This document shows, piece by piece, positions 1-64,000 of a stretch of DNA of 64,000 nucleotides (positions within the stretch are counted from its first letter, which is position 1; the number at the start of each line of letters is the position of its first letter). The stretch comes from an uncultured bacterium (GTDB lineage: Bacteria > Patescibacteriota > Minisyncoccia > Phycocordibacterales > CAIZLB01): contig CAINHC010000021.1 of the NCBI GenBank assembly GCA_903848795.1, forward strand, positions 11,309 to 75,308. The letters run 5' to 3'. The notes below the pieces were generated by a model. That model did not search any database. It was given only the letters and a program-made list of their open reading frames with translations, and was not told where the DNA came from. Both the position numbers and the translations under genes were made by a program.

Positions 1-293
1 CTCCCTCTGTTTTCGACCCCTCCGATTAGGATAAAAACACCCGCAGTCCCTATCTTTTTATTCATATTAGTCAAACCCATAAAACCAATAGCGATATTAT
101 CAGATAGAATTGTAAAAAATTTCTTTACCCCATCCTTCTTTTTTGCCTCATAAGTATTAAACCATTCATTTTGTGAATCCTCTGTGATAATTATATTTCG
201 CTTATTCACACTACAAAAAGCAGCCCTGTTGCTGTTTAGCCACTTAACGCGTAGTGAAATATCTTCTCTCAAATGTGAGCGAAATGTGGTCAT
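1..293 (-). CDS. GNAT-family N-acetyltransferase (RimJ/RimL-like), 5' part; runs off the window start
   Basis: Minus-strand translation from the ATG at complement(291..293) gives MTTFRSHLREDISLRVKWLNSNRAAF...IAIGFMGLTNMNKKIGTAGVFILIG, a typical GNAT N-terminus. Absent from the ORF track because it is partial. Confidence 0.5.
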   Translation of the reverse strand, partial: MTTFRSHLREDISLRVKWLNSNRAAFCSVNKRNIIITEDSQNEWFNTYEAKKKDGVKKFFTILSDNIAIGFMGLTNMNKKIGTAGVFILIGGVENRG

Positions 294-363
294 TATATGA
301 TTATGTACTTATATGTAGTTTAAGCAATTAATATAGTGTTTGAACACATCTTTATGATTAAAG

Positions 364-1515
364 GTGGATTTAACATTGATAATACTGTATGATTTGCCCA
401 TAATGTTATATAGAACCAAATCACCAGTTAAAAAGTCAAAGCAACCCGTGTTAGAAGCACCAAAGAGACCCTCACCGGCTGAAGACTTACCTATTTTACT
501 TAAATTTACCTTAATTCCAGGCCTTAAGTCTATTGTACTAGATGAAATATCAAAATACAGTGAATTAAAGATTACTGAGGCTGGAGAAGATAAAGTTTAT
601 CTTGATTTTATTCCTGATTTCAAAAATATTTTGGCAATGCGAAGTATTACAAACGCTTACATCACAAAGCGTGGTGCAAAATTTAATCCATATTTTATAT
701 GCAATCACAAATCTATTATCGGTGATTTGATTAAAATTGTAATCGGGGAAACAAAAAATATTTTTAAAAGTTTCAAACTACGATGTGCAGGATCTGATTC
801 TAAAGAGGTAAAGGAAATTCAAAGTTATATAGTTAGTACATTCAAACTTAGAGAATCCGAGGATGCAGATTTGGAAATTTATATTAGTAAGCCAAGCGAG
901 CTCTGGGAAATTAGCGTTAGACTCACTCCAAGACCGCTATCTCTCCGAAGTTATAGAGTTGCAAATATTAAAGGAGGACTTAATCCAACTGTTGCCTATG
1001 CGATGAATACTTATCTGGATTTAAGCGGGGAAAAATGCGGGGAAAAATCATATCTCAATGTCTTTTCTGGAAGTGGAACACTCTTAATTGAAGCGGGACT
1101 CTCTAATCCAAACCTTAAGCTTATTGGCTTTGACATAGACGGTAAAAGTAATGCTCTAGCAATACAAAATATTAAAAAAGCCGGTCTTATTAAACAGATT
1201 CATCTGAAGACGGCAGATATTTACGATAAACCACATCTTGGAAAATTTGACATGATTGTGTCGGACCTACCATTTGGTATGCAAATTTCAAGCAAAGAAA
1301 ATTTGGACAATTTATATCAGAAATTTGTCACATATTGCGAAGAGACATTAAATGAAAATGGCGGACTTGTCGCCTATACTACAGAATATAGAATATTAGA
1401 AAACGCCCTAATATCGTCCAAATTTGAAATAATCAAAACCACTGATTTGGTAATTTCAACCGCAGTCGTCAATACATATCTGTATCCGAGAATTTTTGTT
1501 TGCAAACTTAAGTAG
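364..1515 (+). CDS. THUMP-domain RNA (guanine-N2) methyltransferase (Trm14/RlmL-like)
   Basis: SAM motif I VFSGSGTLLIEAG and motif IV DLPFG (D/N-PP-F/Y class), with an N-terminal THUMP-like region. Confidence 0.6.
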   Translation: MDLTLIILYDLPIMLYRTKSPVKKSKQPVLEAPKRPSPAEDLPILLKFTLIPGLKSIVLDEISKYSELKITEAGEDKVYLDFIPDFKNILAMRSITNAYITKRGAKFNPYFICNHKSIIGDLIKIVIGETKNIFKSFKLRCAGSDSKEVKEIQSYIVSTFKLRESEDADLEIYISKPSELWEISVRLTPRPLSLRSYRVANIKGGLNPTVAYAMNTYLDLSGEKCGEKSYLNVFSGSGTLLIEAGLSNPNLKLIGFDIDGKSNALAIQNIKKAGLIKQIHLKTADIYDKPHLGKFDMIVSDLPFGMQISSKENLDNLYQKFVTYCEETLNENGGLVAYTTEYRILENALISSKFEIIKTTDLVISTAVVNTYLYPRIFVCKLK

Positions 1516-1562
1516 CAAAAAATATAGACACAGCTCGCACGCGTGTTTTGGCGCGATCAATT

Positions 1563-2348
1563 TTAGAGAAGCTCTTTAATTATTTCTTTCGTTTGCTCTT
1601 TTCCAGAAACATTAACGCAATCAACCCCATCCTCCTTTACAGAATAATCATTTCCGTTTGGAACAACTTCATCACCGATAAATAGCATTCTCTCCAGTGG
1701 TATATTTAGAAAATCACGAAGCTTGTTTACACCGTATGCTTTATTCACTCCTTTAATTGTAACATCAACTGATGTTAAACCACCCATGGAAACATCAAAA
1801 AGAGGGATTTTATCCTTTAAAATATTAACAATAGCTTGACGCTTACTTTTATCTGGATCCCACGCCTTCTTTAGTTCAAGTGGTGCTTGTTGACCAAGGG
1901 CTGAGAAGGTTATTTGCGACTCCCGATCTTCTACTCTCTCGCCAAAAACATGTTCTGGCAAAATAAACCCAGTCTCAACCCAAGCCTCCTCAATACACTT
2001 AATGATATTCTTCCTATCCTCAGGGGAAATATTTTCAGAATAGCCTTCATGCCACCCTGCAGAAAGTTCTGCACTATTTTTTTCAATTCCTCTATCTTTC
2101 CATGCGTACATTCTCGTTCCTGTTGTTGGTAGCAAGAATAAATTTTTAAGCAACTCAGTACTTGCCGGCAAATTACTTAGAAACTGTTTTTCAAATTGAA
2201 TAAACATTCCTCCAGAAATAACTGCTACTTTTCTCTTTTTCAAAAGTTCAATAATCAAATCTGCCATATCATTATCAAGTGGAGACTTGCTATCAGCGAG
2301 AGTTCCATCGAGATCGAATATGATAAGTTCTTTTTCTTGGTAGTTCAT
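1563..2348 (-). CDS. Phosphomannomutase, eukaryotic-type (HAD-IIB, PMM family)
   Basis: LIIFDLDGTLADSKSPL...KVAVISGG...FIGDEVVPNGNDYSV aligns with PMM1/2 (LCLFDVDGTLT...IGVVGGSD...FFGDKTMPGGNDHEI). Confidence 0.65.
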   Translation of the reverse strand: MNYQEKELIIFDLDGTLADSKSPLDNDMADLIIELLKKRKVAVISGGMFIQFEKQFLSNLPASTELLKNLFLLPTTGTRMYAWKDRGIEKNSAELSAGWHEGYSENISPEDRKNIIKCIEEAWVETGFILPEHVFGERVEDRESQITFSALGQQAPLELKKAWDPDKSKRQAIVNILKDKIPLFDVSMGGLTSVDVTIKGVNKAYGVNKLRDFLNIPLERMLFIGDEVVPNGNDYSVKEDGVDCVNVSGKEQTKEIIKELL

Positions 2349-2407
2349 GTTGTTTTGTTAATTTGATTTTTTGTTAATTTTTTTTGATTCGCTTTGGGTA
2401 TTTTAAT

Positions 2408-4315
2408 CTATAATCTTAATTTGTTTAATAAATCTTCTAATTTAATTGTAGCAACTCCCGTCACACTATCACCTGCTCCATAATATATATAGGCTCGGTC
2501 TTCTCTCATAACCAAACTACATGGAAATACCACCTTAGGAACTAATCCATTCACCTCATAAGGTGCCTCTGGTTCAAAAATCGGAGCAGCAGTCTTTGCT
2601 TTTACAACTGTTGGGTTTTCTAGGTCAAGTAAAAGCGCACCGACTCTATATGTCTTATTTTTGGAAATTCCGTGGTACAAAATCAGCCAGCCTTCAGCGG
2701 TTTTGAGTGGTGGACCAGCGATACCAATTTTAACACCATCCCACATACCAGGTTCGGGGTTTAGTATATCTATACACTTTGTAATTTTTTCTTTTGTAAA
2801 ATCAAGAGTTTCGACAAAGTCAGCACAAATACTATTATCAACTCTATGAATTATCATGTACTTTCCGTGTATCTTTTCTGGGAAAATAACTGCGTCTTTG
2901 ATGGGAATATTTGGCGGGGTAATTACATTTGGCATTGACCATTGTTCCCATTTTCTAGCAAGAAAATCATCGACGGAAATTGAACTCACTGCAACTCTTG
3001 GAGTTATGCCGTTATAGGCAGTGTAAGTCATGTATATAATATCTCCAATTCTAATTAAACGTGGGTCTTCACATCCATAATTATTATTTGCTCCATCATC
3101 TCTTTTTTCAAAATCAGCACGAGGAGTATATATTGGCATTTTTGGACGCTCATCGATTTTTAGTCCATCCTTACTATACGCATACCCCAGGACAGAAACA
3201 TTTCCAGCAGAGGCCGCACGATAGATAATGTGAGTCTCGCCATTCAAGTTAATCACCGCAGGATTTATTGTACCACCAGCTTCCCATGCCACCCCATCAC
3301 GAGGAGAAAGTATTGGGTTGCCTGCAAATCTCTTGAATTTATGCTCAAGCATTGAGTCAGTCATTAGACTCAATAAGTTTTCTAAATTAACAAAAGCAAC
3401 AGCGCAATGTGTATCAGCTCCCCCGTAATATATTTCCAATCGACCGCCCTTAACTAGAGTTCCTGTTGGAAATATAATATTGGAAACATGACCAGTCTTT
3501 TCGTAATACGTACTTGGAACCATAAATGGACCATTTGTCCTTCCAATAATTCTTCTTGGATTTTCCAAATCAAGTAATACTGCTTCAACTCCAAATATTG
3601 GATTCTGAGTTGAATAGTCTTGAATGTGGGAATATATAACAAGCCAGCCCTTTTCTGTCTTAAGTGGCGGGGTTCCCATCTCAACCTGATCACTATCTTT
3701 TCTTCGTAGATTTATTTTATGCTGGTCTCCTTCCTTCAGCCAATCATGCCATTTTTGGTCATTCCACAGATCTTCAGGCTTATCAAATTCTACATAACAA
3801 ATATCAGCTGGCCATTTGTCAGTGTTAATCGTGACGAGTCCTGCGATTTTGCCATTTATTTTCTCTGAGAACAAAGCCATTGCCTTTGCATTAAAAGGTG
3901 TAACTAAATGTTTCTCTTTAACAGTATTCAAATCATCACTTAAAGCGACTGCCACTTTTATATTATCAGCTGAGAAAGGATAGCCACCGAGCGCGGTGTA
4001 GAATGTATAATATACGCCATCAATTTTTGTTATTCTTGGATCTTCACACCCATATTTGTCATAGTCTTCACTTGGGCCAAAAAATTGTCTACGATTTTCA
4101 AAATTAATTCCATCTATCGATTCGGCAATACCAATAACAGAAGTACTTATGTGAGGCTCCATCAAATGATCTGGTTCAGACATCGCTCTATAAACAATGT
4201 GAGTCTTTTCACCTGAGACAATCGGACAACCATTAAAAGAAGAGTGGGCTTCCCATGGATGTTCCTGAATGGGTGAAAGTATTGGATTATGTTCTAGTCT
4301 ATTTAGTGTAAACAT
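2408..4315 (-). CDS. Tandem double-domain GH130 (beta-mannoside phosphorylase/hydrolase family) protein
   Basis: Two ~300-aa halves, each with the GH130 GCEDPR motif followed by a YxTYTA block (GCEDPRITKIDGVYYTFYTA and GCEDPRLIRIGDIIYMTYTAYNG). Confidence 0.7.
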   Translation of the reverse strand: MFTLNRLEHNPILSPIQEHPWEAHSSFNGCPIVSGEKTHIVYRAMSEPDHLMEPHISTSVIGIAESIDGINFENRRQFFGPSEDYDKYGCEDPRITKIDGVYYTFYTALGGYPFSADNIKVAVALSDDLNTVKEKHLVTPFNAKAMALFSEKINGKIAGLVTINTDKWPADICYVEFDKPEDLWNDQKWHDWLKEGDQHKINLRRKDSDQVEMGTPPLKTEKGWLVIYSHIQDYSTQNPIFGVEAVLLDLENPRRIIGRTNGPFMVPSTYYEKTGHVSNIIFPTGTLVKGGRLEIYYGGADTHCAVAFVNLENLLSLMTDSMLEHKFKRFAGNPILSPRDGVAWEAGGTINPAVINLNGETHIIYRAASAGNVSVLGYAYSKDGLKIDERPKMPIYTPRADFEKRDDGANNNYGCEDPRLIRIGDIIYMTYTAYNGITPRVAVSSISVDDFLARKWEQWSMPNVITPPNIPIKDAVIFPEKIHGKYMIIHRVDNSICADFVETLDFTKEKITKCIDILNPEPGMWDGVKIGIAGPPLKTAEGWLILYHGISKNKTYRVGALLLDLENPTVVKAKTAAPIFEPEAPYEVNGLVPKVVFPCSLVMREDRAYIYYGAGDSVTGVATIKLEDLLNKLRL

Positions 4316-4380
4316 TTGATTTTTATTTTTCGAAATTTTTATATTTTAACTTTTGGATTCTGACACAATTTTTAAAAATA

Positions 4381-5517
4381 TTAATTGGTTTTGCCATATT
4401 TTTTAAGCCAAGCTAATAAAGGCTTTAATGGGGTCTTGGCAACACAAACAGTTTTGTCTCCCCCACCATAATAAACATACAAATCATCATCCAAAACCAA
4501 AGCTCCAGAGGCATATACAACTCCAGGCTTTCCATCATTTTCATAGTGTGCATCAGGCTCAAGTATTGGATAAATAGATCTGTAAAGAATAACACTTGGA
4601 TCCTTCAAGTCTAGTATCATACATCCAACCTTGTATTTGTTAGGATCCTTTTTATCCATCGCATGATAAAGCAAGAGCCAGCCTAACTTTGTCTTCACTG
4701 GAGGAGAGCCAGCTCCTCGCATCCAATTATCCCATTTATCTTCTCGTCCGCCAGATGGAGCCTTACTCTTTATAAATTCATCGCTCTTAATATAATTAAT
4801 ATCATCAACGTAACTTATTTGTACCTTTGGAGAGACACTGTGAAGTATTGCCATCTTTCCATTTATTTTTTCTGGAAATAAAACCCAATTTTTATTTACC
4901 TCGGTGATAGAGGAAATAAACTTCGGCTTTTTCCAATTCCATTTTCCAGCTTTTAAATCTTCCATTGAAATGGAAGTGAGAGCTATTCTAACCGACTGCC
5001 ATCCTTCAAAAGCGGTGTAAGTCATGTAAACTCTTCCATCCATCACAATGGCACGAGGATCCTCACATCCTCCCCAACTACCGCCAGAACTGTAAATATC
5101 TGTATCGTAATATTTTGGACCGCTAACAACATCTCTTTCTCCGGACTCTTTCAAAATATCATATGAAGGCGGAGTACAAAAAACATAAACAGGATATGGA
5201 GTTTTTGTTGGAAAATTTACTCCATCCATACTTTTTGCATGACCTATACGAGATATACCATCGTCACCTATTGCTCTGTAGAATAGGTGGACAAAACCCT
5301 CATCGTCCTTTATAGCAGCTGGATTAAAAGTTCCGACAGTTTCCCATCCACTATATGGCTTTGGTTGAATTATTGGATTGTTTTCATATCTAATCAAAGC
5401 GAAACGATCTGGTACAACTCTCTTTTTATAAAGATTGACTAGGTGTTTGATGAAATAAACAACACAAACTACCAACCCAACTGATAGAGTAATTAAGATT
5501 AATAAGTTTAAGGTCAT
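4381..5517 (-). CDS. Membrane-anchored single-domain GH130 family protein
   Basis: N-terminal TM helix, then GGCEDPRAIVMDGRVYMTYTAFEGW. Its start overlaps the stop of the upstream cupin gene by 1 nt, consistent with an operon. Confidence 0.7.
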   Translation of the reverse strand: MTLNLLILITLSVGLVVCVVYFIKHLVNLYKKRVVPDRFALIRYENNPIIQPKPYSGWETVGTFNPAAIKDDEGFVHLFYRAIGDDGISRIGHAKSMDGVNFPTKTPYPVYVFCTPPSYDILKESGERDVVSGPKYYDTDIYSSGGSWGGCEDPRAIVMDGRVYMTYTAFEGWQSVRIALTSISMEDLKAGKWNWKKPKFISSITEVNKNWVLFPEKINGKMAILHSVSPKVQISYVDDINYIKSDEFIKSKAPSGGREDKWDNWMRGAGSPPVKTKLGWLLLYHAMDKKDPNKYKVGCMILDLKDPSVILYRSIYPILEPDAHYENDGKPGVVYASGALVLDDDLYVYYGGGDKTVCVAKTPLKPLLAWLKKYGKTN

Positions 5518-5885
5518 TATTTTATTTGACTAGGTCTGTTATATTTATCTTCGACACGGACAATATCATTTTCATTAAAATTGCCGTACGCTATTTCTAA
5601 TAAAACCACATCTTCACTTCCCGCCTCTATTCTATGCAAACTCTTGCGAGGTACAAAGTAATCTTCTCCAGCTACGACATCTTTTCTTGCACCTCCAACT
5701 GTTGCGACACCATTACCAGAAATTATTCTCCAAAACTCATCTCTATCGTCGTGATATTGCAAACTAAAGGCCTGGCCTTTCTCAACTGTAATTATTTTTA
5801 CAGTACAAGGCTGGTTTTTTACAAATTCTACAAAATTACCCCATGGTCTGCTTTCTTGATACGGTTTTGAAGGGTTTTGTTCCAT
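5517..5885 (-). CDS. Cupin-domain protein, mannose-6-phosphate isomerase type II C-terminal-like
   Basis: Cupin_2 core GQAFSLQYHDDRDEFWRIISGNGVATVGG, co-transcribed upstream of the GH130 genes. Confidence 0.55.
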   Translation of the reverse strand: MEQNPSKPYQESRPWGNFVEFVKNQPCTVKIITVEKGQAFSLQYHDDRDEFWRIISGNGVATVGGARKDVVAGEDYFVPRKSLHRIEAGSEDVVLLEIAYGNFNENDIVRVEDKYNRPSQIK

Positions 5886-6196
5886 AGTGTTAGATAAAAA
5901 TTGTGTTAAATTTATGGATTAATTATAGCACACCACCCTGCACTCGAGGTCAAAAGTTATCCACTTATTTGAGTCTTATTTGAATGGGTTGGCTAACCTC
6001 ATTTATCTTAATTTTCTTTAACAGTACACTCTTTCAAATATTTATCAGCGGATTCTGCATTCATGATTTTTATACTCTTTTGGTATCCAAAGTACTCCAT
6101 AATTAGTTTCTGTTCCTCTGTCACATCTCATGTGAATACGTCTATCGCAGTTTTTGGGGATTTCTATTATAGCTTTGTAGTTCATGTTTTTTCAGC

Positions 6197-7420
6197 CTAT
6201 ATGGATTTAATATTGAAGTAACTCGATGAATTCACCGGTGCGGTATTATCTGTTTTGTTTTTAAAATACAAAGCATATCCATCAGCCTGATGGATATTAG
6301 CAGGAACCTTAAATGTTATATTCTTTGTCTTTGAATCAACAAAACCAAGAAATACAGAGCTATAGTTTTCCGTTAGTGAAGGTGTTATTTTATTTAATTC
6401 ATTATACAAGAAAACATTATAGTCTGCAGATGGCAAATCATAATTACTCCAGGTCATGTTATAAGTTTGTCCAGGTCGCAGTACAGCAAAAGGTCCCATC
6501 GAAAATTTAATCGAAACAACATCCGTTGATGAGGCTGTGGTAGAAGTTGCATTAGTTCCAGATGACGGAGCTGGTGGAACAACATTCACTGGATTAGTTG
6601 TAGCTGGTCCAGCCTTTATCTCAAAATCTCTTGACGATGACACCGGAACATTATTATCAGACTTGTTTTTAAAGTACAAGCCATAATCAGTATTGGGATG
6701 CATATTAGCAGGAATCTTAAATACAAGATTCTTTGTTTTTGCATCAACGTACCCTAGGAATACAGAGCTATAGTTTTCCGTTAGTGAAGGTTTTATTTCA
6801 TTAGATGGACTATATAAGAAAATATTATAATTTGCAGAAGGTGCGTCGTAATTACTCCAAGTTACACTATAAGTCTGTCCTGCCAGTAGTACCTTGGGTA
6901 ACTTTGAATATGTAAGTGGTATAGCGTCTGTTAATGAAGCGGTGGATATTGATGCAGAATCTGTAGATCCGGCTGATGGCGCCTGTAGGAAGACAACATT
7001 TGTGGGAGTGGAAGTCGGAGTAGTTGTTCCAGCTAATGAATAGTTTGTTGAGGTAGCTACCGGACCAGTTGTTGCCTCAGCGCAATCAATTTGCTTAATC
7101 TTCGCTCTTGTTAATGAACCAACATATCCAGTTGGAGAAATATTATTATCCTTCTGGAAAGCCTTAACAGCAATAAGGGTCGCACGGCCAAAGAATCCGG
7201 TTGGTTGCGCAGTTAAATAATTTTTAGTATTTAAAAAATCTTGCAAAATAGAAATGTCAGTAGCCCCACTTGAATCTCTAGTTCCATATTTAAGATTATT
7301 ATTAATGATCGCACAAGCCTGAGAGCCTGTTGGATCAACGTCGCTCTGCTGTGCAAATATTAATGAAGGAGTTAATAAAAGCACCAACACCAAAACACTA
7401 TACAAAATACTTTTTTTCAT
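6197..7420 (-). CDS. Secreted protein with N-terminal peptidoglycan-binding (PG_binding_1) domain and two internal ~95-aa tandem repeats
   Basis: Signal peptide; PG-binding motif ILQDFLNTKNYL...GFFGRATLIAVKAFQ...GYVG; two repeats sharing ...TWSNYD.PSA.YN.FLY...PSLTENYSSVFLG.VD.KTKN..FK.PAN... Confidence 0.6.
   Translation of the reverse strand: MKKSILYSVLVLVLLLTPSLIFAQQSDVDPTGSQACAIINNNLKYGTRDSSGATDISILQDFLNTKNYLTAQPTGFFGRATLIAVKAFQKDNNISPTGYVGSLTRAKIKQIDCAEATTGPVATSTNYSLAGTTTPTSTPTNVVFLQAPSAGSTDSASISTASLTDAIPLTYSKLPKVLLAGQTYSVTWSNYDAPSANYNIFLYSPSNEIKPSLTENYSSVFLGYVDAKTKNLVFKIPANMHPNTDYGLYFKNKSDNNVPVSSSRDFEIKAGPATTNPVNVVPPAPSSGTNATSTTASSTDVVSIKFSMGPFAVLRPGQTYNMTWSNYDLPSADYNVFLYNELNKITPSLTENYSSVFLGFVDSKTKNITFKVPANIHQADGYALYFKNKTDNTAPVNSSSYFNIKSI
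6215..6905. repeat. Intragenic tandem duplication, two ~290-nt copies at ~80% nucleotide identity
   Basis: Near-identical 45-nt stretches share a common core (...atcaac...aatacagagctatagttttccgttagtgaagg...) at 6345-6390 and 6746-6790; they encode the two protein repeats. Confidence 0.7.
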
Positions 7421-7448
7421 GAATTTTATAAATTTAATTCTTAATGGA

Positions 7449-8036
7449 TTAATTATACAACACCATCTCCGTTATTTCCAACATCTCTCCATCTGACCCC
7501 TTAAATCTTTCATCAAAGGTCTTTTTACCAGTTTCAACAAAACCTTGTTTTTTATAAAAGCCCACCCCTCGGGAGTTAAGGGAAAATACATCTAAATACG
7601 TATCTTTGTTTTTATCCAACAAACCGTGTGCTTTATCATACAATTCTTTAGCAAGCCCTTGACCCTTGAATTCTGGCATGACATACAAAGCCTCTATTGT
7701 ATTTTTATCTTCATGTTTTTCAGCAAAACAACATCCGACAACTTTTTCTTCATCTTTCCCATCGTTGTCATTAGTCATTTTTGCGACCATAAGAATATTA
7801 TCATCCGTAAAATTAGCAATGCCTTTTTCCAACCCCTCGGCTGCCTTTTGTGCTTTTTCTGGAGGAAAATGATTATTTATCTCCTCCTCCGACCAACCGC
7901 AAAGTTTGTACATCCCTTTGGATGATTCAATTGTTAATGATTGGATACCATAGGCGTCGGAAGGGATAGCTTTTGATATTTTGACGTTGTTCATTTTATA
8001 TCTATTTATTAAGCGCATTCCTTGTTGCTGGACCAA
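7449..8036 (-). CDS. GNAT-family N-acetyltransferase
   Basis: Acetyl-CoA-binding region VMPEFKGQGLAKELYDKA...RGVGFYKKQGFVETG. The start overlaps the upstream gene, so the true start is probably an internal Met. Confidence 0.6.
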   Translation of the reverse strand: MVQQQGMRLINRYKMNNVKISKAIPSDAYGIQSLTIESSKGMYKLCGWSEEEINNHFPPEKAQKAAEGLEKGIANFTDDNILMVAKMTNDNDGKDEEKVVGCCFAEKHEDKNTIEALYVMPEFKGQGLAKELYDKAHGLLDKNKDTYLDVFSLNSRGVGFYKKQGFVETGKKTFDERFKGSDGEMLEITEMVLYN

Positions 8037-9255
8037 GCGCTCCTGTTTGTGTAAGCTTCTTCGCCTTTTGGAATTTCTTTACTGCGGTTTCAGTAAGTGG
8101 ACCAAACTTTCCATTAATAGGGCCGGTATAAAAATCTAGCTTCTTAAGTGTAGTTTGCAACTCAGTAACTTCCTTGCCAGTTGAACCACTCTTAATTGAA
8201 GTTGAGAATTTATATTTGGTTGCAGATACGGTTGTATTGGATGATTCCACTGATGTATTAACTACGGGATTTGCGACAACAGTGTTAGGAGTAGAAACTA
8301 CAGCAGGTGTGGGTACAGGAGTTGAAACCTGAGAAATATTATTTTGATCTAAAATTAAACTCATCTGTGCCGTTCTTCCATTAAAGTCATTCAACGCCAA
8401 AACTACTGGAATTGTTGATCCTTCATTCCCTGTCACAATATAACTTGAAGTATAAGGACTACTACCAGAAACACCAATTCTCTTTCCAGCAAAAGAAGCC
8501 CACGCAGTATTCACTTGATTTGGCTGATTTGCGCTGAAGCTAAGGGAGATGGTCGAACCAGGACTTAAAAAATTTCCGTTGACATTACTTGATGAAAGAG
8601 TAAATGACGAGAATGATATAGCGGGACTGTTGTTTGTATTTGTTTGATTAACTGCACCTGTATTAACAACTACAATTACTAAGTTTGAACACTGACCATC
8701 ACTTTCACAAACATTAAGAGTTGCACCACCAAAAGCATTAGCGTAGATGTTAACATTATTTCCATTTATTGTTGCTGCTACCACACTACTATTTGAATTA
8801 CTTGCTATACCATAGCCCCCATTGCCATTAAGCCCAATTGATAGACTTTGACCAACATTAAGAGTTATATTGTTTTGACTGAAAATCGGATAACCATTTG
8901 TGGTTGTGTTCGTTGAACATGTACTATTACCACTTGCTGACCATGGAATCATCAGGGATTGCTGATTGTTTACAATGACGTACGCTGTTTGATTACAACC
9001 CGCGAGATTGTGCGTATTTGAACCAAAGGTCGTAGAAAAATTACCATTCTGATCTGTCGAACCAACGTAAGCAGACGATCCTCCAAAATGAAGATCGATG
9101 AGCGAGTTGGGATCTCCATAAACTGTTATCTTGCTCATTGTATTATCCACTGGGCTCAGGGACAATGTTGGAATAACGGATGCATTTGCCTTGGAAGCAA
9201 GCAAAAAAAGTATTCCAAAAAGTACCAATAATAAATTATTTTTAATAGTTTTCAT
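8002..9255 (-). CDS. Secreted Asn/Ser/Thr-rich surface protein with C-terminal peptidoglycan-binding domain
   Basis: Signal peptide MKTIKNNLLLVLFGILFLLASKANA; low-complexity N/S/T-rich body; C-terminal PG_binding_1 motif (TELQTTLKKLDFYTGPINGKFGPLTETAVKKFQ...TGALG). Confidence 0.55.
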   Translation of the reverse strand: MKTIKNNLLLVLFGILFLLASKANASVIPTLSLSPVDNTMSKITVYGDPNSLIDLHFGGSSAYVGSTDQNGNFSTTFGSNTHNLAGCNQTAYVIVNNQQSLMIPWSASGNSTCSTNTTTNGYPIFSQNNITLNVGQSLSIGLNGNGGYGIASNSNSSVVAATINGNNVNIYANAFGGATLNVCESDGQCSNLVIVVVNTGAVNQTNTNNSPAISFSSFTLSSSNVNGNFLSPGSTISLSFSANQPNQVNTAWASFAGKRIGVSGSSPYTSSYIVTGNEGSTIPVVLALNDFNGRTAQMSLILDQNNISQVSTPVPTPAVVSTPNTVVANPVVNTSVESSNTTVSATKYKFSTSIKSGSTGKEVTELQTTLKKLDFYTGPINGKFGPLTETAVKKFQKAKKLTQTGALGPATRNALNK

Positions 9256-9348
9256 TTTGTAGTTGTTGTAGTTGTAATATATTGAATAATGAGTTTATTA
9301 TACCATTATTTAGTGATTATTCTCAATTACTTACTCTACCAATAATAT

Positions 9349-9873
9349 ATGTCTTTCTTCTTAAACAATGCTAGAATAGCATTCATGATATTAACCACGC
9401 ACGCATCTGTAGGAGCAACACTCGCTGTCCTTATACCCAGCAACCCGATTTTGGGTTTTGCAATAGGCTTTGGAAGTCACTTCATTTTAGACTCAATTCC
9501 CCATTGGGATTACAAATTACGAAGTAGTAAAAGAAATAAACAAAAGCCACTTACCAACGACATTATTATCGGAAAAGATTTTTATATTGATTTAATAAAA
9601 ATAGGACTCGATGCACTACTGGGACTTGCGCTTCCTTTATTTTTCCTTGGATTTTTACAACATCAATTAATTCTAATGATTTTATGTGGAGCGATCGGTG
9701 GTATGACTCCAGACTTTTTGCAGTTCGTATATTTTAAATGGAGACACGAACCACTTATTAGTCTACAGAAATTTCATATCTCTATGCATGCAAAAACTGG
9801 TCTGAATGATAAACCACTTCTAGGTGTTTTATGTCAGACAGCGATTATTGTGATTGCATTTGCATTAGTTTAA
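9349..9873 (+). CDS. Integral membrane protein, possibly YdjM/DUF457-like metal-dependent hydrolase
   Basis: 3-4 predicted TM helices; SHFILDSIPHWDY resembles the DUF457 metal-binding motif. Weak call. Confidence 0.3.
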   Translation: MSFFLNNARIAFMILTTHASVGATLAVLIPSNPILGFAIGFGSHFILDSIPHWDYKLRSSKRNKQKPLTNDIIIGKDFYIDLIKIGLDALLGLALPLFFLGFLQHQLILMILCGAIGGMTPDFLQFVYFKWRHEPLISLQKFHISMHAKTGLNDKPLLGVLCQTAIIVIAFALV

Positions 9874-9968
9874 GATTTTAAGTTATTGATTGTGAATTAG
9901 GACACAGATTAAGCTACAATTATGCCGTATTTGCTTGTGGAGACGGGCCAGGGTGTTATACTTCAGAT

Positions 9969-10628
9969 ATGTGTTTTTCAGCTTCTGCCAGTTTTATTGC
10001 AAGCGGCGCCCTTGCCGCTCTTGGCGGGGTTTTTTTTGTTTCTGCAAAGAAGAAAGATAAAGTACTCGCGGTAATTCCGATAATGTTCAGTATTCAACAA
10101 TTTTGTGAAGGAATACAGTGGCTTTATCTAAACTCAGGATCTTCTTCATATATTGCCGGATATTTCTTTTTATTTTTTGCTTTTATCTTGTGGCCTTTAT
10201 ATGTGCCAATCATGGTTTTTCTTTTAGACAAAAGTGAAAGAAAGATATTGGGATGGTTTATACTTGCAGGAGTTGCGGTGGCGATTTATTTTTCTACGAT
10301 ATTTTTATTAGGCCCCTTAGATATACAAAGGGTTAATTCATGCGTAAGTTATAACTTTAGTTTTCCCTTCCAAAACTTTGTTGTTTTAGCATACCTTCTA
10401 GCTATTGTCGGATCCCTATGTATTTCAAGTCTTAATATCTTTCGCTATTTTGGAATAGTCGTTGGATTCTTAGGGCTTGTCTCATGGTTTTTCTTTGCGC
10501 TCACATTCACGTCGGTTTGGTGTTTTTTCGCAGCCATTGTCAGCCTAATGTTTTTCTTTTACGTAAAATACAAACATAAGGTTAATATACTATTGGAGAA
10601 AGTAGATAAGAAAGTTTTGCAAAAATAG
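9969..10628 (+). CDS. Polytopic membrane protein, unknown function
   Basis: Roughly six hydrophobic helices; no recognisable motif. Confidence 0.3.
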   Translation: MCFSASASFIASGALAALGGVFFVSAKKKDKVLAVIPIMFSIQQFCEGIQWLYLNSGSSSYIAGYFFLFFAFILWPLYVPIMVFLLDKSERKILGWFILAGVAVAIYFSTIFLLGPLDIQRVNSCVSYNFSFPFQNFVVLAYLLAIVGSLCISSLNIFRYFGIVVGFLGLVSWFFFALTFTSVWCFFAAIVSLMFFFYVKYKHKVNILLEKVDKKVLQK

Positions 10629-10672
10629 ATTTTGATAATTATTACTATTTCCCCACCTTAATTATTCATCAT

Positions 10673-11572
10673 TCAACCTCTTCTAACAAGCAAAACCTTA
10701 ACAAAATCAAGCCACGTCTTACCCATACTACCTCTAAGCGCCCTAACTAAAGGCATCATCTTATTTGTCAGCGCAGCCTTTGCAAATAAATCAAAAACTT
10801 CTTCTTCTGTTTTGTAAGCTTCAGGTTTTTTTGACGCGACATATTTAATTAGTGAGCCCAATGCCTTAATTTCCTCCGCATGTGAGCTGGGCTCAAAATA
10901 AGGATTTCCAGATTCATCTTGTTTTAATTGATGAAGGCTATTATTACCATTATCTGAATCAACCGAAGGAGGGTCCTCCAAAAGCCACGGTTCTTTTGAA
11001 AGAACGTCTTGGACAAATCTAATTGACAACTCATCCATAACTGCTTCATCTAAGTTCCCAGAAACTTCTTCCAATAAATCACCCCTCTCTCCCCTAGAAA
11101 CTTGTAAGCCAGCTCTTTTAAAACCAACTCTTGAACTCGAATCAACTTCTTCCTCTTTGTAATATTGATATGATGAGAAATGTAACACCTCATGGGCAAC
11201 TATCTGTGCCCTACTCAATCTTGGCTCCAAATCGAGAGCGTCTGGCGAATATATTATGCGTTGATGTTTAGTCTGAAAACCAGCATCACCCTTAAGTTTT
11301 GGTGCGCCATCGGCACTAATGTCTACTGCATGAAAATGGTCCAAAGTAAGTGGTGGCATTTTTCCTCCATACCTCTCTAAAAATGCAGGCATTTCCCTAA
11401 GTACAGATGCAATTATTGTCTCATCTTCTTCAGTTTTTTTTATTTCCCACGGTTCTACTTTTTGATTATCAAAAACGTATTCCAAATAAGCTTTAAAATC
11501 ATCGACCTTGTCGCTTTCGCCAGCGAGCCTATCTACACTACTAGTCTCTTTTAAATTAAATTCCTTATTCAT
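10673..11572 (-). CDS. Acidic hypothetical protein with HExxH motif (putative zinc metallopeptidase-like)
   Basis: IVAHEVLHFSSYQ (HExxH); very acidic; no other recognisable family. Confidence 0.35.
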   Translation of the reverse strand: MNKEFNLKETSSVDRLAGESDKVDDFKAYLEYVFDNQKVEPWEIKKTEEDETIIASVLREMPAFLERYGGKMPPLTLDHFHAVDISADGAPKLKGDAGFQTKHQRIIYSPDALDLEPRLSRAQIVAHEVLHFSSYQYYKEEEVDSSSRVGFKRAGLQVSRGERGDLLEEVSGNLDEAVMDELSIRFVQDVLSKEPWLLEDPPSVDSDNGNNSLHQLKQDESGNPYFEPSSHAEEIKALGSLIKYVASKKPEAYKTEEEVFDLFAKAALTNKMMPLVRALRGSMGKTWLDFVKVLLVRRG

Positions 11573-11590
11573 ATATTCATTATTAAAAAA

Positions 11591-12100
11591 TTATAAAATT
11601 TTCAACTTCATCTCCTCTTTAAACTCGAGTGCGCGTTCAAGCATCCTATCAGCCTGTTTCCCCCAGTGAGCATCACACATTGGAATAAACTCCGATGGGT
11701 CTATAAAATTAATTTCAGTCACCTCCCCTCCTGGGTCTTCTACAAAGTCACCCTCGGGCTCTACCAAGCAAACTACTCGAGCGTGAAAAACTGATTCCCC
11801 AGTTGGTCTAATGGTCTCATGCATTCCCACAAGTCTCATATTTATGATTTTCATATTAGTCTCTTCTGCCACCTCTCTCCTTGCTCCATCTCTAACGCTT
11901 TCTCCGTTTTCTAATCCACCACCCGGAATTCCCCAATGTCCTTCTGATTCACGAACAACTAATAATTTATCATTCATAAAACAATAAGCCCTTACGCTTT
12001 CCATTTTCTTTCCTTCAAAAGCGCTATCATCATCGACATCATTATAAATGATTTCAAATTTTAGTCCGGCTGAGGTTATTATAGTTTTTTTGATTTCCAT
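11591..12100 (-). CDS. NUDIX hydrolase
   Basis: Nudix box GIPGGGLENGESVRDGARREVAEETNM (GX5EX7REUXEEXGU). Confidence 0.75.
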   Translation of the reverse strand: MEIKKTIITSAGLKFEIIYNDVDDDSAFEGKKMESVRAYCFMNDKLLVVRESEGHWGIPGGGLENGESVRDGARREVAEETNMKIINMRLVGMHETIRPTGESVFHARVVCLVEPEGDFVEDPGGEVTEINFIDPSEFIPMCDAHWGKQADRMLERALEFKEEMKLKIL

Positions 12101-12122
12101 ATTATTTTTATTAATTAAAAAA

Positions 12123-13157
12123 TTATTCAGGTTGGCCCTCTGTAATCATCTTCTTTATTTCCTTATCAAAATCAGAATCAATTTTCTGATACTTATTAAA
12201 TTCTTTGTATTCAGAAATGGCTTTTTCGTCTGCATCTAGCTTGGAAATCTTCCCCTTACCATCCAAAACTTCATATTTATTGAATGTCAAAAATTGGTCA
12301 ACACTCTCTGCAAACTCTTTCATTGTAAAAGCATTACTTCTTTCTATTAGTCCCTCAATGTAATCAAAAAAGCCTGTAACTGTTCTTTCCAGTTTTTTAA
12401 TCTCACTTTCTTTTAAATAATTCTTTGCGATGGTAACATCAGATTGTAATACCCTACCTGTAGGAGATTTTTTCCAAGTTGTAAGACCCATATATGGCAA
12501 GGTTGCATCTGCCTTGTCATAAATTATTTCAGGTGCTGTTTTCCCAGTGATTGCAAAGTGAAATTTATTTTGAACCATAGCATAAAATTCATGACTCACA
12601 TCAGAATCTCTATCGTAATCGATACTACACTCGGCAAATATGTCTGTAATTTGTTGGTAAATTCGACGCTCGCTTGTCCTAATGGAGCGAACTCGTTCCA
12701 ACAATTCTCTAAAATAATCAACTCCGAATGTCTTCTCGCCCTGTTTCAAACGATCATCATCAAGCACGAACCCTTTTTTAATAAATTCACGAAGTACTTG
12801 GGTCGCCCAAATACGAAAATATGTGGCCTTTTTGGAGTTTATCCTATAACCTACGGCAATAATGACATCGAGGTTGTAATGTACAATTTCTCTGGAAACC
12901 TCTCTATTAGCCTCATTTTGAACTATTAGGAATTTCCTAATAGTTGCCAATTCCGATAATTCTTGAGATGAATAAATGTTCTTAAGGTGTTCATGTATTG
13001 TAGGGATAGAAACATCAAAAAGCTCTGCGATAAGCTTTTGAGTTAACCAAATTGTTTCCCCTTCTATTCTGACCTCAATTTTAGGCATCCCCGCCTCATT
13101 GCCAAACATGAGAAATTGAGCAATTTTATTATTTTTAGTGACATGATTTTCTTTCAT
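12123..13157 (-). CDS. RhuM-family protein (virulence protein RhuM-like), paralogue 1
   Basis: Family signature YNLDVIIAVGYRINSKKATYFRIWATQVLREFI...TSERRIYQQITDIF; HTH-like N-terminus. Confidence 0.7.
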   Translation of the reverse strand: MKENHVTKNNKIAQFLMFGNEAGMPKIEVRIEGETIWLTQKLIAELFDVSIPTIHEHLKNIYSSQELSELATIRKFLIVQNEANREVSREIVHYNLDVIIAVGYRINSKKATYFRIWATQVLREFIKKGFVLDDDRLKQGEKTFGVDYFRELLERVRSIRTSERRIYQQITDIFAECSIDYDRDSDVSHEFYAMVQNKFHFAITGKTAPEIIYDKADATLPYMGLTTWKKSPTGRVLQSDVTIAKNYLKESEIKKLERTVTGFFDYIEGLIERSNAFTMKEFAESVDQFLTFNKYEVLDGKGKISKLDADEKAISEYKEFNKYQKIDSDFDKEIKKMITEGQPE

Positions 13158-13281
13158 AGTGCAGTCAGTTTATCACAAAAGAGACGATGTCTCTAGCTTA
13201 AGAATTTTTTAGGAATTTTTCTCATGTAACCAACTATTTATCACCAAGATCCTTTTTCTCACCCCACTGCCAACGAGGCTT

Positions 13282-13488
13282 TTATCCTTTTTTGTAGCAT
13301 ATATATATTAATAATCCAGTGAGTAAAAACACTCCCGCTAGACCAAGGATCCAATTATATTTTATAGTTAAGGTTAAGGGGATAAAGATGATAAGCCAGA
13401 TAAGCAAAACAAGCCACCCCTCCCAAGTGGCAGGAGTCCATCCATATCCATAAGTCTTATTAACAAACCATATCTTATTTTTTTTCAT
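13282..13488 (-). CDS. Small two-helix membrane protein
   Basis: 68-aa ORF, almost entirely hydrophobic helices; tightly spaced downstream of the MliC-like gene. Confidence 0.3.
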   Translation of the reverse strand: MKKNKIWFVNKTYGYGWTPATWEGWLVLLIWLIIFIPLTLTIKYNWILGLAGVFLLTGLLIYICYKKG

Positions 13489-13506
13489 CTGAGTTATTTT
13501 GTTAGG

Positions 13507-13878
13507 CTATTTTGTAACGCAATTCTTGTATGTCATATTATCCTGACTACCTTCTGTTACAAAAGCGGTATTTCCCTTATTCCAAAAAACTATCGATTCA
13601 TCATCGTTAGCGTAACGAGCGCCAGAGGCAGAAATTGTCTGAGGCAAGAATAATTCTGGACCACCACTTAGAGTTACGTAAGTTGCGCTTTTATAAAAGA
13701 TGGCGTGTATATTTTTGTTACCCTCGCACTGAAATACGACATCACTAACCTTATTCCCCAATACTTCTTGTACGCCAAGCTTTTTACCTAGAAAAATACC
13801 GAGTCCAAAAACTCCAACGAATAATATAATTGCCACGGTTTGTGAAAGCCGGGTGACTTTGTTCCATTTAATTTTCAT
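13507..13878 (-). CDS. MliC-like (membrane-bound lysozyme inhibitor of C-type lysozyme family) membrane-anchored protein
   Basis: N-terminal signal/anchor; two Cys (FQCEG ... YKNCV) bracketing SASGARYANDDESIVFWNKGNTAFV, matching the MliC SGSGAxY...FWxKG core. Confidence 0.5.
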   Translation of the reverse strand: MKIKWNKVTRLSQTVAIILFVGVFGLGIFLGKKLGVQEVLGNKVSDVVFQCEGNKNIHAIFYKSATYVTLSGGPELFLPQTISASGARYANDDESIVFWNKGNTAFVTEGSQDNMTYKNCVTK

Positions 13879-14044
13879 AATAGAAGTATATCATGCCTAT
13901 ATAAATTCGTACCCCAGCCAGCAGGTGAGCCCGTGTCGATTCCACTAAATCATCTACTGAAACTAGCACTTCATTTTACTTCTCATTCTTGAGCTACCGT
14001 GGATTCCTCGGTAGCTCGATTTAAGCATCATTTTTATAAATAAA

Positions 14045-15784
14045 CTACAGAACATCATTTAAAGATCTAAAACCAAAAGTTTGATATTTATTTTTTAAAA
14101 TCGATGGACCTGGCCATTTACTATCATGCTTTTTTCTTTCTTCTGTGTACCAATCTATAATATTTGTTGGTTTATAACCTTCGGGTATCTTATTCCACGC
14201 GTCCCTAACTTCTTCAGCCCAATCTTCGTATTGCAAGAAAGTCATTTTATACTTTTCCTTTCCGATCAGATCATAAAAGGGTTTTCGTCCAAAATTTGAA
14301 TATTTTTCTTTTAAGCTACCAACCTTAGGCCATGTTTTACTGTGCTCTCTTTTTCTTTCTTGTTCATACCAACTCCACAAACTTCTTGGTCTTTCATTTT
14401 CTGGTAACTGACTCCATGCGCTTACAACTTCCTTTAACCAATCTTCATATGGAAGGTAATCCTTATCTCTATAATTATCTTTACCCACAACATCATTCAC
14501 AGATTTAAAACCATGAATTGAATATCGTTTTTTTAATCTTGAATAACTAGGCCAAGTCTTATTGTGATTAACACGTTTTTCCTCGCCGTACCAATCTTCC
14601 ATATCTCTTTGTTTCTCATGCTCCGGTACCTTACCCCGCGCATCCTTAACTTCTCTGGACCAATCCTCATATGGAAGATAATCCTTATCTAAATGATTTT
14701 CCCTACCAACAGCGGTCGTCAACGTTGTAAACCCATAGGGAGAATATTTTATTTTTAGTATTTTTGAACTTGGCCAGGCATTATGACTCTTTCTTTTTTT
14801 GTTATACCATTTTTCAATATCACCTTTTTTTTCTTTATCTGACGTTTCGTCCCATGCGATTTTAACTTCCTCAGACCAATCTTCATATGGTAAATGCTTT
14901 ACACGTTCTCTTTTAAAAAATTCTGATTGCAAGAACCCCTCAGATAAAGCCTCATCACTTATAGATCCTTCTTGTTCCGGTAGTTCCTCTTCAAGATATA
15001 TCTTAATCTTGTTTCTCCAATTTAATGTTTGTATTATTCGTACCCCAATACCTGGATACATAGCAATGAGTGAATTTTTATCTTGCTTTCCATCAATATC
15101 CAAATCATCGAGTTGGATATGAAGCTCTTGCAATTTTTGTGTATCAAAAACATAACTCGCATTACCTTCTTCATCACATATATATACGGCTCGATTAAGT
15201 TCAGGCACAATAACTCTTACATACGGAGTTTTTCTAATCATCTCATCTTTTACCTCACCCTCTAGTACTAGCATTTGTTCTATATCTCTTATATCAATAT
15301 CAAAGTCTGTTTCAAGAATATACATAAGAGTCAGAAGTCTTGGTATAAACTTCTTCTTTTCAAAAGGAGTATCACCAGGAATTATTCCTTGATTCTCCAA
15401 TTGATCAGGTGGAGTGATGATTGTTTCTGTTTTTTCCTTTGACCCCTGAATGCTTATCTTGACGGCGTCAATCTTTGCTTTAACTTCCTGAATACGATCT
15501 AATATTTCTGAAATGTTTGGTAATTCAAGTTTTTTACATACATCGTCTTCTTGTTCCTGAGTATTTAAAGATAAATTACCTTCAAGATTAGGGTTGGTCT
15601 TATATTCATGAAGCAAGTCATTAATAAGTTCGATTGTATCGCTTACAGCTTCGTCTGCAAAAGATTCTATGTTTTCGACAGTAAGGGGTTTGTATAAAAT
15701 ACCATTTAGTCTTTTAATCGATTCCTCTTTTAAGACTTCAAGAGATTTATATAACTCTACCTGTTTAAATGGATTTTCTAACAT
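14045..15784 (-). CDS. Hypothetical protein with four C-terminal ~65-aa Trp-rich tandem repeats
   Basis: Repeat consensus YEDW.EEV..AW.........WY.EERK.H..TWP....LK.KY..FGF.S.NDV.G, four copies over aa ~300-579; N-terminal 300 aa unassigned. Confidence 0.5.
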   Translation of the reverse strand: MLENPFKQVELYKSLEVLKEESIKRLNGILYKPLTVENIESFADEAVSDTIELINDLLHEYKTNPNLEGNLSLNTQEQEDDVCKKLELPNISEILDRIQEVKAKIDAVKISIQGSKEKTETIITPPDQLENQGIIPGDTPFEKKKFIPRLLTLMYILETDFDIDIRDIEQMLVLEGEVKDEMIRKTPYVRVIVPELNRAVYICDEEGNASYVFDTQKLQELHIQLDDLDIDGKQDKNSLIAMYPGIGVRIIQTLNWRNKIKIYLEEELPEQEGSISDEALSEGFLQSEFFKRERVKHLPYEDWSEEVKIAWDETSDKEKKGDIEKWYNKKRKSHNAWPSSKILKIKYSPYGFTTLTTAVGRENHLDKDYLPYEDWSREVKDARGKVPEHEKQRDMEDWYGEEKRVNHNKTWPSYSRLKKRYSIHGFKSVNDVVGKDNYRDKDYLPYEDWLKEVVSAWSQLPENERPRSLWSWYEQERKREHSKTWPKVGSLKEKYSNFGRKPFYDLIGKEKYKMTFLQYEDWAEEVRDAWNKIPEGYKPTNIIDWYTEERKKHDSKWPGPSILKNKYQTFGFRSLNDVL

Positions 15785-16106
15785 ATTTACATTTTATCCT
15801 AGATATCGGTTATTATAAAGGCTTCTCTATTTTTTCCAACGCCTGTCTCGCTTAAGACAAATCAGCTTTATCTCCGTTTGACAACCTATCGCCGTATTCT
15901 TCTGGCGCCATTATTATCGCAATCTTTTTTCTTAATACCTCTTCATGCCCCCATTCAGATCGTTTTATCATAAGAACATTGCGATTATTTATAGCACAGG
16001 ACTAACGATTTAAAATATTAAGACTGCAAGTTGCTTCAACCCAGTAGGCAACAATCCACCCAAAATACCTCGAAGAATATAGTTTTAAAAAAACAATTAC
16101 AGACAT

Positions 16107-16856
16107 CTACAAAACCCTAAATACATAACCTTCTTTCTTCAATTTAGTTACTATTTCTTCTATTGCAACGTATGTGGCCGGCGCGTTCGGACCACCCAAA
16201 TGCATGATTATTACCGATTTATCATGAACTCCACTCAACACCGCTTTGACAATACCTTTCGAATTCTTATTAAAAGAATCTCCCGACGTTAGCCCAGCGT
16301 CAGAAACAGTTAATCCAATTTTTTGGGCCAATAGATCATCTTGTTGATTATGGCAAAGACCTGGATGGCGGAAATATTTTGGAACAACGCCCGTGAGTGC
16401 TGTAAGAATTCTTTGGGTCTTTTGCATTTCCTCAATTTTATCTTCATCTGTATTGATAATTTTTAACTTATAGCAGGGCGACTCAAAACCAGGGTGATCG
16501 TATGAGTGATTAGCAATTTCAATATCTGGATATTTAGCAATTTCCCTTATCAAATCTGGATATACCTCAGCGAACATTCCAGTAACAAAAATCGTGGAGG
16601 GAATCTTTTCACTTTCTAAATAATTAACAAGATCTTTACTATAATAATCAGAAACTTTTTTCTCATCCAACTTCTTTTTCATAAATGGTGTCATGTCGGC
16701 ATCGAATGTGAGATACACCACTTTTGATTTTGATACCTGAATTTCAGCCTTACTTTCAGCATCGCTTTCTACTTTTTTTGTATGTAAAATATAGAAGACG
16801 ATGCAAATCAAAATCGCCAGAATAACCGCAAAGATGATTTTTCTATTTCTAATCAT
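16107..16856 (-). CDS. Polysaccharide deacetylase (CE4, NodB homology domain), membrane-anchored
   Basis: N-terminal TM; TFDADMTP and NHSYDHP motifs. Confidence 0.65.
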   Translation of the reverse strand: MIRNRKIIFAVILAILICIVFYILHTKKVESDAESKAEIQVSKSKVVYLTFDADMTPFMKKKLDEKKVSDYYSKDLVNYLESEKIPSTIFVTGMFAEVYPDLIREIAKYPDIEIANHSYDHPGFESPCYKLKIINTDEDKIEEMQKTQRILTALTGVVPKYFRHPGLCHNQQDDLLAQKIGLTVSDAGLTSGDSFNKNSKGIVKAVLSGVHDKSVIIMHLGGPNAPATYVAIEEIVTKLKKEGYVFRVL

Positions 16857-16862
16857 ATTAAG

Positions 16863-17885
16863 CTATTTATCAGATACATTCTTAACTTTCTTCTCAATCC
16901 TCTTTTGAACACTCCTGATCGTCTCCAAATAGGCTTCTTCTACTGGTGAAAGAGTTTTTACTTGATACTTCTTGTATTCAGTCTTGGCTTTTTCTAATGC
17001 TTGTTCATGACTTACGTTTCCAGAATCTTTAAGTAAACCCTTCCCATAATTTTCAGTAAATTTATCAAGTTCACTGACCCAGTCCGCCATATACATCTTT
17101 GTATGTTCTTGTGCTTTGATTTCAGCAAGATCAAAGAAGGCTGACACTAAACGATTAAGTCTAAAAAGTTCTTCTTCCGTGAGATAGTTTTTTGCAATCC
17201 CAACTTCAGAAAATACAGGTTGTGCACCAGAAAATGTTGTTAATCCCATAAAGTCCTTTTCTGCATCAGCTCGTGAATGAATTGTTTCAGCAGCAGTGTG
17301 TTTATTGGTAGCATAATGCAATTTATTTTGCACCGTTTTAAAGAACTTAATTGACTCCTGACTGTGGGGATCGTAATCCATACTAGTTGAATACAAATCA
17401 AGCACTTGACGATAGAGCACCTTTTCGCTACTTCTGATATCACGAATACGTTCCAAAAGTTCTTTCCAATAGTTTCCGCCTCCAGTACCTTTGAGGCGTT
17501 CATCGTCCATAGTAAATCCCTTGATAATGTATTCACGAAGCCTGGCTGTTGCCCACTGTCTGAAACGCGTACCCTGTATAGAGCTTACACGATATCCAAC
17601 AGATATGATTACATCGAGGTTATAGTAATTTGTAGGCTTCGTAGAAAAATCGGAAATTCCAATTTTTCTTATAGTACCGTATTCTATGAGCTCTTTTTCC
17701 GAGTAAATATTAAGAATATGTTCATTTATCGTTGAACGACTTTTATTGAATAATTCTGCCATTTGATCAATAGTAAGCCACACCGTCTCATTTTCAAAAC
17801 GGACCTCAAACTTTGGCTGACCATTGTCGCCTTCGTAAATAACTATTTCATTGTTAGATTTGTTAAATTCCATATCTTTTATCAT
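16863..17885 (-). CDS. RhuM-family protein, paralogue 2
   Basis: YNLDVIISVGYRVSSIQGTRFRQWATARLREYI...SSEKVLYRQVLDLY; ~50% identity to paralogues 1 and 3. Confidence 0.7.
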   Translation of the reverse strand: MIKDMEFNKSNNEIVIYEGDNGQPKFEVRFENETVWLTIDQMAELFNKSRSTINEHILNIYSEKELIEYGTIRKIGISDFSTKPTNYYNLDVIISVGYRVSSIQGTRFRQWATARLREYIIKGFTMDDERLKGTGGGNYWKELLERIRDIRSSEKVLYRQVLDLYSTSMDYDPHSQESIKFFKTVQNKLHYATNKHTAAETIHSRADAEKDFMGLTTFSGAQPVFSEVGIAKNYLTEEELFRLNRLVSAFFDLAEIKAQEHTKMYMADWVSELDKFTENYGKGLLKDSGNVSHEQALEKAKTEYKKYQVKTLSPVEEAYLETIRSVQKRIEKKVKNVSDK

Positions 17886-18022
17886 TCATTATCAGCAATC
17901 ATTTTATTAATAAACATCATATCAAATATATATAAAATGAGCTATTATAACTCTATACCACCCTACATAAAATAACCTTGAAAATAGGGCTTAAAAAAAT
18001 CGGCTGTGGTTACCACACGAAG

Positions 18023-19318
18023 TCAGAACCGTTTTGATGCTAGGTAAGAAAAAATAGCTGCAAGCAGACAAACAGCCCCGCCAAGTATAATAGGCATTCG
18101 TGCACCCATAGCGTCCGCAAGCCATCCAGAAAGTGGTCCGCCAACAGCACCCGATCCAGTTAAAAAGATTCCTTGAAGCGCCATCAATCGCCCGTGCATT
18201 TCTTGTTTTGATTCGACTTGAATCATTGTAGTTGTTGCTGTCATGTATAAAATACTAGACGCTCCCACAAGAAAAATAATTGGTATAGCTACTAAGACAC
18301 TAGGAGAAAGTGCGAGCATCAGCATGCTAATACCAAGCATTGTAGCACCAAAGATAATATGATTCATTTTAACTAATCCCCTACGAGCTACAACAAGGGC
18401 ACTTATGACAGCTCCGACACTAAAAACTGAATAAAGAAGTGTAAAGTTACCGATCGTACCATGAAGGCCCCTGGTTACAAACAATGGAAAAGTAGTGGTA
18501 AAATTGTATGCAATCGTTCCAATAAAAGCGAGCATGCCAAAGTTTATCGCCAATAATGGCATAGAAAAAATATATTTTATACCTTCACCTACTCTACCTT
18601 TTGTTTTAGTAATCTCTGACTTTCGATACAGTTCCGAAGGTCGCATCATCATAAGACAAATTAAAACTGCAATATAGGAAATAGCGTCAAAGGTAAAACA
18701 CCAACCAAAGCCCACCGTAATAATTAGAAGCCCCGCAATCGCTGGGCCTAATATTCGTGACAAATTAACATTTGTACTATAAAGCACCACTGCATTTGGA
18801 ATATCATGTTTAGGGACCATTTCGCTTAAGAAAGATAGGCGAAGTGGATTATCCAATGAAAGCACTATTCCTCCAACAAATGCTAATGCATATAATCCAA
18901 AGAGTGGCGGATGTGGCATAAAAGCCAAAACAGCAAGACCTACAGATTGTACCATCTCCAAACTCTGTGTCCAAATAAGCAGACGTCGCTTATCAAATTT
19001 ATCAGCAATAGATCCTGCCCACAATGAAAGAAATAGTATCGGGCCATACTGTAGAGCAGAAACTATTCCAACAGAAAGACCGCTTTCAGTAATTTTCAAA
19101 ACTAGCAAAGTAAGGGCGATTTTTGTTAGCCAATTACCAGTATTTGAAATAGTTTGTCCTATTGTGAATAACCTATAGTTGCGATTCCTGAGCGATATAA
19201 AAGTCTTCAAAAATGTTTCTTTGTATTTAGGTGGTGCAAATAGTTTTTGGTTCATATAAAAAAATGTCAAAAAAACAAGCCTCGAGATCTCCAAGTTATT
19301 CTGGATTATTCCCTTCAA
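18023..19318 (-). CDS. MFS-family transporter
   Basis: 12 predicted TM helices in MFS-typical 6+6 layout, with a characteristic loop (DKFDKRRLL). Confidence 0.6.
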   Translation of the reverse strand: MKGIIQNNLEISRLVFLTFFYMNQKLFAPPKYKETFLKTFISLRNRNYRLFTIGQTISNTGNWLTKIALTLLVLKITESGLSVGIVSALQYGPILFLSLWAGSIADKFDKRRLLIWTQSLEMVQSVGLAVLAFMPHPPLFGLYALAFVGGIVLSLDNPLRLSFLSEMVPKHDIPNAVVLYSTNVNLSRILGPAIAGLLIITVGFGWCFTFDAISYIAVLICLMMMRPSELYRKSEITKTKGRVGEGIKYIFSMPLLAINFGMLAFIGTIAYNFTTTFPLFVTRGLHGTIGNFTLLYSVFSVGAVISALVVARRGLVKMNHIIFGATMLGISMLMLALSPSVLVAIPIIFLVGASSILYMTATTTMIQVESKQEMHGRLMALQGIFLTGSGAVGGPLSGWLADAMGARMPIILGGAVCLLAAIFSYLASKRF

Positions 19319-20315
19319 TTATTTTCTTTACTTCACGGTCAAAATCAGAAATGTAATTTTTGTCCTGTTCTATGCGGTATTTTTCATATTCACCAAGCGC
19401 CAAGGATTCTGCAACCTCATGACTAATCTTACCAGCATTAGTCAATATTTCATACTCACTGAAATTAAGAAAGGCGTTGAGTTTTTCTATCCAATCCGAC
19501 ATTGTCATTGCTTTACCTCGAGATGCTTGCATTTCGGCGTAGTCTAAATACATATTACCAATACGATTTAGATGATCTAACTCATTTTTATTCAAATAAT
19601 TTTTTGCTATAGTCACGTCGCTTGGCATTATTTTACCCTGCGGATATTTACGCCACGAAGTCAAACCTAGTTTTTCCTTTTTACGGCTCACTCTTTCCGC
19701 AACAATTTCTGCCGCCGTTCTACCGGTAATAGCAAAGTGTAGTTTATTTTGCACTGTTGCAAAAAATTCCTTACTTTCAAACGACTTTGGAGAATAGTCA
19801 ATCGCTGTTGCGTATATGTCTGTAATTTTTTGATATATTCTACGTTCACTCGTACGAATATCTTGTATTTCTTCATAAAGCTCATCAAAATACCGTGCGC
19901 TAAAACGAGAGCCATATTTCATACGGTCACTATCCAATGCATAACCTTTTTGGATATAACTTTTCAAAACACCAGTTGCCCATCTTCTAAATTCTGAACC
20001 TCTTTCAGAATTAACCCTATAGCCAACAGCGATGACAAGCTCGAGGCTATAACAGACGACCTTACGAACAACCTCCCTTTTCCCCTCTTTTTGAACTACC
20101 GAGAATTCCTCGGTAGTTGCATTTTTATCAAGCTCGTTCTCATTATGTATGTTCTTAATATGAAGAGACACATTGTCTGTTGAACAATCAAATAATTCTG
20201 ATATTTTTCGTAAGGTTAGCCACATATTATTCACGTCATACAAGACCTCAATATTTACCCTACCATCTTGAGATTGATAAAACGCTATTTCATTGTCTTT
20301 TATCTTTTTTATCAT
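19296..20315 (-). CDS. RhuM-family protein, paralogue 3
   Basis: YSLELVIAVGYRVNSERGSEFRRWATGVLKSYI...TSERRIYQKITDIY. Confidence 0.7.
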   Translation of the reverse strand: MIKKIKDNEIAFYQSQDGRVNIEVLYDVNNMWLTLRKISELFDCSTDNVSLHIKNIHNENELDKNATTEEFSVVQKEGKREVVRKVVCYSLELVIAVGYRVNSERGSEFRRWATGVLKSYIQKGYALDSDRMKYGSRFSARYFDELYEEIQDIRTSERRIYQKITDIYATAIDYSPKSFESKEFFATVQNKLHFAITGRTAAEIVAERVSRKKEKLGLTSWRKYPQGKIMPSDVTIAKNYLNKNELDHLNRIGNMYLDYAEMQASRGKAMTMSDWIEKLNAFLNFSEYEILTNAGKISHEVAESLALGEYEKYRIEQDKNYISDFDREVKKIIEGNNPE

Positions 20316-20425
20316 ATTTATCCTAGTATATCATACTGATAAAAATTGTAATTTTACCCATTATTTATCTTAAAAATATAATGAGGTTGAACCTGTATCT
20401 TTCGTGTTTGAGTTGGCTGGCCCTA

Positions 20426-20463
20426 CCACACAAAATTAGAACCTTTTTGATGCTAGGTAAGAG
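20426..20463 (-). repeat. Remnant duplicate of the MFS gene 3' end (last 8 codons, stop, 3' flank)
   Basis: Minus-strand reading of 20426-20463 encodes ...SYLASKRF* followed by the ccacac flank, matching 18013-18048 at the true MFS 3' end. Confidence 0.6.
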
Positions 20464-20508
20464 TAATTTCTTTCACTTTAGTCCTGAATTTACCAGATGA
20501 TTAAATAT

Positions 20509-20967
20509 TTAAAGTCTAATTATAATATAAAACCACAACATAACCATAACAATAGACAAAATCATTGATATTATAACTTGAATTTTCTGCCACTTAGTTA
20601 GGTTTACGATAGTAAGAGTTTTTTTTGATTTACTTAATAAAATCACACAGGAAATAGCTACAATAATTATTATTGGTACAAAAATTATTAAAGCAATTGC
20701 AGAGCCAACATATACCGATGTAACTGTTAGTATCGTATAAAGGATATTTAAAATTGAAAGGACACAAACAAATATAATCTCTATATCTATTATCTTTCTT
20801 AAATTTTTATTTGCATTCTCATCTACTACAACAGGAACCTTTTGATTTGAATCTCCTTTATATATAAGTTTTTTAATTCCGAGATATAAAATGAATAAAA
20901 TTGGAAGTAAAATTATTAAAAACACAAGGCTGAAGTCTGGGCTTAAATCAGATAAAAAACTAATCAT
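20509..20967 (-). CDS. Small polytopic membrane protein, unknown function
   Basis: Four hydrophobic helices; no motif. Confidence 0.3.
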   Translation of the reverse strand: MISFLSDLSPDFSLVFLIILLPILFILYLGIKKLIYKGDSNQKVPVVVDENANKNLRKIIDIEIIFVCVLSILNILYTILTVTSVYVGSAIALIIFVPIIIIVAISCVILLSKSKKTLTIVNLTKWQKIQVIISMILSIVMVMLWFYIIIRL

Positions 20968-21109
20968 GCGTTAATAATAACATCATCAATAATCAAAGCA
21001 AGCAACATTCTATTGAATAAACTGACCTTATCACAAACCACCATGCAAGAAGTTCTGACGTTCAAGACGCTTATTATAAAAAGGCTTGAAACAAAGGCGG
21101 AAATACCGG

Positions 21110-21181
21110 CTGGGAGACTAGGAATCGAACCTAGATTAAAAGCTTCAAAGGCTTCTGTCCTACCGTTAGACGATCTCCCAA
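21110..21181 (-). tRNA. tRNA-Gln (anticodon UUG)
   Basis: The reverse complement gives a 7-bp acceptor stem GGGAGAT/GTCTCCC, T-loop GGTTCGATTCC, and anticodon loop CTTTGAA (U-UUG-A). No encoded CCA. Confidence 0.8.
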
Positions 21182-21241
21182 TGTTCTATACTTTAATATG
21201 AAATCAACTATAAATCAAGGGCTTTTGACTAACAAAGACTA

Positions 21242-21271
21242 TTGACTTTTCTGAATCAAACTTGCTATAAT
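21242..21271 (+). promoter_or_regulatory. Near-consensus sigma-70-type promoter (TTGACT-18 nt-TATAAT)
   Basis: -35 ttgact at 21242-21247, 18-nt spacer, -10 tataat at 21266-21271. No protein gene lies downstream. Confidence 0.5.
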
Positions 21272-21277
21272 AGCAAC

Positions 21278-21338
21278 ATGTAACCTCTTAAGTGAGGTCC
21301 CGAGGAAGCCACCCGCAAGGGTGGCTTCCGTTTTGTGT
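21278..21338 (+). ncRNA. Candidate ~60-nt small RNA between a strong promoter and an intrinsic terminator
   Basis: Short hairpin cctc-ttaagt-gagg, then an 11-bp perfect stem ggaagccaccc/gggtggcttcc with a GCAA tetraloop (21304-21329), then gttttgtgt. Confidence 0.4.
21304..21338 (+). terminator. Rho-independent terminator
   Basis: Perfect 11-bp GC-rich stem, GNRA loop, U-tract. Confidence 0.65.
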
Positions 21339-21508
21339 CTATCTCGCAAATGAAGCTAAGACTTTTTTAACCCTTCTAAAATCTTCAACACTCATCTCTC
21401 CAATTTTTCTAATAAATCTCTTGCTACTAATAGACCTGATTTGTGACATATTTATTGTTTTTATTACATTTTCATTATTTAAAAATTGAATGAAAAATTT
21501 ACCCTCTT

Positions 21509-21742
21509 TTAATGTACTTGTAGCGGAGCTACTAACAGTCCAAGATTATTAAAGACTTTTATAACCACCACAGGTCTTTCAAATCTATGGTTTTTACCAT
21601 TTATCTCAACACCAATATTTTGACCCAAATTTACCCACCAAATGTCTCTTACTTGGGGATATGAAAAACTCTCAGATTTATGAATACTGATTTTGAGATT
21701 ATTCCATTCGTTAAAAATTTCCGATATTTTATCATCACCCAT
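21509..21742 (-). pseudogene. PemK/MazF-family toxin, C-terminally truncated fragment with no cognate antitoxin
   Basis: RDIWWVNLGQNIGVEINGKNHRFERPVVVI...VAPLQ matches the MazF N-terminal core (GdI..v.f.p..G.E..G.RPalV...vaP.T). 77 aa against ~110 expected; no antitoxin ORF upstream. Confidence 0.45.
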
Positions 21743-21858
21743 ACTCTAATTATGGAATATTGAGTATAAAGAATTTTCTATTTTTTTATAAAGAAAATAC
21801 AAAGATTTTATTGAGCCTCTATTGCCTTAGATGTGCTGGAACCTTAGCTACCCCAACC

Positions 21859-22989
21859 CTACTCCAAACACTCCGCTACCACCATCTCAAGTGGCAAGGT
21901 TGGTATTGCACTCTTGCCCAATCTTCCATGTGCAATCAAAAGTCTCTCCAAAATTATGGCAATCTTTTTTGGTGACTTTAGCGCCAACCTCTCTGCATCG
22001 GTTGCGCTTCCCTTCTCTTTTTCAAAATTAATTGCCTCAGCTGGCGCACGCACCGCTCCACTACTCATACTCAAAAGCAAAGTTTTTCTAACGCTTTCCA
22101 AAACAAGTTCTGTGAAAAGTTTTACATCCCCTCCATTGTCACGAACAATATCAAGTTGAGCTAGTGCAAGCACAGCATCTCCCGTTATTATTCCCTTTGC
22201 AAAATTGTTTACCACAACGGACTTTGGTGCGCCAGTTATTTGTTCAGCCTCGGCTAGTGTAATTTCTGATTTTGCACCACTTCCCTTTACGTCTGATGAC
22301 CCACCAGCAAGCGACAAGACTTTTTGCAAAACACTGAGTGTATCTCTAAATGATCCATCCCCAAGAAGCGCAATTAAACTACCAACCTCTTCATCAATTG
22401 TAATTCCTTCTTTTTTTGCAATATCAATTGCAATCTTTTTCAAAGTTTCGACGTTCGGCTTTTTGAATTGAAAAGTCTGACATCTTGAGATAACTGTTTC
22501 TGGAAGTTTTTGCATCTCAGTTGTTGCAAGAATAAAGATGACATGCTTTGGTGGCTCTTCCAATGTTTTTAAAAATGCGTTGAATGCTGATTTGGAAAGC
22601 ATGTGCACCTCATCCAATATGTAAACCTTGTATGTAGAGTCAAATGGAATCGTATGAACTGATTCATTTAAATTTCTAATATCATCGACACTAGTATTTG
22701 ATGCAGCGTCTATTTCATATAAATCTTTCTCCGTTGTCCCAAGCTCACGTGCAAAAATTCTTGCAACACTAGTCTTCCCCGTTCCTCTTCCTCCACAAAA
22801 AAGATATGCGTGTGCTATTTTTCCAGACTTAATGGAATCTTCTAAAACTGAAACAACGTGCTCTTGTCCAATAACTTCACTGAAGTTTGCTGGGCGATAT
22901 GTTCTATATAATGATGAATGGACAGTTGGCATATGAGACCCCGCCTCTCTAACGCCTACTGTAGTGTTGTTTGTGGTTTTTGAAGACAT
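21859..22989 (-). CDS. dnaX: DNA polymerase III subunit gamma/tau, short form
   Basis: AHAYLFCGGRGTGKTSVARIFARELG (Walker A) and YKVYILDEVHML; the true start may be the internal MPTVHSSLYRTYRP. Confidence 0.85.
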   Translation of the reverse strand: MSSKTTNNTTVGVREAGSHMPTVHSSLYRTYRPANFSEVIGQEHVVSVLEDSIKSGKIAHAYLFCGGRGTGKTSVARIFARELGTTEKDLYEIDAASNTSVDDIRNLNESVHTIPFDSTYKVYILDEVHMLSKSAFNAFLKTLEEPPKHVIFILATTEMQKLPETVISRCQTFQFKKPNVETLKKIAIDIAKKEGITIDEEVGSLIALLGDGSFRDTLSVLQKVLSLAGGSSDVKGSGAKSEITLAEAEQITGAPKSVVVNNFAKGIITGDAVLALAQLDIVRDNGGDVKLFTELVLESVRKTLLLSMSSGAVRAPAEAINFEKEKGSATDAERLALKSPKKIAIILERLLIAHGRLGKSAIPTLPLEMVVAECLE

Positions 22990-23281
22990 AGAGAGAGTAT
23001 AACATTTATTTTGTAAGGCAAAAAGAAAATGGCTCCTAAGGCACCTGCACCCTTCGGATCCCTATTCGTATGGATACCCATATTATCACATTTCAAATTT
23101 TAAAAATCAAATTCGATAGAATAGTATTTATCTTACGGATATTTGCGATGAATTATTAGCCCCATTTATAAAATCGACGGAAAAACCGTCAATTTTCCAT
23201 AATAGGGTTAAAAATATCGGCTGTGATTCGCAAAGTTAATCACATTTATTCTTGTGAGCCCCAGTAGTCAATCATAACAAA

Positions 23282-24487
23282 TCAATCTATTTTTGATAAA
23301 AATCGTAATATCACCTCCCTCACCTCCTCCGCGTTATTTGTCTCCATTAATTCCGCTCGTAATTCCTTTGCGCCATCGAAACCATTAACGTAAGCTTTGA
23401 AATGCTTTTTCATTACTGCAAAGTTTTTTATTCCACCTAACTCATCTTGGAATTTTTGAGTATGCTCGAGCATTACATTTAATTTCTCTTCAAGCGAAGG
23501 TTCATTTTGTACAACATCAAAATCACCGCTTGCGTTTCTTGTGATAGGTTTTTGTAATGCAGAAAAGAGCCATGGGTTTCCAAATATTCCTCTACCAATC
23601 ATCACACCATCGGCTTCTGATTCTTCTGCTTTGTTATAAGCATCAGCAACTGATGTCACATCTCCATTTCCAAAAATTAAGGTGTGCTGTTTGCCAGTCA
23701 CAATCAAATCCTTTTGAAATTCATTTCTAATCGCCACAGCTCTTTTTACATAATTCCAATCAGCTGGAACCTTCGACATTTCCTTTCTTGTGCGAGCATG
23801 AATTGTAACAACTGCGGGGCTAGCCTCTAGTATATTTCTGAGCCACGAATCTAGTTCGTCTTTATTGTATCCAACTCTGGTCTTTACGGTTATTGGAATA
23901 TTTGGCGCACCACGCTTAGCTGCAAAAATAATTTCTTTAGCCAACTTTGGATTCTTCATCATCGATGCTCCAGCTTTTTGTCTTTCAATACTCTTATCAG
24001 GACAACCCATATTCAAATCGATTCCATCATATCCTAAATCTGCGACAATTTTGCAAGCCTCTTCCATGTATTTTGGATTTGAACCAAAGAGCTGTGCAAC
24101 AATTAATTTTTCTTCTTTTTCAAATTTCAAATCTGCCAAGAGTTTTTTCTTTCCAACGGGCGATGCACGGACGAGTCCATCAGCTGAGACGAATTCTGTC
24201 CACAGTACATCTGGCTTACCATATTTGTTTATGACATATCTAAACGCGCAATCTGTAACATCCGCCATCGGCGCGAGGACACAGATCGGTCGTCCGATTG
24301 GTCTTCCGATTGGTCTTCCGATATTTTTTACATCTTCATATCCCCCGTTTTTTAAACCTCCATCCTCATGTTTAATCGATCCACACTTATTATTCAAATC
24401 ATTCCAAAATCCCAGCTGTGGTTCGACAACTGCTTTCGAATTTTTTGATGCTTTTAAAAAATATTTAAATAGATTTAATAGGTTCAT
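23282..24487 (-). CDS. dus: tRNA-dihydrouridine synthase
   Basis: CVLAPMADVTDCAFRYV...DGIDLNMGCP...KTRVG (FMN/TIM-barrel Dus motifs). Carries a (GRPI)3 insertion from a 12-nt tandem repeat. Confidence 0.8.
   Translation of the reverse strand: MNLLNLFKYFLKASKNSKAVVEPQLGFWNDLNNKCGSIKHEDGGLKNGGYEDVKNIGRPIGRPIGRPICVLAPMADVTDCAFRYVINKYGKPDVLWTEFVSADGLVRASPVGKKKLLADLKFEKEEKLIVAQLFGSNPKYMEEACKIVADLGYDGIDLNMGCPDKSIERQKAGASMMKNPKLAKEIIFAAKRGAPNIPITVKTRVGYNKDELDSWLRNILEASPAVVTIHARTRKEMSKVPADWNYVKRAVAIRNEFQKDLIVTGKQHTLIFGNGDVTSVADAYNKAEESEADGVMIGRGIFGNPWLFSALQKPITRNASGDFDVVQNEPSLEEKLNVMLEHTQKFQDELGGIKNFAVMKKHFKAYVNGFDGAKELRAELMETNNAEEVREVILRFLSKID
24284..24336. repeat. 12-nt tandem repeat (ccgattggtctt)x~3.5 inside dus, encoding GRPIGRPIGRPI
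   Basis: cggtcgtccgattggtcttccgattggtcttccgat. Confidence 0.8.
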
Positions 24488-24549
24488 ATTTTACAAATTT
24501 TCCATCTCGTTTTATCTTGACATTGTATCAAATTTTTAGATAAACAATA

Positions 24550-24582
24550 GGGCGCGGCGGGGGTCCTCCCCGCCGCGCCCAA
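24550..24582 (-). terminator. GC-rich 13-bp perfect hairpin between the HAD gene and dus (probable terminator or attenuator)
   Basis: gggcgcggcgggg-gtcct-ccccgccgcgccc. On the minus strand it is followed by a U-rich stretch (tattgtttatct). Confidence 0.4.
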
Positions 24583-24598
24583 TCATGAAGTTACCAAC

Positions 24599-25387
24599 TC
24601 AAAACAACATTGGATTTTTCAAGTGCCCCCCATTGATGACATCAATGATTCTGTTATGGTATACGAAAGCACGGGCTCCAGAATTACGCATTTCTTCAAC
24701 CCATAAATCTCTCAAGCCGATTATATTCTTGATTTCATGCGTAGTAACCGCCACGGGATATATCAAACTCCGAGTAGAACTCGTAGCCTTCATGTCTCCC
24801 GAAGTGTCACCAAAATAGTAGAACGGGATTCTGCTTTCCGAATGATGAAGGTAATGCCTTCTTGCCAGTTCAGCAAGAATGGCTGATTTATCCTCCACCA
24901 CAATTACATCCACATCAAGCCCAGCCTCACGTCTGACTATATCAGCAACAGGATGAATAGAATTGAGTGTGACAACAATAACATGAAATTTATCAGCAAT
25001 TTTTCGAAGCTGTTCTGCAACGCCTGGAAACAAGTTACAGGGATTACGTTTCTCAATCTTGACAATCAAACTAGTGAATATGTCCCAAGCATCATCCAGT
25101 GGTACATAACTTGGAACTCCCCATTTATAAAGATCGGGATGGACCCCCATCTTAAATTTTTCAGCACAAGGAACACATTTGAGGTCGTCACTATACATCA
25201 TGACAATCTCAACCGCAGCTTGATGGTAGGTTCTCCAGCCTTCAAAGAGAGTGCCGTCAAAATCAAAAGCTACCAACGGCTTTGGACTATTTAATACCCC
25301 ATCGGGAATTCTTATCATTTGACACTCATCTAATCCCAATGGAAGAGTTACAAACTCCTGGTCTATAAATTTTATTCCGCTTTTCAT
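24599..25387 (-). CDS. HAD-superfamily hydrolase
   Basis: Motif I FDFDGTL and motif IV FGDTSGD. Confidence 0.5.
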   Translation of the reverse strand: MKSGIKFIDQEFVTLPLGLDECQMIRIPDGVLNSPKPLVAFDFDGTLFEGWRTYHQAAVEIVMMYSDDLKCVPCAEKFKMGVHPDLYKWGVPSYVPLDDAWDIFTSLIVKIEKRNPCNLFPGVAEQLRKIADKFHVIVVTLNSIHPVADIVRREAGLDVDVIVVEDKSAILAELARRHYLHHSESRIPFYYFGDTSGDMKATSSTRSLIYPVAVTTHEIKNIIGLRDLWVEEMRNSGARAFVYHNRIIDVINGGHLKNPMLF

Positions 25388-25531
25388 TCTATCTTTTTTC
25401 TATTGGTTCGTTGTTGTTTTTTATCTAATTCTCGTGAAAATTTGAAAAGGACATTTGACATAGGTCAACCCTTCTGTTGGATAGAATACTACATTAAAAC
25501 TTATGATACAATGGGCATATACAAATTATAA

Positions 25532-26977
<1,446 letters not shown>

Positions 26978-27093
26978 TTCCATTACTCTCAGCACACTTC
27001 ACCCCGCCCCCCCCCCGCACTACTCATGTGCAAAAAATTCCAAAAATTAAATTAGAAAAATTATCAATTAAGGGTTCGTAAATAAAAAAATAT

Positions 27094-28740
27094 ATGGACA
27101 CGCAAACTCAATCACAAAACATAAATCAAGATCCAGATTTTGGTACAACAGAAACTGACGGTGCCGTTATCGCAGATAGACATCACTTAAGAAAGCCGGT
27201 TGTATTAATAGTACTTGATGGTTGGGGCCATAGAGAGGATACAAAGGATAACGCACTTGCAACCGCCAATACTCCGAAGTTCCGTGAGTTTTGGAACAAT
27301 TACCCACATACACTCCTTGACGCCAGCGGACTTGCTGTTGGACTTCCAGAAGGACAAATGGGGAATAGTGAAATTGGTCATACAACAATTGGAGCGGGTC
27401 GCGCAATGGACACTGACTTAGTGAGAATCAAAAAGTCTATAGTTTCAGGCGAATACGATACCCTACCACCATTTGTAGAATTATTTAATCATGTCAAAGA
27501 GCATGATAGTACTCTGCATGTTATGGGACTCTTGAGTGACGGTGGTATTCACTCACATCAAGATCATCTTTTTGCATTTATCAGAGCCGCAAAAAATGCA
27601 GGAGTTAAAAAGCTTGCAGTCCATGTCTTTACTGATGGACGCGATACTCCTCCGCAAAGCGCAGCAAAGTATGTAGGAGAATTGGAGACAGTCCTTAAAG
27701 AAACTGGGCTTGGTCACATTGCAACAATTTGTGGTAGATACTATGCAATGGATAGAGACAATAACGCAGACAGAACTGACAAAGCAGAAGATGCGATCTT
27801 CAGTGGAATTGGTCATGATTGTGAAATTGAACCAACAGAGTATCTAGAGGCACTTTACAAAGAAGGAAAGATTGATGAGTTACTAGAGCCAATCGTATGC
27901 AAAAATGTTATTGATGGAGTTAAAGTATTTGGCACACCAACAAAAGAAGATGACGCTATTTTCTTCTTTAACTTCAGAGCAGATCGCGCTCGACAATTAA
28001 CAAGAGACATTCTTGCAAAAGCAAAGGCGATGGATTGGAAGTTTGCTGGAATGACATCATACGGTGATGAATTCCACTATCCTGTCGTCTTCCCTTCTCT
28101 TGTAATTGAAACAACTCTTGCAAAAGAAATTTCAGAAGGAGGATTTACTCAAGCTCACATTGCAGAAACTGAGAAATTCCCTCACGCAACATATTTCCTA
28201 AACGGCGGAGTTGAAAAGCCATATCCAGGTGAATCACATATTCTTTTGGCAAGCCATAAGGATGTTGCAACACACGACCTAGCTCCAAAGATGCGTGCTG
28301 AAGGAATTGCTGATAAAGCAATTGAACAAATTGAAGCTGGAACTGACTTTATCTTCATCAACTTCGCAAACGCGGACATGGTGGGTCACACAGCAAATGT
28401 TCCTGCGATAATCGAATCAGTTGAGGAAGCTGATAAGCAATTAGGTAGAGTTGTCGATTCTGTTGACGCACACGGCGGAGTTGCTTTCATTACAGCGGAC
28501 CATGGAAATGCTGAATTGAATATCGATCAAACAACTGGCAACAAACACACATCACACACAACAAATCTTGTACCGATGATTGTGACAGACAAGGCAATTA
28601 AATTGCGAGCAAAAGGAAACTCAACTAATCCAGACACACTTGGAGTTCCAACTCTTGCTGACATCGCTCCAACAATCTTCGATGAAATGCAAATCAAGAA
28701 ACCAGATTTCATGACAGGAGAGAGTTTGATTGTGAAGTAG
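27094..28740 (+). CDS. gpmI: 2,3-bisphosphoglycerate-independent phosphoglycerate mutase
   Basis: VVLIVLDGWGHRED, NSEIGHTTIGAGR and TADHGN motifs. Confidence 0.9.
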   Translation: MDTQTQSQNINQDPDFGTTETDGAVIADRHHLRKPVVLIVLDGWGHREDTKDNALATANTPKFREFWNNYPHTLLDASGLAVGLPEGQMGNSEIGHTTIGAGRAMDTDLVRIKKSIVSGEYDTLPPFVELFNHVKEHDSTLHVMGLLSDGGIHSHQDHLFAFIRAAKNAGVKKLAVHVFTDGRDTPPQSAAKYVGELETVLKETGLGHIATICGRYYAMDRDNNADRTDKAEDAIFSGIGHDCEIEPTEYLEALYKEGKIDELLEPIVCKNVIDGVKVFGTPTKEDDAIFFFNFRADRARQLTRDILAKAKAMDWKFAGMTSYGDEFHYPVVFPSLVIETTLAKEISEGGFTQAHIAETEKFPHATYFLNGGVEKPYPGESHILLASHKDVATHDLAPKMRAEGIADKAIEQIEAGTDFIFINFANADMVGHTANVPAIIESVEEADKQLGRVVDSVDAHGGVAFITADHGNAELNIDQTTGNKHTSHTTNLVPMIVTDKAIKLRAKGNSTNPDTLGVPTLADIAPTIFDEMQIKKPDFMTGESLIVK

Positions 28741-28812
28741 ATTTCCAATCACGCGCCACTTCAGTGCATTCCAACGTCGCTCGGGCGCTGCTCGGGCTGA
28801 AAAAAAGTAATT

Positions 28813-28840
28813 AACCGCATTAGAGATGATGCGGTTTTTA
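28813..28840 (+). terminator. Rho-independent terminator of gpmI
   Basis: accgcat-loop-atgcggt followed by ttttt. Confidence 0.6.
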
Positions 28841-28846
28841 CTTGCA

Positions 28847-28871
28847 ACAAAAAACCGGCTTGTCAGGCCGG
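28847..28871 (-). terminator. Rho-independent terminator of the minus-strand GC-rich gene
   Basis: ccggc-ttgtcag-gccgg, preceded on the plus strand by an A6 run (a U-tract on the minus strand). Confidence 0.55.
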
Positions 28872-28902
28872 GCACTTAAACAGTGCAGTTTTTGAGGAAA
28901 AG

Positions 28903-29529
28903 TCACTCATGTGCGATATTCCCTTCGTCGGCTGTCCGAGTCAACAGGATGCGACAATCGTCATAATGCAGGCTGGCGTGTTCTGGGGGGAGTTCAAAGA
29001 AACGCAGTATCAATTGACCATCTTGAATCTCGGTCGTCAAAATTACAACCGCCGCCTCATTGAACTCATCCTCCGGAAAAACGCGGACTAGTGCGCGGGT
29101 AGGAAGTAACCCCCAACCGTATTCCCTGTCGTTTGCTAAATAACAGATAGCTGTGGTGGCTTCCAAGTCTCCAGCCAAACCATAATAATCACTCACATTA
29201 TATCTGCTGGTCCAGTTTAGGCATTCAATCATTCGGTCAATTTTGTCGGCAAAGGGCAACCGAGACGTATCCTCCACTGATGGCGTGCGGTTATCAACTC
29301 TGACGAAACACATAGATACCATATGTGAAAATACTGGGAATCCGTGTACTGGCCATAATAGCCGGTCAAACATCCTGATATCGCCAACAATGGTAACGTC
29401 ACCCCGCTCAGCCAGACGCGCTAGTAGACTGGAAGGATCTGCGCCTTCAAAGACGTTGAGAAGGAAGTCTGGTATTACACCAATCCCTTCCTTATCACCT
29501 GCTTGAAAAACATCTTTCGTAAGTATCAT
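28903..29529 (-). CDS. Hypothetical protein in a compositionally atypical (~48% GC) segment; probable horizontally acquired gene
   Basis: 208-aa ORF with its own terminator; GC clearly above the flanks; no recognisable motif. Confidence 0.4.
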   Translation of the reverse strand: MILTKDVFQAGDKEGIGVIPDFLLNVFEGADPSSLLARLAERGDVTIVGDIRMFDRLLWPVHGFPVFSHMVSMCFVRVDNRTPSVEDTSRLPFADKIDRMIECLNWTSRYNVSDYYGLAGDLEATTAICYLANDREYGWGLLPTRALVRVFPEDEFNEAAVVILTTEIQDGQLILRFFELPPEHASLHYDDCRILLTRTADEGNIAHE

Positions 29530-29759
29530 TTAGTTCTCCGTTCCAATACGTTGTTTTCCAAAACAATTTTACCTCTTAGAGCGAGGGGTAGAACTGGTTT
29601 GAACTTTGTTCTTAGACGCCATCTAATGCTCCGCGTCTGTTTTCGATAATAGAGTAGCACAGATGGGTGGATGGGGCAAAAATCGGTTATAAAATAAACA
29701 CACCTACGTTGATGTGCTTATTTATATGTAGCAGAAATTTATTTCGTAGCTATCAAAAT

Positions 29760-30872
29760 CTAAAATGTCCTGAAATAACAAGATGACCCTTGTACACTTC
29801 TAATAAAATCATCCTTTTGATCTCGAGACATTGTTGGGTTTTTAAGGACCTGCTCTATCACTGAAGCCTGACTTTCATTACCAGTTAACTTACTTCCCAA
29901 GACCGAACTCAACAAATCGAGGAGGGTTTGACTACATGTCTTGGTAATTAGTCCGAATACAGCCTCAACTTCCTTATTGGAATTCATGGTTAACGTACAC
30001 ACTCCAGTACCTGAACATGTACTTTCCTTTACTAACGGACTCCATCTTATAAAAACAGATTTATCATTAGGTATTGCTGTTAAGGTAACCTTACTATTTT
30101 CCTTATACTTTTCAAAACAATCATTTTCACAGTTTATCCCTTGGCCAACAATTTTTCCTCCAGGCTCTCCGTTAAAATTAGTCACGACCACGCTAGTTTT
30201 TAAGGAATATCTATTCTCTCTTGGAGAAAATCTAGCGAAAACCTTTTTGTCCTTATTCATTATGACAGAAATAGTGGATCCTTGTTCTGTAGAATCTCCA
30301 CTCCAACCATCAAAAATTGAATTTGCATCTGGTGTTGCCTTTAGACTCACAACTGTATTTGGATTATACAAGTTTGAACACGCATTGCCGCAATTAATAA
30401 TATTATCAGAGGACACAACAACACCCTTTCCATGAATTACCACTATCTTTCCGCTAGCGTCTAACTTGCCAGTTATAACTGATGACGGAGAAACCAATAA
30501 ACTATATTTACTACTATTATAATTCGAATTATTAATGCCAGAGTTACTACTTAAATTAGTACCACTATTACTGCTTAAGTTCGAACCGCTGTTACTACTA
30601 ATGTTACTACCGCTAGTATTAGGTTGACTATTAGAAGTAGACGGAGAATTCACAGATGAACTAGGCACAACAGCATTCCCAACCGCCGCCACTAAATTAC
30701 CCGCCCCGCTTCCAACATATCCAAGTGTGTTTTTAATATTTGAGTATTGTGAGAAAATTAGCGCCAATGCCAACACCGCAACAAATGCTGTTGGGTATTT
30801 TGAATTAAATTGTTTTGATTTCATGTTAATTTTAATATATAAGAAGTAAGATACCACTTTAGTATATAACAC
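29760..30872 (-). CDS. Secreted protein with Ser/Asn-rich linker and two divergent InlB B-repeat-like domains
   Basis: Signal peptide from the internal Met (MKSKQFNSKYPTAFVAVLALALIF); repeats IINCGNACSNLYNPNTVVSLKATPDANSIFDGWSG and GINCENDCFEKYKENSKVTLTAIPNDKSVFIRWSP (C..C..Y..G..V.L.A.P......F..WS pattern). Confidence 0.5.
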   Translation of the reverse strand: MLYTKVVSYFLYIKINMKSKQFNSKYPTAFVAVLALALIFSQYSNIKNTLGYVGSGAGNLVAAVGNAVVPSSSVNSPSTSNSQPNTSGSNISSNSGSNLSSNSGTNLSSNSGINNSNYNSSKYSLLVSPSSVITGKLDASGKIVVIHGKGVVVSSDNIINCGNACSNLYNPNTVVSLKATPDANSIFDGWSGDSTEQGSTISVIMNKDKKVFARFSPRENRYSLKTSVVVTNFNGEPGGKIVGQGINCENDCFEKYKENSKVTLTAIPNDKSVFIRWSPLVKESTCSGTGVCTLTMNSNKEVEAVFGLITKTCSQTLLDLLSSVLGSKLTGNESQASVIEQVLKNPTMSRDQKDDFIRSVQGSSCYFRTF

Positions 30873-30919
30873 GAACTTAATATTATCAACAACATAGCCC
30901 TACAATAAGTGGATAAATC

Positions 30920-31420
30920 CTACACCGTTAACCTCCTCAACTCGGCAATCTCCGTCTCAAGACGATGCTCATCAATTTTTAGCCTAGCAATCTCACCTTC
31001 CTCAATCTTCTTCCTTCCTTGAACCACATTGAGTTCTCGCGCTTGATTTGCACCTGTTTTTTCTGCGTACGCCTTTAGACTCATCTCTTTTTCAATTTCC
31101 TTTTCTAAATCTCTAATCTTGTTTTTTAGTTCTCTAATTTTAAAATCAAAGTTGTCAGTATGACCATGCGCAGTGGTTGATAGTTTAACAACGCTAGAAT
31201 CTACTCTTTTCAAATCCATTGTTCTTCTACTAATCTCATCCTTTATCATGCGAAGCTTCACTTCTTTTGATTGAATATTCTGCTTGGCACGCATTTGCTG
31301 TTCTCTCTTTCTCTGCTCTGTTATTTGCCTTAGGCGCATTTGCTCCCCTGCAGCAGCATCAAACCCAAGCGCCTGCTTGTGTTGTGAAAAACTATTGCCC
31401 TGTTGATATCCAAATACCAT
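30920..31420 (-). CDS. Charged coiled-coil protein, last gene of the pilus-like operon
   Basis: Heptad-rich with K/E/R-rich sequence; no TM helix. Confidence 0.35.
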   Translation of the reverse strand: MVFGYQQGNSFSQHKQALGFDAAAGEQMRLRQITEQRKREQQMRAKQNIQSKEVKLRMIKDEISRRTMDLKRVDSSVVKLSTTAHGHTDNFDFKIRELKNKIRDLEKEIEKEMSLKAYAEKTGANQARELNVVQGRKKIEEGEIARLKIDEHRLETEIAELRRLTV

Positions 31421-31429
31421 ATTGTTTTA

Positions 31430-31903
31430 TTATACACCATTATCTATGGAATCAAAAAATAAAAGGTCTGATTGATATCTTTTGTTATGATTAAATTTAG
31501 CGACGTCGTCATTGTTTAAAATTATATTCATTGAGCAATCTTCCGGGAGACTTGGACAAACCCTACTTGACGAAGAAATTAGAGTTGAATATAGTGTTTC
31601 CACTTTTTGATTACTCATTCTAGTTCGCCCATATAGATTAGAAAAATAAATTTTATAAACATCTTGGTTTTGAATTTCAGCGACCCTCGCCTGAGTAGAT
31701 AGTTGAGCACTCATCCAAATCATTGATTCTATGGCAGTGACAGCAAAAATTATAAAGATGGAGCAATAAATGACGACCTCTATTAGTGTGAAGCCTTTGT
31801 TTTGGCGGGCGTTTTGGCAGGCACGAGCAACTGAAATGACCCGGTTAGGCTGACTAACCCCCTGGGCGGTCCCGATCGAATTGATTTTATTTTTTATAAT
31901 CAT
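31430..31903 (-). CDS. Type IV pilin / pseudopilin with class III (prepilin peptidase) signal and an unusually long ~37-aa leader
   Basis: ...ARQNKG|FTLIEVVIYCSIFIIFAVTAIESM carries the G/FTLIE cleavage-methylation motif plus a hydrophobic helix. Confidence 0.65.
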   Translation of the reverse strand: MIIKNKINSIGTAQGVSQPNRVISVARACQNARQNKGFTLIEVVIYCSIFIIFAVTAIESMIWMSAQLSTQARVAEIQNQDVYKIYFSNLYGRTRMSNQKVETLYSTLISSSSRVCPSLPEDCSMNIILNNDDVAKFNHNKRYQSDLLFFDSIDNGV

Positions 31904-31924
31904 ATATTAAAAGTTGTTAGCATA

Positions 31925-33223
31925 TTAAGCGGGTTTTAATTCGAATATAATCGGCGTAATAGATTCAGTCGAAGTTCCAGCCATTTTATATATCGACCCG
32001 ACTCCAAATATTTTTGACCCAAAACAATCCATGTCATATACCGCTCCGCCGACATCTATTGTTTGAATTATCTTAGAGATATCCTCCTCATTCCTAATTT
32101 GAATCTTTGAATTACTTTTCCCTTCCGCCAAGAACAGCTCGTGATTTGCGATTATCATGGAATAAATTCCGTCATTAACATCGATTGAATTAATTAGGTC
32201 ATAGCTATATGTGCTTGATGCTGAAGTCGCGACTAACACTGAAGAGTAATCTCTCGTCATGTTAACTTTGAATAATTCATTGTTGCCCGTAGTTCTGCCT
32301 ACATATATCGCACCATCCTTTGCAATTAAACTTCTAACATTCCCAAGCGATCCAAATAAATCAAAAGTATTCAGAGGTGACGCTGTCGCAAACGAAGAAG
32401 TTGTTGTCGAAAATGGCGGAAAATCACAGTTCAAACAAAAGTCATTTATCTCAGGCTCTTTTGCTGTTGAAATTAGTAAATGCAAATATTTATCATACAT
32501 CGGCCAAATATCCTGAACAGAGCTATCCAGCTCCCACTTTCTATTTATCGCAGAAGGGAGTCCTCCACCTATTTTATTCAAATCAATGGACAACAACTCT
32601 TCCCCACTATTTTTCTTGAGTCCAAGGAAAAGATTTGGGTAAATTGCCGATATTTTAGTTCCATATACCGGATTCCCAGATGATGACCAAGGTACTTTAT
32701 AATCCCCAGCCTTCTCCAGTTTTTTGGAAACTGAATTAAATTTAAATCGCTGAAGTGTACTATTCACACTGGAGTTAATGAGAAATAAATTTTTGCCGAC
32801 AAGTGCGCCGCCAACAATCCCAGGACCCGAATCCACTTTATCAATCGGAACCAAAATATCCTGCGCGTCATATGCAATCAAATCATAATCTGTGGTAGAT
32901 GCAGAATTTAAACCAACGAAAAGATGCTGACCATCTGAGGTTATAAAGACAGCGTCGGTTGAAGTTGATTTAACGGGAATATTTTTGATGGACAGTGTAT
33001 ATGTTTTCGTCGGGGCAATGATGTCGTCGTTAGACTCGCATACATCACCCCTATTCATTAGTGACTCTGACGTAACTTTTGTCACATCAAAAATAGTTTG
33101 ATTTGAAACGTCTTGAATCAACTTATAGGGCGACCTTTCATTTAAATCCATAATATACGAATTCATTGGGACCAAAATCATAATCCAAAGTATTAAGGAT
33201 GTAATTAGTTCTAATATGAGCAT
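31925..33223 (-). CDS. Membrane-anchored hypothetical protein within the pilus operon (possible pilus tip or assembly factor)
   Basis: N-terminal TM helix; 432 aa with beta-rich composition; assigned by operon context only. Confidence 0.3.
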   Translation of the reverse strand: MLILELITSLILWIMILVPMNSYIMDLNERSPYKLIQDVSNQTIFDVTKVTSESLMNRGDVCESNDDIIAPTKTYTLSIKNIPVKSTSTDAVFITSDGQHLFVGLNSASTTDYDLIAYDAQDILVPIDKVDSGPGIVGGALVGKNLFLINSSVNSTLQRFKFNSVSKKLEKAGDYKVPWSSSGNPVYGTKISAIYPNLFLGLKKNSGEELLSIDLNKIGGGLPSAINRKWELDSSVQDIWPMYDKYLHLLISTAKEPEINDFCLNCDFPPFSTTTSSFATASPLNTFDLFGSLGNVRSLIAKDGAIYVGRTTGNNELFKVNMTRDYSSVLVATSASSTYSYDLINSIDVNDGIYSMIIANHELFLAEGKSNSKIQIRNEEDISKIIQTIDVGGAVYDMDCFGSKIFGVGSIYKMAGTSTESITPIIFELKPA

Positions 33224-33237
33224 GGGTGAATAATTAA

Positions 33238-34305
33238 TTAATAACCCGTGTACGATATTAATGAATACATCGGAGTGATAATCGACACGGCAATAAAGCC
33301 CACTCCAAGACCGACCATTATCATCGATACTGGCTCAATCAATTTATTGATCATTGTAATACCATCATCAAAATATTCTTGATGAATATCGGCAATTGAA
33401 GAAAATGTTTCTGAAATTGAACCAGTTTGTTCTCCGCAAACAATGAGCGGTACCCAGATTTTATTTTCTCTTGATATTTCTCGGCTTATACTTCTTGATA
33501 ACAAAACCCCACTCTCAACATCTCGAGCAACGTTTAATAACTTTATTTTTTCTTTAGGGATAATTGATCCCATCGCCGAGTCTCTGAGAGATTCCACCAA
33601 AAGTCCGCTAGATGCAAAAACTTCACTTGCAATACGAAAGCTGATAAGGGCGGAGTAGTGACTAAGCAGTGCGCCGAGAATTGGGACCTTCACCAAAAAA
33701 GCGCCGACATAATTTTTGAAATAATTAATCCCCTTATTTTTGATGATAAATAAAATTAAAAATGTGCAGAGGATAATGAGGCTAGAAATAAAGATAATTA
33801 CATGAATCAAATATGTACTCAAGAAAAATAGGACTTGCGTTGTCCAAGGAATTTTGATTCGGCCTCCGCTAAAGAGTGGTTTAATTTTAGGAACAATTAT
33901 TATCAGGATCATAAACACCAATATGATGGACACTGTGAATATAATGAAAGGATAAAGCAAGGCAAGTAAAAACTTGGATTTGGTTTTGTCTATGCTTTTA
34001 CTCATTTCACATACTCTATTAATCCCCTCTGCTAAACTACCGGACTCCTCAGACTTTTTGATGATTGTTAATTCATAATCTCTAATTGGTAAACCCAACT
34101 CTTCAATTGACTGACCAAATGTTTTACCTGATTTTAAATTATCAATTATTTGCCTTTTCCAATCAAAATTATTTTCGTCACAAAAAACTTCCAATGATTC
34201 AATCAGTGGAACACCAGAAGAATACAATCTGGCGAACATTTTGAAATGCCCGAGTATTTCTTTTCTTAATTTTGATTTGCTAATTTTCTTCATATTTTGG
34301 TTCAA
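33238..34305 (-). CDS. Type II secretion / type IV pilus platform protein (GspF/PilC family)
   Basis: Two T2SSF-like halves with three TM helices. The C-terminal region (GEQTGSISETFSSIADIHQEYFDD...IEPVSMIMVGLGVGFIAVSIITPMY) is typical of GspF/PilC. Confidence 0.7.
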   Translation of the reverse strand: MNQNMKKISKSKLRKEILGHFKMFARLYSSGVPLIESLEVFCDENNFDWKRQIIDNLKSGKTFGQSIEELGLPIRDYELTIIKKSEESGSLAEGINRVCEMSKSIDKTKSKFLLALLYPFIIFTVSIILVFMILIIIVPKIKPLFSGGRIKIPWTTQVLFFLSTYLIHVIIFISSLIILCTFLILFIIKNKGINYFKNYVGAFLVKVPILGALLSHYSALISFRIASEVFASSGLLVESLRDSAMGSIIPKEKIKLLNVARDVESGVLLSRSISREISRENKIWVPLIVCGEQTGSISETFSSIADIHQEYFDDGITMINKLIEPVSMIMVGLGVGFIAVSIITPMYSLISYTGY

Positions 34306-35359
34306 ATTTCTTCACCTTATTTTCCCTATCCTCCTCCATTGATTCGTAAGTAAATTCCTGCTTATATCTTTCGTTATTTGAGCTGCCTGAATCATCATCC
34401 ATAAACACACTCTGTGCATCCCCTCCTTTGTTATTTACCAAACTCTCAAACATGGCTATTTGTTCAAAATTCCACTCCGCGCCACTTTCAACCTTTTCGA
34501 GTCTTTGATTAAATATTGCTCTAGTAACCATTGATAATTCATAAGCGTCAGCCCCAAGATATCGGCATCTTCTAATTGTCATCCTTATATCCCTTGCATG
34601 AATTGTGGTAATGACAGTATGCCCCGTCAGTGCAAGATTCATCACACTTTTCATTGTGTCAGAATCCCTGACCTCACCGACATAAATCACATCTGGATCT
34701 TGTCGCATTGAAGCCTTGAGAGCCTGAGCATAATTGAATCCAGATTGAGGGCGTATTTGAACTTGTCTTAGACCCTCTATCCTCCTCTCAACTGGATCCT
34801 CAATCGTTAGTATCTGTTTATTCTCTTCAATCAATGACGAAAGCAAACTATATGCACTCGTAGACTTTCCACTCCCCGTCGGACCAGAAAATATTACAAG
34901 ACCAGGAGATGTCCGTAGACCTTCAAGTAAATTATGAAAGATATTCGACGACATTCCTGCGTCAGTTAAATACTGAATTTGTAAACTCGCGGAATCAAGA
35001 ATACGAAGAACCATACACTCCCCATCGACTCCAGGTATTGTAGCGACACGTACTCTATAACCCTCATGACCAAAACTACCGTCTTGCGGTATATCTTTTA
35101 TATCAATACGCATCTGAGCCAAAATCTTGTATCGACCGATCAGCTCAATATATTGGCCGTAGCTTATGAAGCGACCAACACTCATGTGACCCTTTATTCT
35201 GAATCTAATTTCTGTCCTATCCTTGGATGGCTGAATGTGAATGTCTGAAGCCTTTAATTGTATAGCATCAATGATAAGAGCATCAGCTTGGTCGACTGAG
35301 TTTTTTGAATTTATATATAAAAGTGATTCGATAATATTTTCCTCTTGCTCTTGTACCAT
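34280..35359 (-). CDS. GspE/PilB/PilT-family secretion ATPase
   Basis: Walker A FSGPTGSGKST, Asp box VIYVGEVRD, His box GHTVITTIHA. Overlaps the pilC start by 26 nt. Confidence 0.75.
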   Translation of the reverse strand: MVQEQEENIIESLLYINSKNSVDQADALIIDAIQLKASDIHIQPSKDRTEIRFRIKGHMSVGRFISYGQYIELIGRYKILAQMRIDIKDIPQDGSFGHEGYRVRVATIPGVDGECMVLRILDSASLQIQYLTDAGMSSNIFHNLLEGLRTSPGLVIFSGPTGSGKSTSAYSLLSSLIEENKQILTIEDPVERRIEGLRQVQIRPQSGFNYAQALKASMRQDPDVIYVGEVRDSDTMKSVMNLALTGHTVITTIHARDIRMTIRRCRYLGADAYELSMVTRAIFNQRLEKVESGAEWNFEQIAMFESLVNNKGGDAQSVFMDDDSGSSNNERYKQEFTYESMEEDRENKVKKFEPKYEEN

Positions 35360-35449
35360 GGGGACATACTACCAGAATGACATAATGCTTCTATAAAAAT
35401 TTCTTAAAGAATTTCAAAAGATTTTGTGTATTAAAAAAATAAGCAAGAG

Positions 35450-35870
35450 AAAACCCCCTCCCGAAGATATTGTTCACCAGCTAACCTGCCGATGAATACA
35501 ATAACCCATAGTCCAACTACGAGAGGGGGCCGATGGAGGTGCCATAACACCTCCGAATGAATGCGGAAGACAAGAAAAAGGTTTGGGTTGGGACAAAGAA
35601 TCAGGGGTCTTCATCCCAGTCGCTGATCAGCAGGTGTTCTCCTCATAAGGTTGGGGTGTTCTGCTTTCAGCAAACGACGAGGCGGCCGGCGGCGACGCAC
35701 GAGTCTTCTTGGCGGACGATGGCGGCGGCGGTGCTAAACGACGGCGTAACTGGGGCACGCGGAGTGCCAAATTGGTGTTTGATCATGGGGTTGTGTTCTG
35801 GTTTGGGGTTGTCTGTTTTTCTTTCAGCGGAATACCTCCATAACTGGGAGCTTTTCTGAATATAATGCTA
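35450..35870. other. GC-rich (~52% GC) ~420-nt non-coding island with stable hairpins; candidate structured RNA or foreign DNA remnant
   Basis: Contains ggaggtg-ccataa-cacctcc, long-range complementarity ccccctc...gaggggg, and GC-rich runs ggcggccggcggcgacg and gatggcggcggcggtgct. The only ORF (35557..35859) has no protein-like features. Confidence 0.35.
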
Positions 35871-35969
35871 TCAAAACCACTAAAAATAGCAATATTGTGA
35901 ATATTAGTTTATCCACAACCACTTTATACAACACGCCCGAACCCCAAGGTCAAACCGACCTTCAAAAAA

Positions 35970-36896
35970 CTATATCCTATACTCCCCTACACCCAATCTC
36001 TTAATCGAATACGCCAGAGCGGGCACCTTTAATTTATCGCCAATTAATTCTGCAAGGGTTCTCATATATGAACCGCTAGCGCACTTAACTTTTATTTTTA
36101 TAATTGGATATTCTATTTCCTCATTTTTATGTGCGCTTTTGGTTTTCTTTATTTTCTTTGCAAAAACTTTTTCATTCCATTCATTTAAAATTTTATCTTG
36201 TCTAAAATCCCCCTTAACCTTTGCAATTCTTTTCGAAATATTATTATGCAAAATTTCAATAGGCATCAAACTCAAATCCAGAAATTCAATTTTCTGAATA
36301 GATAATTTGGTCATTGGTCTTAAAAATATTTCTCGCCTGTCTTCGCCTACTTCATTTACGTCACCTTCCTCCTCCGCAAACTCTCTCGCCCACTCATACA
36401 ACGGCTTACCCTCCAGGGTCTTTGAAGAAAACCAAGGATACGGCACCTCCATCTCCCCCACAAACGATTCGCAAATACTTTGGACATTTTTCAGATCAAA
36501 TACAACATCGCCTAAAATCGACTCACCAATCAAACCTAAAATATCCCCCGTATCCGTGCTGACCCCCAACAAGACCTCAACCTCATACTCCTTACTCAGC
36601 CCCAAATACTCATGTTTAGACTTAATGGCCTCACCTCTCAGATATATCATAAGACCCTCAGCCATAGGGTCAAGCCTACCAGCATAGGTAAATTTATCAT
36701 TAAATGGCAAAAAACCTTCGTCCTTAAGACGGTTAAGACACTCGAGTGGAGTCTCCCCCTCATTTTTATAGGCCACAAAAACATCACTTTGTGTAGGCTG
36801 AAGTTGATTGTCTAAATTGCTCATATTAGGATACAATAATACCACTAAATTAATAAATATGAGAAAACTTTTTTTTGACATTGAAACCAGAAACAC
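35970..36896 (-). CDS. Pseudouridine synthase, TruB-like
   Basis: Catalytic-Asp motif AGRLDPMAEGLMIYL and TruB-type KEYEVEVLLGVSTDTGDILG (K.Y...v.lG..TDT.D). Start uncertain (several in-frame Met). Confidence 0.5.
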   Translation of the reverse strand: MFLVSMSKKSFLIFINLVVLLYPNMSNLDNQLQPTQSDVFVAYKNEGETPLECLNRLKDEGFLPFNDKFTYAGRLDPMAEGLMIYLRGEAIKSKHEYLGLSKEYEVEVLLGVSTDTGDILGLIGESILGDVVFDLKNVQSICESFVGEMEVPYPWFSSKTLEGKPLYEWAREFAEEEGDVNEVGEDRREIFLRPMTKLSIQKIEFLDLSLMPIEILHNNISKRIAKVKGDFRQDKILNEWNEKVFAKKIKKTKSAHKNEEIEYPIIKIKVKCASGSYMRTLAELIGDKLKVPALAYSIKRLGVGEYRI

Positions 36897-37434
36897 ATTT
36901 CAGGAGGTTGGCAAGGCCGACCCGGCAGCACTAGATATATCAGTCGTGTGTGCCTATGATTCAGAAACAGAGACCTATTCTAGCTACACACAAGAGGAGC
37001 TGCATAAACTATGGCCATTAATTGAACAATCCGATGTTTTGGTCACCTTCAACGGAGATCACTTTGACATCCCCCTACTCAACAAATATTATCATGGCAA
37101 CCTATTACAAAAGAAAAGCCTTGACCTACTAAAGGAAGTCAAGAAATCACTAGGCTTTCGCGTAGGGCTTGGAGTAATCGCGCAGGGAACATTGAATGCA
37201 GGCAAAAGCGCCCACGGACTTGAAGCTGTTGAATGGTGGAAGAAGGGTGAAATAGACAAAATAATCAAATACTGCTTGGATGATGTAAAAATCACCAAGG
37301 AGGTTCATGATTACGCTATCGCCAATAAGAAGCTTAAATACAAAGAAGGTGAAGCAATAATCGAATTCCCAATGGACACGAAGGACTGGGAGGATACCGG
37401 AGAAAACAAGATGAATTTCACTTTGCCATTTTAG
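36859..37434 (+). CDS. RNase H-like 3'-5' exonuclease (YprB / PolB-exonuclease-like fold)
   Basis: MRKLFFDIETRN (Exo I DxE) and FNGDHFDIPLL, typical of the RNase_H_2 / DnaQ-like superfamily. The track start at 36808 probably overextends. Confidence 0.5.
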   Translation: MRKLFFDIETRNTFQEVGKADPAALDISVVCAYDSETETYSSYTQEELHKLWPLIEQSDVLVTFNGDHFDIPLLNKYYHGNLLQKKSLDLLKEVKKSLGFRVGLGVIAQGTLNAGKSAHGLEAVEWWKKGEIDKIIKYCLDDVKITKEVHDYAIANKKLKYKEGEAIIEFPMDTKDWEDTGENKMNFTLPF

Positions 37435-37492
37435 GCTGACCGTAGGCACAGCGGTCACATTACCCTTTTAATATTAATTCGATTTAGCAAAC

Positions 37493-37579
37493 GATTCAGC
37501 AGAATCGCCTACTGGGCTCGTCCCGACGACGATTCTGGTGAATCGCCTACTGGGCGATTTTGAAGAATCGCCTACTAGG
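37493..37579 (+). promoter_or_regulatory. Three tandem copies of a 24-nt motif GATTC-N4-GAATC-GCCTACT(G/A)GG just upstream of the dsbA-like gene; candidate operator array
   Basis: Copies at 37493-37516, 37531-37554 and 37556-37579 (starts 38 and 25 nt apart). Each holds an internal 5-bp dyad GATTC/GAATC. -10-like tgatataat at 37580-37588, just upstream of the dsbA ATG (37596). Confidence 0.55.
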
Positions 37580-37595
37580 TGATATAATAGACAAC

Positions 37596-38333
37596 ATGGA
37601 AAATACCGAACAGACACAAAGACGTATGTCATTACAAACAATGATTATACCAATCGCCATCATAATCGCTGGCGCATTAATAGCGGGTGGAATTTATATG
37701 AGTGGAACTTCTAAAAAAGCGGATCTATCTGGACCTGCAACAATAAAAGCAGAGATTGTGATAGAACCTGTAACTACAGCGGACCACGTTTTGGGAGATC
37801 CAAAGACAGCAAAGGTTACAATTATTGAATATTCAGATTTGGAATGTCCATTCTGTAAGTCATATCATGAGACTCTTTCAAAATTATATGATGAGAACAA
37901 AGCTGGCGGAAAATTAGCATGGGTATATAGACACGCCCCAATTGTTGAACTGCACAGCAAGTCTCCAAAGGAAGCTGAAGCAACGGAGTGTGCAGCCGAG
38001 CTTGGTGGCAACACAGTATTCTGGAAATATTTAACAGAAGTATTTGGAACCACGCCATCAAACAACGGGCTTAACGCAGATAAACTTTATGAATTTGCAG
38101 ATACAGTTGGTCTGAATGCATCAGCATTTAAGACATGTTTGGATAGTGGAAAGTATGCAACCAAAATTAACGAACAAATAACGGCATCCAAAAAAGCAGG
38201 TGTAGAAGGTACTCCTTATGCTGTACTTGTAATGGATGGAAAGAATGTACCATTGGTTGATAAGGACGGAAATGGACTAGGTGCTCTACCATATCCACAG
38301 ATGAAGCAAATTTTGGATCAATTGATGAAATAG
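37596..38333 (+). CDS. DsbA-like thiol:disulfide oxidoreductase, membrane-anchored
   Basis: N-terminal TM helix; thioredoxin-fold CxxC (DLECPFCKSYH). The track start at 37560 is a TTG; the ATG at 37596 is more plausible. Confidence 0.65.
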   Translation: MENTEQTQRRMSLQTMIIPIAIIIAGALIAGGIYMSGTSKKADLSGPATIKAEIVIEPVTTADHVLGDPKTAKVTIIEYSDLECPFCKSYHETLSKLYDENKAGGKLAWVYRHAPIVELHSKSPKEAEATECAAELGGNTVFWKYLTEVFGTTPSNNGLNADKLYEFADTVGLNASAFKTCLDSGKYATKINEQITASKKAGVEGTPYAVLVMDGKNVPLVDKDGNGLGALPYPQMKQILDQLMK

Positions 38334-38382
38334 GATTTCGAGTAATTGTACTCGCTCGACAGATTGTGAATCAATTTTTAAA

Positions 38383-38417
38383 AGACAAAAGCCCCAACGT
38401 GATGTTGAGGGCTTTTG
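38383..38417. terminator. Bidirectional rho-independent terminator between convergent dsbA and the 437-aa gene
   Basis: aaagcccc-aacgtgatgttga-ggggcttt, flanked by an A-run upstream and a T-run downstream. Confidence 0.6.
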
Positions 38418-38435
38418 TTTTTAGGCTTAATAAAC

Positions 38436-39749
38436 CTATTCTATCACTACCTTCTTCTCAACATATTTACGATTAGAAATCTTCATTCCTAAACCATTCA
38501 TTATTTCATACTTACCAACTTTATATTTATCAAATTCTTTCCCGGAAATCTTTTTAGAATACATCTCTCGTAAAAAACTGATTACTATTTCCCTGTCCGC
38601 ATGCTCGAGAAGATCAAGAAATTTCTGAGTGTTAGGATTGTCTATAAAAGACTGAGGTAATTCCACACCCTCCGTACCAGCTTCATGTTTTGCAAAATCC
38701 TTCAATAAGTTATTCCAATCTTGTTTAAATGTATTACCAATTTTATTCATTTCATCTTCAATAACCTCGTGGTCCTCTCTTAGAACTTTTAATACCACCT
38801 CTCCACGACGCGGAGCCGGCAAATACCTTCGTAAAAATTCTTCAACAGGAATATAAGCCTTAACACTTTTAAATGGAATCTCTCCAGTCTCACAAAATTT
38901 ATCAAACCTCTTCCTATTTATTTGCCCGTCTTTATCAATAAACTGCATCCAAGTAGACGGATCATTTTCCTTCCTCGTCCTCTCCCCTCTTTTGACTTTC
39001 TCTTCATCACTATCGTCTTCACCGGGTATTTTTATAAAACCCATCTTTCTAGCAATAGGGGTACTCAGGAGCCATGAAGCTCCAACAACAACTGCAGTAT
39101 CAGGTGATTCATCGACAATATGCAGTGCAATCTTTTCAAAATATGATCTTAGCGACTCTAAACCTATACGATCTTCGTCTGTTCTGTAAAAATCATGAAT
39201 ATGAACCTCTGTCAGTTTAGAGAATTTAGAAAATCCTATTTTTTTAAGCCCCGACCACCTTCCATCCTCAGATCCTCCAATCGAAGCAATGTCCTCACAA
39301 TACACCAGCTCATGCTCCTGCTTTCTTTCGTCACTCTCTCTTGGTTCAATTCTTTTAAGATCTTCAACCCCTAAATATTGTTTTATAGAACTTTTAGCTA
39401 CTTCAATCAGTTTTAATATTTTTTCCAAGTTAAAGCCCTCTTCCTCATACAAAGAATCTAGTTGTTCAAAAAATGATTTAAAAAATGAGTCTAGCTTTTC
39501 TCTGTGTTGAGCAAAACTAAATCCGTCCAATCCAGATAGTATTCTTTTTATACGACCCACTATCATCGTATAATCCTTTAACGCCTCATGAAATGTATAC
39601 TCAGTTTTTACATCTTTGACTTCTTGATACTTTTTATTAGCATAAAACAAAGAAATTAAATCTAACTTTTTATCAAGTAAATTCTTCCTTTCATTTATAC
39701 TATTAGTCTCAATAGGTGAAGTTATATATTGTGCTCTTTCTGGGTCCAT
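38436..39749 (-). CDS. Hypothetical 437-aa cytoplasmic protein directly downstream of the Phd/RelE pair
   Basis: No recognisable motif; charged and coiled-coil-rich. Same strand as the TA module, 100 nt below it. Confidence 0.35.
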   Translation of the reverse strand: MDPERAQYITSPIETNSINERKNLLDKKLDLISLFYANKKYQEVKDVKTEYTFHEALKDYTMIVGRIKRILSGLDGFSFAQHREKLDSFFKSFFEQLDSLYEEEGFNLEKILKLIEVAKSSIKQYLGVEDLKRIEPRESDERKQEHELVYCEDIASIGGSEDGRWSGLKKIGFSKFSKLTEVHIHDFYRTDEDRIGLESLRSYFEKIALHIVDESPDTAVVVGASWLLSTPIARKMGFIKIPGEDDSDEEKVKRGERTRKENDPSTWMQFIDKDGQINRKRFDKFCETGEIPFKSVKAYIPVEEFLRRYLPAPRRGEVVLKVLREDHEVIEDEMNKIGNTFKQDWNNLLKDFAKHEAGTEGVELPQSFIDNPNTQKFLDLLEHADREIVISFLREMYSKKISGKEFDKYKVGKYEIMNGLGMKISNRKYVEKKVVIE

Positions 39750-39849
39750 ATTTAGATTATAACACAGCAGGGCTAGGCTAGGCCATTTTAATATTTTTCA
39801 GCTTAAATCAAGCCTTTCAAACACTTTGATAGACAAGGGATTGGAAGCA

Positions 39850-40116
39850 CTATCTATCATAAAAAACATTTCCTCTACTTTCAATTTCAATGATCTCTAT
39901 TATCAACTTTAATTCAATTATTTGATAAATTATTCTATAGTTTGCAATTTTTATCTTTCTGAGATGAGATAATTTGCCATTCATCTTTATACCCATAGTG
40001 GGATTATTTTGTAATTGATCAATTGCAGACTGGACTCTAAAACATATAGCCTTAGGTATTTTCAATAAAGCTTTTTCAGCATCTTTATGCAAGTAAATTA
40101 TGTATCTTTCTACCAT
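39850..40116 (-). CDS. RelE/ParE-family type II toxin
   Basis: 88 aa; ...KLSHLRKIKIANYRIIYQIIELKLIIEIIEIESRGNVFY is the RelE/ParE C-terminal core. Sits 4 nt after the antitoxin stop. Confidence 0.65.
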   Translation of the reverse strand: MVERYIIYLHKDAEKALLKIPKAICFRVQSAIDQLQNNPTMGIKMNGKLSHLRKIKIANYRIIYQIIELKLIIEIIEIESRGNVFYDR

Positions 40117-40119
40117 AGA

Positions 40120-40479
40120 TTATTTACTCTTCTTATTATTTTTCTTACCTTTACTTACATATTTCTGTTTTGATTCATCTGCTAAAACCATTGTACCCGT
40201 CTTTGCCAAAAGTTCCTGCTTAATACTATTCCAAGCTCGGTATTCACCGTTAGTAAACTCTTCATCTACCTTTTTAACCTTTGCCATAAATTTACGATTC
40301 TTCATGAGAGCCAGATCTTCTACGAGATTTTCATATTCTTCTGCACTAATCATGACCACCTTTGGTTTGCCATTTTCAGTAAATGTAAAAATCTGTCCAA
40401 ACTTTTGAACCTTTTCTGCTATTTCAAATATTTTAGATCTAGCCTCAGATATTGATATAATATTTTTGAATTTTATCAT
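40120..40479 (-). CDS. Phd/YefM-family antitoxin
   Basis: ISISEARSKIFEIAEKVQKFGQIFTFTENGKPKVVMISAEEYENL is the canonical Phd/YefM N-terminal fold sequence. Basic C-terminal tail. Confidence 0.65.
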   Translation of the reverse strand: MIKFKNIISISEARSKIFEIAEKVQKFGQIFTFTENGKPKVVMISAEEYENLVEDLALMKNRKFMAKVKKVDEEFTNGEYRAWNSIKQELLAKTGTMVLADESKQKYVSKGKKNNKKSK

Positions 40480-40726
40480 AGTATGTACATTATAGCGTAC
40501 ATATCGTTTTAAGCAAGTTCAGAAAGTTTAATCTAAAATACCTTTTGTTTTCAATCTGAAATTGACTATTATCATTTTGCTGGTGTCAGCAAAACGATCG
40601 GATTTTTACTTTTTTATAGACCATTTTGTTGACGTCAACAATATGGTTTAGACCTTCCCACGTCGTACCAAATTCTGTACCAGACCCATGACCTCTCCGC
40701 CAATTTAATGCTACAATATTTAAATC

Positions 40727-41602
40727 ATGGAACAAAATCAAAATCAAAACACTGATACAAACAGCGTTGATCAAAACACCAGCGATAGGAAAACAAGGAA
40801 CGATGTCCCCTACAAGCGCGATCGCCTAGTTCGAGTAATCGTGCAAATGAGAAATGGATCAACATCGACAGGTACCGGATTTTTTATAAGCAAGGACGGA
40901 GAAATCCTAACCTGCGCCCATGTAATCGCAGGAACAGAATTGCGGAATCTAAAAGCGATAGACTTTAGGGTCAGCAATAATTTTAGCACCACAGCAGAAT
41001 CTGGCGTCAGTGTTGCGACTGATTCCAGCGACGCAAATAGCAAAGAAAACGGCAAAGATATTAATACAGGCGCACAACACATAAAATTCCAAAACTATCT
41101 CACTCAATCCATCATGACTCTTCAAGTTGAACTTCCAAATGGCGATAGAGTCATGGCAGAAATTAGAAAAATCGATGAGGACCTTGATGTTGCCGTTCTT
41201 CAAATTACAAAGAACGATTTTGAGAAAAATGACACAACAAAAAATGGAACACCGTTCTTTTTGCTCGATGATAAATATACACCCGAATACGACGAATCAA
41301 CTTTCTTCTGCGGATTTCAAATGACTGGTGGATATGACAATCCAACTCAATATCCTTTTTCAGTTAATCGAGCTGTAGTTTCTGCGATGCCAGAAACTGC
41401 TGTTGCGGGAGGAGTCCATGAACACATTCAATTGAACTCAATCAACCTCGGAGGAAATAGTGGCGCCCCTTTGTTTGTCGAAGGAAGCAATACCGTGATT
41501 GGGATAATAAATGGTAATTTGAATTGGGATAAAAATATTCCGCTTTGCATTGCGTACGCAACTTCCTTGAAATTAATTAAAGAAAAGCTGGATATTTTAT
41601 AA
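40727..41602 (+). CDS. Trypsin-like (S1/S1C family) serine peptidase
   Basis: His region ILTCAHVIAG, an Asp, and Ser region GNSGAPLF (variant of GDSGGP). Confidence 0.6.
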   Translation: MEQNQNQNTDTNSVDQNTSDRKTRNDVPYKRDRLVRVIVQMRNGSTSTGTGFFISKDGEILTCAHVIAGTELRNLKAIDFRVSNNFSTTAESGVSVATDSSDANSKENGKDINTGAQHIKFQNYLTQSIMTLQVELPNGDRVMAEIRKIDEDLDVAVLQITKNDFEKNDTTKNGTPFFLLDDKYTPEYDESTFFCGFQMTGGYDNPTQYPFSVNRAVVSAMPETAVAGGVHEHIQLNSINLGGNSGAPLFVEGSNTVIGIINGNLNWDKNIPLCIAYATSLKLIKEKLDIL

Positions 41603-41631
41603 ATAAATATTTAAGTATTTTTAAAGAATAG

Positions 41632-41668
41632 GAAAACCCGCCGACAGGAGGCGCTGTACGGCGGGTTC
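41632..41668 (-). terminator. GC-rich hairpin (aacccgccg...cggcgggtt) followed on the minus strand by TTTTCCTATTCTTT; probable terminator of the minus-strand gene
   Basis: 9-bp stem. The U-tract is on the minus strand only. Confidence 0.45.
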
Positions 41669-41733
41669 CTGGGGCGGGCTGGTTTGATTGATGAACCCCC
41701 TTAAGCTGGGTTATCTATGTATGGCCACTTATT

Positions 41734-42069
41734 TCAGCGAATGACCTTACCGTCAAAGGTACCCTTAGCTACAACAGAGAGTTGTACACCTTTTGCGACC
41801 GCTTTGACGATTAAGTTAAATCCTCCATCATTCTGACTGGATGCCGTAAAGACATTACGACAGAAGCATCTAATGTGATCCACGCTTTTGTCACGGGTGT
41901 AGTTCACATTCCTGTCGCCAGACTCAAAAATTCCACGCTGGATTACATCGATGCTCTCAAACAGACCTCTGAGACGATGCTTTTTTTCAGCCCTCTCAGC
42001 AACGGTCTCGCCTGGAAGGTTTTTGATATCTACTGCCATCAATAGAATTTCTTTCATTTTTGTTTTCAT
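41734..42069 (-). CDS. Hypothetical 111-aa protein, compositionally atypical (~45% GC)
   Basis: ORF with a terminator downstream and a palindromic operator-like element upstream; no motif recognised. Confidence 0.35.
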   Translation of the reverse strand: MKTKMKEILLMAVDIKNLPGETVAERAEKKHRLRGLFESIDVIQRGIFESGDRNVNYTRDKSVDHIRCFCRNVFTASSQNDGGFNLIVKAVAKGVQLSVVAKGTFDGKVIR

Positions 42070-42130
42070 GACAATTAATAGTTGTTGGGATTTGATTGTT
42101 CTTGACTACAGCCCCACTTTGGGCCGCATC

Positions 42131-42177
42131 TTTCAAGGTATATAAATACCCTCAAAGATGCGGTCCAAGGATGAGCT
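42131..42177. promoter_or_regulatory. 21-bp imperfect palindrome (ggccgcatctttcaaggtat / ataccctcaaagatgcggtcc) centred on TATATAAAT, 60-110 nt upstream of the 41734..42069 gene
   Basis: 18 of 21 arm positions are complementary, with an AT-rich centre resembling a -10 element. Confidence 0.45.
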
Positions 42178-42437
42178 GGCTGGGGCCGTGACAAAAACAA
42201 TACCTACAACATAAACAACATTAAAATCACAATATTATTAAGGAGCTATAACATCAAAACTATACAGTAAAATGGTAGGAAGTAAAGGGTCGGATCGGCC
42301 TCTGATCTAGGCTCGAAATCCTTCAAAAGACCGCCGAAAAGATATCCCCACTCTTATCCCCACCACCCACTTTTTCTTTAAGTTTTGATTAGAGTCAAAA
42401 TGGTTTAATATTAGTGTTATCAAATTAATTTATAAAA

Positions 42438-43109
42438 ATGAAAATACTTATTATCGAAGATGATATCTTTTTAGCACAAACAATCAAGAAAGCACTCGAG
42501 GCTCATTGCTTCAGCGTCGACACCGCACATGATGGCAAAAGCGGATCCTATATCGCCAGAATTAATAAATACAAATTAATATTATTAGATTTAATTTTGC
42601 CAGACAAAAGTGGCGTGACAATTTGCAAAGAAATTAGAGGTGAAGGTATTACATGTCCGATACTTGTTGTATCATCACAATCGGAGGTGCCTGATAAGGT
42701 GGCAATGCTAAATATTGGAGCAGATGATTATATTACCAAGCCTTTTAATATTGAAGAGCTTATCGCAAGAGTTAATGCTCTTATCAAAAGACCTTATGAT
42801 ATATCGGAGGATGTTATGACGCTTGATGATTTGACGATTAATACAAGCAATCAGACAGTGACCAAGGCCGGGGCTGATATTTATTTAACAAGAAGAGAAT
42901 ATATGTTGCTTAGGTGTTTTGCCAGGAATGAAGGTAAGGTTATTACAAGGAGTAAATTGCTGGAGGAAGTGTGGGATAGAGACGCGAGTCCTTTTACCAA
43001 TACGATTGAGACGCATGTTAGGAATCTTAGAAAAAAGATCGAGTCGAAGGATAAAAGGATTATTCACACGATAAATGGAAGGGGGTATAAGATGGGGCGG
43101 GCGAAGTGA
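42438..43109 (+). CDS. OmpR-family response regulator (receiver + winged-helix)
   Basis: MKILIIEDD...LILLDLILPDKSG...K receiver domain; C-terminal Trans_reg_C (RREYMLLRCFARNEGKVITRSKLLEEVW). Confidence 0.85.
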   Translation: MKILIIEDDIFLAQTIKKALEAHCFSVDTAHDGKSGSYIARINKYKLILLDLILPDKSGVTICKEIRGEGITCPILVVSSQSEVPDKVAMLNIGADDYITKPFNIEELIARVNALIKRPYDISEDVMTLDDLTINTSNQTVTKAGADIYLTRREYMLLRCFARNEGKVITRSKLLEEVWDRDASPFTNTIETHVRNLRKKIESKDKRIIHTINGRGYKMGRAK

Positions 43110-43374
43110 GGGGTGGGTCAGGGGTGCGATGTTGATTTGAGGTCTGCGGAAAAAGTTTGGGTATTCTTTAGAATTTATTTATGGAGGCGTTAGGTGGGTG
43201 GTGGTATGATGTGGAGCGGAATACTGTCGGGTATTCCCAGTGTGTTGGAAAGTTTGTATTCTGATTCTAGGAGTTAGATTTTGGACTATACATTAAAATA
43301 TAGTCCAAAGATTTGAGTCGTAGAAAGAAAGATATCAAAAACTGGTAATTATAAATAAATTATTTATACTATAA

Positions 43375-44829
43375 TTGTTTACATTCAATACATACATTAT
43401 ACCATTTTATGATAAAGCTATGCGTAAATTATTTATTTATAAAGAAAATATTGATGAAAATACAAAAAGAAGAATCTCTATACTAAGCACTCTGTGCTTA
43501 AGTATAACTGTTTTTTTGATTATCCTACTTTCCATAATAATATATTCTTTATCAACACAGCCAACAAGAGACACTAGAGTTCCAATAACTATAATATTAA
43601 CACTTACAGTAGTTAGTGTAATCTCCTTTATTATTACCAAACAAGGAAAATTATTACTAGGTAGTTTAATTACACTTTTTCTATTATACGGATGCATACT
43701 CTACGGTTCAATCAATTGGGGCGCTGATTTGCCAACAATACTTATAACTTCATTTATAGTAATCTTAATATCCGGTATCCTCATAAACTCAAAGGCTGGT
43801 TTATTCTCGGCTGTCCTCCTGTCGCTCCACTTATTTCTATTTCACCATCTCTCCTTCTACCACATTATAACCCCAAACTACAACTGGAAGACCGATGCAT
43901 TCAATATATTCGACACCCTCGAATACTCCTCCCTCCTCATCTTCGCCGCCCTCTTCTCCTGGCTGTCCAACAGCCAACTCGAAAAGACCCTTATAAAATA
44001 CCAAGAATCTGAAGCCAAACTCCAATTCGAAAAGGACAATCTCGAAATCAAAGTCAAAGAAAGAACGGACGAAATCAACAGACTACAGATAGACAAAATA
44101 AACTCCATGTATAGGCTCGTCGAATTCGGAAGAATATCTTCCGGACTTTTCCACGACATCATGACTCCCCTAACCAACATCGCTCTCAATTTACAAATTC
44201 ACAAAGTTGAAGAAGTTAAAGAATCGATGAGCAAACTAATCCCATCAATCAAAAAAATAGAAAATCTCATTAATCAATCAAGAAAGCATATTAAGATAAA
44301 TGATTTAAGCACCACTTGGAATATCGAACAAGAAATACACTCAGCAATTGAGCTTTTAAAATCAAAAGCAATCAAGAGTGAAGTAAAATTAATATTTTCA
44401 AATAAAAATAAATCGAAAGAATTATATGGCCCGCAGGTTCTTTTTTCTCATATTATTATGAACCTCCTATCAAATGGAATTGATGCGCATGCGGATAGGC
44501 AAACAAATTCAGACACCACCCAATTCCGCGCCCAATTCCCCGCCCCCTCCTCCAGCGAAACCCCATCAATAAGCAAAATTGTTTTGATAAAAACAAAGAT
44601 TAAAAACGAAAAAATAAATATCAAAGTAATTGACAACGGAAGCGGAATCAAAGAAGAAATCATCAAGAACATCTTCGAACCATTCTACACAACCAAAGAA
44701 GAACATGGATGCGGTATTGGATTATCCTCAACAAAACACATTATAGAAAAATATTTCAAAGGCACGATTAGCGTGCGGAGCAGGTTAGGTAGGGGGACGA
44801 CGTTTGAGGTGGAGATTCCCATGTTTTAG
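43375..44829 (+). CDS. Sensor histidine kinase, membrane-bound
   Basis: Six N-terminal TM helices; H-box FHDIMTPLTNI; HATPase_c N/G boxes (LLSNGIDAH, DNGSGI, GCGIGLS). Start uncertain. Confidence 0.75.
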   Translation: MFTFNTYIIPFYDKAMRKLFIYKENIDENTKRRISILSTLCLSITVFLIILLSIIIYSLSTQPTRDTRVPITIILTLTVVSVISFIITKQGKLLLGSLITLFLLYGCILYGSINWGADLPTILITSFIVILISGILINSKAGLFSAVLLSLHLFLFHHLSFYHIITPNYNWKTDAFNIFDTLEYSSLLIFAALFSWLSNSQLEKTLIKYQESEAKLQFEKDNLEIKVKERTDEINRLQIDKINSMYRLVEFGRISSGLFHDIMTPLTNIALNLQIHKVEEVKESMSKLIPSIKKIENLINQSRKHIKINDLSTTWNIEQEIHSAIELLKSKAIKSEVKLIFSNKNKSKELYGPQVLFSHIIMNLLSNGIDAHADRQTNSDTTQFRAQFPAPSSSETPSISKIVLIKTKIKNEKINIKVIDNGSGIKEEIIKNIFEPFYTTKEEHGCGIGLSSTKHIIEKYFKGTISVRSRLGRGTTFEVEIPMF

Positions 44830-44911
44830 TCGAATTTCATATATAAAAAGCGAAGCCGCGCAGGTTATTAACCTACGCGGCTAGAAGAAAGAAGACTTCC
44901 TTCATTTTGTC

Positions 44912-45205
44912 CTACCTGCTTGTATACTTATGAGGTTTCATCCTCGCGCAGGCACATCCCAGTATCACGCAGGTCAGGAATATCGTATCCACGATCGACT
45001 GCGCAAATTTTGGCAACTCTGTGAGTATTGCCATTGCCATGTAGATGCAGATCGTTAGAGAAAGGCGCCAGAATACCTGGAATTTTCTCATGGCCTCGTA
45101 ATAATAGAGTTTCTGCAACGCCGTGCAGACAAGTCTCCATGTTAAATACATCCCTAGCCCATAGATGGCTAGAAATATGGCTATCTTTAAATAAGTCATC
45201 GTCAT
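44912..45205 (-). CDS. Small two-TM membrane protein (hypothetical)
   Basis: Plausible ORF only from the internal MTMTYLKIAIFLAIYGL...; the longer listed version lacks support. Confidence 0.25.
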   Translation of the reverse strand: MTMTYLKIAIFLAIYGLGMYLTWRLVCTALQKLYYYEAMRKFQVFWRLSLTICIYMAMAILTELPKFAQSIVDTIFLTCVILGCACARMKPHKYTSR

Positions 45206-45387
45206 TTTATTATTGTTAAGGTTTGACCTGATCCTCGTAATTAACTCTTTCAACACCCGTTGGAAGCTAATTGTATATGTATAAAAGGACCATTTCAAAC
45301 CACACAATACCTTACAATCCAATATTTGTAAAGTTTTTAAAAGCATGGTAGGCTTGTAGATGAAATAGGATCTTTCCAATTTGATCC

Positions 45388-45912
45388 GTGACCTCAACAA
45401 CAACCCCAATCCCTAGAAAACAACTGCACATGAACAAAAAAGATGGTGGAATTCTAACATTGATTATCCATAACGACAGGACGTACTCTGACCCAATGAT
45501 TACAAGATTACGCCGAGAACCGAGTCTCTTCGTCAAGATCTTCACAGACGTGACGAGCGCCATGCATTACATGAAAAGAAAAGGTGTTAAAGTGGACATC
45601 CTTATTCTCGATGGACGAATCTCCTGTGGAAAAGACTTTCCTAAAGAGGGCACCCAAAACGAAATGATTACTGGGATGGTGTTGTATGACCAGATCCGTC
45701 GGCAAAATCGTGAATTTCGAATCATTCTTTTCACGACAATGTTTGAAGTTTGTAATAACTTCGCATGGTCAGACCCAAATCTGACAATGCTCATGGCACA
45801 AGCGTCCACCTTGGAATACCAAGTCATTAAGTCACTCGAACGCATTTTTCCAGGCGATTTCGAGAAGAAGGTCATCGTGTCAAGAAAGTCCAAAAAAGTA
45901 TCAACCACCTGA
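45388..45912 (+). CDS. Degenerate receiver-like (CheY-fold) protein, paralogue A
   Basis: ILTLIIHNDR...VDILILDGRI resembles receiver beta1 and beta3 with the phospho-Asp position, but the acidic pocket is not conserved. Followed by a GC-rich terminator ending ggggcttctttgttttt. Confidence 0.35.
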   Translation: MTSTTTPIPRKQLHMNKKDGGILTLIIHNDRTYSDPMITRLRREPSLFVKIFTDVTSAMHYMKRKGVKVDILILDGRISCGKDFPKEGTQNEMITGMVLYDQIRRQNREFRIILFTTMFEVCNNFAWSDPNLTMLMAQASTLEYQVIKSLERIFPGDFEKKVIVSRKSKKVSTT

Positions 45913-45920
45913 CTAACCCC

Positions 45921-45990
45921 AGCCCCGACATCCAAACCAAAGGAGCCCCGCTTCCCCCCGTTTGGATCGGGGCTTCTTTGTTTTTATTTT
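45921..45990 (+). terminator. Rho-independent terminator (agccccgacatccaaac...gtttggatcggggct, then T-run)
   Basis: Long imperfect stem plus tctttgtttttatttttt. Confidence 0.55.
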
Positions 45991-46027
45991 TTAATATTAA
46001 TATTTCACCTCTTGTCGACCAAACGAT

Positions 46028-46069
46028 GTAGACTCACCTATGCGGACCCACCTACGTAGACTCACCTAT
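46028..46069 (+). promoter_or_regulatory. Direct repeat 2x gtagactcacctat (28-nt period) upstream of receiver-like paralogue B
   Basis: Exact 14-nt copies at 46028-46041 and 46056-46069. Confidence 0.4.
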
Positions 46070-46087
46070 TGTAGAGGTTTCTAAATC

Positions 46088-46642
46088 ATGATACCCTTTT
46101 ATTGGACTAGAAAAAAAGTAAGTCCGGAAGAGACAAGCAACAACCCTACACCCAGAGAGACAGATATTATGGAAAAAACATCAACGAAAACAATCGCCAA
46201 AGTGTTGTTCGCCGCACCAGATGGACAATATTCACCAAAAAACATCGCCCGCCTGAGAAAGGAAGGCAATGATATCACCATCTGCCACAACGCGAAGGCG
46301 GTACTGACTTACTTTAACTCAGAAGAAGGGAAACCTCATCTCGCACTGATCAACGACGTTTTACCTCATGGCGACGAGTTCAATGACATGGTGACCTTAA
46401 GAGAAAGCGCCACGGGGAGGGCGCTGTATGTCCGCCTCAATAGAACGCACGAGTGCAGAAACGTCATATTCGCGGTTACCACCGAAAACGTGGACGAAGT
46501 CGGTGAAATAGTTAAACTGAAGGAACCCAATCTCTTAATCCTGCATATAAAACCAGGAGAGCTCGATTATGCACTCAACACTGTCATCAAACAACTGCTT
46601 CCCGCCGAAGTTGAGCCTGGCAAGGAAGAAACCAGCATGTGA
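46088..46642 (+). CDS. Degenerate receiver-like protein, paralogue B
   Basis: KVLFAAPDGQ...HLALINDVLP resembles a receiver fold and is distantly similar to paralogue A. Followed by a terminator sharing ggggcttctttgttt. Confidence 0.35.
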   Translation: MIPFYWTRKKVSPEETSNNPTPRETDIMEKTSTKTIAKVLFAAPDGQYSPKNIARLRKEGNDITICHNAKAVLTYFNSEEGKPHLALINDVLPHGDEFNDMVTLRESATGRALYVRLNRTHECRNVIFAVTTENVDEVGEIVKLKEPNLLILHIKPGELDYALNTVIKQLLPAEVEPGKEETSM

Positions 46643-46677
46643 CCCTATCAGGTCTAGATCACACCCTCACAGCCCCA

Positions 46678-46751
46678 CCTGAAAACCAGAGAAGCCCCGC
46701 CCACCGCGCGTGACTTCCCCACCGTTTTCAGGCGGGGCTTCTTTGTTTATT
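46678..46751 (+). terminator. Rho-independent terminator (gaagccccgcc...ggcggggcttc nested in cctgaaaac...gttttcagg)
   Basis: Nested inverted repeats followed by tttgtttatt. Confidence 0.5.
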
Positions 46752-46863
46752 GAGCGCCATGAAACCCAAAAATTAGACCACACTTTTTGACCTCCGCATG
46801 GGGCCTGACCCCCATTTTTTTGATATCATTATATGCATAATAATTAATAAATAATTTAAATAC

Positions 46864-47550
46864 ATGAAAAGCGAAATAAAATTCATAAGCGTTATGGCCG
46901 TCCTAACTATCATCGTAGTCGGAGCTGGTCTATATATCTCCGCAAAAAATGGTGGACAAACTGGTATTCCAAAACCAATTATCAAGCCCGAGCTTCTTAT
47001 AAAAGTTGGAAGTCCGATGATAGAAAATGGAGTAGCATCTTTAACAAAAGATACAAACCTAAGTACCTCTTCAGTTACAATTGTAGAATTCGCTGACTAT
47101 GCATGTCCAGCATGTTCTGCACTACAACCTGAAATGGAAAAATTATTGAAGAAAGATCCAACTATTAAATATGTTTATAGGACTATTCCAATTCACGCAC
47201 AATCAAAGGAAGAAGCAAAGATGGTATACGCGTCTATGTCTCAAGGAAAGTTCAAAGAATATGCAAGTTTGATTTTCAAGAATCAAGAAGAGTGGGATAA
47301 GACGGGAGTAGATTTTATTCCTTTTTTTACAAAATACGCAGAGTCTCTAGGAATGGATGTTGCAAAGCTAAAAGCGGATTCTGCTAATCCAGCAATAGCC
47401 GCAACAATTGAATCTGATGCAAAGGATGGACAAGATTTGAGTATTTACGCAACTCCAACGGTTCTCTTCGTCGGACCAAAGGGTTCAACATATACTCAAG
47501 GTGCAGTTCAAGAATCTGAATTGCAAAAGGCGGTGGATTCAGTGAAATAG
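46864..47550 (+). CDS. DsbA-like thiol:disulfide oxidoreductase, membrane-anchored (second copy)
   Basis: N-terminal TM helix; CxxC DYACPACSAL; DsbA-like fold. Confidence 0.65.
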   Translation: MKSEIKFISVMAVLTIIVVGAGLYISAKNGGQTGIPKPIIKPELLIKVGSPMIENGVASLTKDTNLSTSSVTIVEFADYACPACSALQPEMEKLLKKDPTIKYVYRTIPIHAQSKEEAKMVYASMSQGKFKEYASLIFKNQEEWDKTGVDFIPFFTKYAESLGMDVAKLKADSANPAIAATIESDAKDGQDLSIYATPTVLFVGPKGSTYTQGAVQESELQKAVDSVK

Positions 47551-47759
47551 ATTGGGAGAGATAATTTTAAAAAAAATTCAGATAAATAAAATCCAAAATT
47601 CAAAAGATTTTGGGTTTTATTTTGCAGCAAAAGGCTAGGACTATATTATTAAGTTTTCTTTTTTTGATTTTCTTAATATAGTTTTCGACAGAGATTGACA
47701 CACATTTATCTACCTTGTACCATACTAAAGGATCCGTGAAAATACAGATCCAAGAAAAT

Positions 47760-48080
47760 TCAGATTAAGTAAAACAGCAACCCCAGAACCAATACCAAAT
47801 GAACGAGCCCGATAATGAACACCATTCAGCCGCAAAATGCAATGACAAAACTGGTGAAAAAACAAAGACCGACCAGACAGAAGTCACCATTGGCACCACT
47901 CCACACAGCCCAAGGTCTATGACGGCCACCAAAGATGATAAGCCATACATGCCCCACTGGCGGCAACATCTCAAGGCTGCAAGGAATAGGATGAATGAGT
48001 GCCACGAAGAGGACTGACCGGTCAATAGGCATTGACCCTCCGGTGTCCCCGCGCAAGCGCGGACGCCGGATTTCTTTTAT
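47760..48080 (+). other. GC-rich ~320-nt segment with a 72-aa hydrophilic ORF (47799..48017) and a plus-strand terminator hairpin (48033-48075)
   Basis: ccggtgtccccgcgc-aa-gcgcggacgccgg followed by atttcttttatt. Composition ~50% GC against ~35% in the flanks. Confidence 0.3.
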
Positions 48081-48105
48081 TCAAAAATTGATTCTCTTTC
48101 CCTGA

Positions 48106-51100
48106 TTAATTCCCCTCCAACAACCAATCTTCAAACACTCTAATTCCCTTGAGACTCGGATCGTAAGATTTTACATCTGGAAAATCCAAATTCATTATTT
48201 TGTCATATACGATACACACCAACTTTTTCAGTCTTTCATATTCATCGCCGAGCTCTTCATTGTTTAAATTTTTCAAATCCAAATCGAGTCCAATTATTTT
48301 ATTTTTCATCACCCCCTTCTCTGTTGTTTCTTTAATCGGTTCCACAAACTGCAGTAACCCCTTGGAGACTTTCATATTTTTATATCTTGCCGAATTCTCC
48401 ATCAACAACTTATAAAAGATTAATTGCCTTCTATAATTATTTAATTTAATTTTCTTATCTTCATCACTCGACTGCCAGCTAAATTCAGCCTTACCTGTTT
48501 TAAAATCAACCACTTCATATTCGTGATTTTGATTTTTGAATATTTTATCTATCTTTCCAGTCAGGTGTGCAATTCTGTTTTGTTCATCAGTAATTATAAC
48601 CCCCTCATTTCTGAAATCTACTTCGGACAAATCATCACCAGTAAAATCTTCGCTCTTTTGATCATAAAATGCAGACAATGATTCCTCACCCTTTTGTCTA
48701 TAATATTCATAATCCCTTGATGACATTCGTTCTTTCCTAAGGGCCGTTTCAAACCATTTGATTAGCTTTTGCTTTTCGGATTGCTTGCCATTATCAGATC
48801 GCTCGCCAGATTTTGCATTATCAAAGTCAGGCAAAGAGTCACCAAAAGTAACAATATTTCCTTCCTCATCCAGCTCCCCAACATCCTTACCCATTTTTTT
48901 AGAAACAATCAGACGCTCTATCGCTTTGTGAATTGCTGATCCATATGAGCTGACCAAAGTTTTAGCTTGAGGAAATCGGAGCAAGTTTTGTTCCAGGAAC
49001 GTTTGAGGCCCGCCCCTTTTAACATCCAAGAAATTATTCAAGTGGGTAACCGATAATTTGTAATCCTTAAGTGGAATCTTCAGCAACTCAATTTCTTCAC
49101 CAAAGAATGGAGGGGTGTTATATAGCAACCACGATGCTGTCAAAAACTCATGTGTCTCTGGACCATTATCCTCAATTGACTGATCTTCCTGATTATATAA
49201 TTTTTCCAAAATTGCTGGTGCTTTTTTATAATCAAAATCATTTGATGGAAGCAAGAAGCGAAGAATCGAAGATTCCTTTCCGGTCTCTGTAATTTTGTAT
49301 GATGTTAAATATAAATGTCGCTTTGCACGAGTTAGCGCAACATAGAACAATCTCATTTGATCCGTCTCATCATCGCCGGCTGGCTGAATTGGTAGGTTGA
49401 TTGGGAATGATATCTTATTACTTACCCCTCTACCCGCCCAAATATTATCTTGGCAAGATAGCACAAACACGGTATCAAACTCAAGGCCCTTCGCGCCGTG
49501 AGATGAAAGAAGATTCACTGCTTTTTCTCCACTAGCAAACGGACTCTCGTCGTTTAACGGCAAATGATTCTTTTGTCTAAGGTCGACGAATTTGATTAGG
49601 TCTTCTATTGTTAGATAATGGTAACTTACATCATTCAAATCGCCCCCTGAGATAGTTTCGTCATTCAATGCACGTTCACCAACATAATCACGAAGTGCGC
49701 GAATAAAAACTCGTAGACTCGAAAGAAATGAAAGATATTCCGCTCTTGAGTGTTCAAACTTTTCTTTATTGAAATAATAGTCTTTGAATGGTGAGGCGAT
49801 TTGCGACTTAGCGCTAGCTGTGCCGGTGGGGCCAGCAGCACCGGCGATGCCAGTAATACCAGTGATGCCAGTGACGTCCCCCTCAAAATTTTCACCCCCT
49901 TTTGCAAAATTGACGGTTTTTCCGTCAGATTTACTATTAGAGGTAGAACTTTCGATGGCAGAAAAACCTTTATTTTCAGCTCCTTTTCCATCTTCATCCC
50001 CATATTCACCCCCATATTCGTCTTCACTCTCCGCAACCAAAACAACGTGTGCACCAATTATAATATCCAAGACTTTTTCAAGTGGTTCGTGCAAAGATTT
50101 ATTTGCAATATCAATTAGAAAATGTGCAATGTCGGAAACCTTATGGGGTGCTTTGGCTGAATCCCCCTTGTATTCCAACATAACTTCTAGCCAAGTTCTC
50201 CTGCTCTCATACGCTTCCTTAGAAATCTCCCAAACGGTTTGGCGGCCTAATTGCCAAAATGGAAAACTTAAAATCTGTGGCAAATAATTATCTGCTTCAA
50301 TTGCGTCCTTGCGTGAGAGGCTGGCAATGAATCTTGAAATAATAATTATCTGCATTACGTGAGGTTCTAGAAAAACATTTTGCTCACGTTTGTATCTGAT
50401 TGGAACATTCACACCCTTCAAGTATGGCACCAAGCTCTCCAAACCGTCATGTTTCCTCGCAATCACAGCGATATCTTCTGGGCTTGTACCATTGTCTATT
50501 AATTCCCTTATCTTCCTAGATACAAAATGATATTCTTCCAATGATGTCCTGAACTTTTTATTTACAATCTCCCCATTGGTCAATCCTTCCCCTGATGATT
50601 TCAGACTTTTTTCAATTTTATAAAGCGTTTCAAGACGCCCACTCCCTTTTCTAATTATGTGAGTTGCGATATCCAACACATCCTGAGTTGATCTATAATT
50701 GTCTGTCATTGTAACAATCTCCACATCGACGAACATTCTTCTGAAATTTAGAATATTGGAAAGCTCAGCGCCTTGGAATTTATAAACCGCCTGATCGTCA
50801 TCGCCCACAACCATGACATTTGGTCGTCCCTCATTTACCGGAGCATTCAAAATCAAATTCACCAACTTCATCTGTGCGTTATTTGTATCCTGAAACTCAT
50901 CCACCAAAACGTATTGATATTGCTCCTGCAATTCAAACTTCAGACGAGGATGCTTCTCGATTGCTTCAATTGCATCAAGAATCATATCGTCAAAGTCAAA
51001 AAAGGCCTTGTTTGTCATCTTCTTTCGATACAAATCATAAACATCAGCCAATATCTCCATTTTATCTTCATCTAATATTTCCTTGAGAGTTTTTGTACCA

Positions 51101-51936
51101 TCGTCTCGCATCTTCAAATACTTAGTTTTCCAAGTTGAGATTTGGGTGTTTTTGCCTTCATCTGCTATAGCATCGGCGAGAGCGCTTTGAAGTGAATTTG
51201 CATAGGAAGCGAGAATTGGTAAAAATATTGAATTATCCTGTGGAAATGGATCCTCTTTATTCTCGAGCTCTGCTGACTTAAACAATTCCGCCACTGTGTT
51301 TTTAACAAGCTCCAAGGCGTCCTTTCCGAGACGCCCCTCAAATGCAGGAACGACTATTTTCTCCGCACGGCGTGCCGATCGCTTATTGTGTGCGATAATC
51401 TTTCTAAATTCATCTGGTGTGATTCCTGATTTTTTGAGATGCTCTATTCGCTTTTTTGCATCAGATAAATATGAAAAACCCTTTTCCTCATGATAACTAT
51501 CGCGGAAAAGATTTCCTTGAGGTAAACTGTAGAAAATATCTTCAAGAATTCTAACTTGAGTCAAAGAATCGGCCGGAGTAAATTGTGTGCCTTTATAAAA
51601 ATATTCTGGATATTTTTGAATGATATTTATACAAAAGCTATGGAAGGTATGAATGGAAACTCTATAGGCTTCATTGCCAATTAGACGCGATAGACGATCT
51701 CGCATGTTTGATGAAGCTGCATCAGTGAACGTCATACACAAAATGTTGGATGGCAAAACCTGAGTCTTTACAAGAATCTGCGCAACACGCAAAGAGAGTA
51801 TTTCTGTCTTTCCAGATCCAGGCCCTGCAACAACCAGTAGCGGTCCATCAATGGTATCCACCGCTTTTTTCTGTTGTTTGTTCAACTTATTATATCTCTC
51901 CTCAAATTTACTTTGAGCTGGATTTGCGTTTTTCAT
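48106..51936 (-). CDS. UvrD/PcrA-type SF1 helicase fused to a C-terminal PD-(D/E)xK (RecB/AddA-like) nuclease domain, with an internal low-complexity insertion
   Basis: Walker A LLVVAGPGSGKTEIL; DEFQDTN (motif II); C-terminal nuclease-like D...DFKTGK...YRRQLIFYKLL; insertion EDEYGGEYGDEDGKG...GDVTGITGITGIAGAAGPTGTASAKS. Confidence 0.75.
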   Translation of the reverse strand: MKNANPAQSKFEERYNKLNKQQKKAVDTIDGPLLVVAGPGSGKTEILSLRVAQILVKTQVLPSNILCMTFTDAASSNMRDRLSRLIGNEAYRVSIHTFHSFCINIIQKYPEYFYKGTQFTPADSLTQVRILEDIFYSLPQGNLFRDSYHEEKGFSYLSDAKKRIEHLKKSGITPDEFRKIIAHNKRSARRAEKIVVPAFEGRLGKDALELVKNTVAELFKSAELENKEDPFPQDNSIFLPILASYANSLQSALADAIADEGKNTQISTWKTKYLKMRDDGTKTLKEILDEDKMEILADVYDLYRKKMTNKAFFDFDDMILDAIEAIEKHPRLKFELQEQYQYVLVDEFQDTNNAQMKLVNLILNAPVNEGRPNVMVVGDDDQAVYKFQGAELSNILNFRRMFVDVEIVTMTDNYRSTQDVLDIATHIIRKGSGRLETLYKIEKSLKSSGEGLTNGEIVNKKFRTSLEEYHFVSRKIRELIDNGTSPEDIAVIARKHDGLESLVPYLKGVNVPIRYKREQNVFLEPHVMQIIIISRFIASLSRKDAIEADNYLPQILSFPFWQLGRQTVWEISKEAYESRRTWLEVMLEYKGDSAKAPHKVSDIAHFLIDIANKSLHEPLEKVLDIIIGAHVVLVAESEDEYGGEYGDEDGKGAENKGFSAIESSTSNSKSDGKTVNFAKGGENFEGDVTGITGITGIAGAAGPTGTASAKSQIASPFKDYYFNKEKFEHSRAEYLSFLSSLRVFIRALRDYVGERALNDETISGGDLNDVSYHYLTIEDLIKFVDLRQKNHLPLNDESPFASGEKAVNLLSSHGAKGLEFDTVFVLSCQDNIWAGRGVSNKISFPINLPIQPAGDDETDQMRLFYVALTRAKRHLYLTSYKITETGKESSILRFLLPSNDFDYKKAPAILEKLYNQEDQSIEDNGPETHEFLTASWLLYNTPPFFGEEIELLKIPLKDYKLSVTHLNNFLDVKRGGPQTFLEQNLLRFPQAKTLVSSYGSAIHKAIERLIVSKKMGKDVGELDEEGNIVTFGDSLPDFDNAKSGERSDNGKQSEKQKLIKWFETALRKERMSSRDYEYYRQKGEESLSAFYDQKSEDFTGDDLSEVDFRNEGVIITDEQNRIAHLTGKIDKIFKNQNHEYEVVDFKTGKAEFSWQSSDEDKKIKLNNYRRQLIFYKLLMENSARYKNMKVSKGLLQFVEPIKETTEKGVMKNKIIGLDLDLKNLNNEELGDEYERLKKLVCIVYDKIMNLDFPDVKSYDPSLKGIRVFEDWLLEGN

Positions 51937-52072
51937 AGGTAGATTATAGCAGTTTTTGGGAGTTTTTTCATAGGCACTTTAATCAAGGCACTTTGATCAA
52001 ATATTTCTTGATAAAATGACAAACAGCAAAAAACCAGCCCTGAATTCGCGGCTGGCTTTTTGAGACTCTTAT

Positions 52073-53539
52073 CTAGTAATTCTTCAATCTATTCACCTTA
52101 TCGTGTTGCCTAATCTTCTCATGAGCTTTTGCTTCAATTTGCCTAATACGCTCACGAGTCACACCAAACATTTTTCCAACCTCCTCAAGCGTGTGCTGAA
52201 TTCCATCAGCCAGACCGTGACGTAACATTAGAATTTCACGTTCCTTCTCTGATAGGTCGCCAAGAATTTCCTTAACCTGATCTGCTAAGATTCTGCGCGA
52301 TGCTTCTTGATCGGGTGAGAGAATTTTATCATCTGGAATAAAGTCTCCAAATGTTGACTTATCATCATCATCTCCAACTGAGGCATCAAGAGAAACTGTT
52401 GTCTGATCTATTTTTTCAATTGTATAAATCTTTTCAACATCAATTCCCATTTCCATTGCGATTTCTTCTGGCAATGGATCACGTCCCAGGTCTTGAGTAA
52501 GACGTCTTAAAACTTGCTTATACTTTGCGATTGTCTCAACCATGTGAACAGGAACTCTAATTGTTCTTGATTGATCGGCAAGTGCACGAGTGATTGATTG
52601 TCTAATCCACCATGTAGCGTAGGTTGAAAACTTAAATCCCTTGGACCAGTCAAACTTATCTACGGCCTTAAATAAGCCTATATTTCCCTCTTGAATCAAA
52701 TCAAGAAGCGTTAGATCAGGACTTCTGTTTGCATATTTTTTAGCAATAGAAACAACAAGACGAAGGTTTGCTTTTGCAAGTAATCCTTCTGCCTCTTTAT
52801 CTCCATTTGCAATTCTTTTTGCCAATTCCTTTTCTTCAGAACCATTGATAAGTGGGTACTGTCCAATCTCCTTAAGATACATTTGAATTGAATCATAATT
52901 TGAATCATTTTTACTGATTGCATATTTCTTCAACAAATTATCCTCTTGATTATTTACATCAAGCATTCCTCCACCTTCAAGAACATCGATTCCTGCTGTT
53001 TGTAATTTCTCATACAAAACATCCAAGAACATTATATCCTCTTCAATATTTGGAAACTCCTTCAGAATCTCATCATATGTAACGAAGCCTCGATCACGTC
53101 CACGGGTTAGTAAAATCGCTGCCCTCTCCTCCCATGTGCTAGTCTTATTTTTTGCACCACTGTGAGTTGAATGAAAAGCAGACTTATCTGTTTTTTTCAA
53201 AACCTTGACAGCAACTTTTTTAACCTTTTCTTTTTTTGGAGCTGGAGCTTTGGCAACGGTCGCTTTTTTTATAGGCGCGACTTTCGCCACCTTAGCAGGT
53301 CTTTTCTCCACCTTTTTTGTTTCTTTGTTTGTTGCTTTAGAAGTTTTTTTAATCAATTTGTTTTTTTTATTTAAATTTGTATTTTTATTTTTGTTTGTAT
53401 TTTTATTTGAAACAGATTTTGTCACCTTTGACACCTTTATCTTATTTTTTAAAACAGTTTTTGTTTTTGTGACGCCTTTTTTTGTAGCGTTTTTAGTTGA
53501 AACCTTATTCAATTTTATATTTTTTGCATTCTTTGGCAT
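52073..53539 (-). CDS. rpoD: RNA polymerase sigma-70 factor with ~140-aa Lys-rich N-terminal extension
   Basis: Region 2 [40 protein letters not shown]; regions 3 and 4 present ([22 protein letters not shown]). Confidence 0.9.
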
Positions 53540-53636
53540 AACACCATTTGTTTACAGAAATCATATCATAATATAATAAATTTTCCATCCCTTTAGGTTA
53601 ATTAATCTTAATTAACCCTCGGACATTCCAAATTTA

Positions 53637-55556
53637 TTATCCATACAATTTCTTTTTTCTTTGCACATCTGATAATTTTAGAGAAATAGTTTGGCACTCT
53701 TTCAAAATTTCCATTGCCTCCTCTCTCTTTTGTAATTTTTCCATCTTGTTCAAATTATTCATTAGAACTGAGAGAGTTTGCTTTAGCGCACGCTCTTCAA
53801 TTTCTAATAATAATTCTTCGATGTCCACATCAAGTTTTGAGCTACCTGCAAACAACACCTCCGCTTCGAAAGAAAGCTCTGTAGGGGAAGTTGATATTCT
53901 TTCGTCAAAATAGTTTTTACTATACTTATCTAAGAAAGTTTCAGCCCTCTTCTCCACCTCCCCGGCCTTTGTCAGATTGGATGAGTCTTTAAGCCACAGA
54001 ATCAGACCTATTAATCGATCTAAAGTTTTTTTGTCGCTATCGCTAAGTTCATCGATTCCCTTGATTATTGAATGATCGGAAGTAGTTTCGTTTCCAGCAT
54101 GACCCTGACCGTCGCCATTATGACCGATTGCACCACCTACACCACTCGATGAGCCGTTCTGTGGACCATTCTTCTCCGTCAACCTCATCTTGACCATCAA
54201 CCTCTCCAACTCCGCACGCAAATCCGCTTCATGAATATCAGTTCTGATACTAATTCGATTAATAAAGTGCGCTCTATCAATTGAACTTTCTATTGCAAGA
54301 ACGTAAGGAAGAACTTCAACCTCAACTGCCTTCCATAATTCTCTTCCAGTCAATCCTTCTCGTTCCAAGATATCAAGATAAAAATCAATAATATGTTTTG
54401 CATTTTTCAGGCATGATTTGAATTTTTCTTTATCACTTAGAATTAGTGACGCTGGATCCTCCCCTTTTGGAAGTGCAACAATCTTCACATCCATCCCCAG
54501 TGACAATGCCAACTCCCACGCACGTAGTGACGCCTTAAGTCCTGCCTTATCAGCATCATAAACAATCATCGTATTGTCAGTCAGTCTTTTAATCTTTTCC
54601 AAATGAAGTGCAGTGAGCGATGTTCCTGATGTTGCAACTGTATTATTGAATCCTGCTTGATGCGCCATTAGCATATCAAGTTGACCTTCAACTAATATTG
54701 CATAACCAAATTTCCTTATACCTTCTTTTGCTCTATGATATCCATAAAGAATCTCTGATTTGTTAAACAAAACACCATCGGGACTGTTCAAATATTTTGG
54801 TGGCTCTCTATTTTCATCGGTGTTTTGAGAAGTTGAAGCGCCGGCTTGGCCAGATGTCTGGCCAGGCGATTGTACAGCAGATGAAGTCGCCGATTCCGTT
54901 ACTGGAAACTTTATAAACCTTCCTGAATACCCAATCACTCTTCCTGACGAATCAAAAAGCGGAAACATTATTCTCTCCCTGAATCTATCATAAACACTTG
55001 TTCCAGTTTGTTTGATCAAACCCACCTTCTCCATTTCTGTATTTCCGATATTCTTTGAGCGGAGATAATCGCCAAGACTCCTCCATTCATTCGATGCTAG
55101 ACCAATTCTCCATGTCAGAATTGTATCCTCTGTTAATCCCCTGCCTAACAAATAATCATGAGCAAATTTTGCAGAAGGATTTTTGTTTAATTGATCTTCG
55201 TAGAAAACAGTTGCAACCTCCAAAACGGCACGCAACTTATCCAATTCAGAATCTTTACTTCTATCATGTTGAAATTGTGCAAGCTCCACCCCAGCCTTTT
55301 CAGCCAATATTTTAAGCGCGCCAAGGAAATCTATTTTTTCAAATTCTTCTACGAATGTAAAAATGTCTCCCTTAGCTCCACATCCAAAACAATAATAATT
55401 ATTTCTTGCAGGCGAGATAAAGAAAGATGGAGTTTTTTCATTATGAAAAGGACAGCGCGCCTTGTAATTTGCGCCTGTCTTTTCAATTTTTATGTAAGCT
55501 CCAACAACATCTGCGATGCCGAGCCTTTCTTTAATTGTTTGAGCAGCTGATGACAT
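53637..55556 (-). CDS. dnaG: DNA primase with Ser/Gly-rich low-complexity insertions
   Basis: Zinc ribbon CPFHNEKTPSFFISPARNNYYCFGCGAKGD; TOPRIM ILVEGQLDML ... DADKAG. Confidence 0.85.
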   Translation of the reverse strand: MSSAAQTIKERLGIADVVGAYIKIEKTGANYKARCPFHNEKTPSFFISPARNNYYCFGCGAKGDIFTFVEEFEKIDFLGALKILAEKAGVELAQFQHDRSKDSELDKLRAVLEVATVFYEDQLNKNPSAKFAHDYLLGRGLTEDTILTWRIGLASNEWRSLGDYLRSKNIGNTEMEKVGLIKQTGTSVYDRFRERIMFPLFDSSGRVIGYSGRFIKFPVTESATSSAVQSPGQTSGQAGASTSQNTDENREPPKYLNSPDGVLFNKSEILYGYHRAKEGIRKFGYAILVEGQLDMLMAHQAGFNNTVATSGTSLTALHLEKIKRLTDNTMIVYDADKAGLKASLRAWELALSLGMDVKIVALPKGEDPASLILSDKEKFKSCLKNAKHIIDFYLDILEREGLTGRELWKAVEVEVLPYVLAIESSIDRAHFINRISIRTDIHEADLRAELERLMVKMRLTEKNGPQNGSSSGVGGAIGHNGDGQGHAGNETTSDHSIIKGIDELSDSDKKTLDRLIGLILWLKDSSNLTKAGEVEKRAETFLDKYSKNYFDERISTSPTELSFEAEVLFAGSSKLDVDIEELLLEIEERALKQTLSVLMNNLNKMEKLQKREEAMEILKECQTISLKLSDVQRKKKLYG

Positions 55557-55715
55557 TTATTTTTATTTTTTATGTGACCTAGCCCATACACCTACGTTAA
55601 TCTGCAGCGCAGGTCTTGGTACCCTTACCTTGGACCCACCCTCATGTTTACTACGTTTAACATCTACACCCCACACTACACCACATTTCTGCGGACTCGC
55701 ATGGGGTCAGACCCC

Positions 55716-58700
55716 TTATTCCAAGAATCCCTCTTCCTCCAAAACTATCTCACGTAGCTTCTCAATCATTTTCCACTTCTCGCTTCCCTTGAATCCTGAA
55801 CCGGCTGGAATCAATCTTCCGATAATTACGTTTTCCATAATTCCATATAGTGGATCCTTTTGTGCCTTAAGTGATGCGTTGATAAGCATTCTGTTTGTGT
55901 GTTGGAATGAAGCGGCTGAGAGGAAGCTTCTTCTTGTAAGTGAGGCTTCTGTAATACCAAGTACAATAGGATCGCCCTTTGCCTCGATAAACTCTCCTCC
56001 CTTTACAAGTTCCTTTACTCTTGCATTTTCTTGATCCAACTCGAATTGCTCAACAATATCTCCGACAGCAAATTGCGTGTCTCCAGCAACCTTAATCTTT
56101 ATACGTGAGAACATTTGGCGAACAATAATTTCGATGTGCTTTCTTGAAACATTTTCTCCCTGTAGTTCATAAATCTTCTTAACTTCAGAAATAATATACT
56201 CTTGTGTACGAGCTTGACCAGCATACTCGAACAAATCTTCGATACTTGCGTGACCGTCAGTTATAATGTCACCCTTTGAAACATGCTGTCCGATTTTGAC
56301 CAAAGCAACACGGGCATAGTGACATGAGAATTCAATCTCAGCTCCCTTCTTGCTTTTTGTAGGAACATCTGGAAGAAGCTTAAAGATTTTTTCTTTTCCA
56401 ACTTCTCTGATGTCTGTAATCATACCATCGTGTGATACAACAACCGCAGCGTTCTTTGGATTTCTCTTTTCGAAAATTTCTTCAACACGAGGAAGTCCAG
56501 CTGTGATGTCTCCTCCAACGATAGCAACTCCTCCTGAGTGGAAAGTACGCATAGTTAGCTGTGTTCCTGGCTCTCCAACGGCTTGTGCGGCAATTGTTCC
56601 TACAGCTTCTCCTGTCTCAACAAGTGCACCACGTCCAAGATCAGATCCATAACACATTCTACAAATTCCTCCTGGTGTCTTACATGAAAGTGGAGATCTA
56701 ACAAAAACTTCAGATATTCCTTGCTTATCAAGCAATTTTGCATCCTCCTTTGTAATCATGTGATTTCTCTTGAACAAAACTTCACCCTCGGCGTTCGAAA
56801 TATCCTTTGCAAGAACACGTCCAGTTGCAATCTTTAGCATTGTTAGACTAATTCCTGATGAACCAACTTTGTTCACAACGATTCCTTCTTTTGTTCCACA
56901 ATCCTCTTCTGTGATCATCACACTTTGCGCAACAACGAATAGCTTTCTAGTTAGATATCCTGACTTTGCAGTGTTTAGGGCTGTGTCAGTCATACCCTTT
57001 CTGGCACCGTGAGATGAGATGAAGTATTCAACTGGTGAAAATCCTTCTTTGAAAGATGAAATAATTGGAAGTTCCAATGTTTCTCCTTGAGCGTTTGCAA
57101 TAAGTCCGGCCATACCAACCATTTGGTTAAGCTGACCCATAGAACCTCTGGCACCTGAGATAACCATGTCATAAACTGGACCATTTTTATCCAATCCCTC
57201 TCCAACCAATTTCTCAATTTGAGATTTTGTATCTTGCCAAATAGAAACGTTCTTTCTGTGCTTCTCTTCCTTTGATAGAAGACCTTCATTATATTGCTCA
57301 AGAACCTCCAATGATTTTCCTTCTGCAATTTTTACAAGTTCAGCCTTACCTTCTGGAACGTTAATATCATCCATACTCCAAGTTACGCCAGACTCTGTTA
57401 GATATTTGAATCCAAAGTCCTTAAGCGCGTCGATGAATGGTGCAACCTTTCCAAGTCCTTGTTCTGTAATAATATCATCGATGATATTATTTAGAATTGA
57501 CTTTGTGATCTCCTTGTTTATAAATGGATGATTCACTGGCAAAACATTGTTGAACAATATTCTTCCGATACTTGTTTCAATCATCTTTCCTCTATCCTCT
57601 CCGTACTTCTCTTCATCAGGAGCAATAACATGAATTTTTGCTCTGTAAGAAAGTGCATTGAAGCTAAGTGCTTGAATAGCATCATCGATACTTCCATAGT
57701 AATTTCCTTCGCCTCTTTCTCCTTCTACAAATCTAGACATCCAGAATGATCCAAGAACAATATCCAAAAGCTTTGCCGTTACGGTTGGATCTCCTGATCC
57801 AGGCTTTAGAATGTTCTTATCAGCTGCCATGATTTCTTTAGCCTCCATTTGAGCTTCCTCTGAAAGTGGGACGTGAATGGCCATTGTATCTCCATCGAAG
57901 TCCGCGTTAAAAGGAGAACAAACTAGTGGGTGAAGTTGAATAGCATTTCCTTCAATAAGCACAGGTCTGAAAGCTTGAATTGAAAGACGGTGAAGTGTTG
58001 GAGCACGGTTTAGAAGAACATATTTCTCCTTAATAACGTTTTCAAGAATTGCCCAAACCTCAGGAATACCATCATCAATTAATCTTGATGCCCCCCTGAT
58101 GTTGAATGCCATCTCTTTCTTGATAAGTTCAGAAACAACGAATGGTCTGAACAACTCAAGTGCCATGTGCTTTGGAACTCCACATTGATCCAGTTTAAGA
58201 TTTGGACCAACAACGATAACAGAACGTCCTGAGTAATCAACGCGCTTTCCAAGAAGGTTTTGTCTAAACAATCCTCTCTTTCCCTTTAGGTTATCAGCGA
58301 GTGATTTAAGTGGACGTCTCTGCGCTGCGTTAAGACCTGCAAATGAAGCATTACCATGTCTGATTGTATTATCAATCAAGGCGTCAACTGCTTCTTGCAA
58401 GATACGCTTTTCATTTCTAAGAATAACATCAGGAGCATTAATTTCCTTTAGTTTCTTTAGACGATTGTTTCTGTTGATAACACGTCTGTATAGATCGTTA
58501 ACATCTGACGTTGCGTGACGGCCTCCTTCAAGGGCAACCATAGGACGAAGTGCTGCAGGAATAACAGGAAGTGCTGTTATAAACATCCACTCAGGACGAA
58601 TCTTTGAGCGAACCATTGACTTAACTAGAGCAAGTCTCTTAATCATTTTCTCACGATCTGCAGCGGAAACTTTTGTATAATCAACTTCTAATTGAACCAA

Positions 58701-59420
58701 AAGTTTTGACAAATCAAGATTTTTGAAAATATTAAATACTGCTTCAGCTCCAATTCCAGCTTCAAATGCTACACCAAAACGTAGTGAGAATTTATGATAT
58801 TGATTTTCATCCAAAACTCTACCAACCTGAATACTTTCAATGTCACGCTTTGCAGACATCAAAAGTTCAGTTAGAGCTTCCTTTGTTTTCTCATCTGTAA
58901 CTGTCTTAACTTTATTCTTAAACTCACCATCGAGCTCTTTAAGCAGTCTATTCTTTTCCTCCTCATTAACATTTGTTATCAAGTATCCAGCAAAGTATAT
59001 AACTTTCTCAACATCACCTTGACTCATTCCCAATACCTGAGCAACACGAGATGGCATTGTTCGGAGATACCAAATATGAGAAACAGGAACACAAAGTTCA
59101 ATGTGACCCATTCTCTCACGTCTTACAATTGAACGAGTTAATTCAACACCACATTTTTCACAAACAATTCCCTTGTATCTAATTCCCTTGTATTTTCCAC
59201 AATAACATTCCCAGTCTCTTTCAGGTCCAAAGATTTTCTCATCAAACAAACCATTTTTCTCACTTCTTTGAGTTCTATAGTTCATTGTCTCTGGCTTTGT
59301 AACCTCGCCATATGACCAATCTCTAACCTTATCAGGCGATGCAATTTTAAGAACGATAGATTCAAAATCATCTATTCCCTTTTCTTTATGTTTTGCGTTT
59401 AATGGATTTTTTATATTCAT
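55716..59420 (-). CDS. rpoC: DNA-directed RNA polymerase subunit beta'
   Basis: NADFDGDTMAIH catalytic loop and zinc-binding CGKYKG...CEKCGVE. Start set to the ATG at complement(59418..59420) (MNIKNPL...), which aligns with canonical rpoC N-termini and lies 13 nt after the rpoB stop. Confidence 0.9.
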   Translation of the reverse strand: MNIKNPLNAKHKEKGIDDFESIVLKIASPDKVRDWSYGEVTKPETMNYRTQRSEKNGLFDEKIFGPERDWECYCGKYKGIRYKGIVCEKCGVELTRSIVRRERMGHIELCVPVSHIWYLRTMPSRVAQVLGMSQGDVEKVIYFAGYLITNVNEEEKNRLLKELDGEFKNKVKTVTDEKTKEALTELLMSAKRDIESIQVGRVLDENQYHKFSLRFGVAFEAGIGAEAVFNIFKNLDLSKLLVQLEVDYTKVSAADREKMIKRLALVKSMVRSKIRPEWMFITALPVIPAALRPMVALEGGRHATSDVNDLYRRVINRNNRLKKLKEINAPDVILRNEKRILQEAVDALIDNTIRHGNASFAGLNAAQRRPLKSLADNLKGKRGLFRQNLLGKRVDYSGRSVIVVGPNLKLDQCGVPKHMALELFRPFVVSELIKKEMAFNIRGASRLIDDGIPEVWAILENVIKEKYVLLNRAPTLHRLSIQAFRPVLIEGNAIQLHPLVCSPFNADFDGDTMAIHVPLSEEAQMEAKEIMAADKNILKPGSGDPTVTAKLLDIVLGSFWMSRFVEGERGEGNYYGSIDDAIQALSFNALSYRAKIHVIAPDEEKYGEDRGKMIETSIGRILFNNVLPVNHPFINKEITKSILNNIIDDIITEQGLGKVAPFIDALKDFGFKYLTESGVTWSMDDINVPEGKAELVKIAEGKSLEVLEQYNEGLLSKEEKHRKNVSIWQDTKSQIEKLVGEGLDKNGPVYDMVISGARGSMGQLNQMVGMAGLIANAQGETLELPIISSFKEGFSPVEYFISSHGARKGMTDTALNTAKSGYLTRKLFVVAQSVMITEEDCGTKEGIVVNKVGSSGISLTMLKIATGRVLAKDISNAEGEVLFKRNHMITKEDAKLLDKQGISEVFVRSPLSCKTPGGICRMCYGSDLGRGALVETGEAVGTIAAQAVGEPGTQLTMRTFHSGGVAIVGGDITAGLPRVEEIFEKRNPKNAAVVVSHDGMITDIREVGKEKIFKLLPDVPTKSKKGAEIEFSCHYARVALVKIGQHVSKGDIITDGHASIEDLFEYAGQARTQEYIISEVKKIYELQGENVSRKHIEIIVRQMFSRIKIKVAGDTQFAVGDIVEQFELDQENARVKELVKGGEFIEAKGDPIVLGITEASLTRRSFLSAASFQHTNRMLINASLKAQKDPLYGIMENVIIGRLIPAGSGFKGSEKWKMIEKLREIVLEEEGFLE

Positions 59421-59433
59421 ATTAGTGGTTGAA

Positions 59434-62400
59434 TTAATTGTTGTCCTCGGCGTTCGCTTGCTCATATGCGACCACTTCATTTTCAAGATCGGTTGAATCT
59501 TTATTCAATTCAACATCAACTCCAAGACCTCTAAGGTTTGAAAGAAGTACGTTGAATGATGCTGGGGTATTTGGATCCAACAATTTATGTCCCTTAACGA
59601 TTGAGTCAAAGGCTTGAGTTCTACCTTGAATATCGTCAGACTTAATTGTAAGCATTTCACGAAGTGCGTGGGCTGCGCCGTATCCCGCTAGCGCCCAGAC
59701 TTCCATTTCTCCAAATCTCTGTCCTCCTCCTTGTGCCTTTCCTCCTAGAGGTTGCTGTGTAATTAGAGAGTAAGGACCGATGGAACGCATGTGAATCTTG
59801 TCTTCAACCATGTGGTGAAGTTTCAAAATATACATGTATCCAACCGCGATGTCCTGTGCGAATTTCTCTCCTGTTCTACCATCAAACAATTTCATTTTTC
59901 CGTTTTCATTATATCCAGCAGAAACAAGTTCTGATTTAATTTCTTCAGATGTAGCTCCGATAAATGGAGGAACGATTGCTTGATAACCCATTTTGTTTGC
60001 AGCCAAACCTAAGTGAAGCTCAAGGATCTGTCCAAGGTTCATACGTGATGGAACGCCGAGTGGTGTAAGAATCACATCAACTGGAGTTCCGTCTGCCATG
60101 AATGGCATATCTTCAACTGGAAGAACACGTGAGATAACTCCCTTGTTACCGTGACGTCCTGCCAACTTATCTCCAACAGAAACAGAACGCAAAAGTGCAA
60201 CTTCGATGTGAATTCTTTTAATAATTCCTGACTCTAGTTTATCTCCTCGCTCTCTTGAGAAAATCTTCACACTTATTATACGTCCGCGCTTTCCATTTTC
60301 TAGTCTCTTTGATGTATCTTTAACATCTCTTGATTTTTCACCGAAGATTGATCTAAGAAGTCTTTCCTCTGGAGTTAGCTGAGTCTCACTCTTTGGAGTA
60401 ATTTTTCCAACAATGATATCTCCTGGTCTAACCTCCGCTCCAACTCTAACAATTCCGTCAACGTCCAAGTTCTTTAGTCTATTTTCTCCAACATTTGGAA
60501 TATCATGAGTAGTAACTTCAGGCCCTAGCTTAGTATCACGAACGTTAATAACAAACTCTTCAATGTGAACAGTTGTAAATTTTGATTCCTTAACAAGTCT
60601 CTCTGATAGGATAATAGCGTCTTCAAAGTTTGCCCCAGACCATGTCATGAAAGCAACAAGACAGTTTTGTCCAAGCGCCATTTGTCCTCCAACAGATGTT
60701 GAAGTGTCAGCAAGAACATCCCCTCTCTTAACCTTCTGTCCGATACTAACTATAGGACGTTGATGGAAAGCTGTGAATTGGTTTGTTCTACTGAAGTTCA
60801 CAAGCTTAAACTCATGATCCTTCTTTCCACGTAGCACAACTTTCTTTGCATCGACTCCAATAATAAGACCGTCCTCTGGTGCGATAATTACACGTCCTGT
60901 GTCAACTGCAGCCTTCTCCTCAATTCCAGTTGCAACTAGTGGTGCTTCAGGAACGATACAAGGAGTAGCTTGCTTCTGCATGTTTGAGGCCATCAACGCT
61001 CTTTGTGCGTTGTCATGGTTCAAGAATGGAATCATAGAAGTTGAAATAGAGAAAGCCTGATCTGTTGAAACGTCAATATATTCTACTTCTTCCTTTGAAA
61101 CCACAGCGGGTTCACCGTTTATTCTAACCTCGAGTGTATCTTTTGCAATATTACCATCTTTATCATAGTCAGTTGTGGCGTGGGCAATTTTACATCCCTC
61201 TTCCTCAAGTGCATTAAGATAAACAACCTCTTTTGTAACCTTTCCTTTTGCAACCTTTACATAAGGAGTCTCAATCATTCCGAAGTGATTGATTCTAGCA
61301 TACATAGCAAGCTGAAGAACAAGACCAATGTTTTGTCCTTCTGGTGTGTGAATTGGACAAATTCTACCGTAGTGAGATGCATGAACGTCACGAACCTCAA
61401 CTCCAGCACGCTCTCTTGTTAGTCCGCCGGGGCCAAGGGCAGAAATTCTACGCAAGTGCTCAATTTCGGCAAGAATGTTTTCTTGACTCATAAATTGTGA
61501 CAATTGGTTTGTAGTGTAGAATTCCTTTATACGAGCTTGAAGTGGACGAGGTGAGATAAATTGAATAGGAAGATTTGCATCAGTATCAATTGTAGACATT
61601 CTGTTTTGAATGTTTCTCTTAATTTGAGTCATACCAATTCTAATTTTTGCTTGAAGCATTTCTCCAACGTATCTAACGCGACGTGATCCTAAGTGGTCAA
61701 CATCATCTTGAACTGAAGCAGGATTGTGAGCAAGTTCAATAATTTTATTTATTGTAACAGCCAAGTCATCCAAGCTAAGTGTCATAACAGAAACCGACTT
61801 CTCATCCATAGGCTTTCCAAATCTTTGATTGAAACGGAAACGTCCTACTTTTGACAAATCATATCTCTCAGCCGACTTAAGTAGAGAGTCAACATATTCA
61901 CGAGCGTTGTCAGCTGTTGCAAGCTCACCATCACGCATCTTTCTGTGGATTTCAATATAGGCCTCGTCTTTTGTCTTGGCGTGATCCTTAGCTAGTGTTG
62001 ATTCAATAAATGGAAGTGCTAATTCATTATCCTTAAACAATGCCTTTATTTCTGTATCAGTCTCAGCTCCGAATACACGTAGAAGTGATGTAACAGGAAA
62101 CTTTCGCTTTCTGTCCATTCTTACATATATAGTGTGATCCGCATCAGTATCAATCTCAATCCAAGCACCACGTGCAGGAATAATTTTTGCTCCAAAGTAT
62201 GTCTTACCCTTCAATTCTTGTGAAGTGAAAAATACTCCATATGAACGGGCAAGCTGTGGAACGATAAGTCTCTCAATACCATTTATAATAAAAGTTCCGT
62301 GATCAGTCATCAAAGGAAAATCAGCAACGAAGATTTCTTGCTCTTTCGTTGTGTTTAAGATTTTGTTTTTTAGGCGAACCATGACCTTTAGAGGTGCTTC

Positions 62401-62643
62401 GAAGTTCACTTTATTGTCCTTTGCATAAAATTCATCAAACTTTGGTTTTTCTAATTGAAAATCAAAAAAATCCAACTCAAACTTCTTGCCTGAGTAGTCT
62501 TGTATTGATGAAAATTCACTGAACACTTCTGATATACCTCTGTCTAGTAACCATTTAAACGATTCTAATTGGGCTTCTACTAAATTGGGAAGCGGCGCTA
62601 GCGGCTCCTTAAAACGTGAAAAATACTTTTTGGGACGTATCAT
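59434..62643 (-). CDS. rpoB: DNA-directed RNA polymerase subunit beta
   Basis: Conserved blocks throughout (GEMEVWALAGYGAAHALRE, NADFDGD-partner regions, GKAQGGGQRFGEMEVWAL); compact 1069-aa form. Confidence 0.9.
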   Translation of the reverse strand: MIRPKKYFSRFKEPLAPLPNLVEAQLESFKWLLDRGISEVFSEFSSIQDYSGKKFELDFFDFQLEKPKFDEFYAKDNKVNFEAPLKVMVRLKNKILNTTKEQEIFVADFPLMTDHGTFIINGIERLIVPQLARSYGVFFTSQELKGKTYFGAKIIPARGAWIEIDTDADHTIYVRMDRKRKFPVTSLLRVFGAETDTEIKALFKDNELALPFIESTLAKDHAKTKDEAYIEIHRKMRDGELATADNAREYVDSLLKSAERYDLSKVGRFRFNQRFGKPMDEKSVSVMTLSLDDLAVTINKIIELAHNPASVQDDVDHLGSRRVRYVGEMLQAKIRIGMTQIKRNIQNRMSTIDTDANLPIQFISPRPLQARIKEFYTTNQLSQFMSQENILAEIEHLRRISALGPGGLTRERAGVEVRDVHASHYGRICPIHTPEGQNIGLVLQLAMYARINHFGMIETPYVKVAKGKVTKEVVYLNALEEEGCKIAHATTDYDKDGNIAKDTLEVRINGEPAVVSKEEVEYIDVSTDQAFSISTSMIPFLNHDNAQRALMASNMQKQATPCIVPEAPLVATGIEEKAAVDTGRVIIAPEDGLIIGVDAKKVVLRGKKDHEFKLVNFSRTNQFTAFHQRPIVSIGQKVKRGDVLADTSTSVGGQMALGQNCLVAFMTWSGANFEDAIILSERLVKESKFTTVHIEEFVINVRDTKLGPEVTTHDIPNVGENRLKNLDVDGIVRVGAEVRPGDIIVGKITPKSETQLTPEERLLRSIFGEKSRDVKDTSKRLENGKRGRIISVKIFSRERGDKLESGIIKRIHIEVALLRSVSVGDKLAGRHGNKGVISRVLPVEDMPFMADGTPVDVILTPLGVPSRMNLGQILELHLGLAANKMGYQAIVPPFIGATSEEIKSELVSAGYNENGKMKLFDGRTGEKFAQDIAVGYMYILKLHHMVEDKIHMRSIGPYSLITQQPLGGKAQGGGQRFGEMEVWALAGYGAAHALREMLTIKSDDIQGRTQAFDSIVKGHKLLDPNTPASFNVLLSNLRGLGVDVELNKDSTDLENEVVAYEQANAEDNN

Positions 62644-62763
62644 AAAGCGTCTATTTAATTAAACGAGAATTGGTAAAAGTGAGCCCGCGAAAGAGCAGTA
62701 AAACTCAATCGTCTTTACGCAGACCCTTATAGTATATGATTTATCCACAGGTGTCAATTTTAA

Positions 62764-62787
62764 CCCAGTAGGTGATTCTGCTGAATC
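62764..62787 (-). promoter_or_regulatory. Fourth copy of the GATTC-N4-GAATC-(A/G)CCTACTGGG motif, in the rpoB upstream region
   Basis: The reverse complement of 62764-62787 is gattcagcagaatcacctactggg (23/24 identical to 37493-37516). Flanked on the rpoB-coding strand by TTGACA-like hexamers. Confidence 0.5.
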
Positions 62788-62937
62788 AGGTGTTGACAAC
62801 TCCATTCGTATTAGTTTGGGTCTTTTGTCAACTTTAATTAGGTCTCGAAATGGGTCCTGAAGCCTTATTTTTAGGCAAATTAACCAAACTGGAAAGATTT
62901 TGTGAGGAATACAAAAGAATACACAAACTTACTTATT

Positions 62938-63765
62938 TTACCTAAATAAAGGCGTATTTTTAATCAATTCAGGATCATGGTTCTCTAACCTCATCTTATG
63001 GCTATGTTTAACGGTTCTTAAATAACAAAGAGGTATAACATGATCACGTAAGCCAAACTTCTTGGACCTAGTAACAAAATCACTATCTTCATAGTTCCAC
63101 CCATTAAACGACTCATCATAACCACCAATTAGATCAAAGTATTTTTTAAACAGAAATATTCTGCCCCCAATTCCAAAATTATCAAAGAATTTTTCACTAT
63201 AAGTATAACCCATGCACGAACCAATAGACTTTGGTTTTTTATTTAAAACGTAATTTATAAAGTATGCAAAATCCTTCCCTGTAAAATTATCAGCGTCTAA
63301 GTTGCAGACAATATTTCCAGTTGCAAATCTGTGGGCCATGTTTTTTGCCTTACTTGCATGGAAGTATTTAGGCTCTCTTGTCTGGTAATATTTAAGAACT
63401 CCCGACTTTATGTATTCATCTAAATTACCCCTAACCCAGAATTCCAAATCGTCCTTAGAATTATAGTCCAGAAGAACAAACTCCACATTTGGATAATTAA
63501 TATTATTAAGGATGTTTTTCAGCAACGTCTTCTTAATATGCTCCGACCTGTTCATACAGGTGATACAAAAGGATATTTTGTATAACTTATCGACAGGCTT
63601 ATTTTTGAAATCCTCAGCAGATAGCCAACTCGAGAAGAAGACAAATTTGGTATAGCAAAACTTCGCAATTCCCCAGACCTTATCTTTTATCCAGACGGTA
63701 AATTTCCAAATAAAATTTTTCTTCCCTCGCCTTGATTCAATATTTGATAGTATTTTACTAAACAT
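62938..63765 (-). CDS. GT-A fold glycosyltransferase (family 2-like)
   Basis: ISFCITCMNRSEHIKKTL...VEFVLLDYNSKDD...NLDADNF (DxD). The likely true start is the internal Met near MNRSEH. Confidence 0.5.
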   Translation of the reverse strand: MFSKILSNIESRRGKKNFIWKFTVWIKDKVWGIAKFCYTKFVFFSSWLSAEDFKNKPVDKLYKISFCITCMNRSEHIKKTLLKNILNNINYPNVEFVLLDYNSKDDLEFWVRGNLDEYIKSGVLKYYQTREPKYFHASKAKNMAHRFATGNIVCNLDADNFTGKDFAYFINYVLNKKPKSIGSCMGYTYSEKFFDNFGIGGRIFLFKKYFDLIGGYDESFNGWNYEDSDFVTRSKKFGLRDHVIPLCYLRTVKHSHKMRLENHDPELIKNTPLFR

Positions 63766-63798
63766 AGATATTGTTAATTTGAACTCTCTTCCATCTTA

Positions 63799-64000
63799 GT
63801 TTTTTTCCACAGTTTCCATCTTTGGTTTTACCTCCGCTTTTGATACCTCTTTTGACCCTCCTTTTAAACCCTCATTTATTCCACCTTTTCTATCGTTTCT
63901 CCACCCCTCAATCTTTTTATGATCACCGCTCAAAAGAATTTGTGGAACTTTGTATTTTTTACCATTAAACTCTACTGTTTCAGGCCTAGTATAAACATCC
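63799..64000 (-). CDS. trmD: tRNA (guanine37-N1)-methyltransferase, 3' end; runs off the window end
   Basis: Minus-strand translation ...GPETVEFNGKKYKVPQILLSGDHKKIEGWRNDRKGG...* matches the TrmD C-terminus (VPEVLLSGNHAEIRRWR). Stop codon at complement(63796..63798). Confidence 0.6.

What the first reader, a model, noticed from the sequence alone, without database searches (positions are those of the whole stretch)
21242..21338. Orphan strong promoter + ~60-nt structured transcript + perfect terminator next to tRNA-Gln
A TTGACT-18-TATAAT promoter lies about 30 nt upstream of two hairpins. The second is an 11-bp perfect GC stem with a GCAA tetraloop and a U-tract. No ORF is associated; the transcript would begin ...ACAUGUAACC, that is AUG immediately followed by UAA. 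This is the best-defined non-coding transcription unit in the window. It could be an sRNA, an RNA element of the adjacent tRNA locus, or a riboregulator.
Basis: seen in the sequence. Interest (0 to 1): 0.5.

Follow-up and report, generated by a model that had tools for sequence, protein, structure and literature searches.

The report
Small RNA paired with MazF toxin
The promoter-hairpin-terminator unit is a real, conserved gene for a small RNA of about 60 nt, but it belongs to the neighbouring (here frameshifted) MazF-type toxin gene, not to the tRNA, and is probably that toxin's RNA antidote, a pairing I could not find described.

Summary
TTGACT-18-TGcTATAAT (21242-21271) is followed by a 5-bp hairpin, a CCGAG linker, an 11-bp GCAA-capped hairpin and a U-tract (to about 21338).

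The RNA is not tied to tRNA-Gln.

Of 59 distinct homologous toxin loci with enough downstream sequence, 56 carry the same RNA. It always lies on the strand opposite the toxin, and in most loci its 3' end overlaps the toxin stop codon. These loci sit in many genomic contexts, mostly without dnaX or tRNA-Gln nearby.
- 15 of 16 base pairs show compensatory changes.
- G-U outnumbers A-C pairs 50 to 9, which picks the window + strand.
- 43 of 50 copies keep a sigma-70 promoter at a fixed distance.
- The linker CCGAG is essentially invariant.
- 814 kb of control DNA gives only the window's own hit.
- A sister species that lost the toxin gene also lacks the RNA, yet keeps the tRNA.

No protein antitoxin gene is adjacent, and no Rfam family matches.

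Best reading: a new small-RNA family serving as RNA antitoxin of MazF-fold toxins in Patescibacteria. Whether it acts by antisense pairing or by binding the toxin is unresolved, and there are no expression data.

The parts
21242..21247 (+). -35 box TTGACT of the small-RNA promoter
   Evidence: TTGACT or TTGACA occupies the equivalent position in 41 of the 43 family members that score at least 9/12.
21263..21271 (+). Extended -10 box TGcTATAAT
   Evidence: A -10 hexamer ends 4 nt before model position 1 in most family members. 43 of 50 copies score at least 9/12, against 4.5% of random 50-mers from the same loci.
21276..21282 (+). Predicted 5' end of the RNA (ACAUGUA). The family consensus is (U)ACAUU, and the start is inferred at A21276 or A21278.
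   Evidence: Inferred from the distance to the -10 box and the conserved ACAU. No 5'-end mapping exists.
21283..21298 (+). Hairpin 1: 5-bp stem ACCUC/GAGGU with loop UUAAGU
   Evidence: All 5 pairs show compensatory changes across 50 sequences, with 97.6% of cells paired. In most relatives the loop is a GNRA tetraloop closed by one further pair.
21300..21304 (+). Invariant linker motif CCGAG (the final G is the first base of hairpin 2)
   Evidence: Conserved in at least 48 of 50 family members.
21304..21329 (+). Hairpin 2, the intrinsic terminator stem: 11 bp with a GCAA tetraloop
   Evidence: 10 of 11 pairs show compensatory changes. The loop is GNRA in 30 of 50 copies.
21330..21339 (+). U-tract and 3' tail (GUUUUGUGUC). 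Its last base is complementary to the third base of the toxin stop codon.
   Evidence: A CGUUUU tail is conserved. In most of the other toxin loci the modelled 3' end overlaps the toxin stop codon by 3-6 nt.
21339..21742 (-). PemK/MazF-family toxin gene, the partner gene, inactivated here by a 1-nt deletion near 21524. Stop codon TAG at 21341-21339.
   Evidence: The reading-frame repair matches Pfam PF02452 at E = 5.7e-14 across the break. DNA alignment with the intact 90%-identical homologue locates the deletion. Intact homologues are listed.
21749..21754 (-). Candidate -10 box (CATAAT) lying 6 nt upstream of the toxin ATG, suggesting a leaderless toxin mRNA
   Evidence: A TANNNT hexamer peaks at 6 nt before the ATG (11 of 41 loci), and Shine-Dalgarno-like motifs occur in only 3 of 41. 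This is an inference.
21108..21180 (-). tRNA-Gln(UUG): a neighbour, not part of the module
   Evidence: It is retained without the RNA in L012, and no tRNA-Gln is found in most toxin+RNA loci.

Best explanation
The unit is the RNA half of a compact, mobile two-gene module. One gene encodes a MazF/PemK-fold endoribonuclease toxin. Convergent to it is a strongly promoted small-RNA gene of about 60 nt whose terminator abuts the toxin stop codon.

The RNA most likely acts as the toxin's antitoxin. The mechanism I commit to is type-I-like cis-antisense control.
1. The toxin strand has no U-tract after the shared hairpin, so toxin transcripts should read through.
2. They would then carry a 3' end fully complementary to the small RNA.
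3. The abundant small RNA pairs with it up to the stop codon.
4. The duplex is cut or destabilised, for example by RNase III followed by 3' exonucleases, which lowers toxin synthesis.

Shown here: the RNA gene, its structure, its strand, its promoter, its strict linkage to the toxin gene, and the absence of an adjacent protein antitoxin gene.

Inferred: expression, read-through of the toxin mRNA, the antitoxin role, and the cleavage step.

In this window the toxin gene is already dead, so the RNA is a surviving antitoxin-type remnant.
For: Linkage to the toxin gene:
- 56 of 59 distinct toxin loci with at least 150 nt downstream have a covariance-model hit, always on the opposite strand. The median distance from the end of the toxin match is 19 nt.
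- The other three loci show diverged versions of the same layout.
- More distant family members L166 and L171 give covariance-model hits, L167 gives a partial hit cut by the contig end, and L169/L170 show the same layout by eye.
- Genomic contexts differ. dnaX or tRNA-Gln lies nearby in only about 9 of the 70 loci.
- L012 lost toxin gene and RNA together but kept the tRNA.

Specificity: only the window's own hit in 814 kb of controls.

Structure: 95.7% of cells paired, 15 of 16 pairs with double changes, 0 of 500 shuffles as good, and slid controls near 50%. RNAalifold finds the same fold independently.

Strand: G-U pairs 50 against A-C pairs 9, GNRA loops, and the U-tract on the + strand only.

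Promoter: at least 9/12 in 43 of 50 copies at a fixed distance.

No protein antitoxin: upstream genes are large and varied, and the small upstream ORFs have no antitoxin-type Pfam domain.

Toxin identity:
- Pfam PemK.
- The Arg of B. subtilis EndoA (RPVLVI) lines up with the family's RP, and the EndoA Thr with a Ser. By my recollection of MazF biochemistry these are the catalytic residues.
- AlphaFold model with pLDDT 85 whose best matches are MazF structures, TM about 0.7.

Geometry: the RNA's 3' end overlaps the toxin stop codon by 3-6 nt in most loci, and the toxin strand reads CUCGG rather than a U-run after the hairpin.

Decay pattern: toxin genes are broken or truncated while the RNA is intact in the window, L162 and L164/165.
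Against: - There are no expression data for either strand.
- Toxicity of this MazF subfamily is untested. Its extra N-terminal helix could make it self-inhibited or non-toxic.
- A pure cis-antisense RNA needs no fixed sequence, yet the linker CCGAG is invariant. That points to recognition by a protein, possibly the toxin.
- GNRA tetraloops are poor kissing loops.
- The overlap with the coding region is only a few nucleotides, so the effect depends on unproven read-through.
- Cognate small-RNA/toxin 5' pairing is no better than non-cognate pairing, so there is no translational-block site.
- A protein antitoxin encoded elsewhere cannot be excluded.
- The literature search covers only open-access text.
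Confidence: 0.45

Rival explanations
1. Type-III-like RNA antitoxin. The small RNA binds the MazF-fold toxin protein directly and blocks it, perhaps as a pseudo-substrate. The invariant CCGAG linker, with or without the 5' (U)ACAU, would be the recognition site. This is not exclusive of antisense action.
For: - CCGAG is invariant, and ACAU and the base of stem 2 are conserved, in an RNA whose stems vary freely.
- Some loci carry two hairpin-plus-UCCGA modules in one transcript, or two tandem copies (L090/L097, L127, L128). This recalls the repeat-based type III antitoxins (PMC8860590).
- The nearest solved relative is B. subtilis EndoA/MazF. By my own knowledge it cleaves at UACAU, the consensus at the RNA's 5' end.
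- There is no conserved complementary target in the toxin ORF or its 5' end.
Against: - The layout is unlike known type III systems. It is a single unit, convergent and downstream of the toxin, rather than tandem repeats upstream on the same strand.
- The tight abutment to the stop codon is not explained by protein binding.
- The predicted start may leave only ACAU, not UACAU, in the RNA.
- ACAT depletion in toxin ORFs is not specific: it is the third most depleted of many 4-mers.
Confidence: 0.3
2. The small RNA is linked to the toxin but is not an antitoxin. It might tune or stimulate toxin expression, as the aMEF antisense RNA does for mazEF in E. faecalis. It might act as a sensor or trigger. 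Or it might regulate unrelated targets in trans while hitch-hiking on the module.
For: - Linkage is shown, but the direction of any effect is not.
- aMEF is a precedent for an antisense RNA that stimulates mazEF (PMC8749433, abstract seen).
- The invariant single-stranded CCGAG could be a seed for trans targets.
Against: - A MazF-fold toxin with conserved catalytic residues and no adjacent protein antitoxin needs some neutraliser.
- The RNA survives where the toxin gene has decayed in several lineages, the pattern expected of antitoxins.
- No trans-target candidate was found near the toxin.
Confidence: 0.17
3. There is no RNA gene. The big hairpin would be only the terminator or 3'-UTR structure of the minus-strand toxin gene, and the promoter match would be chance.
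For: - The hairpin starts 9 nt after the toxin stop codon.
- Promoter matches of at least 11/12 are expected about 2.8 times per window by chance.
- The sister species L012 has a different GC-rich hairpin at a similar place.
Against: - The U-tract lies on the + strand only, while the toxin strand reads CUCGG after the stem.
- G-U pairs 50 against A-C pairs 9 favour the + strand.
- GNRA loops read on the + strand.
- Hairpin 1 covaries as well.
- The promoter is conserved at a fixed distance in 43 of 50 diverged loci, against 4.5% of controls.
Confidence: 0.04
4. An RNA element of the tRNA-Gln locus, such as a regulator or processing element, or a short coding unit (AUG-UAA or a small peptide).
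For: It lies next to the tRNA-Gln promoter and diverges from it in the window. AUG-UAA sits near the predicted 5' end.
Against: - Most family members have no tRNA within 2.5 kb.
- L012 keeps the tRNA and its promoter without the RNA.
- Relatives with dnaX-tRNA-Gln synteny lack it.
- The AUG is replaced by AUU in most members, and no ORF is conserved.
Confidence: 0.01

Closest known systems
Type I toxin-antitoxin systems with convergent, 3'-overlapping antisense RNAs (B. subtilis txpA/RatA and bsrG/SR4; E. faecalis par RNA I/RNA II). General description in PMC6563280; the examples are from my own knowledge.
   Same: A small, strongly promoted RNA is encoded convergently at the 3' end of the toxin gene. 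Terminator region and hairpin are shared. The expected action is duplex formation with the toxin mRNA followed by its degradation.
   Different: The toxin here is a 134-aa MazF-fold endoribonuclease, not a small hydrophobic peptide. Overlap with the ORF is only the stop codon. The RNA has an invariant sequence motif, which is unusual for cis-antisense RNAs.
Type III toxin-antitoxin systems (ToxIN, CptIN, TenpIN; PMC8860590)
   Same: An endoribonuclease toxin is neutralised by a non-coding RNA. By my own knowledge ToxN has a Kid/MazF-like fold. Some loci here carry two RNA modules.
   Different: The known antitoxins are tandem direct repeats upstream of the toxin on the same strand, and the toxin processes them. 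Here the RNA is a single structured unit with its own promoter on the opposite strand, downstream of the toxin. The toxin belongs to Pfam PemK (PF02452), and its best structural matches are MazF proteins.
Type II MazEF/PemIK modules
   Same: The toxin family and fold match. The EndoA residues I recall as catalytic, Arg and Thr, align with a conserved Arg and Ser.
   Different: No MazE/PemI-type protein antitoxin gene lies upstream. The toxin gene follows unrelated large genes, seems to have its own leaderless promoter, and carries an extra N-terminal helix.
aMEF, the antisense RNA of the E. faecalis mazEF locus (PMC8749433)
   Same: An antisense RNA is associated with a mazF locus.
   Different: According to the part of the abstract seen, aMEF acts on a classical type II locus that has MazE and stimulates expression. 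I did not read the paper. There is no sequence or structure relation (no Rfam hit).
pemK RNA motif (the Rfam/Weinberg candidate 5'-UTR element of pemK genes in Firmicutes; recalled from memory)
   Same: A structured RNA associated with pemK-family genes.
   Different: As I recall it, that motif lies upstream on the coding strand. Here the RNA is downstream on the opposite strand. No Rfam 15 family reached its gathering score in the window or in 20 related loci, and the only matches overlapping the RNA at E <= 10 were chance-level (RNAI, E = 2.6; Yar_1, E = 6.4).
Solitary MazF of Myxococcus xanthus (mentioned in PMC2701414)
   Same: A MazF homologue without an adjacent MazE gene.
   Different: No RNA partner is reported for that case, and it comes from a different lineage.

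Membership tests
Type I toxin-antitoxin system | The antitoxin is a small antisense RNA encoded at the toxin locus and complementary to the toxin mRNA | tested here: inconclusive
   The RNA is cis-encoded, convergent and on the opposite strand in 56 of 59 loci. Overlap with the ORF is only 3-6 nt. Complementarity to the mRNA depends on read-through, which is inferred from the missing U-tract on the toxin strand and is unproven.
Type I toxin-antitoxin system | The toxin is a small, usually hydrophobic, peptide | tested here: not met
   The toxin has about 134 aa, matches Pfam PemK and has a MazF fold.
Type II MazEF/PemIK | The toxin is a MazF/PemK-fold endoribonuclease | tested here: met
   PF02452 at E = 5.7e-14. 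Profile hit to EndoA/MazF chains, with the EndoA Arg and Thr that I recall as catalytic aligned to Arg and Ser. Foldseek top hits are all MazF, TM about 0.7.
Type II MazEF/PemIK | An adjacent, co-transcribed protein antitoxin gene (MazE/PemI, AbrB or RHH type) | tested here: not met
   dnaX ends 116 nt upstream in the window. Upstream genes across loci are large and unrelated. Ten small upstream ORFs have no antitoxin-type Pfam domain.
Type III toxin-antitoxin (ToxIN/CptIN/TenpIN) | The antitoxin is an array of tandem direct RNA repeats upstream of the toxin on the same strand, separated from it by a terminator | tested here: not met
   The RNA is a single unit, downstream, on the opposite strand, with its own promoter. 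Only a few loci have two modules.
Type III toxin-antitoxin (ToxIN/CptIN/TenpIN) | The toxin belongs to the ToxN/AbiQ, CptN or TenpN families | tested here: not met
   Pfam assigns PemK. PADLOC gives no hit. The 50 best Foldseek hits listed are all MazF-family toxin structures (MazF, YdcE/EndoA, MoxT and similar), none ToxN.
Type III toxin-antitoxin (ToxIN/CptIN/TenpIN) | The toxin protein binds and processes the RNA, which inhibits it | not testable with these tools
   This needs biochemistry or a complex structure. The invariant CCGAG motif is only suggestive.
Any described RNA family (Rfam 15, including ToxI-type antitoxins and the pemK motif) | Match to the family covariance model | tested here: not met
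   Only tRNA reaches the gathering score in the window and in 20 related loci. At E <= 10 the region gives only chance-level hits, RNAI at E = 2.6.
Stand-alone bacterial small-RNA gene (sigma-70 promoter plus intrinsic terminator) | A conserved promoter at a fixed distance, a conserved structure with covariation, and a terminator with a U-tract on the same strand | tested here: met
   Transcription itself was not tested.

The most novel reading that the evidence does not exclude
A previously unrecognised class of toxin-antitoxin module. A genuine MazF/PemK-family (PF02452) endoribonuclease, with an added N-terminal helix and a leaderless mRNA, is neutralised not by MazE but by a single-copy structured small RNA of about 60 nt with an invariant CCGAG motif. 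The RNA binds the toxin directly, possibly as well as acting as an antisense. The module would be mobile and widespread in Patescibacteria: the toxin family has about 1,500 clusters at 50% identity.
Probability: 0.3. Interest if true: 0.85.

Novelty: new variant of a known kind. Interest (0 to 1): 0.75.

Why it matters
MazF toxins are the textbook type II toxins, always discussed with protein antitoxins. RNA antitoxins are known only for small peptides (type I) and for ToxN-like nucleases (type III).

A large MazF subfamily that consistently carries a dedicated, covarying small RNA and no protein antitoxin would blur these classes. It would show that RNA antitoxins evolved for MazF as well.

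It would also be, as far as I could find, one of the few lineage-specific small-RNA families defined in the uncultured, genome-reduced Patescibacteria. It offers a compact two-part system of about 500 bp that can be tested directly in E. coli.

For annotation, it explains 'solitary' mazF genes in genomes of the Candidate Phyla Radiation (Patescibacteria). It also supplies a covariance model that marks them.

Tried and rejected
- **Rfam.** Gathering thresholds on the whole window and E <= 10 on 21000-21500 gave nothing but tRNA. Twenty related loci gave the same.
- **Repeat or mobile-element copy.** The hairpin is unique in the window.
- **SRP-RNA resemblance.** I noticed by eye AGGUCC...GGAAGC, which resembles domain IV of 4.5S RNA. 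I rejected it because there is no Rfam SRP hit and the 11-bp hairpin uses those bases.
- **Conservation next to tRNA-Gln or dnaX.** Sixteen Patescibacteria relatives show none. This redirected the search to the toxin gene.
- **Trans-pairing with the toxin 5' region.** Mean duplex energy is -19.2 kcal/mol for cognate pairs and -18.9 for non-cognate pairs, and the cognate partner ranks at the median.
- **A conserved CUCGG target in toxin ORFs.** The 15 occurrences mostly encode the Leu-Gly of WWxSLGQNIG in a minority of sequences, so there is no conserved site.
- **Depletion of ACAU or UACAU in toxin ORFs, as a hint to toxin specificity.** ACAT has z = -4 but is only the third of many similarly depleted 4-mers, and the sequences are not independent. 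Inconclusive.
- **Viral origin.** No toxin relatives were found in IMG/VR.
- **Defence-system and family libraries.** PADLOC gave no hit and NCBIfam only a weak MazF match.
- **Small upstream ORFs as hidden antitoxins.** None has a supporting domain.
- **Literature.** Seven full-text searches found no description of a MazF/PemK small-RNA module or of this RNA. The library holds only open-access text, so absence is not proof.

Full report
**1. The observation**

The sequence is as described.
- TTGACT at 21242-21247, an 18-nt spacer, then TGcTATAAT ending at 21271.
- A 5-bp hairpin at 21283-21298.
- A five-base linker.
- An 11-bp perfect stem with a GCAA loop at 21304-21329, followed by GTTTTGTGTC.

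The consensus scan ranks the promoter first in 15-28 kb and lists the terminator. The 63-nt RNA folds into exactly these two hairpins: -31.3 kcal/mol, z = -5.55. The hairpin is unique in the window.

On its own the promoter match is not beyond chance. Three matches of at least 11/12 occur in the window against 2.8 expected. With the TG extension the counts are 2 against 0.21. No Rfam family matches.

**2.

The window comes from a low-GC member of the Patescibacteria (Paceibacteria/Parcubacteria). Its DnaX has 94% and about 50% identical relatives in such genomes.

On the minus strand the gene order is dnaX (22989-21859), a 77-aa ORF (21742-21509), the hairpin, then tRNA-Gln (21180-21108).

The 77-aa ORF is the front half of a PemK/MazF toxin gene.
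- Joining it to the next frame gives a 134-aa protein that matches Pfam PF02452 across the junction, E = 5.7e-14.
- Alignment with an intact 90%-identical homologue shows a single-base deletion near 21524.
- The same lesion is present in two further assemblies of this population.
- The toxin stop codon (21341-21339) is 9 nt from the big hairpin and overlaps the last base of the RNA's U-tract.

**3. The RNA follows the toxin gene, not the tRNA**

In L012 (DnaX 94% identical) tRNA-Gln and about 40 nt of its promoter are conserved. Beyond that point the sequence is unrelated. A 140-aa membrane-protein gene replaces the toxin gene, and the promoter-hairpin unit is gone. Sixteen further relatives with dnaX/tRNA-Gln synteny show nothing similar upstream of the tRNA.

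Intact toxin homologues of 90%, 77% and 65% identity are each followed by the same convergent unit. It keeps its -35 and -10 boxes and carries compensatory stem changes: GGAAGCC/GGCTTCC becomes GGAGGCC/GGCCTCC, and ACCTC/GAGGT becomes ACTCC/GGAGT.

**4. Family-wide test**

A metagenome scan with an alignment of 58 toxins (A1) returned 70 loci. A covariance model built from six RNA copies found a hit in almost all of them. Every hit is on the strand opposite the toxin and just past its end.
- Of 59 distinct toxin loci with at least 150 nt downstream, 56 have a hit. The median distance from the end of the toxin match is 19 nt.
- The remaining three (L154, L156, L158) carry diverged versions of the same promoter, hairpin, linker and terminator layout.
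- A second model built from 50 sequences gave only the window's own hit (E = 3.8e-14) in 814 kb of controls, namely the whole window plus 80 dnaX loci.
- Only about 9 of the 70 loci have dnaX or tRNA-Gln nearby. In L142 and L145 (and L137, with a longer gap) the module sits between tRNA-Gln and dnaX in the opposite orientation.

The module is therefore mobile, and its two parts stay together.

**5. Structure, strand and promoter**

On 50 distinct sequences:
- 95.7% of pair cells are standard pairs.
- 15 of 16 pairs show changes on both sides.
- No shuffle of 500 reaches the observed values, and sliding the partners drops pairing to about 50%.
- RNAalifold predicts the same two helices on its own.
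- G-U/U-G pairs number 50 against 9 A-C/C-A pairs. Both loops are mostly GNRA. The U-tract follows the stem only on the window + strand. Together these show that this strand is the structured RNA, not the toxin 3' UTR.
- A promoter scoring at least 9/12 lies at a fixed distance in 43 of 50 copies, against 4.5% of random 50-mers from the same loci. The -35 box is TTGACT or TTGACA in 41 of those 43.

The -10 position predicts a start at the A of a conserved (U)ACAU. The RNA would then be about 60 nt long.

The linker CCGAG is conserved in at least 48 of 50 copies.

**6. The toxin side**

- The profile's best matches among solved structures are B. subtilis EndoA/MazF and other MazF proteins. The EndoA Arg (RPVLVI) aligns with the family's conserved RP and the EndoA Thr with a conserved Ser. 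By my recollection these are the catalytic residues.
- An AlphaFold model (pLDDT 85) is a MazF fold with an additional N-terminal helix, residues 3-22. Its Foldseek hits are MazF structures.
- No protein antitoxin gene is evident. Upstream neighbours are large, unrelated genes, and ten small upstream ORFs have no antitoxin-like domain.
- Many toxin genes have a -10-like hexamer 6 nt before the ATG and lack a Shine-Dalgarno motif, which suggests leaderless mRNAs.
- The family is large: 1,522 clusters at 50% identity with E <= 1e-10.
- Five more distant members were sampled. L166 and L171 give covariance-model hits, L167 a partial hit cut by the contig end, and L169/L170 the same layout by eye (linker CUUCGA). 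L168 is unclear.

**7. Mechanism**

The data establish a toxin-linked small-RNA gene. They do not establish what it does.

The most economical reading is an RNA antitoxin.

I favour cis-antisense action (confidence 0.45).
- The arrangement is convergent.
- The RNA's 3' end overlaps the stop codon by 3-6 nt in most loci.
- The toxin strand reads CUCGG, not a U-run, after the shared hairpin. Toxin transcripts should therefore run on and become complementary to the whole small RNA.
- By my own knowledge this matches the 3'-overlapping type I systems of Firmicutes.

Direct binding of the toxin, type-III-like, is a serious rival (0.3) and could coexist with antisense action.
- It would explain the invariant CCGAG and the occasional two-module transcripts.
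- It would also explain the absence of any conserved target site.

A non-antitoxin regulatory role remains possible (0.17). The readings 'terminator only' and 'tRNA element' are contradicted by the comparative data.

In the window itself the toxin gene is dead while the RNA is intact. The same is seen in L162 and L164/165. This is the decay order expected of a toxin-antitoxin pair.

**8. Known or new**

The module fails defining features of each known type.
- Type I: the toxin is not a small peptide.
- Type II: there is no protein antitoxin gene.
- Type III: there is no upstream repeat array and no ToxN-family toxin.

It matches no Rfam family. Seven full-text searches found no description. 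Loosely related precedents are aMEF at E. faecalis mazEF (PMC8749433), ToxIN (PMC8860590) and solitary MazF in Myxococcus (PMC2701414).

I rate it a new variant of a known kind: a toxin-antitoxin module with an RNA partner, in a combination not described.

**Caveats**
- All evidence is comparative.
- Neither expression nor toxicity has been tested.
- The literature coverage is partial.

Noticed in passing
window 21339-21742 (-): A PemK/MazF-family toxin gene inactivated by a 1-nt deletion near 21524. The same lesion is present in two other assemblies of this population (L001, L002).
   Followed up: yes
window 16863-21028; L002 3400-4000: A strain-variable island lies downstream of tRNA-Gln. 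It holds two RhuM-family genes, an MFS transporter and a 152-aa membrane protein. It is absent from strain L002, where a 162-aa gene begins at the junction sequence 'cttatcacaaaccaccat'. The window keeps only the first six codons of that gene.
   Followed up: partly
L003-L015, L024, L042; L137, L142, L145: dnaX followed by tRNA-Gln is a widespread synteny in Patescibacteria. The toxin+RNA module occupies that gap in one orientation in the window's clade and in the opposite orientation in L142 and L145 (and L137, with a longer gap). L012 has a different gene and a different GC-rich hairpin there. The gap looks like a recurrent insertion site.
   Followed up: partly
window 21743-21760 (-) and the toxin loci L097-L163: The toxin genes seem to be leaderless. 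A TANNNT hexamer ends 6 nt before the ATG in 11 of 41 loci, and a Shine-Dalgarno-like motif is present in only 3 of 41.
   Followed up: partly
toxin protein residues 3-22 (alignment A1): This MazF subfamily has an extra N-terminal alpha-helix, with invariant Trp13 and Lys17, that canonical MazF proteins lack. Its role is unknown; self-inhibition and RNA binding are possibilities. The family has about 1,500 clusters at 50% identity.
   Followed up: partly
L090/L097 3402-3545 (-), L127, L131, L128 2875-3050 (-): Long or duplicated forms of the small RNA. L090/L097 and L127 carry two hairpin-plus-UCCGA(G) modules in one predicted transcript. L131 has one such module followed by a second terminator hairpin. 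L128 has two tandem copies.
   Followed up: partly
L153, L154, L156; L169, L170: Sub-families of the RNA keep the same architecture but have a different linker: GCUCCG or CUUCGA instead of CCGAG. They may track toxin sub-families.
   Followed up: no
window 24550-24580 (-): A perfect 13-bp all-G-C hairpin (GGGCGCGGCGGGG-AGGAC-CCCCGCCGCGCCC) lies between the Dus gene and the HAD-like gene in an AT-rich genome.
   Followed up: no
window 37064 (+) and 9326 (-): Two other promoter matches of at least 11/12: TTGACA-17-TATTAT, and TTGAGA-18-TATAAT with a TG extension. Neither was examined.
   Followed up: no

What the first reader, a model, noticed from the sequence alone, without database searches (positions are those of the whole stretch)
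28741..29760. ~1-kb GC-rich (~48% GC) insert carrying an orphan 208-aa gene with matched bidirectional terminators
Composition shifts sharply immediately after gpmI. The region encodes one minus-strand ORF with no recognisable family (MILTKDVFQAGDKEGIGVIPDFLLNVFEG...). Convergent intrinsic terminators for gpmI and for this gene sit in the 160-nt gap at 28813-28840 (plus strand) and 28847-28871 (minus strand). This fits a horizontally acquired gene inserted between glycolytic genes and the pilus cluster. It could be an immunity, effector or metabolic gene taken from a host or neighbour.
Basis: seen in the sequence. Interest (0 to 1): 0.55.

Follow-up and report, generated by a model that had tools for sequence, protein, structure and literature searches.

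The report
Swappable orphan gene beside pilus cluster
A ~0.9-kb self-contained gene module of unknown function, somewhat GC-richer than its genome, sits between a glycolysis gene and a pilus gene cluster in one small clade of uncultured freshwater Patescibacteria; it is missing from the same spot in six close relatives, and its protein differs far more between relatives than its neighbours do.

Summary
ORF208 (28903-29529, minus) has 47.7% GC against 37.7% for the window, the highest of 46 long ORFs, and both terminators are real.

Compared with relatives, about 28841-29759 is a discrete indel. Six syntenic relatives (gpmI 83-93% identical) go from the gpmI terminator straight into the pilus cluster. 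Five species-level lineages in one 100%-supported gpmI clade carry the module. It consists of a promoter-like site, a ~115-nt conserved leader, an RBS, the CDS and its own terminator.

GC-richness and lysine depletion persist in all five alleles. No donor, mobility gene or phage link was found.

Function is unknown. The best guess, at low confidence, is a conflict or specificity protein linked to the adjacent slot of variable surface proteins. This looks like a lineage-specific accessory islet of moderate interest.

The parts
28813..28836 (+). gpmI intrinsic terminator hairpin (AACCGCAT...ATGCGGTT plus a T run). It is not part of the insert; it marks the insert's left boundary.
   Evidence: Terminator scan. 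Conserved in all occupied loci, with one compensatory pair in L089. The same hairpin is present in the empty-site relative L100.
28841..29759 (-). The full accessory module: a ~0.9-kb segment present here but absent from the same site in six syntenic relatives. Boundaries are approximate, within about 10-40 nt.
   Evidence: In L100, sequence runs from the shared gpmI hairpin into the Flg_new_2 gene 3' end within about 20-50 nt, and L100 2060-2143 aligns to window 29807-29890. There is no ORF208 homologue in L097-L101 by tblastn or profile hmmsearch.
28845..28871 (-). ORF208's own intrinsic terminator (CCGGCCTGACAAGCCGG plus TTTTTTG).
   Evidence: Terminator scan. Nearly invariant in all five alleles. 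Absent from empty sites.
28903..29529 (-). ORF208 coding sequence: a 208-aa soluble, acidic (pI 4.6), Lys-poor and Arg-rich protein from a five-allele orphan family.
29536..29539 (-). Shine-Dalgarno sequence GGAG, 6 nt upstream of the ATG.
   Evidence: Read from the sequence. A purine-rich RBS is kept in all alleles.
29540..29644 (-). Conserved 5' leader. It has two predicted hairpins (helix 1: 29614-29619 with 29633-29638; helix 2: 29557-29576 with 29584-29603). It also has a 17-codon uORF with an invariant GGAG, but the uORF frame is not conserved.
   Evidence: 75-87% nt identity where the CDS is about 50-70%. Alignments A3 and A7. 92% of cells paired, 3 compensatory pairs, and 8-9 of 500 shuffles reach the observed values. 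Folding energy is unremarkable, z=-0.2. No Rfam hit. Found only upstream of ORF208 alleles: in 16 of 16 occupied loci and none of 84 others.
29651..29679 (-). Promoter-like site: -35 TTGCCC (29674-29679), a 17-nt spacer ending in TGC (extended -10), and -10 TACTCT (29651-29656).
   Evidence: Read from the sequence and conserved in alignment A3. The consensus scan did not call it, so this is inferred.
29688..29718 (-). Terminator-like hairpin plus U run for the upstream Flg_new_2 gene. It makes ORF208 a separate transcription unit.
   Evidence: The hairpin arms change in a compensatory way between the window, L001 and L093 in alignment A3. The scan did not call it, so this is inferred.
29760..30872 (-). 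Context, not part of the module: a variable surface protein with two Flg_new_2 (InlB B-repeat) domains, the last gene of the type-IV-pilus-like cluster.
   Evidence: Pfam hit at 1.6e-19. 73% identical in L001, 31% in L093, replaced by an unrelated 422-aa protein in L089, and by 1036-1210-aa PG_binding/Flg_new_2 proteins in L097 and the P0013 locus.
27094..28740 (+). Context: gpmI, the conserved anchor gene convergent with the module.
   Evidence: Pfam domains in the gene tables. 92-97% aa identity among module-bearing genomes.

Best explanation
About 28841-29759 is a self-contained accessory gene module. It runs from a sigma-70-like promoter through a ~115-nt conserved leader that probably forms stem-loops, an SD sequence and a 208-codon CDS to its own intrinsic terminator. 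It lies between the gpmI terminator and the distal, variable end of a type-IV-pilus-like gene cluster in one clade of uncultured freshwater Patescibacteria (CPR).

Shown: the module is absent from the same site in six syntenic relatives. It encodes a real protein under purifying selection that belongs to a five-allele orphan family. The protein has diverged far more than its flanks. The CDS phylogeny is incompatible with that of gpmI and of the module's own leader.

Inferred: the module entered this slot in the ancestor of the clade, or was passed among its members. Since then the coding part has been replaced between lineages by homologous recombination through the conserved flanks, so that deep allele classes persist. 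That pattern is expected under diversifying or frequency-dependent selection.

Inferred with low confidence: the product is a cytoplasmic specificity or conflict protein of the immunity, anti-defence or effector type. Its link would be to the neighbouring slot of hypervariable host-contact surface proteins. It is probably not a metabolic enzyme.
For: Composition: (GC z=2.8; +4 points from amino-acid composition, +6 points from codon choice, z=2.4).

Orphan status: 2 clusters among 5.8 billion proteins and 5 family members among 1.84 billion representatives.

Same slot in all five alleles.

Empty sites in L100 (gpmI 93%), L097 (89%), the P0013 locus (87%), L098 (87%), L101 (87%) and L099 (83%), with synteny kept. 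Homologues excluded there by tblastn and hmmsearch. The gpmI hairpin is shared across the boundary.

All carriers fall in one 100%-supported gpmI clade.

Divergence: ORF 31-62% aa identity against gpmI 92-97% and eno 98-99%. In the nucleotide identity profile the flanks are 75-90% and the CDS about 50%. The ORF does not evolve clock-like: win-L001 and L093-L089 have gpmI dS of 0.52 and 0.60 but ORF identity of 62% and 33%.

Incongruence: the gpmI 3' end groups {L093,L089} in 100% of bootstraps and the leader does so in 81%. The ORF groups {L089,L090} in 100%, backed by shared indels.

Independent transcription unit. The leader occurs only with ORF208.
Against: Only five alleles are known, and they come from short metagenomic contigs.

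The trees are neighbour-joining trees built from 390 nt, 175 nt and about 210 aa.

The position of the in-clade empty-site genome (P0010) has only 58% support, so one gain plus one loss cannot be separated from later gain or transfer.

Rate heterogeneity could inflate the apparent incongruence.

No donor, mobility gene, tRNA site or terminal repeat was found.

No toxin domain lies upstream, and a terminator plus promoter separate ORF208 from the surface-protein gene.

For the one close pair (win-L001) the ORF's dS is ordinary (1.16 against 0.9-1.14 for neighbouring non-housekeeping genes). That pair fits plain vertical, fast evolution.

There are no expression data.
Confidence: 0.6

Rival explanations
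1. A vertically inherited, fast-evolving orphan. On this view the module was gained once at or before the base of the clade, or arose there. It then simply drifted quickly under relaxed purifying selection and was deleted in the P0010 lineage. No allele exchange is involved.
For: The slot is identical in all carriers. The leader tree follows the gpmI tree. For win-L001 the ORF's dS (1.16) is like that of neighbouring genes and omega is 0.21. Neighbouring pilus and surface genes are also fast-evolving, with omega 0.14-0.17.
Against: The ORF split {L089,L090} has 100% bootstrap support and shared indels, and it is incompatible with the gpmI split {L093,L089}, also at 100%. Pairs at equal gpmI distance differ twofold in ORF identity, 62% against 33%. 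GC3 remains elevated although synonymous sites are saturated.
Confidence: 0.25
2. An immunity gene, cognate or orphan, of a polymorphic toxin system whose toxin is carried by the adjacent variable surface protein.
For: The protein is small, acidic, cytosolic and hypervariable, and it sits next to a hypervariable secreted or anchored protein. It shows presence/absence polymorphism and atypical GC.
Against: The upstream protein has only Flg_new_2 domains, and its C-terminal end is the conserved part (70% identity over the last 17 aa in L090), not a variable toxin tip. A terminator, a promoter and about 230 nt separate the two genes. The same ORF family follows unrelated upstream proteins: Flg_new_2 proteins in most loci and a 422-aa protein in L089. 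Relatives have Flg_new_2 genes without ORF208 (L100, L097). No Imm or SUKH Pfam hit.
Confidence: 0.1
3. A pilus accessory or modification factor specific to particular pilin or adhesin alleles, analogous to the P. aeruginosa tfpO/W/X/Y/Z cassettes downstream of pilA.
For: It is located at the variable distal end of a T2SSE/T2SSF/pilin-like cluster. It shows allele classes and presence/absence polymorphism.
Against: It is not adjacent to the pilin-like gene (p157, 31430-31903); two genes lie between them. It is a separate transcription unit. It has no TM segment. Syntenic relatives have the same pilus core genes without it.
Confidence: 0.1
4. A de novo or unrecognisably diverged gene born within this clade. 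On this view the GC-richness reflects the stop-poor sequence from which a long ORF could arise.
For: No homologue exists anywhere outside one narrow clade in about 15 billion proteins. No fold match was found. The structure prediction has low confidence.
Against: No similar non-coding or out-of-frame sequence exists in the empty-site relatives. The alleles are already as diverged as 31% identity yet keep 28 invariant positions and a consistent alpha/beta secondary-structure pattern. The module arrives complete with promoter, leader and terminator.
Confidence: 0.1
5. Not a gene: a spurious ORF in a GC-rich spacer, or a structured RNA locus.
For: It is an orphan with a poor AF2 model.
Confidence: 0.02

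Closest known systems
Flexible genomic islets carrying lineage-specific ORFans at a fixed chromosomal slot between conserved genes, with allelic replacement by homologous recombination
   Same: A discrete presence/absence segment between conserved anchors. Atypical composition. Deep allele classes. A gene tree that is incongruent with the flanks. No mobility genes needed.
   Different: Here the module's own promoter/leader is more conserved than its CDS and follows the species tree, so the exchange appears confined to the coding part. The GC anomaly is maintained in all alleles. The host is a reduced-genome Patescibacterium.
Pseudomonas aeruginosa pilA-linked accessory gene cassettes (tfpO/tfpW/tfpX/tfpY/tfpZ); recalled from the literature, not tested here
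   Same: Variable, group-specific accessory genes at the end of a type IV pilus locus, exchanged horizontally with presence/absence between strains.
   Different: ORF208 is not next to the pilin-like gene, has its own promoter and terminator, and has no TM segment. No sequence relationship could be tested.
Immunity proteins of polymorphic toxin systems (CDI CdiI, Rhs/Imm, SUKH families)
   Same: Small, acidic, cytosolic, hypervariable, with atypical GC, often present as orphan cassettes.
   Different: No toxin domain upstream, no co-transcription, and no match to any Imm or SUKH model.
RelE/ParE-fold toxins
   Different: All those hits have Z no higher than 4.1, cover about 60-70 residues and rest on a low-confidence model. 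The protein is 208 aa and acidic rather than about 90 aa and basic. There is no antitoxin neighbour and no Pfam hit.

Membership tests
Horizontally acquired / accessory genomic islet | Composition atypical for the host genome | tested here: met
   GC 47.7% against 37.7%, in the top 0.6% of windows. Highest of 46 ORFs. Codon-choice excess z=2.4. K 1.4% against 8.3%.
Horizontally acquired / accessory genomic islet | Absent from the same site in syntenic relatives (empty site) | tested here: met
   Six empty sites with eno-gpmI and the pilus-cluster synteny kept. L100 shares the gpmI hairpin at the boundary.
Horizontally acquired / accessory genomic islet | Gene phylogeny incongruent with flanking genes | tested here: met
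   ORF split {L089,L090} at 100% against gpmI {L093,L089} at 100% and the leader at 81%. NJ trees on five taxa only.
Horizontally acquired / accessory genomic islet | Identifiable donor or homologues in other lineages or mobile elements | tested here: not met
   No homologue outside the clade. None in IMG/VR or GenBank phages. Hits in giant eukaryotic proteins are spurious.
Horizontally acquired / accessory genomic islet | Mobility signatures (integrase or transposase, tRNA target, terminal repeats) | tested here: not met
   Only short, chance-level repeats. The nearest tRNA is 7.7 kb away. The neighbours are housekeeping and pilus genes.
Polymorphic-toxin immunity protein | Lies immediately downstream of, and is co-transcribed with, a gene ending in a variable toxin domain | tested here: not met
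   The upstream protein has only Flg_new_2 repeats and a conserved C-terminal end. A terminator-like hairpin, a promoter-like site and about 230 nt intervene.
Polymorphic-toxin immunity protein | Match to a known immunity family (Imm*, SUKH, CdiI etc.) | tested here: not met
   No Pfam or NCBIfam hit for any of the five members, even at E up to 10.
Polymorphic-toxin immunity protein | Neutralises a cognate toxin | not testable with these tools
   Needs co-expression or binding assays.
Type IV pilin accessory cassette (tfpO/W/X/Y/Z type) | Directly downstream of the major pilin gene and linked to its allele | tested here: not met
   The pilin-like gene with the N_methyl motif is at 31430-31903. 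Two genes and a terminator separate it from ORF208.
Type IV pilin accessory cassette (tfpO/W/X/Y/Z type) | Sequence homology to Tfp accessory proteins | not tested
   No reference sequences were available in the tools. Absence of any Pfam or NCBIfam hit argues against it.
RelE/ParE-fold toxin | Significant fold or sequence match | tested here: inconclusive
RelE/ParE-fold toxin | Small basic protein with an adjacent antitoxin gene | tested here: not met
   208 aa, pI 4.6, monocistronic.
Diversity-generating retroelement target | A localised variable region with a template repeat (and reverse transcriptase) nearby | tested here: not met
   No repeat of the CDS elsewhere in the window, and divergence is spread over the whole protein. 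A single sequence variant occurs on all 17 contigs read for this species. RT genes were not specifically searched for.
Known anti-phage defence system | Match to a PADLOC model | tested here: not met
   No PADLOC family for any of the five members.
Cis-regulatory leader RNA (riboswitch-like) | Conserved structure supported by covariation, or an Rfam match | tested here: inconclusive
   92% of cells paired, 3 compensatory pairs, 8-9 of 500 shuffles reach the observed values, n=5. Folding z=-0.2. No Rfam hit.

The most novel reading that the evidence does not exclude
The ORF208 family may be a previously unrecognised class of specificity determinant in Patescibacterial conflict, either epibiont against host or against phage. 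It would be expressed from a conserved structured leader. Its coding sequence alone would be swapped between species as a cassette through the conserved leader and terminator, perhaps by natural transformation through the adjacent competence-type pilus. Recombination or an external allele pool would keep it GC-rich.
Probability: 0.2. Interest if true: 0.65.

Novelty: new member of a known kind. Interest (0 to 1): 0.4.

Why it matters
Patescibacteria have tiny genomes and depend on other cells. The few loci that vary between close relatives are therefore the best candidates for genes that set host range or resist attack.

This locus gives a cleanly bounded example. A 0.9-kb module is present or absent at one site, next to a slot of hypervariable surface proteins at the end of a pilus cluster. 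Its coding sequence has a different history from its own promoter/leader. If the protein proves to be a specificity or immunity factor, it would be a new family and a handle on epibiont-host or epibiont-phage interactions. If not, it remains a typical lineage-specific accessory ORFan.

The conserved leader and the persistently GC-rich codon usage in an AT-rich genome are small unexplained puzzles.

Tried and rejected
(1) Sequence homology. Pfam, NCBIfam, PADLOC, PHROGs and PDB were searched with the single sequence and with the 5-member profile, and nothing usable came back.

(2) Weak HMMER hits in 1054-3720-aa proteins. These are eukaryotic cadherin and H-lectin proteins and are spurious.

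(4) Phage origin. No hit in IMG/VR by leader DNA pattern or by protein profile, and none in GenBank phages.

(5) Metagenome scan anchored on the gpmI terminator. It returned only one contig, already known.

(6) GTDB genome scan with gpmI. The nearest representative is only 64% identical, and the distant CPR loci have no pilus cluster or ORF208 near gpmI, so they say nothing about the site.

(7) Non-coding RNA or rRNA as the cause of high GC. The only Rfam hit in the window is a tRNA at 21.1 kb.

(8) Leader as a strongly structured RNA. The folding energy is not better than that of shuffles, and covariation is only suggestive.

(9) Leader uORF (17 codons, invariant GGAG). Its frame is broken in L001 and the ATG is lost in L089, so the conservation is at the nucleotide level.

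(10) Mobile-element or integron-like cassette. There are no terminal repeats and no integrase.

(11) DGR-type hypermutation. There is no template repeat, divergence is spread evenly, and there are no near-variants.

(12) Within-species polymorphism. All seven contigs with DNA that carry this allele are at least 99.99% identical to the window, so they give no information.
Full report
OBSERVATION

The region is as described. GC is 45.5% for 28741-29760, 47.6% for 28741-29540 and 47.7% for the ORF at 28903-29529 (minus strand, 208 aa). The whole window is 37.7%. Only 1.2% of 1020-nt windows and 0.6% of 627-nt windows are as GC-rich. Among 46 long ORFs of the window, ORF208 has the highest GC (z=2.8), raised at codon position 1 (z=2.0) and position 3 (z=1.9). 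The step at the gpmI side is modest, since gpmI is 41.6%. It is sharper at the pilus side. The two convergent terminator-like hairpins are found at 28813-28836 (plus) and 28871-28855 (minus).

ANATOMY

Read in the sense of ORF208 (minus strand), the module has these parts:
- A hairpin plus U run that ends the upstream Flg_new_2 gene (about 29718-29688). Its arms change in a compensatory way among relatives.
- A promoter-like site: TTGCCC, a 17-nt spacer ending in TGC, then TACTCT (29679-29651).
- A leader of about 115 nt.
- GGAG, 6 nt before the ATG.
- The CDS.
- The hairpin CCGGCCTGACAAGCCGG followed by a T run.

ORF208 is therefore its own transcription unit, not the last cistron of the pilus operon. 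This rests on sequence and conservation, and there are no expression data.

The leader has two predicted helices. 92% of cells pair, there are 3 compensatory pairs, and 8-9 of 500 shuffles reach the observed values. Its folding energy is ordinary (z=-0.2), and no Rfam family matches. A 17-codon uORF with an invariant SD lies in the leader, but its frame is not conserved. The leader motifs occur once in each of the 16 ORF208-bearing loci and in none of the 84 other loci fetched.

THE PROTEIN

The protein is soluble, with no 19-residue window above KD 1.31. It is acidic (pI 4.6), and Lys-poor and Arg-rich in all alleles (K 3, R 15 here).

It is an orphan. The word-indexed search of 5.8 billion proteins found only itself and a 62% relative. 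The exhaustive HMMER search of 1.84 billion representatives added three more proteins of about 210 aa (E from 5e-49 to 6e-20). It also returned three spurious hits in eukaryotic cadherin and lectin giants. No member matches Pfam, NCBIfam, PADLOC or PDB, and PHROG hits are at chance level.

COMPARATIVE GENOMICS

All five alleles lie in the same slot, after the last gene of a T2SSE/T2SSF/pilin-like cluster and convergent with gpmI. The loci are the window, L001, L091-095, L089 and L090.

Using gpmI as a neutral anchor, I found a graded series of relatives and inspected the slot in each. Six of them keep eno-gpmI convergent with the same pilus core genes but have no ORF208:
- L100 / P0010 (gpmI 93%)
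- L097 (89%)
- the P0013 locus (87%)
- L098 (87%)
- L101 (87%)
- L099 (83%)

For the five with DNA, tblastn and a family-profile hmmsearch find nothing. The P0013 locus is known only from its gene table.

L100 keeps the same gpmI hairpin (AACCGCAT...ATGCGGTT) and about 20-50 nt later runs into the 3' end of its Flg_new_2 gene, which aligns to window 29807-29890. Relative to that site the window has an extra segment of about 0.9 kb, roughly 28841-29759.

In a gpmI tree, all carriers plus P0010 form a clade with 100% support, and every relative examined outside it is empty. Absence is therefore ancestral and the module is a gain. P0010 is either basal or lost the module secondarily, since its placement has only 58% support. 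More distant CPR genomes (gpmI 64% or less) have neither the pilus cluster nor ORF208 near gpmI and are uninformative.

EVOLUTIONARY PATTERN

Among carriers, gpmI is 92-97% and eno 98-99% identical in protein, but ORF208 is only 31-62% identical.

In nucleotide identity profiles, gpmI is 80-93%, the terminator spacer 81-90% and the leader 62-87% (75-87% in the two closest relatives). The CDS between them drops to about 50% in L089 and L090 and to 55-60% in L093.

Divergence is not clock-like. win-L001 and L093-L089 have gpmI dS of 0.52 and 0.60 but ORF identities of 62% and 33%.

Bootstrapped NJ trees group {L093,L089} for the gpmI 3' end (100%) and for the leader (81%). They group {L089,L090} for the ORF (100%), which is also supported by shared indels. 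The coding part therefore has a different history from both of its flanks. The simplest reading is exchange of deep allele classes by homologous recombination in the conserved flanks.

Against over-reading this: for the closest pair the ORF's dS (1.16) is like that of neighbouring non-housekeeping genes (0.9-1.14), so that pair fits vertical, merely fast evolution. The adjacent surface and pilin-like genes are also fast-evolving (omega 0.14-0.17). Hypermutation of the DGR type is excluded by the even spread of changes, the lack of a template repeat and the lack of near-variants.

COMPOSITION

Of the roughly 10-point GC excess, about 4 points follow from amino-acid composition and about 6 from codon choice (z=2.4).

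All five alleles are 45-48% GC against 35-40% in their flanks, and all exceed the GC expected from their amino acids. Synonymous sites between allele classes are saturated (pS 0.6-0.8), so this is not a fading signature of one old transfer. Something maintains it. Candidates are an outside allele pool, GC-biased repair at a recombination hot spot, or selection on the mRNA. I could not discriminate among them.

No donor, phage or viral relative, mobility gene, tRNA target or terminal repeat was found.

FUNCTION

Nothing gives a direct assignment. The context is suggestive. The slot between the pilus core genes and gpmI is a hot spot for variable, anchored surface proteins:
- a Flg_new_2 protein of 254-370 aa here and in L001, L093 and L100;
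- an unrelated 422-aa protein in L089;
- three tandem paralogues in L091;
- PG_binding/Flg_new_2/Beta_helix proteins of 1036-1210 aa in L097 and the P0013 locus;
- none in L098, L099 and L101.

ORF208 is a cytoplasmic, hypervariable, presence/absence gene with deep allele classes at the edge of that slot. Such a gene most resembles a conflict or specificity protein of the immunity, anti-defence or effector type. I hold this at low confidence.

The specific idea of an immunity gene paired with the upstream protein is weakened on four counts. A terminator and promoter lie between the two genes. The upstream protein has no toxin domain and has a conserved C-terminus. ORF208 follows unrelated upstream genes in different loci. 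Relatives carry Flg_new_2 genes without ORF208. A metabolic role has no support.

VERDICT

Three corrections apply: it is a clade-level accessory module rather than a recent one-off insertion, no donor is identifiable, and the composition signal is maintained rather than residual. In kind it is a lineage-specific flexible islet carrying an ORFan. The conserved leader paired with a swapped CDS, and the persistent GC bias, make it moderately interesting.

Noticed in passing
window 44912-46642: Three adjacent ORFs (165, 174 and 184 aa) have GC3 of 0.49-0.55 and a codon-choice GC excess of z=2.4-3.0, as atypical as ORF208. One has a sub-threshold Aca2/YdiL-like HTH hit (E=1.4e-3). This may be another foreign or accessory islet. 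It is not an RNA gene.
   Followed up: partly
window 19296-21180: A 152-aa ORF with very low GC (24.8%, z=-3.7; 20509-20967) lies between a RhuM-family gene (19296-20315) and tRNA-Gln (21108-21180). That layout is typical of an integration hot spot.
   Followed up: no
window 24599-25387; L001 14017-15931: The HAD-like gene on the other side of eno is even more diverged between close relatives than ORF208: 31-34% identity to two GC-rich (46-48%) genes in L001, while eno is 98% identical. The conserved eno-gpmI pair is therefore flanked by variable slots on both sides.
   Followed up: partly
L091 182-3104; L097 8747-12379; window 29760-30872: The surface-protein slot at the distal end of the pilus cluster expands and contracts. 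L091 has three tandem genes that share a ~165-nt conserved 5' region (70-77% identity). L097 and the P0013 locus have 1036-1210-aa PG_binding_1/Flg_new_2/Beta_helix proteins. L098, L099 and L101 have none.
   Followed up: partly
window 29581-29634 (minus): A 17-codon uORF (MASKNKVQTSSTPRSKR) in the ORF208 leader is preceded by an invariant GGAG. The start is kept in 4 of 5 alleles, but the frame is shifted in L001 and the ATG is ACG in L089.
   Followed up: partly
window 28741-28812: The spacer between the gpmI stop and its terminator is locally very GC-rich, contains a short direct repeat (GCTCGGGC twice) and is an indel-rich segment among relatives.
   Followed up: no
window 10343-10382: A 40-nt stretch 82.5% identical to the RBS and start region of ORF208 (29518-29555), E=0.004. 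This is probably chance or a shared translation-initiation context.
   Followed up: no

Follow-up and report, generated by a model that had tools for sequence, protein, structure and literature searches.

The GC-rich island that separates truB from pilB is best explained, with about even confidence, as a stand-alone and dispensable small-ORF transcription unit of ~425 nt on the minus strand (from ~35858 to 35433), that is, as an orphan small-ORF unit and possibly a dual-function RNA. It has a layout that is conserved among its orthologs and a coding-type periodicity, it is dispensable, and its sequence features suggest that it is both transcribed and translated. The original prediction of a GC-rich island between a pilus ATPase gene and a truB-like gene holds: within the window (i.e., the whole stretch of 64,000 nt that was analysed) the island is the GC maximum, with a GC content of 0.59 against a mean of 0.377, and the 200-nt windows over positions 35500-35800 reach 0.54-0.59 (window mean 0.377, sd 0.052). 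Its neighbours, both on the minus strand, encode a T2SSE/PilB-type ATPase and a TruB_N protein, and the wider surroundings comprise truB, an RNase_H_2 exonuclease, DsbA and pilB/pilC. Of the intergenic gaps that measure 250 nt or more, the island (0.62) and the gap at 47551-48105 (0.57) are the only two whose 150-nt maximum exceeds a GC content of 0.47. This GC excess has two sources, namely the Pro/Arg/Ala/Gly/Thr-rich ORF1 with its NNC codons and the GC-rich hairpins, and much of it is a short periodic reading frame on the minus strand, not a large folded RNA.

A segment of 610 nt that includes the island is 100% identical in the assemblies of two other sequencing runs, and hence the island is no artefact and its locus does not hypermutate, and the assembly chimera contemplated at the outset is unlikely. 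No second copy of any island segment, no internal repeats and no TR/VR-like copy were found in the 64 kb; blastn in distant mode against phage and plasmid collections gave no match; an nhmmer profile built from the five transcripts scored only the known copies when run on the window and on all loci (179 viral ones included); and three motif scans over the viral contigs returned chance matches in coding regions only. A diversity-generating retroelement was rejected, given the lack of a second copy in the 64 kb and the identity between independent samples; there is no reverse transcriptase among the immediate flanking genes truB, pilB and pilC.

Coordinates of the features of the island, of its lower boundary and of the sister unit, as positions in the window
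Feature	Position	Strand	Description
GC-rich island	35433-35873	minus (predicted transcript)	between truB and pilB
Upstream element	35909..35917	-	TGTGGATAA, reverse complement of the DnaA-box consensus TTATCCACA
Promoter-like region	35865..35892	-	TTGCTA (35892-35887), 16-nt spacer, extended -10 TGATAGCAT (35873-35865)
5' leader, ~72 nt	35787..35858	-	weak hairpin 35836-35851, then G-poor CA-rich tract 35825-35787
ORF1, 39 codons	35667..35786	-	MIKHQFGTPRAPVTPSFSTAAAIVRQEDSCVAAGRLVVC; aligned ATG and codon periodicity in orthologs
Mini-ORF2 (putative), 11 codons	35611..35646	-	MRRTPADQRLG; starts 20 nt past the ORF1 stop
Small hairpin and downstream complement	35565..35619	-	GGG-AUGAAGA-CCC (35619-35602), then GTCTTC (35572-35565); ortholog comparison
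Hairpin GGAGGTG-loop-CACCTCC	35535..35554	-	arms 35535-35541 / 35548-35554; sequence and folding
Terminal stem-loop and U-tract	35433..35531	-	arms 35531-35520 / 35463-35452; U-rich UUUUCUCUUGCUUAUUUUUUU 35453-35433
pilB promoter region	35366..35413	-	lower boundary of the island; block AATTCTTTA..TTTATAGAA and extended -10 TGGTAGTAT
Second GC-rich unit (sister)	47695-48081		shares its leader with the island; 72-aa ORF 47799-48017

The comparison comprised five diverged orthologs (the copy in the window and those at the loci L003, L005, L006 and L010) from lake metagenome assemblies, two of them close to each other. All five share the same minus-strand layout, consisting of a promoter, a leader, an ORF opened by ATG, a mini-ORF, hairpins and a terminal stem with a U-tract. 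Since the promoter and the terminator are both conserved in that orientation, the unit is assigned to the minus strand. The promoter block (GGTTTTGMTRGCATTAT) has 93% identity between the window and L003 and is also conserved in L006 and L010; its TGnTAnnnT pattern is the promoter style found ahead of many genes in the host genome, and transcription would start near 35858. From the predicted start to the ATG, four orthologs have 72-74 nt and L010 has 81 nt. In the leader (for example, AGAAAAACAGACAACMCCAAA), the CA-rich tract runs up to the ATG of ORF1, and the part lying 3' of the hairpin is predicted to be unpaired in four of the five orthologs, the 5' hairpins themselves being marginal when compared with shuffled sequences (z from -0.1 to -2.7). 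Other leadered genes of the host genome also have G-poor, A- or CA-rich leaders, and SD-like motifs are found ahead of only 5 of its 47 long ORFs. A DnaA-box-like element lies ~16 nt upstream of the -35-like hexamer, perfect in the window, L003 and L006 and with one mismatch in L010 and L005. The replication origin that a perfect DnaA box suggests was rejected, because no GC-skew switch was found at the island and the window shows no enrichment in DnaA-box-like 9-mers (26 against 21.6 expected). A cluster of DnaA boxes near 63.5 kb falls inside a glycosyltransferase gene.

Where the original prediction saw no credible ORF, the minus strand carries an ATG-initiated frame of 39 codons, ORF1 (with the peptide stretch MIKHQFGTPRAPVTPSF...), whose start is aligned in all five orthologs and whose length ranges from 31 to 58 codons. 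In each of them the frame is periodic, with G at codon position 1 and C at position 3 (p from 0.0002 to 0.003), and this periodicity is limited to the extent of ORF1; being symmetric, it cannot by itself separate the two strands. The net length differences are multiples of 3, as in the comparison of L006 with L010, which differ by 45 nt and have their stop codons aligned, and the ORF length by itself is not significant (P from 0.19 to 0.35 per ortholog). Constraint at the protein level is found in the N-terminal block only, where a hydrophobic residue, G, T or A, and P-R-A-P are conserved, the remainder of this fast-evolving peptide being variable. The P-R-A-P codons are CCG CGT GCC CCA in the window, CCA CGC GCA CCC in L006 and CCA..CGC GCT..CCG in L005, and the differences across these three lineages are thus at third or synonymous positions only. 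Over most of ORF1 the substitutions are saturated, with no overall synonymous excess in the sense or in the antisense frame, and dN/dS-type counts are uninformative outside the N-terminal block due to this saturation and to their dependence on the frame that guides the alignment. Of what characterizes a small-ORF gene, ORF1 presents a conserved start, an open frame, periodicity and frame-preserving indels, together with a synonymous bias in the P-R-A-P block only. Its codons, mostly C-ending (NNC), are rare in the host (codon adaptation index of 0.41, against a host mean of 0.69 +/- 0.05), and such an extreme use of rare codons is odd for a simply expressed gene. A hydrophobic N-terminal segment, a signal peptide or a TM segment is absent from the five ORF1 peptides, and neither the ORF1-type peptides nor the plus-strand ORFs gave anything above threshold against Pfam, NCBIfam, PHROGs and PADLOC. 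The only RiPP hit is Subterisin, confined to the L003 peptide (E 0.055; 13.9 bits, with a cut-off of 27), and a RiPP or lasso-peptide precursor was rejected in view of this sub-threshold match and of the neighbouring genes mentioned above.

Past the stop of ORF1, an ATG at a distance of 15-21 nt opens a further 6-11 codons in all five orthologs, a pattern that was spotted post hoc. The corresponding mini-ORF2 peptides are MKAHLDQL (L003), MISQFDQP (L006), MIIQFGQP (L010) and MIPPHH (L005). In the window copy, mini-ORF2 covers the conserved GATCAG (35628-35623) and ends beside the G-run hairpin, with its stop TGA overlapping the hairpin loop; in the four other orthologs, GGG(G) follows the mini-ORF2 stop directly or after at most 2 nt. 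A GGGG...CCCC hairpin is present in every ortholog, with differing inner pairs (GGGGCA/TGCCCC, GGGGAG/CTCCCC, GGGGAT/ATCCCC). The loop of the small hairpin contains AAGAC, with the complementary GTCTTC downstream, and the window, L003, L006 and L010 all keep AAGAC and TGTCTT; as there is no covariation, the pairing between AAGAC and GTCTTC is a putative one.

The two pairings noticed at the beginning, the ggaggtg/cacctcc hairpin and the long-range ccccctc...gaggggg helix, are both present. The place of the former, just ahead of the terminal stem, is taken in the orthologs by another hairpin (CAAGGGGC-TT-GCCCCTTG in L006), and the latter (CCCCCTC at 35454-35460 with GAGGGGG at 35523-35529) lies within the terminal stem-loop, which folds better than shuffled sequences (z = -4.6). 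In the other orthologs the terminal stem differs in sequence and loop length and its pairing is kept (z of -1.5, -4.5, -4.1 and -5.6). A consensus scan calls a minus-strand site at 35463-35444 that resembles a terminator, the tail sequence T(A/T)T(T/C)CT(C/T)TTGC is conserved, and the terminal stem with its U-tract is read as the probable intrinsic terminator of the minus-strand transcript. The island as a whole lacks the exceptional structure that had been expected, its MFE being no better than that of shuffled sequences (z of +0.25 for the plus and -0.70 for the minus strand). Applied to the 3' domains in a MAFFT alignment, which does not follow the structure, RNAalifold yielded one small shared helix only. 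Alternative pairings between the G-run and C-run arms are possible, none of them being specific or covarying.

The island is absent from the close relatives L004, L019 and L022/L023, where the truB-pilB spacer measures 96-137 nt, and for this reason it cannot be an essential RNA, but an accessory or dispensable element. That spacer is a recombination or insertion hot spot, with a Bro-N gene in L016-L018 accompanied by a duplicated pilB promoter (whose block flanks the Bro-N insertion on both sides in L016) and a transposase-like gene in L010. Identity amounts to 0.93 and 0.89 in the flanks against 0.45-0.61 in the island interior, a divergence that is close to the neutral level and not demonstrably above it, with neutral sites saturated among the orthologs (4-fold identity of 0.4-0.7). 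Between L006 and L010, the leader and the 3' region reach an identity of 0.76-0.77 against 0.51 for ORF1, and this higher conservation would fit a function at the RNA level. Several further relatives have another synteny or no island, and two more contigs have spacers of 569 and 374 nt.

On its lower side the island is bounded by the promoter region of pilB, whose extended -10 stops 6 nt short of the pilB ATG. This makes pilB a leaderless gene, a style found in 18 of the 47 long ORFs of the host genome against a background of 0.14. The pilB promoter block is conserved at all loci, with the island present or absent. Elsewhere in the window, the sister unit has the same architecture as the island, and its leader is locally homologous to the island leader at an equal distance from the promoter (z of 4.8 and 3.8). 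The sister faces a convergent gene, which indicates that such units need no downstream gene, and a homologue search with its 72-aa ORF returned only itself.

Which other explanations could account for these features? The only points in favour of a divergent RNase P RNA, tmRNA, SRP/6S RNA or other catalogued structured RNA are the size of the island and its GC-richness within an AT-rich genome, and this reading is effectively refuted. The Infernal/Rfam scan then proposed gave no relevant match on either strand, at the gathering threshold over the whole window or at E<=10 on 35200-36100, nor at the gathering threshold in the four orthologous loci, and ARAGORN detected no tmRNA, only a tRNA-Gln (21108-21180). 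Bacterial RNase P RNA was rejected, given the lack of a covariance-model match in the window and the four loci and the absence of the element from the close relatives, which also speaks against any other essential structured RNA, and tmRNA was rejected because neither ARAGORN nor Rfam found a tRNA-like domain with a tag frame; the hypervariable sequence is a further argument against this whole group. The canonical tmRNA and RNase P motifs had been correctly reported as absent, and the idea of something non-canonical stands in the form of a GC-rich non-canonical element with conserved RNA hairpins. A different possibility, which we consider rather unlikely, is a minus-strand small RNA, structured and non-coding and ~425 nt long, whose frames would be incidental and whose function would reside in the 3' hairpin domain and/or in C-rich single-stranded motifs. 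The conservation of the leader and the 3' region above that of ORF1 (L006 against L010), the survival of GATCAG, (T/C)(A/T)GGGG, AAGAC and TGTCTT despite saturated neutral sites, the terminal stem pairing kept through sequence change, the CCCCAA(A)CC-like motifs (four times in the window copy) and a peptide without any protein family match would all suit such an RNA. However, it would not be expected to show ATG-phased periodicity in five of five orthologs, frame-preserving indels and a synonymous-only P-R-A-P block; moreover, the sense RNA over ORF1 is C-rich and G-poor and folds no better than shuffles, the 3' domain gives one small shared helix only with RNAalifold, and Rfam has no match for it. 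As for foreign GC-rich DNA left behind without a current function (a piece of a horizontally acquired gene or the scar of a mobile element), already envisaged in the original prediction, GC content and codon usage far from the host values, the hot-spot spacer with its Bro-N and transposase-like insertions and the variable presence among relatives point in its direction, but we regard it as highly improbable, given that, without selection, such DNA should have decayed in a genome of 38% GC and that, despite saturation, all orthologs keep the GC-rich composition, the periodicity, the ATG, the frame, the ORF2 spacing and the terminator. Furthermore, the promoter is host-style and conserved, and there is no phage or plasmid match and no family match for any tested frame.

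The strand and the relationship with pilB deserve separate consideration. On the plus strand, the gene would be either the 100-aa ORF at 35557..35859 or a 44-codon frame at 35709..35843, and it might encode a type I toxin, for which the minus-strand RNA would be the antitoxin: the G1/C3 periodicity fits equally well an antisense-aligned frame, which every ortholog keeps open over 44-121 codons and which has a hydrophobic end, and gene callers predict the 100-aa ORF on some contigs. Nonetheless, we find this very unlikely. The 100-aa ORF is antisense to the predicted transcript and is not retained in the orthologs; the hydrophobic tail is an automatic outcome of translating the UG-rich complement of the CA-rich tract; the starts are non-conserved and mostly TTG, while the genome favours leaderless ATG; promoter and terminator are not conserved on that strand, the sole promoter-like match (35473-35502) lying in a loop that is missing from L010; and the conserved block keeps G-x-P-R-A-P in the sense frame, whereas the antisense translation is not conserved. 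A type I toxin-antitoxin system was rejected, as the sense peptides are not TM-like and the antisense frame has no conserved start or promoter. The island also shares its strand with pilB, the next gene downstream, and it could act in cis as a leader-peptide attenuator, in which the coupled translation of ORF1 and mini-ORF2 would set the terminal stem and, with it, the read-through into pilB-pilC. The corresponding layout is there (ORFs, hairpins, a terminal stem and a U-tract 73 nt upstream of the pilB ATG, all co-directional), with tandem short ORFs at a conserved spacing, ORF2 ending at or within a few nt of the G-run hairpin, several hairpins ahead of the terminator, a peptide that is mostly unconstrained, as in many leader peptides, and an ORF1 made of host-rare NNC codons. 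Still, such an attenuator seems quite unlikely to us, since pilB has its own conserved leaderless promoter past the terminator, with or without the island, and no dependence on read-through is apparent. Besides, read-through would leave the pilB AUG in the interior of the RNA, without an SD or a CA-rich leader, the ORF1 stop lies ~135 nt from the terminal stem and 234 nt from the transcript end, and the sister unit, facing a convergent gene, has nothing downstream to regulate. As for the mutually exclusive terminator and antiterminator pairings that ribosome position would govern in an attenuator, the G-run and C-run arms could provide alternatives, none of them specific or covarying.

Some known systems offer partial parallels. 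Dual-function sRNAs and small-protein mRNAs (SgrS/SgrT, RNAIII/hld, SR1/SR1P) are short RNAs transcribed independently, each from its own promoter to an intrinsic terminator, and they combine an ORF of a few dozen codons with conserved structured non-coding parts. The island resembles them in its predicted promoter and intrinsic terminator, its small ORF and its separately conserved structured parts, but it has no sequence or family relationship with them, its ORF1 codons are rare in the host and it bears a second mini-ORF. Leader-peptide attenuators (trp/his-type, or erm/cat-type with one or two short ORFs) place short ORFs ahead of hairpins and a terminator; the island shares with them the same direction as the downstream operon, a largely unconstrained peptide and rare codons, and departs from them in the pilB promoter located past the terminator, in the ~425-nt size of the unit and in the sister without a downstream gene. 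Unlike in trp/his-type leaders, no run of regulatory codons was found. Polymorphic pheromone or bacteriocin precursor loci (comC, comX and agrD types) are a further parallel, in terms of a conserved N-terminal part with a hypervariable remainder, of divergent alleles between conserved flanks and of the location beside a type IV pilus/competence-type operon. In contrast to those loci, there is no adjacent processing, export or receptor gene and no double-glycine or known leader, and the interior divergence is approximately neutral, not demonstrably higher.

The Arg-Ala-Pro of ORF1 also calls for a comparison with the RAPP-like arrest peptides, such as SecM (RAGP), ApdA/ApdP (RAPP) and ApcA (RAPG) (PMC12992588, PMC7897499, PMC10951233). 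These are characterized by a C-terminal R-A/G-P-P/G core, whose fourth residue (Pro or Gly) is critical, and the monitoring substrates have an N-terminal signal peptide or TM segment that couples the release of the arrest to export (PMC12992588). Like them, ORF1 is a small ORF upstream of an export/assembly gene and has a conserved Arg-Ala-Pro. Its motifs (PRAPV in the window, PRAPA in L006, RAAPP in L005, PRTA in L003, GVPP in L010) nevertheless differ from the arrest core, since P-R-A-P is followed by V or A and the fourth Pro/Gly is missing, L010 lacks the Arg, and the motif is N-terminal (residues ~9-12 of 31-58), not C-terminal. In addition, ORF1 has no signal peptide or TM segment, and no leader hairpin sequesters the start of the downstream gene. 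A RAPP arrest peptide was rejected on the grounds of the fourth residue, the position and the missing signal peptide or TM segment. Finally, long GC-rich intergenic regions in AT-rich genomes are used by pipelines for the discovery of structured ncRNAs (PMC6429828, PMC8723152, PMC11109978), and the island was detected through the same signal; it differs from their candidates in that none of the 4227 Rfam families matched it and in that its comparative signal is mainly coding-type periodicity plus a terminator, not covarying helices.

If the island is a small-ORF unit, a host-type extended -10 promoter would drive a minus-strand RNA between truB and the separately promoted, leaderless pilB. This RNA would carry a G-poor, CA-rich leader, of the type used by the leadered genes of this SD-poor genome, followed by the 39-codon ORF1 of host-rare C-ending codons and by mini-ORF2, placed 20 nt further on for re-initiation, and its hairpin-rich 3' region would close with a strong stem and a U-tract terminator. 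The peptide may act via its conserved N-terminal hydrophobic-G-(T/A)-PRAP motif, with a tail that is free to vary, and the better-conserved 3' part of the RNA could have a role of its own, like in dual-function small RNAs. More speculatively, and unlikely as we judge it, the island and its sister could belong to an undescribed class of translation-gated RNA units in SD-poor, largely leaderless bacteria. There, the promoter and the CA-rich leader would be followed by a rare-codon sensor ORF, and a re-initiating mini-ORF would park ribosomes at the hairpin foot and thereby set the fold or the termination of the 3' domain, with a tail that would be free to diversify or would provide a strain-specific signal peptide tied to the pilus/DNA-uptake machinery.

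If real, the unit would add an unannotated small gene or dual-function RNA, in scope one lineage-restricted orphan, to the poorly known uncultured bacteria of lakes. Gene callers overlook such a unit or choose the wrong strand, and the case shows that high GC between the genes of an AT-rich genome does not always mean a folded ncRNA. With the unit located in a hot spot beside a type IV pilus operon, a connection with strain-specific pilus biology deserves a test, and a rare-codon frame that is kept through saturating divergence could point to selection on translation speed or on mRNA stability.

The region between the truB-like gene and pilB (35450-35870) is the GC peak of the whole window, with 0.54-0.59 per 200-nt window against a mean of 0.377 (sd 0.052). 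Long ORFs leave 12 gaps of 250 nt or more, among which GC exceeds 0.47 only in this island (150-nt maximum 0.62) and at 47551-48105 (0.57). The original prediction had described such a GC-rich island with a 7-bp hairpin and a long-range pairing, and all three were found, although folding of the whole island showed no gain over dinucleotide shuffles (z +0.25 on the plus strand, -0.70 on the minus strand). The observation is real and in part correct. A novel large ncRNA, one of the readings proposed, is not the best fit, and a divergent RNase P RNA or tmRNA is the wrong reading: the only Rfam match in the whole window is one tRNA outside the island, 35200-36100 gave only chance-level matches at E<=10, the four orthologous loci gave none, ARAGORN found no tmRNA, and the element is accessory.

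This last point is evident from the pilB-bearing loci of relatives. The same PilB protein is encoded on 15 contigs, and in two of these (L001 and L002, from two other sequencing runs) the 610-nt spacer is 100% identical, so the island is no artefact of assembly and no site of hypermutation. Among diverged relatives from lake metagenome assemblies it is present, within a GC-rich spacer of 560-690 nt, in L003 (PilB 93% aa), L006=L014=L015 (87%), L010 (86%) and L005 (75%), and absent from L004 (85%), L019 (76%) and L022/L023 (84%), where the truB-pilB spacer has only 96-137 nt. These differences, together with other insertions among the relatives, make the island an accessory element at an insertion hot spot, which alone rules out an essential ribozyme. 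In L010, two neighbouring transposase-like ORFs (115 and 185 aa, the latter with a Cys-rich N-terminus; 986-1887, minus strand) lie between truB and the island and support the hot spot. In L016/L017/L018 (~1945-3000), a 268-aa Bro-N domain gene occupies the place of the island, with a duplicated ~55-nt pilB promoter block (AAAATCTTTGGTATTTCTTTATCTTTTCTTTATAGAAAACTCAT...) on either side that looks like a target duplication or recombination site. The island-less spacer of L004 (3845-3955) retains ...ATCCCTCA...CTCCGTATCTTTGC, resembling the island's terminal-stem arms and TATTCTTTTGC tail, which suggests deletion rather than original absence. The contigs with identical PilB also differ downstream of pilC (window ~29760-33223; 418 vs 432 aa, and 354 vs 370 aa for the Flg_new_2/InlB B-repeat protein), so pilus-associated genes vary between strains.

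Features of the island, its flanks and the sister unit (window coordinates)
Feature	Position	Strand	Remark
T2SSE/PilB-type ATPase	34280..35359	minus	flanks island
AATTCTTTAGAAAATCTTTATAGAA block	35389-35413	minus	upstream of leaderless pilB start
CCCCCTC / GAGGGGG	35454-35460 / 35523-35529		long-range pairing
7-bp hairpin	35535-35541 / 35548-35554		GGAGGTG/CACCTCC
ORF2	35646..35611	minus	11 codons
ORF1	35786..35667	minus	39 codons
Leader	from near 35858 (inferred start)	minus	72-81 nt across orthologs
Extended -10 TGATAGCAT	35873-35865	minus	in upstream block
-35-like TTGCTA	35892-35887	minus	in upstream block
TGTGGATAA, in upstream block	35917-35909	minus	block conserved, 93% identity window vs L003
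TruB_N protein	35970..36896	minus	flanks island
Sister promoter TTGACA-17-TACCAT	47695-47723	plus	
Sister 5' hairpin GGATC/GATCC	47730-47751	plus	z -2.7
Sister CA-rich leader	between 5' hairpin and ATG	plus	
Sister ORF, orphan	ATG at 47799	plus	72 codons
Sister terminator	48040-48081	plus	strong

Aligned in pilB orientation, the five orthologs (window, L003, L006, L010 and L005) have one layout in common, which lies on the minus strand of the window. Its promoter is in the style of this genome (extended -10, TGnTAnnnT), in which TAnnnT, often as TGnTAnnnT, ends 4-9 nt before the start codon in 18 of 47 long ORFs (background 0.14), so that these genes are leaderless; an SD-like (GGAG-like) motif precedes only 5 of the 47. 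The genome as a whole is largely leaderless and poor in Shine-Dalgarno motifs. The hairpin that opens the island's leader is weak (z -0.1 to -2.7 vs shuffles), and the tract after it is G-poor and CA-rich, like the G-poor, A/CA-rich leaders of the genome's other leadered genes. The 3' region holds conserved AAGAC and TGTCTT, one more hairpin (in the window, the 7-bp one), and a terminal stem followed by a U-rich tract. This stem-loop, terminator-like on the minus strand in a consensus scan, surpasses shuffled sequence in stability by a wide margin in four of the five orthologs (z -4.6, -1.5, -4.5, -4.1, -5.6), and its arms differ in sequence among lineages. Beyond it lies a pilB promoter, conserved in every locus whether or not the island is there, whose -10 stops 6 nt short of the ATG; the island is therefore not the 5' UTR of pilB. 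The AATTCTTTAGAAAATCTTTATAGAA block, highly conserved in all orthologous loci, holds two short inverted repeats (TTCT-TT-AGAA and TCT-TTATA-AGA), and a regulator of the pilus operon may use it as an operator. Of two perfect DnaA-box 9-mers, one is at 62741 and the other, at 35909-35917, is conserved ahead of the island promoter; four one-mismatch boxes lie at 63488-63811, three of them within a glycosyltransferase gene (62938-63765); the window has neither overall enrichment of these boxes nor a GC-skew switch.

The coding signals centre on ORF1, whose ATG is aligned in all five orthologs (39, 41, 58, 43 and 31 codons), its length by itself being unremarkable (P 0.19-0.35). In the ATG frame of every ortholog, codon position 1 favours G and position 3 favours C (C3 0.39-0.56 vs 0.13 in host genes), a periodicity that is limited to ORF1, reaches p = 0.0002-0.003 per ortholog in shuffle tests with nothing in the other two phases, and is symmetric between strands. 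Between L006 and L010, ORF1 differs by a net 45 nt with stop codons aligned; the leader and 3' region have gaps whose lengths are not divisible by three. The P-R-A-P block is written CCG CGT GCC CCA in the window, CCA CGC GCA CCC in L006 and CCA..CGC GCT..CCG in L005, all differences being synonymous in the sense frame and the antisense translation showing no conservation, which, with the direction of promoter and terminator, points to the minus strand as the coding one. Outside this N-terminal block substitutions are saturated, with synonymous excess in no frame, and the peptide would be constrained only in a hydrophobic-G-(T/A)-PRAP motif. PRAP resembles the motif of RAPP-type arrest peptides, a candidate rejected on published criteria, since PRAP is placed N-terminally and lacks the fourth Pro/Gly, and the peptide carries no export signal. 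ORF1 uses host-rare codons (adaptation index 0.41 vs 0.69 +/- 0.05, minimum 0.55, in 44 host ORFs). A second ATG, recognised post hoc, follows the ORF1 stop by 15-21 nt in every ortholog and opens ORF2 of 6-11 codons (MRRTPADQRLG, MKAHLDQL, MISQFDQP, MIIQFGQP, MIPPHH), which covers GATCAG, itself conserved, and terminates beside a G-run forming the 5' arm of a hairpin.

At four-fold degenerate sites of truB and pilB, identity is 0.60-0.63 for the window vs L003, 0.63-0.70 for L006 vs L010 and ~0.4-0.5, saturated, for other ortholog pairs. Sequence identities of upstream flank, leader, ORF, 3' region and downstream flank are 0.93, 0.45 (shuffle level), 0.61, 0.57 and 0.89 in the first pair and 0.67, 0.76, 0.51, 0.77 and 0.89 in the second, by which the transcribed interior changes at a roughly neutral rate. 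The leader and 3' region are under modest constraint, most of the peptide is under little, and the promoter and post-terminator DNA are strongly constrained. The window leader is closer to that of L006 (0.65) than to that of its sister L003, a sign of uneven rates or of allele exchange.

One further intergenic region of the window is GC-rich, 47551-48105, and it has the same layout on the plus strand. Its leader shares local similarity with the leaders of the window island (z 4.8) and L006 (z 3.8), equally far from the predicted start, and its peptide includes IGTTPHSPRS, reminiscent of FGTPRAP and IGAPRAP; an nhmmer profile did not detect this sister unit, and no homologues of its ORF were found. 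The gene that the unit faces is convergent and helicase-like (1276 aa), so such units can exist on their own, which weighs against a purely cis-regulatory reading.

Five rivals were ranked against a small-ORF unit. That the island is a non-coding sRNA, as the better conservation of leader and 3' region would suit, is unlikely given the contradicting coding signals. Still less probable is a leader-peptide attenuator of pilB: two tandem short ORFs, hairpins, a terminator and rare codons fit it, but pilB has its own promoter and the sister unit contradicts it. A gene on the plus strand or a type I toxin-antitoxin pair, of which no conserved signals were found, is very unlikely. Hardly credible, too, is a foreign remnant, since GC content, periodicity, start, frame, ORF2 spacing and terminator have all been kept despite the turnover, which argues against a decaying fragment. 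A known ribozyme, ranked last, is excluded.

The best-supported reading of these sequence comparisons is not any of these but an accessory transcription unit that stands alone and carries a small ORF, and it may be a dual-function RNA. What would be new here is only a lineage-restricted orphan unit.

Follow-up and report, generated by a model that had tools for sequence, protein, structure and literature searches.

A hairpin followed by a tail of about 10 nt is the substrate shape of HUH/Y1 enzymes, among them the TnpA transposases of the IS200/IS605 elements and the RAYT transposases that move REP sequences. In the IS200/IS605 elements a hairpin and a short single-stranded segment are recognised, no target duplication is made and the empty sites are scarless, while the consensus sequences of REPs carry the tetranucleotide GTAG. 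Repeats of any kind are expected to be rare in Parcubacteria, whose genomes are small and streamlined. The REPs themselves have been described as a 5' flank, a palindrome and a 3' flank (PMC3337134). The sequence dealt with here, a hairpin motif found before the dsbA and rpoB genes in a window of 64,000 nt (the whole stretch of DNA that was analysed) from an uncultured member of the Patescibacteriota, is probably one unit of a dispersed, insertion-prone, REP-like miniature repeat of the Parcubacteria (Patescibacteria).

A first-pass annotation of the window had counted four copies of a 24-nt motif, and a pattern search with GATTCNNNNGAATCRCCTACTRGG bore this out at every position: there were matches without mismatch at 37493-37516 and 37531-37554 on the plus strand and at 62764-62787 on the minus strand, and a match with one mismatch (GATTT for GATTC) at 37556-37579 on the plus strand. 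No match arose in 100 dinucleotide-preserving shuffles of the window, so that the chance expectation is none. It was equally correct that the copy near rpoB is nearly that of copy 1, the two being identical at 23 of 24 positions, with G changed to A at the base after the dyad. The degenerate partial matches that had been pointed out near 16043 and 23256 turned out to be at chance level, as CCTACTGGG with at most one mismatch has nine matches in the window against 4.9 expected, and four of the nine are the real copies.

Three of the four copies belong to an inserted array of 100 nt upstream of dsbA (37480-37579, plus strand), which is made up of one partial and three full units together with a spacer module. 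It opens with the truncated unit CGATTTAGCAAAC (37480-37492, plus strand), read from the sequence as the 5' half of the hairpin, and half-units of this kind also occur in L118, L083 and L094, three of the loci recovered in the searches described below. Copy 1, GATTCAGCAGAATCGCCTACTGGG (37493-37516, plus strand), has a 6-bp stem, as C37492 pairs with G37507, and is followed by the spacer module CTCGTCCCGACGAC (37517-37530, plus strand), which recurs together with the following unit in other lake Parcubacteria; related TCRTCCMAACGAY modules lie 5' of GATTCTGGTGAATC units in L118, L051, L015 and L112. Copy 2, GATTCTGGTGAATCGCCTACTGGG (37531-37554, plus strand), carries the loop variant TGGT. Copy 3, GATTTTGAAGAATCGCCTACTAGG (37556-37579, plus strand), has a T.G wobble in its stem and an altered loop region that gives a -35-like TTGAAG. 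The two-unit block of copy 2, a single C and copy 3 is also present in L072, L051 and L015, upstream of unrelated genes, and the genes found 3' of window-type arrays are mutually unrelated (XerC-like recombinase, LysRS, UppP, GatB, membrane proteins). Copy 4, GATTCAGCAGAATCACCTACTGGG (62764-62787, minus strand), stands alone near rpoB, with T62788 pairing with A62773.

The DsbA-family thioredoxin-fold gene (37596-38333, plus strand; Pfam DSBA and Thioredoxin_4) is the neighbour of the insertion and lies outside the element. Its start codon, the ATG at 37596, on which the gene callers on public contigs agree, is preceded by TTGAAG at 37560-37565, a 17-nt spacer, the extended -10 sequence TGATATAAT at 37580-37588 on the plus strand, which was also found by a promoter scan and predates the array, and a further 7 nt, an arrangement from which the dsbA mRNA would appear to be leaderless. 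Relative to this promoter, copy 3 extends roughly from -39 to -16, copy 2 from -64 to -41 and copy 1 from -102 to -79. The copies had been said to overlap the -10 and the start of dsbA, but copy 3 ends at 37579, before both TGATATAAT and the ATG.

When DsbA orthologues at 71-85% identity were located and their contigs (L117, L118, L119 and L120) compared, the gene order TruB, RNase_H_2-like gene, DsbA was found to be conserved in the window and its relatives. The spacer before dsbA measures 161 nt in the window against 24-25 nt in total in L117, L119 and L120, where it consists of about nine A/T-rich bases, TGATATAAT, seven bases and the ATG, and the motif was not found upstream of dsbA in these three orthologous spacers. 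The arrangement TGATATAAT-N7-ATG is kept in all five orthologous dsbA loci, with or without an array, and 100 of the 161 spacer nucleotides in the window are array, abutting the 5' edge of TGATATAAT exactly. A different, rearranged array of 78 nt is present at the same point before dsbA in L118. Since L117 is the closest relative of the window, with 85% nucleotide identity, and L118, with 81%, falls outside the window-L117 pair, the site either gained an insertion that L117 later lost without a scar or was the target of insertion more than once. The array would have replaced the DNA 5' of the -10, something that an extended -10 promoter should tolerate, and the TTGAAG that copy 3 places at the -35 position may compensate for the replaced upstream DNA. 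The promoter-proximal unit in L118, L072, L051 and L015 has TTGGAG at the -35 position.

The rpoB gene occupies 59434-62643 on the minus strand, the strand on which copy 4 is also read, and all four copies in the window are therefore oriented towards the downstream gene. In the minus-strand reading, the motif is followed by TTAAAA and then by the rpoB promoter TTGACA-N17-TACTAT (62729-62757, minus strand), with its -35 at 62757-62752 and its -10 at 62734-62729. This promoter starts 7 nt downstream of the motif, predates it and is conserved in L121, a relative whose RpoB is 95% identical to that of the window. The copy had been assigned to the leader or promoter of rpoB; it lies 5' of the promoter, at about -65 to -42, and not in the leader. 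In L121 the single 25-nt unit is absent and the junction reads GTCAACA/GGTAAAAATTGACA; with more flanking sequence, L121 reads GAGTTGTCAACA/GGTAAAAATTGACACCTGTGG, and the window holds one 25-nt unit at the position of the slash. The block inserted at rpoB is thus a single unit of 25 nt, at about 62766-62790, with boundaries that are ambiguous by 2-3 nt, and no target-site duplication was found in this comparison of the filled site in the window with the empty site in L121. The unit would have displaced the DNA formerly at about -42 to -66, upstream of the -35. Because close relatives are without the motif while their promoters are conserved, both sites in the window are recent, lineage-specific insertions beside older promoters, and copies of the motif are gained and lost at precise positions among close relatives.

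The consensus that emerged from wider searches, Y-GATTC-AGYA-GAATC-R-CCTACTGGG-T, was found at more than 230 loci in all. A scan of one genome per GTDB species gave at least 112 loci from at least 75 assemblies, with about four chance matches as a rough estimate for a collection of that size, and a metagenome scan gave at least 120 loci. Among the matches listed, 74 of the 75 assemblies are labelled as Patescibacteria, Parcubacteria, Paceibacterota, Nomura-, Kaiser-, Zambryski-, Taylor- or Adlerbacteria or are unnamed MAGs, and the one that remains is a Fibrobacter match, located inside an ORF and with an odd loop. The motif is a hairpin repeat common to at least 74 species of Parcubacteria. 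These hosts are far from uniform: the G+C content of the motif loci spans 32-60% (among the matches listed), and RpoB in two motif-bearing genomes is merely 63-64% identical to that of the window. Near-identity over genomes of such different composition exceeds what is usual for REP families and is a point against the repeat reading. A phage origin was rejected, as the motif was not found in 2.9 million viral contigs.

Each genome seems to have few copies, of the order of ten: there are two sites in the 64 kb of the window, few second sites were seen inside the 8-kb loci (about 1.5 Mb of loci, among the matches listed), and the density of sites is about one per 30-200 kb. Classical REPs are not like this, which is another point against the repeat reading.

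The main reading of the first-pass annotation took the motif for the operator through which one dimeric transcription factor would control both dsbA and the RNA polymerase operon. The sequence made this a reasonable idea, and the promoter-relative position, taken alone, resembles that of an activator site. In its favour are the 5-N4-5 geometry of the dyad, the orientation of all four window copies towards the downstream gene and the nearly equal position, about -64 to -41, that copy 2 and the rpoB copy hold relative to their promoters. The orthologous promoters, however, are conserved without the motif in close relatives; where the annotation had proposed to look for the motif upstream of dsbA and rpoB orthologues, it is absent in L117, L119 and L120 for dsbA and in L121 for rpoB. 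A conserved regulon was also sought with tblastn, using the DsbA and RpoB of the window and both upstream proteins against the 112 listed genome loci, and no conserved adjacency came to light. DsbA adjoins the motif in none of the 112, a single DsbA-like match (L068) being about 1.8 kb away, and rpoB is present in just two listed loci, more than 1 kb from the motif. A regulon shared by dsbA and rpoB therefore finds no support, as no adjacency is conserved and the promoters persist in close relatives without the motif. Copies between convergent genes (18), in coding sequence and in an intron have no consistent position or orientation, and about 45 or more bits of fixed sequence are far above the norm for an operator. 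The operator reading, which we regard as highly improbable, was refuted on the terms that the annotation had set for itself, with the motif dispersed, present in coding regions as well and showing no promoter association. A promoter for a phage-type polymerase or an alternative sigma factor, suggested by the high information content and the GGG end, was also considered and rejected, as there is no orientation bias to downstream genes.

The unit comprises 25-26 nt, with a 6-bp stem (Y-GATTC / GAATC-R), a loop AGYA and a 10-nt 3' tail CCTACTGGGT. In the genome scan, where the flanks and the four loop bases were left free, 99% of copies have T or C at position 0 and 82% have T at position 25, and the loop A-G-Y-A is conserved at 88-91% at each position though unconstrained (all among the matches listed). 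Positions 0 and 15 covary strongly in the same listed matches (T-A 79, C-G 32, other 5; Fisher p = 1e-23), and relaxed matches include stems that are swapped or replaced and still pair, namely GAATC/GATTC, AATTT/AAATT and CATTG/CAATG. The metagenome scan left ten stem positions free by transition, with position 10 fixed as G, and in the loci listed from it 97% of pair cells are standard, GATCC/GGATC, AATTC/GAATT and AATCC/GGATT being recurrent stems. Double-sided stem changes amounted to 11 cells, against 3.2 in shuffles, and none of 500 shuffles reached as high a number. Single-sided changes, with the fixed pair excluded, comprise eight cases of forward-strand G.T against three of A.C, a weak hint as to the strand that folds. 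A second helix is possible between positions 5-10 and 17-22, better on the reverse strand, with the tail fixed by the search patterns. Because of the compensatory changes, the stem reflects nucleic-acid pairing and not a homodimer that reads two half-sites; as these changes occur within the same genomes, they also speak against the operator. From these patterns of conservation, the unit is best described as a hairpin whose 6-bp stem is constrained in structure and whose loop and 10-nt tail are constrained in sequence, the CCTACT of the tail being fixed in the search patterns.

The surroundings of the copies were assessed with crude gene calls, by which 87% of the DNA is covered. By this measure, 82 of 120 copies (68%) are intergenic, against 13% of non-coding DNA (p = 5e-45, among the matches listed), and the genes that adjoin the motif are diverse, unrelated housekeeping genes. 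The flanking genes of the intergenic copies are arranged as same/same in 17 cases, opposite/opposite in 23, divergent in 12 and convergent in 18 (among the matches listed). About ten copies lie directly 3' of terminator hairpins, and in about 10% of the loci a copy sits in the loop of a larger palindrome or terminator. A composite of roughly 110 nt, made of the motif and a terminator, recurs in L007, L028 and L077, each time 41-43 nt before a gene unrelated to the others; L097 has a related copy. Copies expand into arrays, which are direct tandems or mosaics, inverted pairs being rare (L108 has one).

Copies also land within functional sequence. One, in L101, is found in the extended P1 loop of the group I intron by which a 23S rRNA is split, and others keep the reading frame of protein-coding genes. 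The LeuRS of L055 carries its unit in the linker that precedes the anticodon-binding domain, the unit-bearing ABC ATPase of L098 has about 55 residues more than its homologue in L092, and a PaaX-like protein (L042) likewise contains an in-frame unit. The encoded peptide DSAESPTG, which is hydrophilic, is present in all forward-orientation coding cases that were checked. The motif thus lands in spacers between genes, in the loops of hairpins and of an intron, and in frame within protein-coding genes. The possibility of a miniature repeat element, which the first-pass annotation had kept as a fallback, is well supported by the empty and filled sites, by the spread across loci and by the coding and intron copies. 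To see in the motif a sequencing adapter or an assembly artefact, as the position of some copies at contig ends (e.g., L036, L072, L027 and L114) might suggest, is an idea to which we give practically no credence: contig breaks are expected at repeats, the motif is confined to one bacterial lineage in data from many unrelated studies and assemblers, conserved genes contain it in frame and the viral contigs are free of it. The dsbA array, moreover, has the same sequence in four independent assemblies of this lake species and is therefore no assembly artefact.

Some copies have features that would not be anticipated of a purely selfish element. The reverse complement of the motif lies 2-11 nt 5' of an ATG in 14 loci, against five for the forward motif, and the reverse units before an ATG have A-rich spacers and no other Shine-Dalgarno sequence. 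At the junction of serS and an ftsQ-like gene in L002, L045 and L198, the unit is nearly the whole spacer (serS stop, motif, ATG), and in two distant species (L076 and L109) a unit is found between atpG and atpD, although the proteins encoded alongside are no more than 35-56% identical. Retention of the motif at orthologous operon junctions in distant species is a point against a purely selfish element, and the conserved junction copies point to purifying selection, that is, to a probable host function.

It is conceivable from these observations that the motif serves the host as a cis-acting RNA module, copies of which have spread through the genome. In the reverse orientation, CCCAGUAGGUGAUUC-URCU-GAAUC, it would be an intercistronic element for translation initiation, processing or stability, and the hairpin could bring AGGUGAU near the AUG, this heptamer of the reverse unit matching the complement of what we take to be the near-universal 3' end of 16S rRNA. 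The tolerance of G.U pairs in the stem fits such a module, as do the forward motifs located in a 5' UTR, 3' of a good promoter, in L024, L136 and L239. Set against this, there is no orientation bias relative to the flanking genes (17 vs 23, among the matches listed), many copies lie between convergent genes or 5' of promoters, including all four in the window, no Rfam family matches and the origin of new copies is left unexplained, so that we consider this reading quite unlikely. The host-use observations do keep a reading at the level of RNA or host function alive, with no bearing on the four window copies, which are 5' of promoters.

Other RNA-based origins were tried with little return. Rfam had no match at the gathering threshold in the window and ten loci except a tRNA and a 23S rRNA, and a permissive scan of 37380-37680 gave none at E values up to 10. 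A tRNA or tmRNA origin was set aside, as ARAGORN finds only a tRNA-Gln (21108-21180) in the window, and a tRNA 3' end in L019 that has CCTACTGGG was rejected as a chance match, the rest of it being unaligned. Pairing of the tail with 23S rRNA was no better than that of shuffled tails. A CRISPR-like or type III toxin-antitoxin array, suggested by the tandem arrays of 25-nt units, was likewise discarded, as spacers are lacking and neither a toxin gene nor a cas gene is consistently adjacent.

The low copy number, together with very high conservation across divergent genomes, is also what might be looked for in a chromosomal site for a conserved DNA-handling host protein, with a role in nucleoid organisation, segregation, replication arrest or DNA uptake, comparable to parS, Ter or uptake sequences. 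An uptake signal is conceivable in that the window has type IV pilus genes and Patescibacteria are known to be competent. Such a role is nonetheless very unlikely, since known uptake sequences are spaced at about one per kb and the motif at about one site per 30-200 kb, close relatives differ by gains and losses of copies, the copies form tandem arrays, and the compensatory stem changes indicate a folded single strand and not a duplex site. Nor is there a consistent orientation with respect to replication in the window, where the GC skew is negative throughout, which places the two sites in opposite orientations relative to replication.

A gene for an enzyme that might mobilise the unit was sought with phmmer, for which the queries were an IS200 TnpA, the E. 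coli RAYT and a Parcubacterial TnpA, and the targets were the six-frame ORFs of 232 motif loci (about 1.6 Mb) and of the window, at a sensitivity that is limited for remote RAYTs. No Y1 or RAYT gene linked to the motif was found in the 232 loci and the window by these queries, which could miss remote RAYTs. Two IS200-like TnpA genes were the sole matches in the approximately 1.6 Mb; each lies at a distance of over 0.6 kb from the motif, and the terminal hairpins of both elements are unrelated to it. All-against-all clustering of the neighbouring proteins, done twice, found no non-housekeeping family recurrent beside the motif, and this clustering together with the phmmer searches with Y1 queries brought up no linked transposase among the listed loci, which also counts against the repeat reading.

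To return to the insertion-prone repeat, its unit may be recognised as a folded single strand, whether ssDNA or RNA, by a conserved protein acting in trans, which would read the stem by its shape and the loop and tail by their sequence. Chemistry of the HUH/Y1 type would fit insertion without target duplication and the scarless empty sites, and resembles the behaviour of the motif in these respects. Any regulatory effects at dsbA and rpoB would then be side effects of insertion, and the unit in reverse orientation may have been co-opted as a compact spacer just 5' of start codons. A bolder proposal, tentative and in our judgement unlikely, is that the unit is more than selfish DNA, namely a host-maintained, sequence-specific hairpin signal, read as ssDNA or RNA, that some enzyme would write into Parcubacterial genomes as a 25-nt cassette with no part played by a linked transposase, terminal inverted repeats or target duplication, and that purifying selection would keep at junctions like serS-ftsQ and atpG-atpD as a compact intercistronic expression module; if true, it would represent a new kind of portable cis-element in highly reduced bacterial genomes.

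For the window, the outcome is the removal of a false lead: a regulon of envelope redox and RNA polymerase is unsupported, and the motif that the two loci share is inserted repeat DNA. More broadly, one hairpin of 25-26 nt is nearly letter-identical in at least 74 species and is tolerated in essential genes and an rRNA intron. Its study could reveal how mini-repeats spread in uncultivated, ultra-small bacteria, could provide a lineage marker and a cause of contig breaks in MAG assembly, and could account for part of the promoter and intercistronic architecture, for example the leaderless extended -10 promoters that have arrays inserted upstream. Rfam does not contain the element, and no report of it came up in full-text searches: the matches to CACCTACTGGG were unrelated primers only, and no paper was found that links Parcubacteria, Patescibacteria or CPR bacteria with REPs, RAYTs, MITEs or uptake sequences.

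Several described families share one or another of these properties. The Rickettsia palindromic elements (RPEs) likewise occur in frame in protein-coding genes, in RNA genes and in intergenic DNA, but they measure 100-150 bp and are conserved over their full length, whereas the motif has only a 25-nt core with arms that vary by locus; their host lineages are unrelated, and we know of no sequence resemblance between the two. The dRS3/NIME modules of Neisseria and the pneumococcal BOX elements are also small modules in variable order and number, intergenic and sometimes promoter- or terminator-like, although they have other sequences and lineages and are abundant within species and not conserved across an order-level clade. 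Unlike a MITE, the motif has no terminal inverted repeats, only the internal 6-bp stem, and no target-site duplication at rpoB, and unlike the known DNA uptake sequences, at about one per kb, it has only two sites in 64 kb. With the IS200/IS605 elements it shares the hairpin and tail, the lack of a target duplication (at rpoB) and the scarless empty sites; it differs in that the two IS200-like elements near motif loci have other terminal hairpins and in that no conserved target tetranucleotide was seen 5' of the unit.

A further likeness is to the REP and BIME elements of Proteobacteria, which are likewise short extragenic palindromes with conserved non-palindromic flanks in both orientations, form clusters and mosaic arrays with other small modules, have some copies 3' of terminators and vary in their presence between relatives. 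The likeness extends to the GTAG of the REPs: a tetranucleotide of this type is present by the stem (CCCAGTAGG-Y-GATTC), the reverse strand of the unit reading CCCA-GTAG-G-Y-GATTC with the GTAG just 5' of the stem, although CCTACT was fixed in all search patterns. There are differences as well. In the 232 loci and the window no linked RAYT or Y1 gene was found, within the limited sensitivity of phmmer; the motif occurs mostly as single units or direct tandems, mostly at one site per 8-kb locus, and not as inverted REPIN doublets; it has about ten copies per genome where REPs have hundreds; and its unit is just 25 nt. It also spans genomes of 32-60% G+C, while a REP family is as a rule confined to one species or family. 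In its behaviour the element is REP-like, but it stands apart from the REPs in RAYT linkage, copy number and doublets, and it is unusually conserved.

The sequence just ahead of dsbA, the DsbA-family thioredoxin-fold gene with its ATG at 37596 of the window, keeps one layout, TGATATAAT-N7-ATG, in the window (37580-37598) and in the dsbA loci of the relatives (L117-L120, near 2480-2503), whether or not these carry a motif array. Since this spacing leaves no space for a 5' UTR or a Shine-Dalgarno sequence, it suggests that dsbA of this lineage would be transcribed from an extended -10 promoter as a leaderless mRNA. On the other side of the array, the RNase_H_2-like gene immediately upstream appears to have a duplicated 3' end (window 37420-37470). 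There the ancestral gene end ACATTACCCTTTTAA, as found in the closest relative (L117), is now preceded by a diverged copy, ACTTTGCCATTTTAG, and the two are separated by a hairpin-forming 22-nt piece, GCTGACCGTAGGCACAGCGGTC, a second small insertion that is missing from the relatives.

At other loci, a longer composite repeat of ~110 nt, in which the motif is followed by an intrinsic terminator, is present in L007 (~6300-6440), L028 (~5820-5950) and L077 (~5450-5600), with L007 and L028 belonging to one MAG; a related copy is found in L097 (~4360-4500). In L007, L028 and L077, 41-43 nt separate the composite from the start codon of a gene on the strand opposite to the motif, and these genes are unrelated. 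At L078 (2900-3930), a 215-aa ORF is directly flanked by two nearly identical blocks of ~100 nt, each comprising a terminator, a motif array and shared flanks, and the layout looks like a cassette with motif arrays as its boundaries. The surrounding region is rich in accessory genes, which on inspection by eye seem to be DUF3800-like, SocA-like and MazF/PemK-like. In another Parcubacterium (L101), the 23S rRNA gene carries two interruptions close to the 3' end (6776-7085 and ~7140-7930); the motif lies in the P1 loop of one of them, a group I-like intron, and the second holds an ORF.

Several public contigs end inside or at a motif array (L114 at position 1, L072 at position 4, L036, L027 and L071), and short-read assemblies of Parcubacteria MAGs therefore seem to break at this repeat. 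In L118, the relative with a rearranged array, a DDE_Tnp_IS1595 transposase fragment (361-708) precedes the dsbA array by ~2 kb; it is probably unrelated, because this family is not known to use hairpin ends.

Just downstream of the dsbA region of the window is an adjoining pair of genes for a ParE-like toxin and a Phd/YefM antitoxin (39850-40479, minus strand; Pfam). A second DsbA/Thioredoxin_4 gene (~46864-47550, plus strand, coordinates transferred from L113) follows ~9 kb downstream of the first, and the interval between the two includes a gene pair for a response regulator and a histidine kinase. Upstream of the dsbA region are the T2SSF and T2SSE (PilC/PilB-like) genes of type IV pilus assembly (33238-35359, minus strand), in agreement with the pilus and competence machinery that is widespread in these bacteria.
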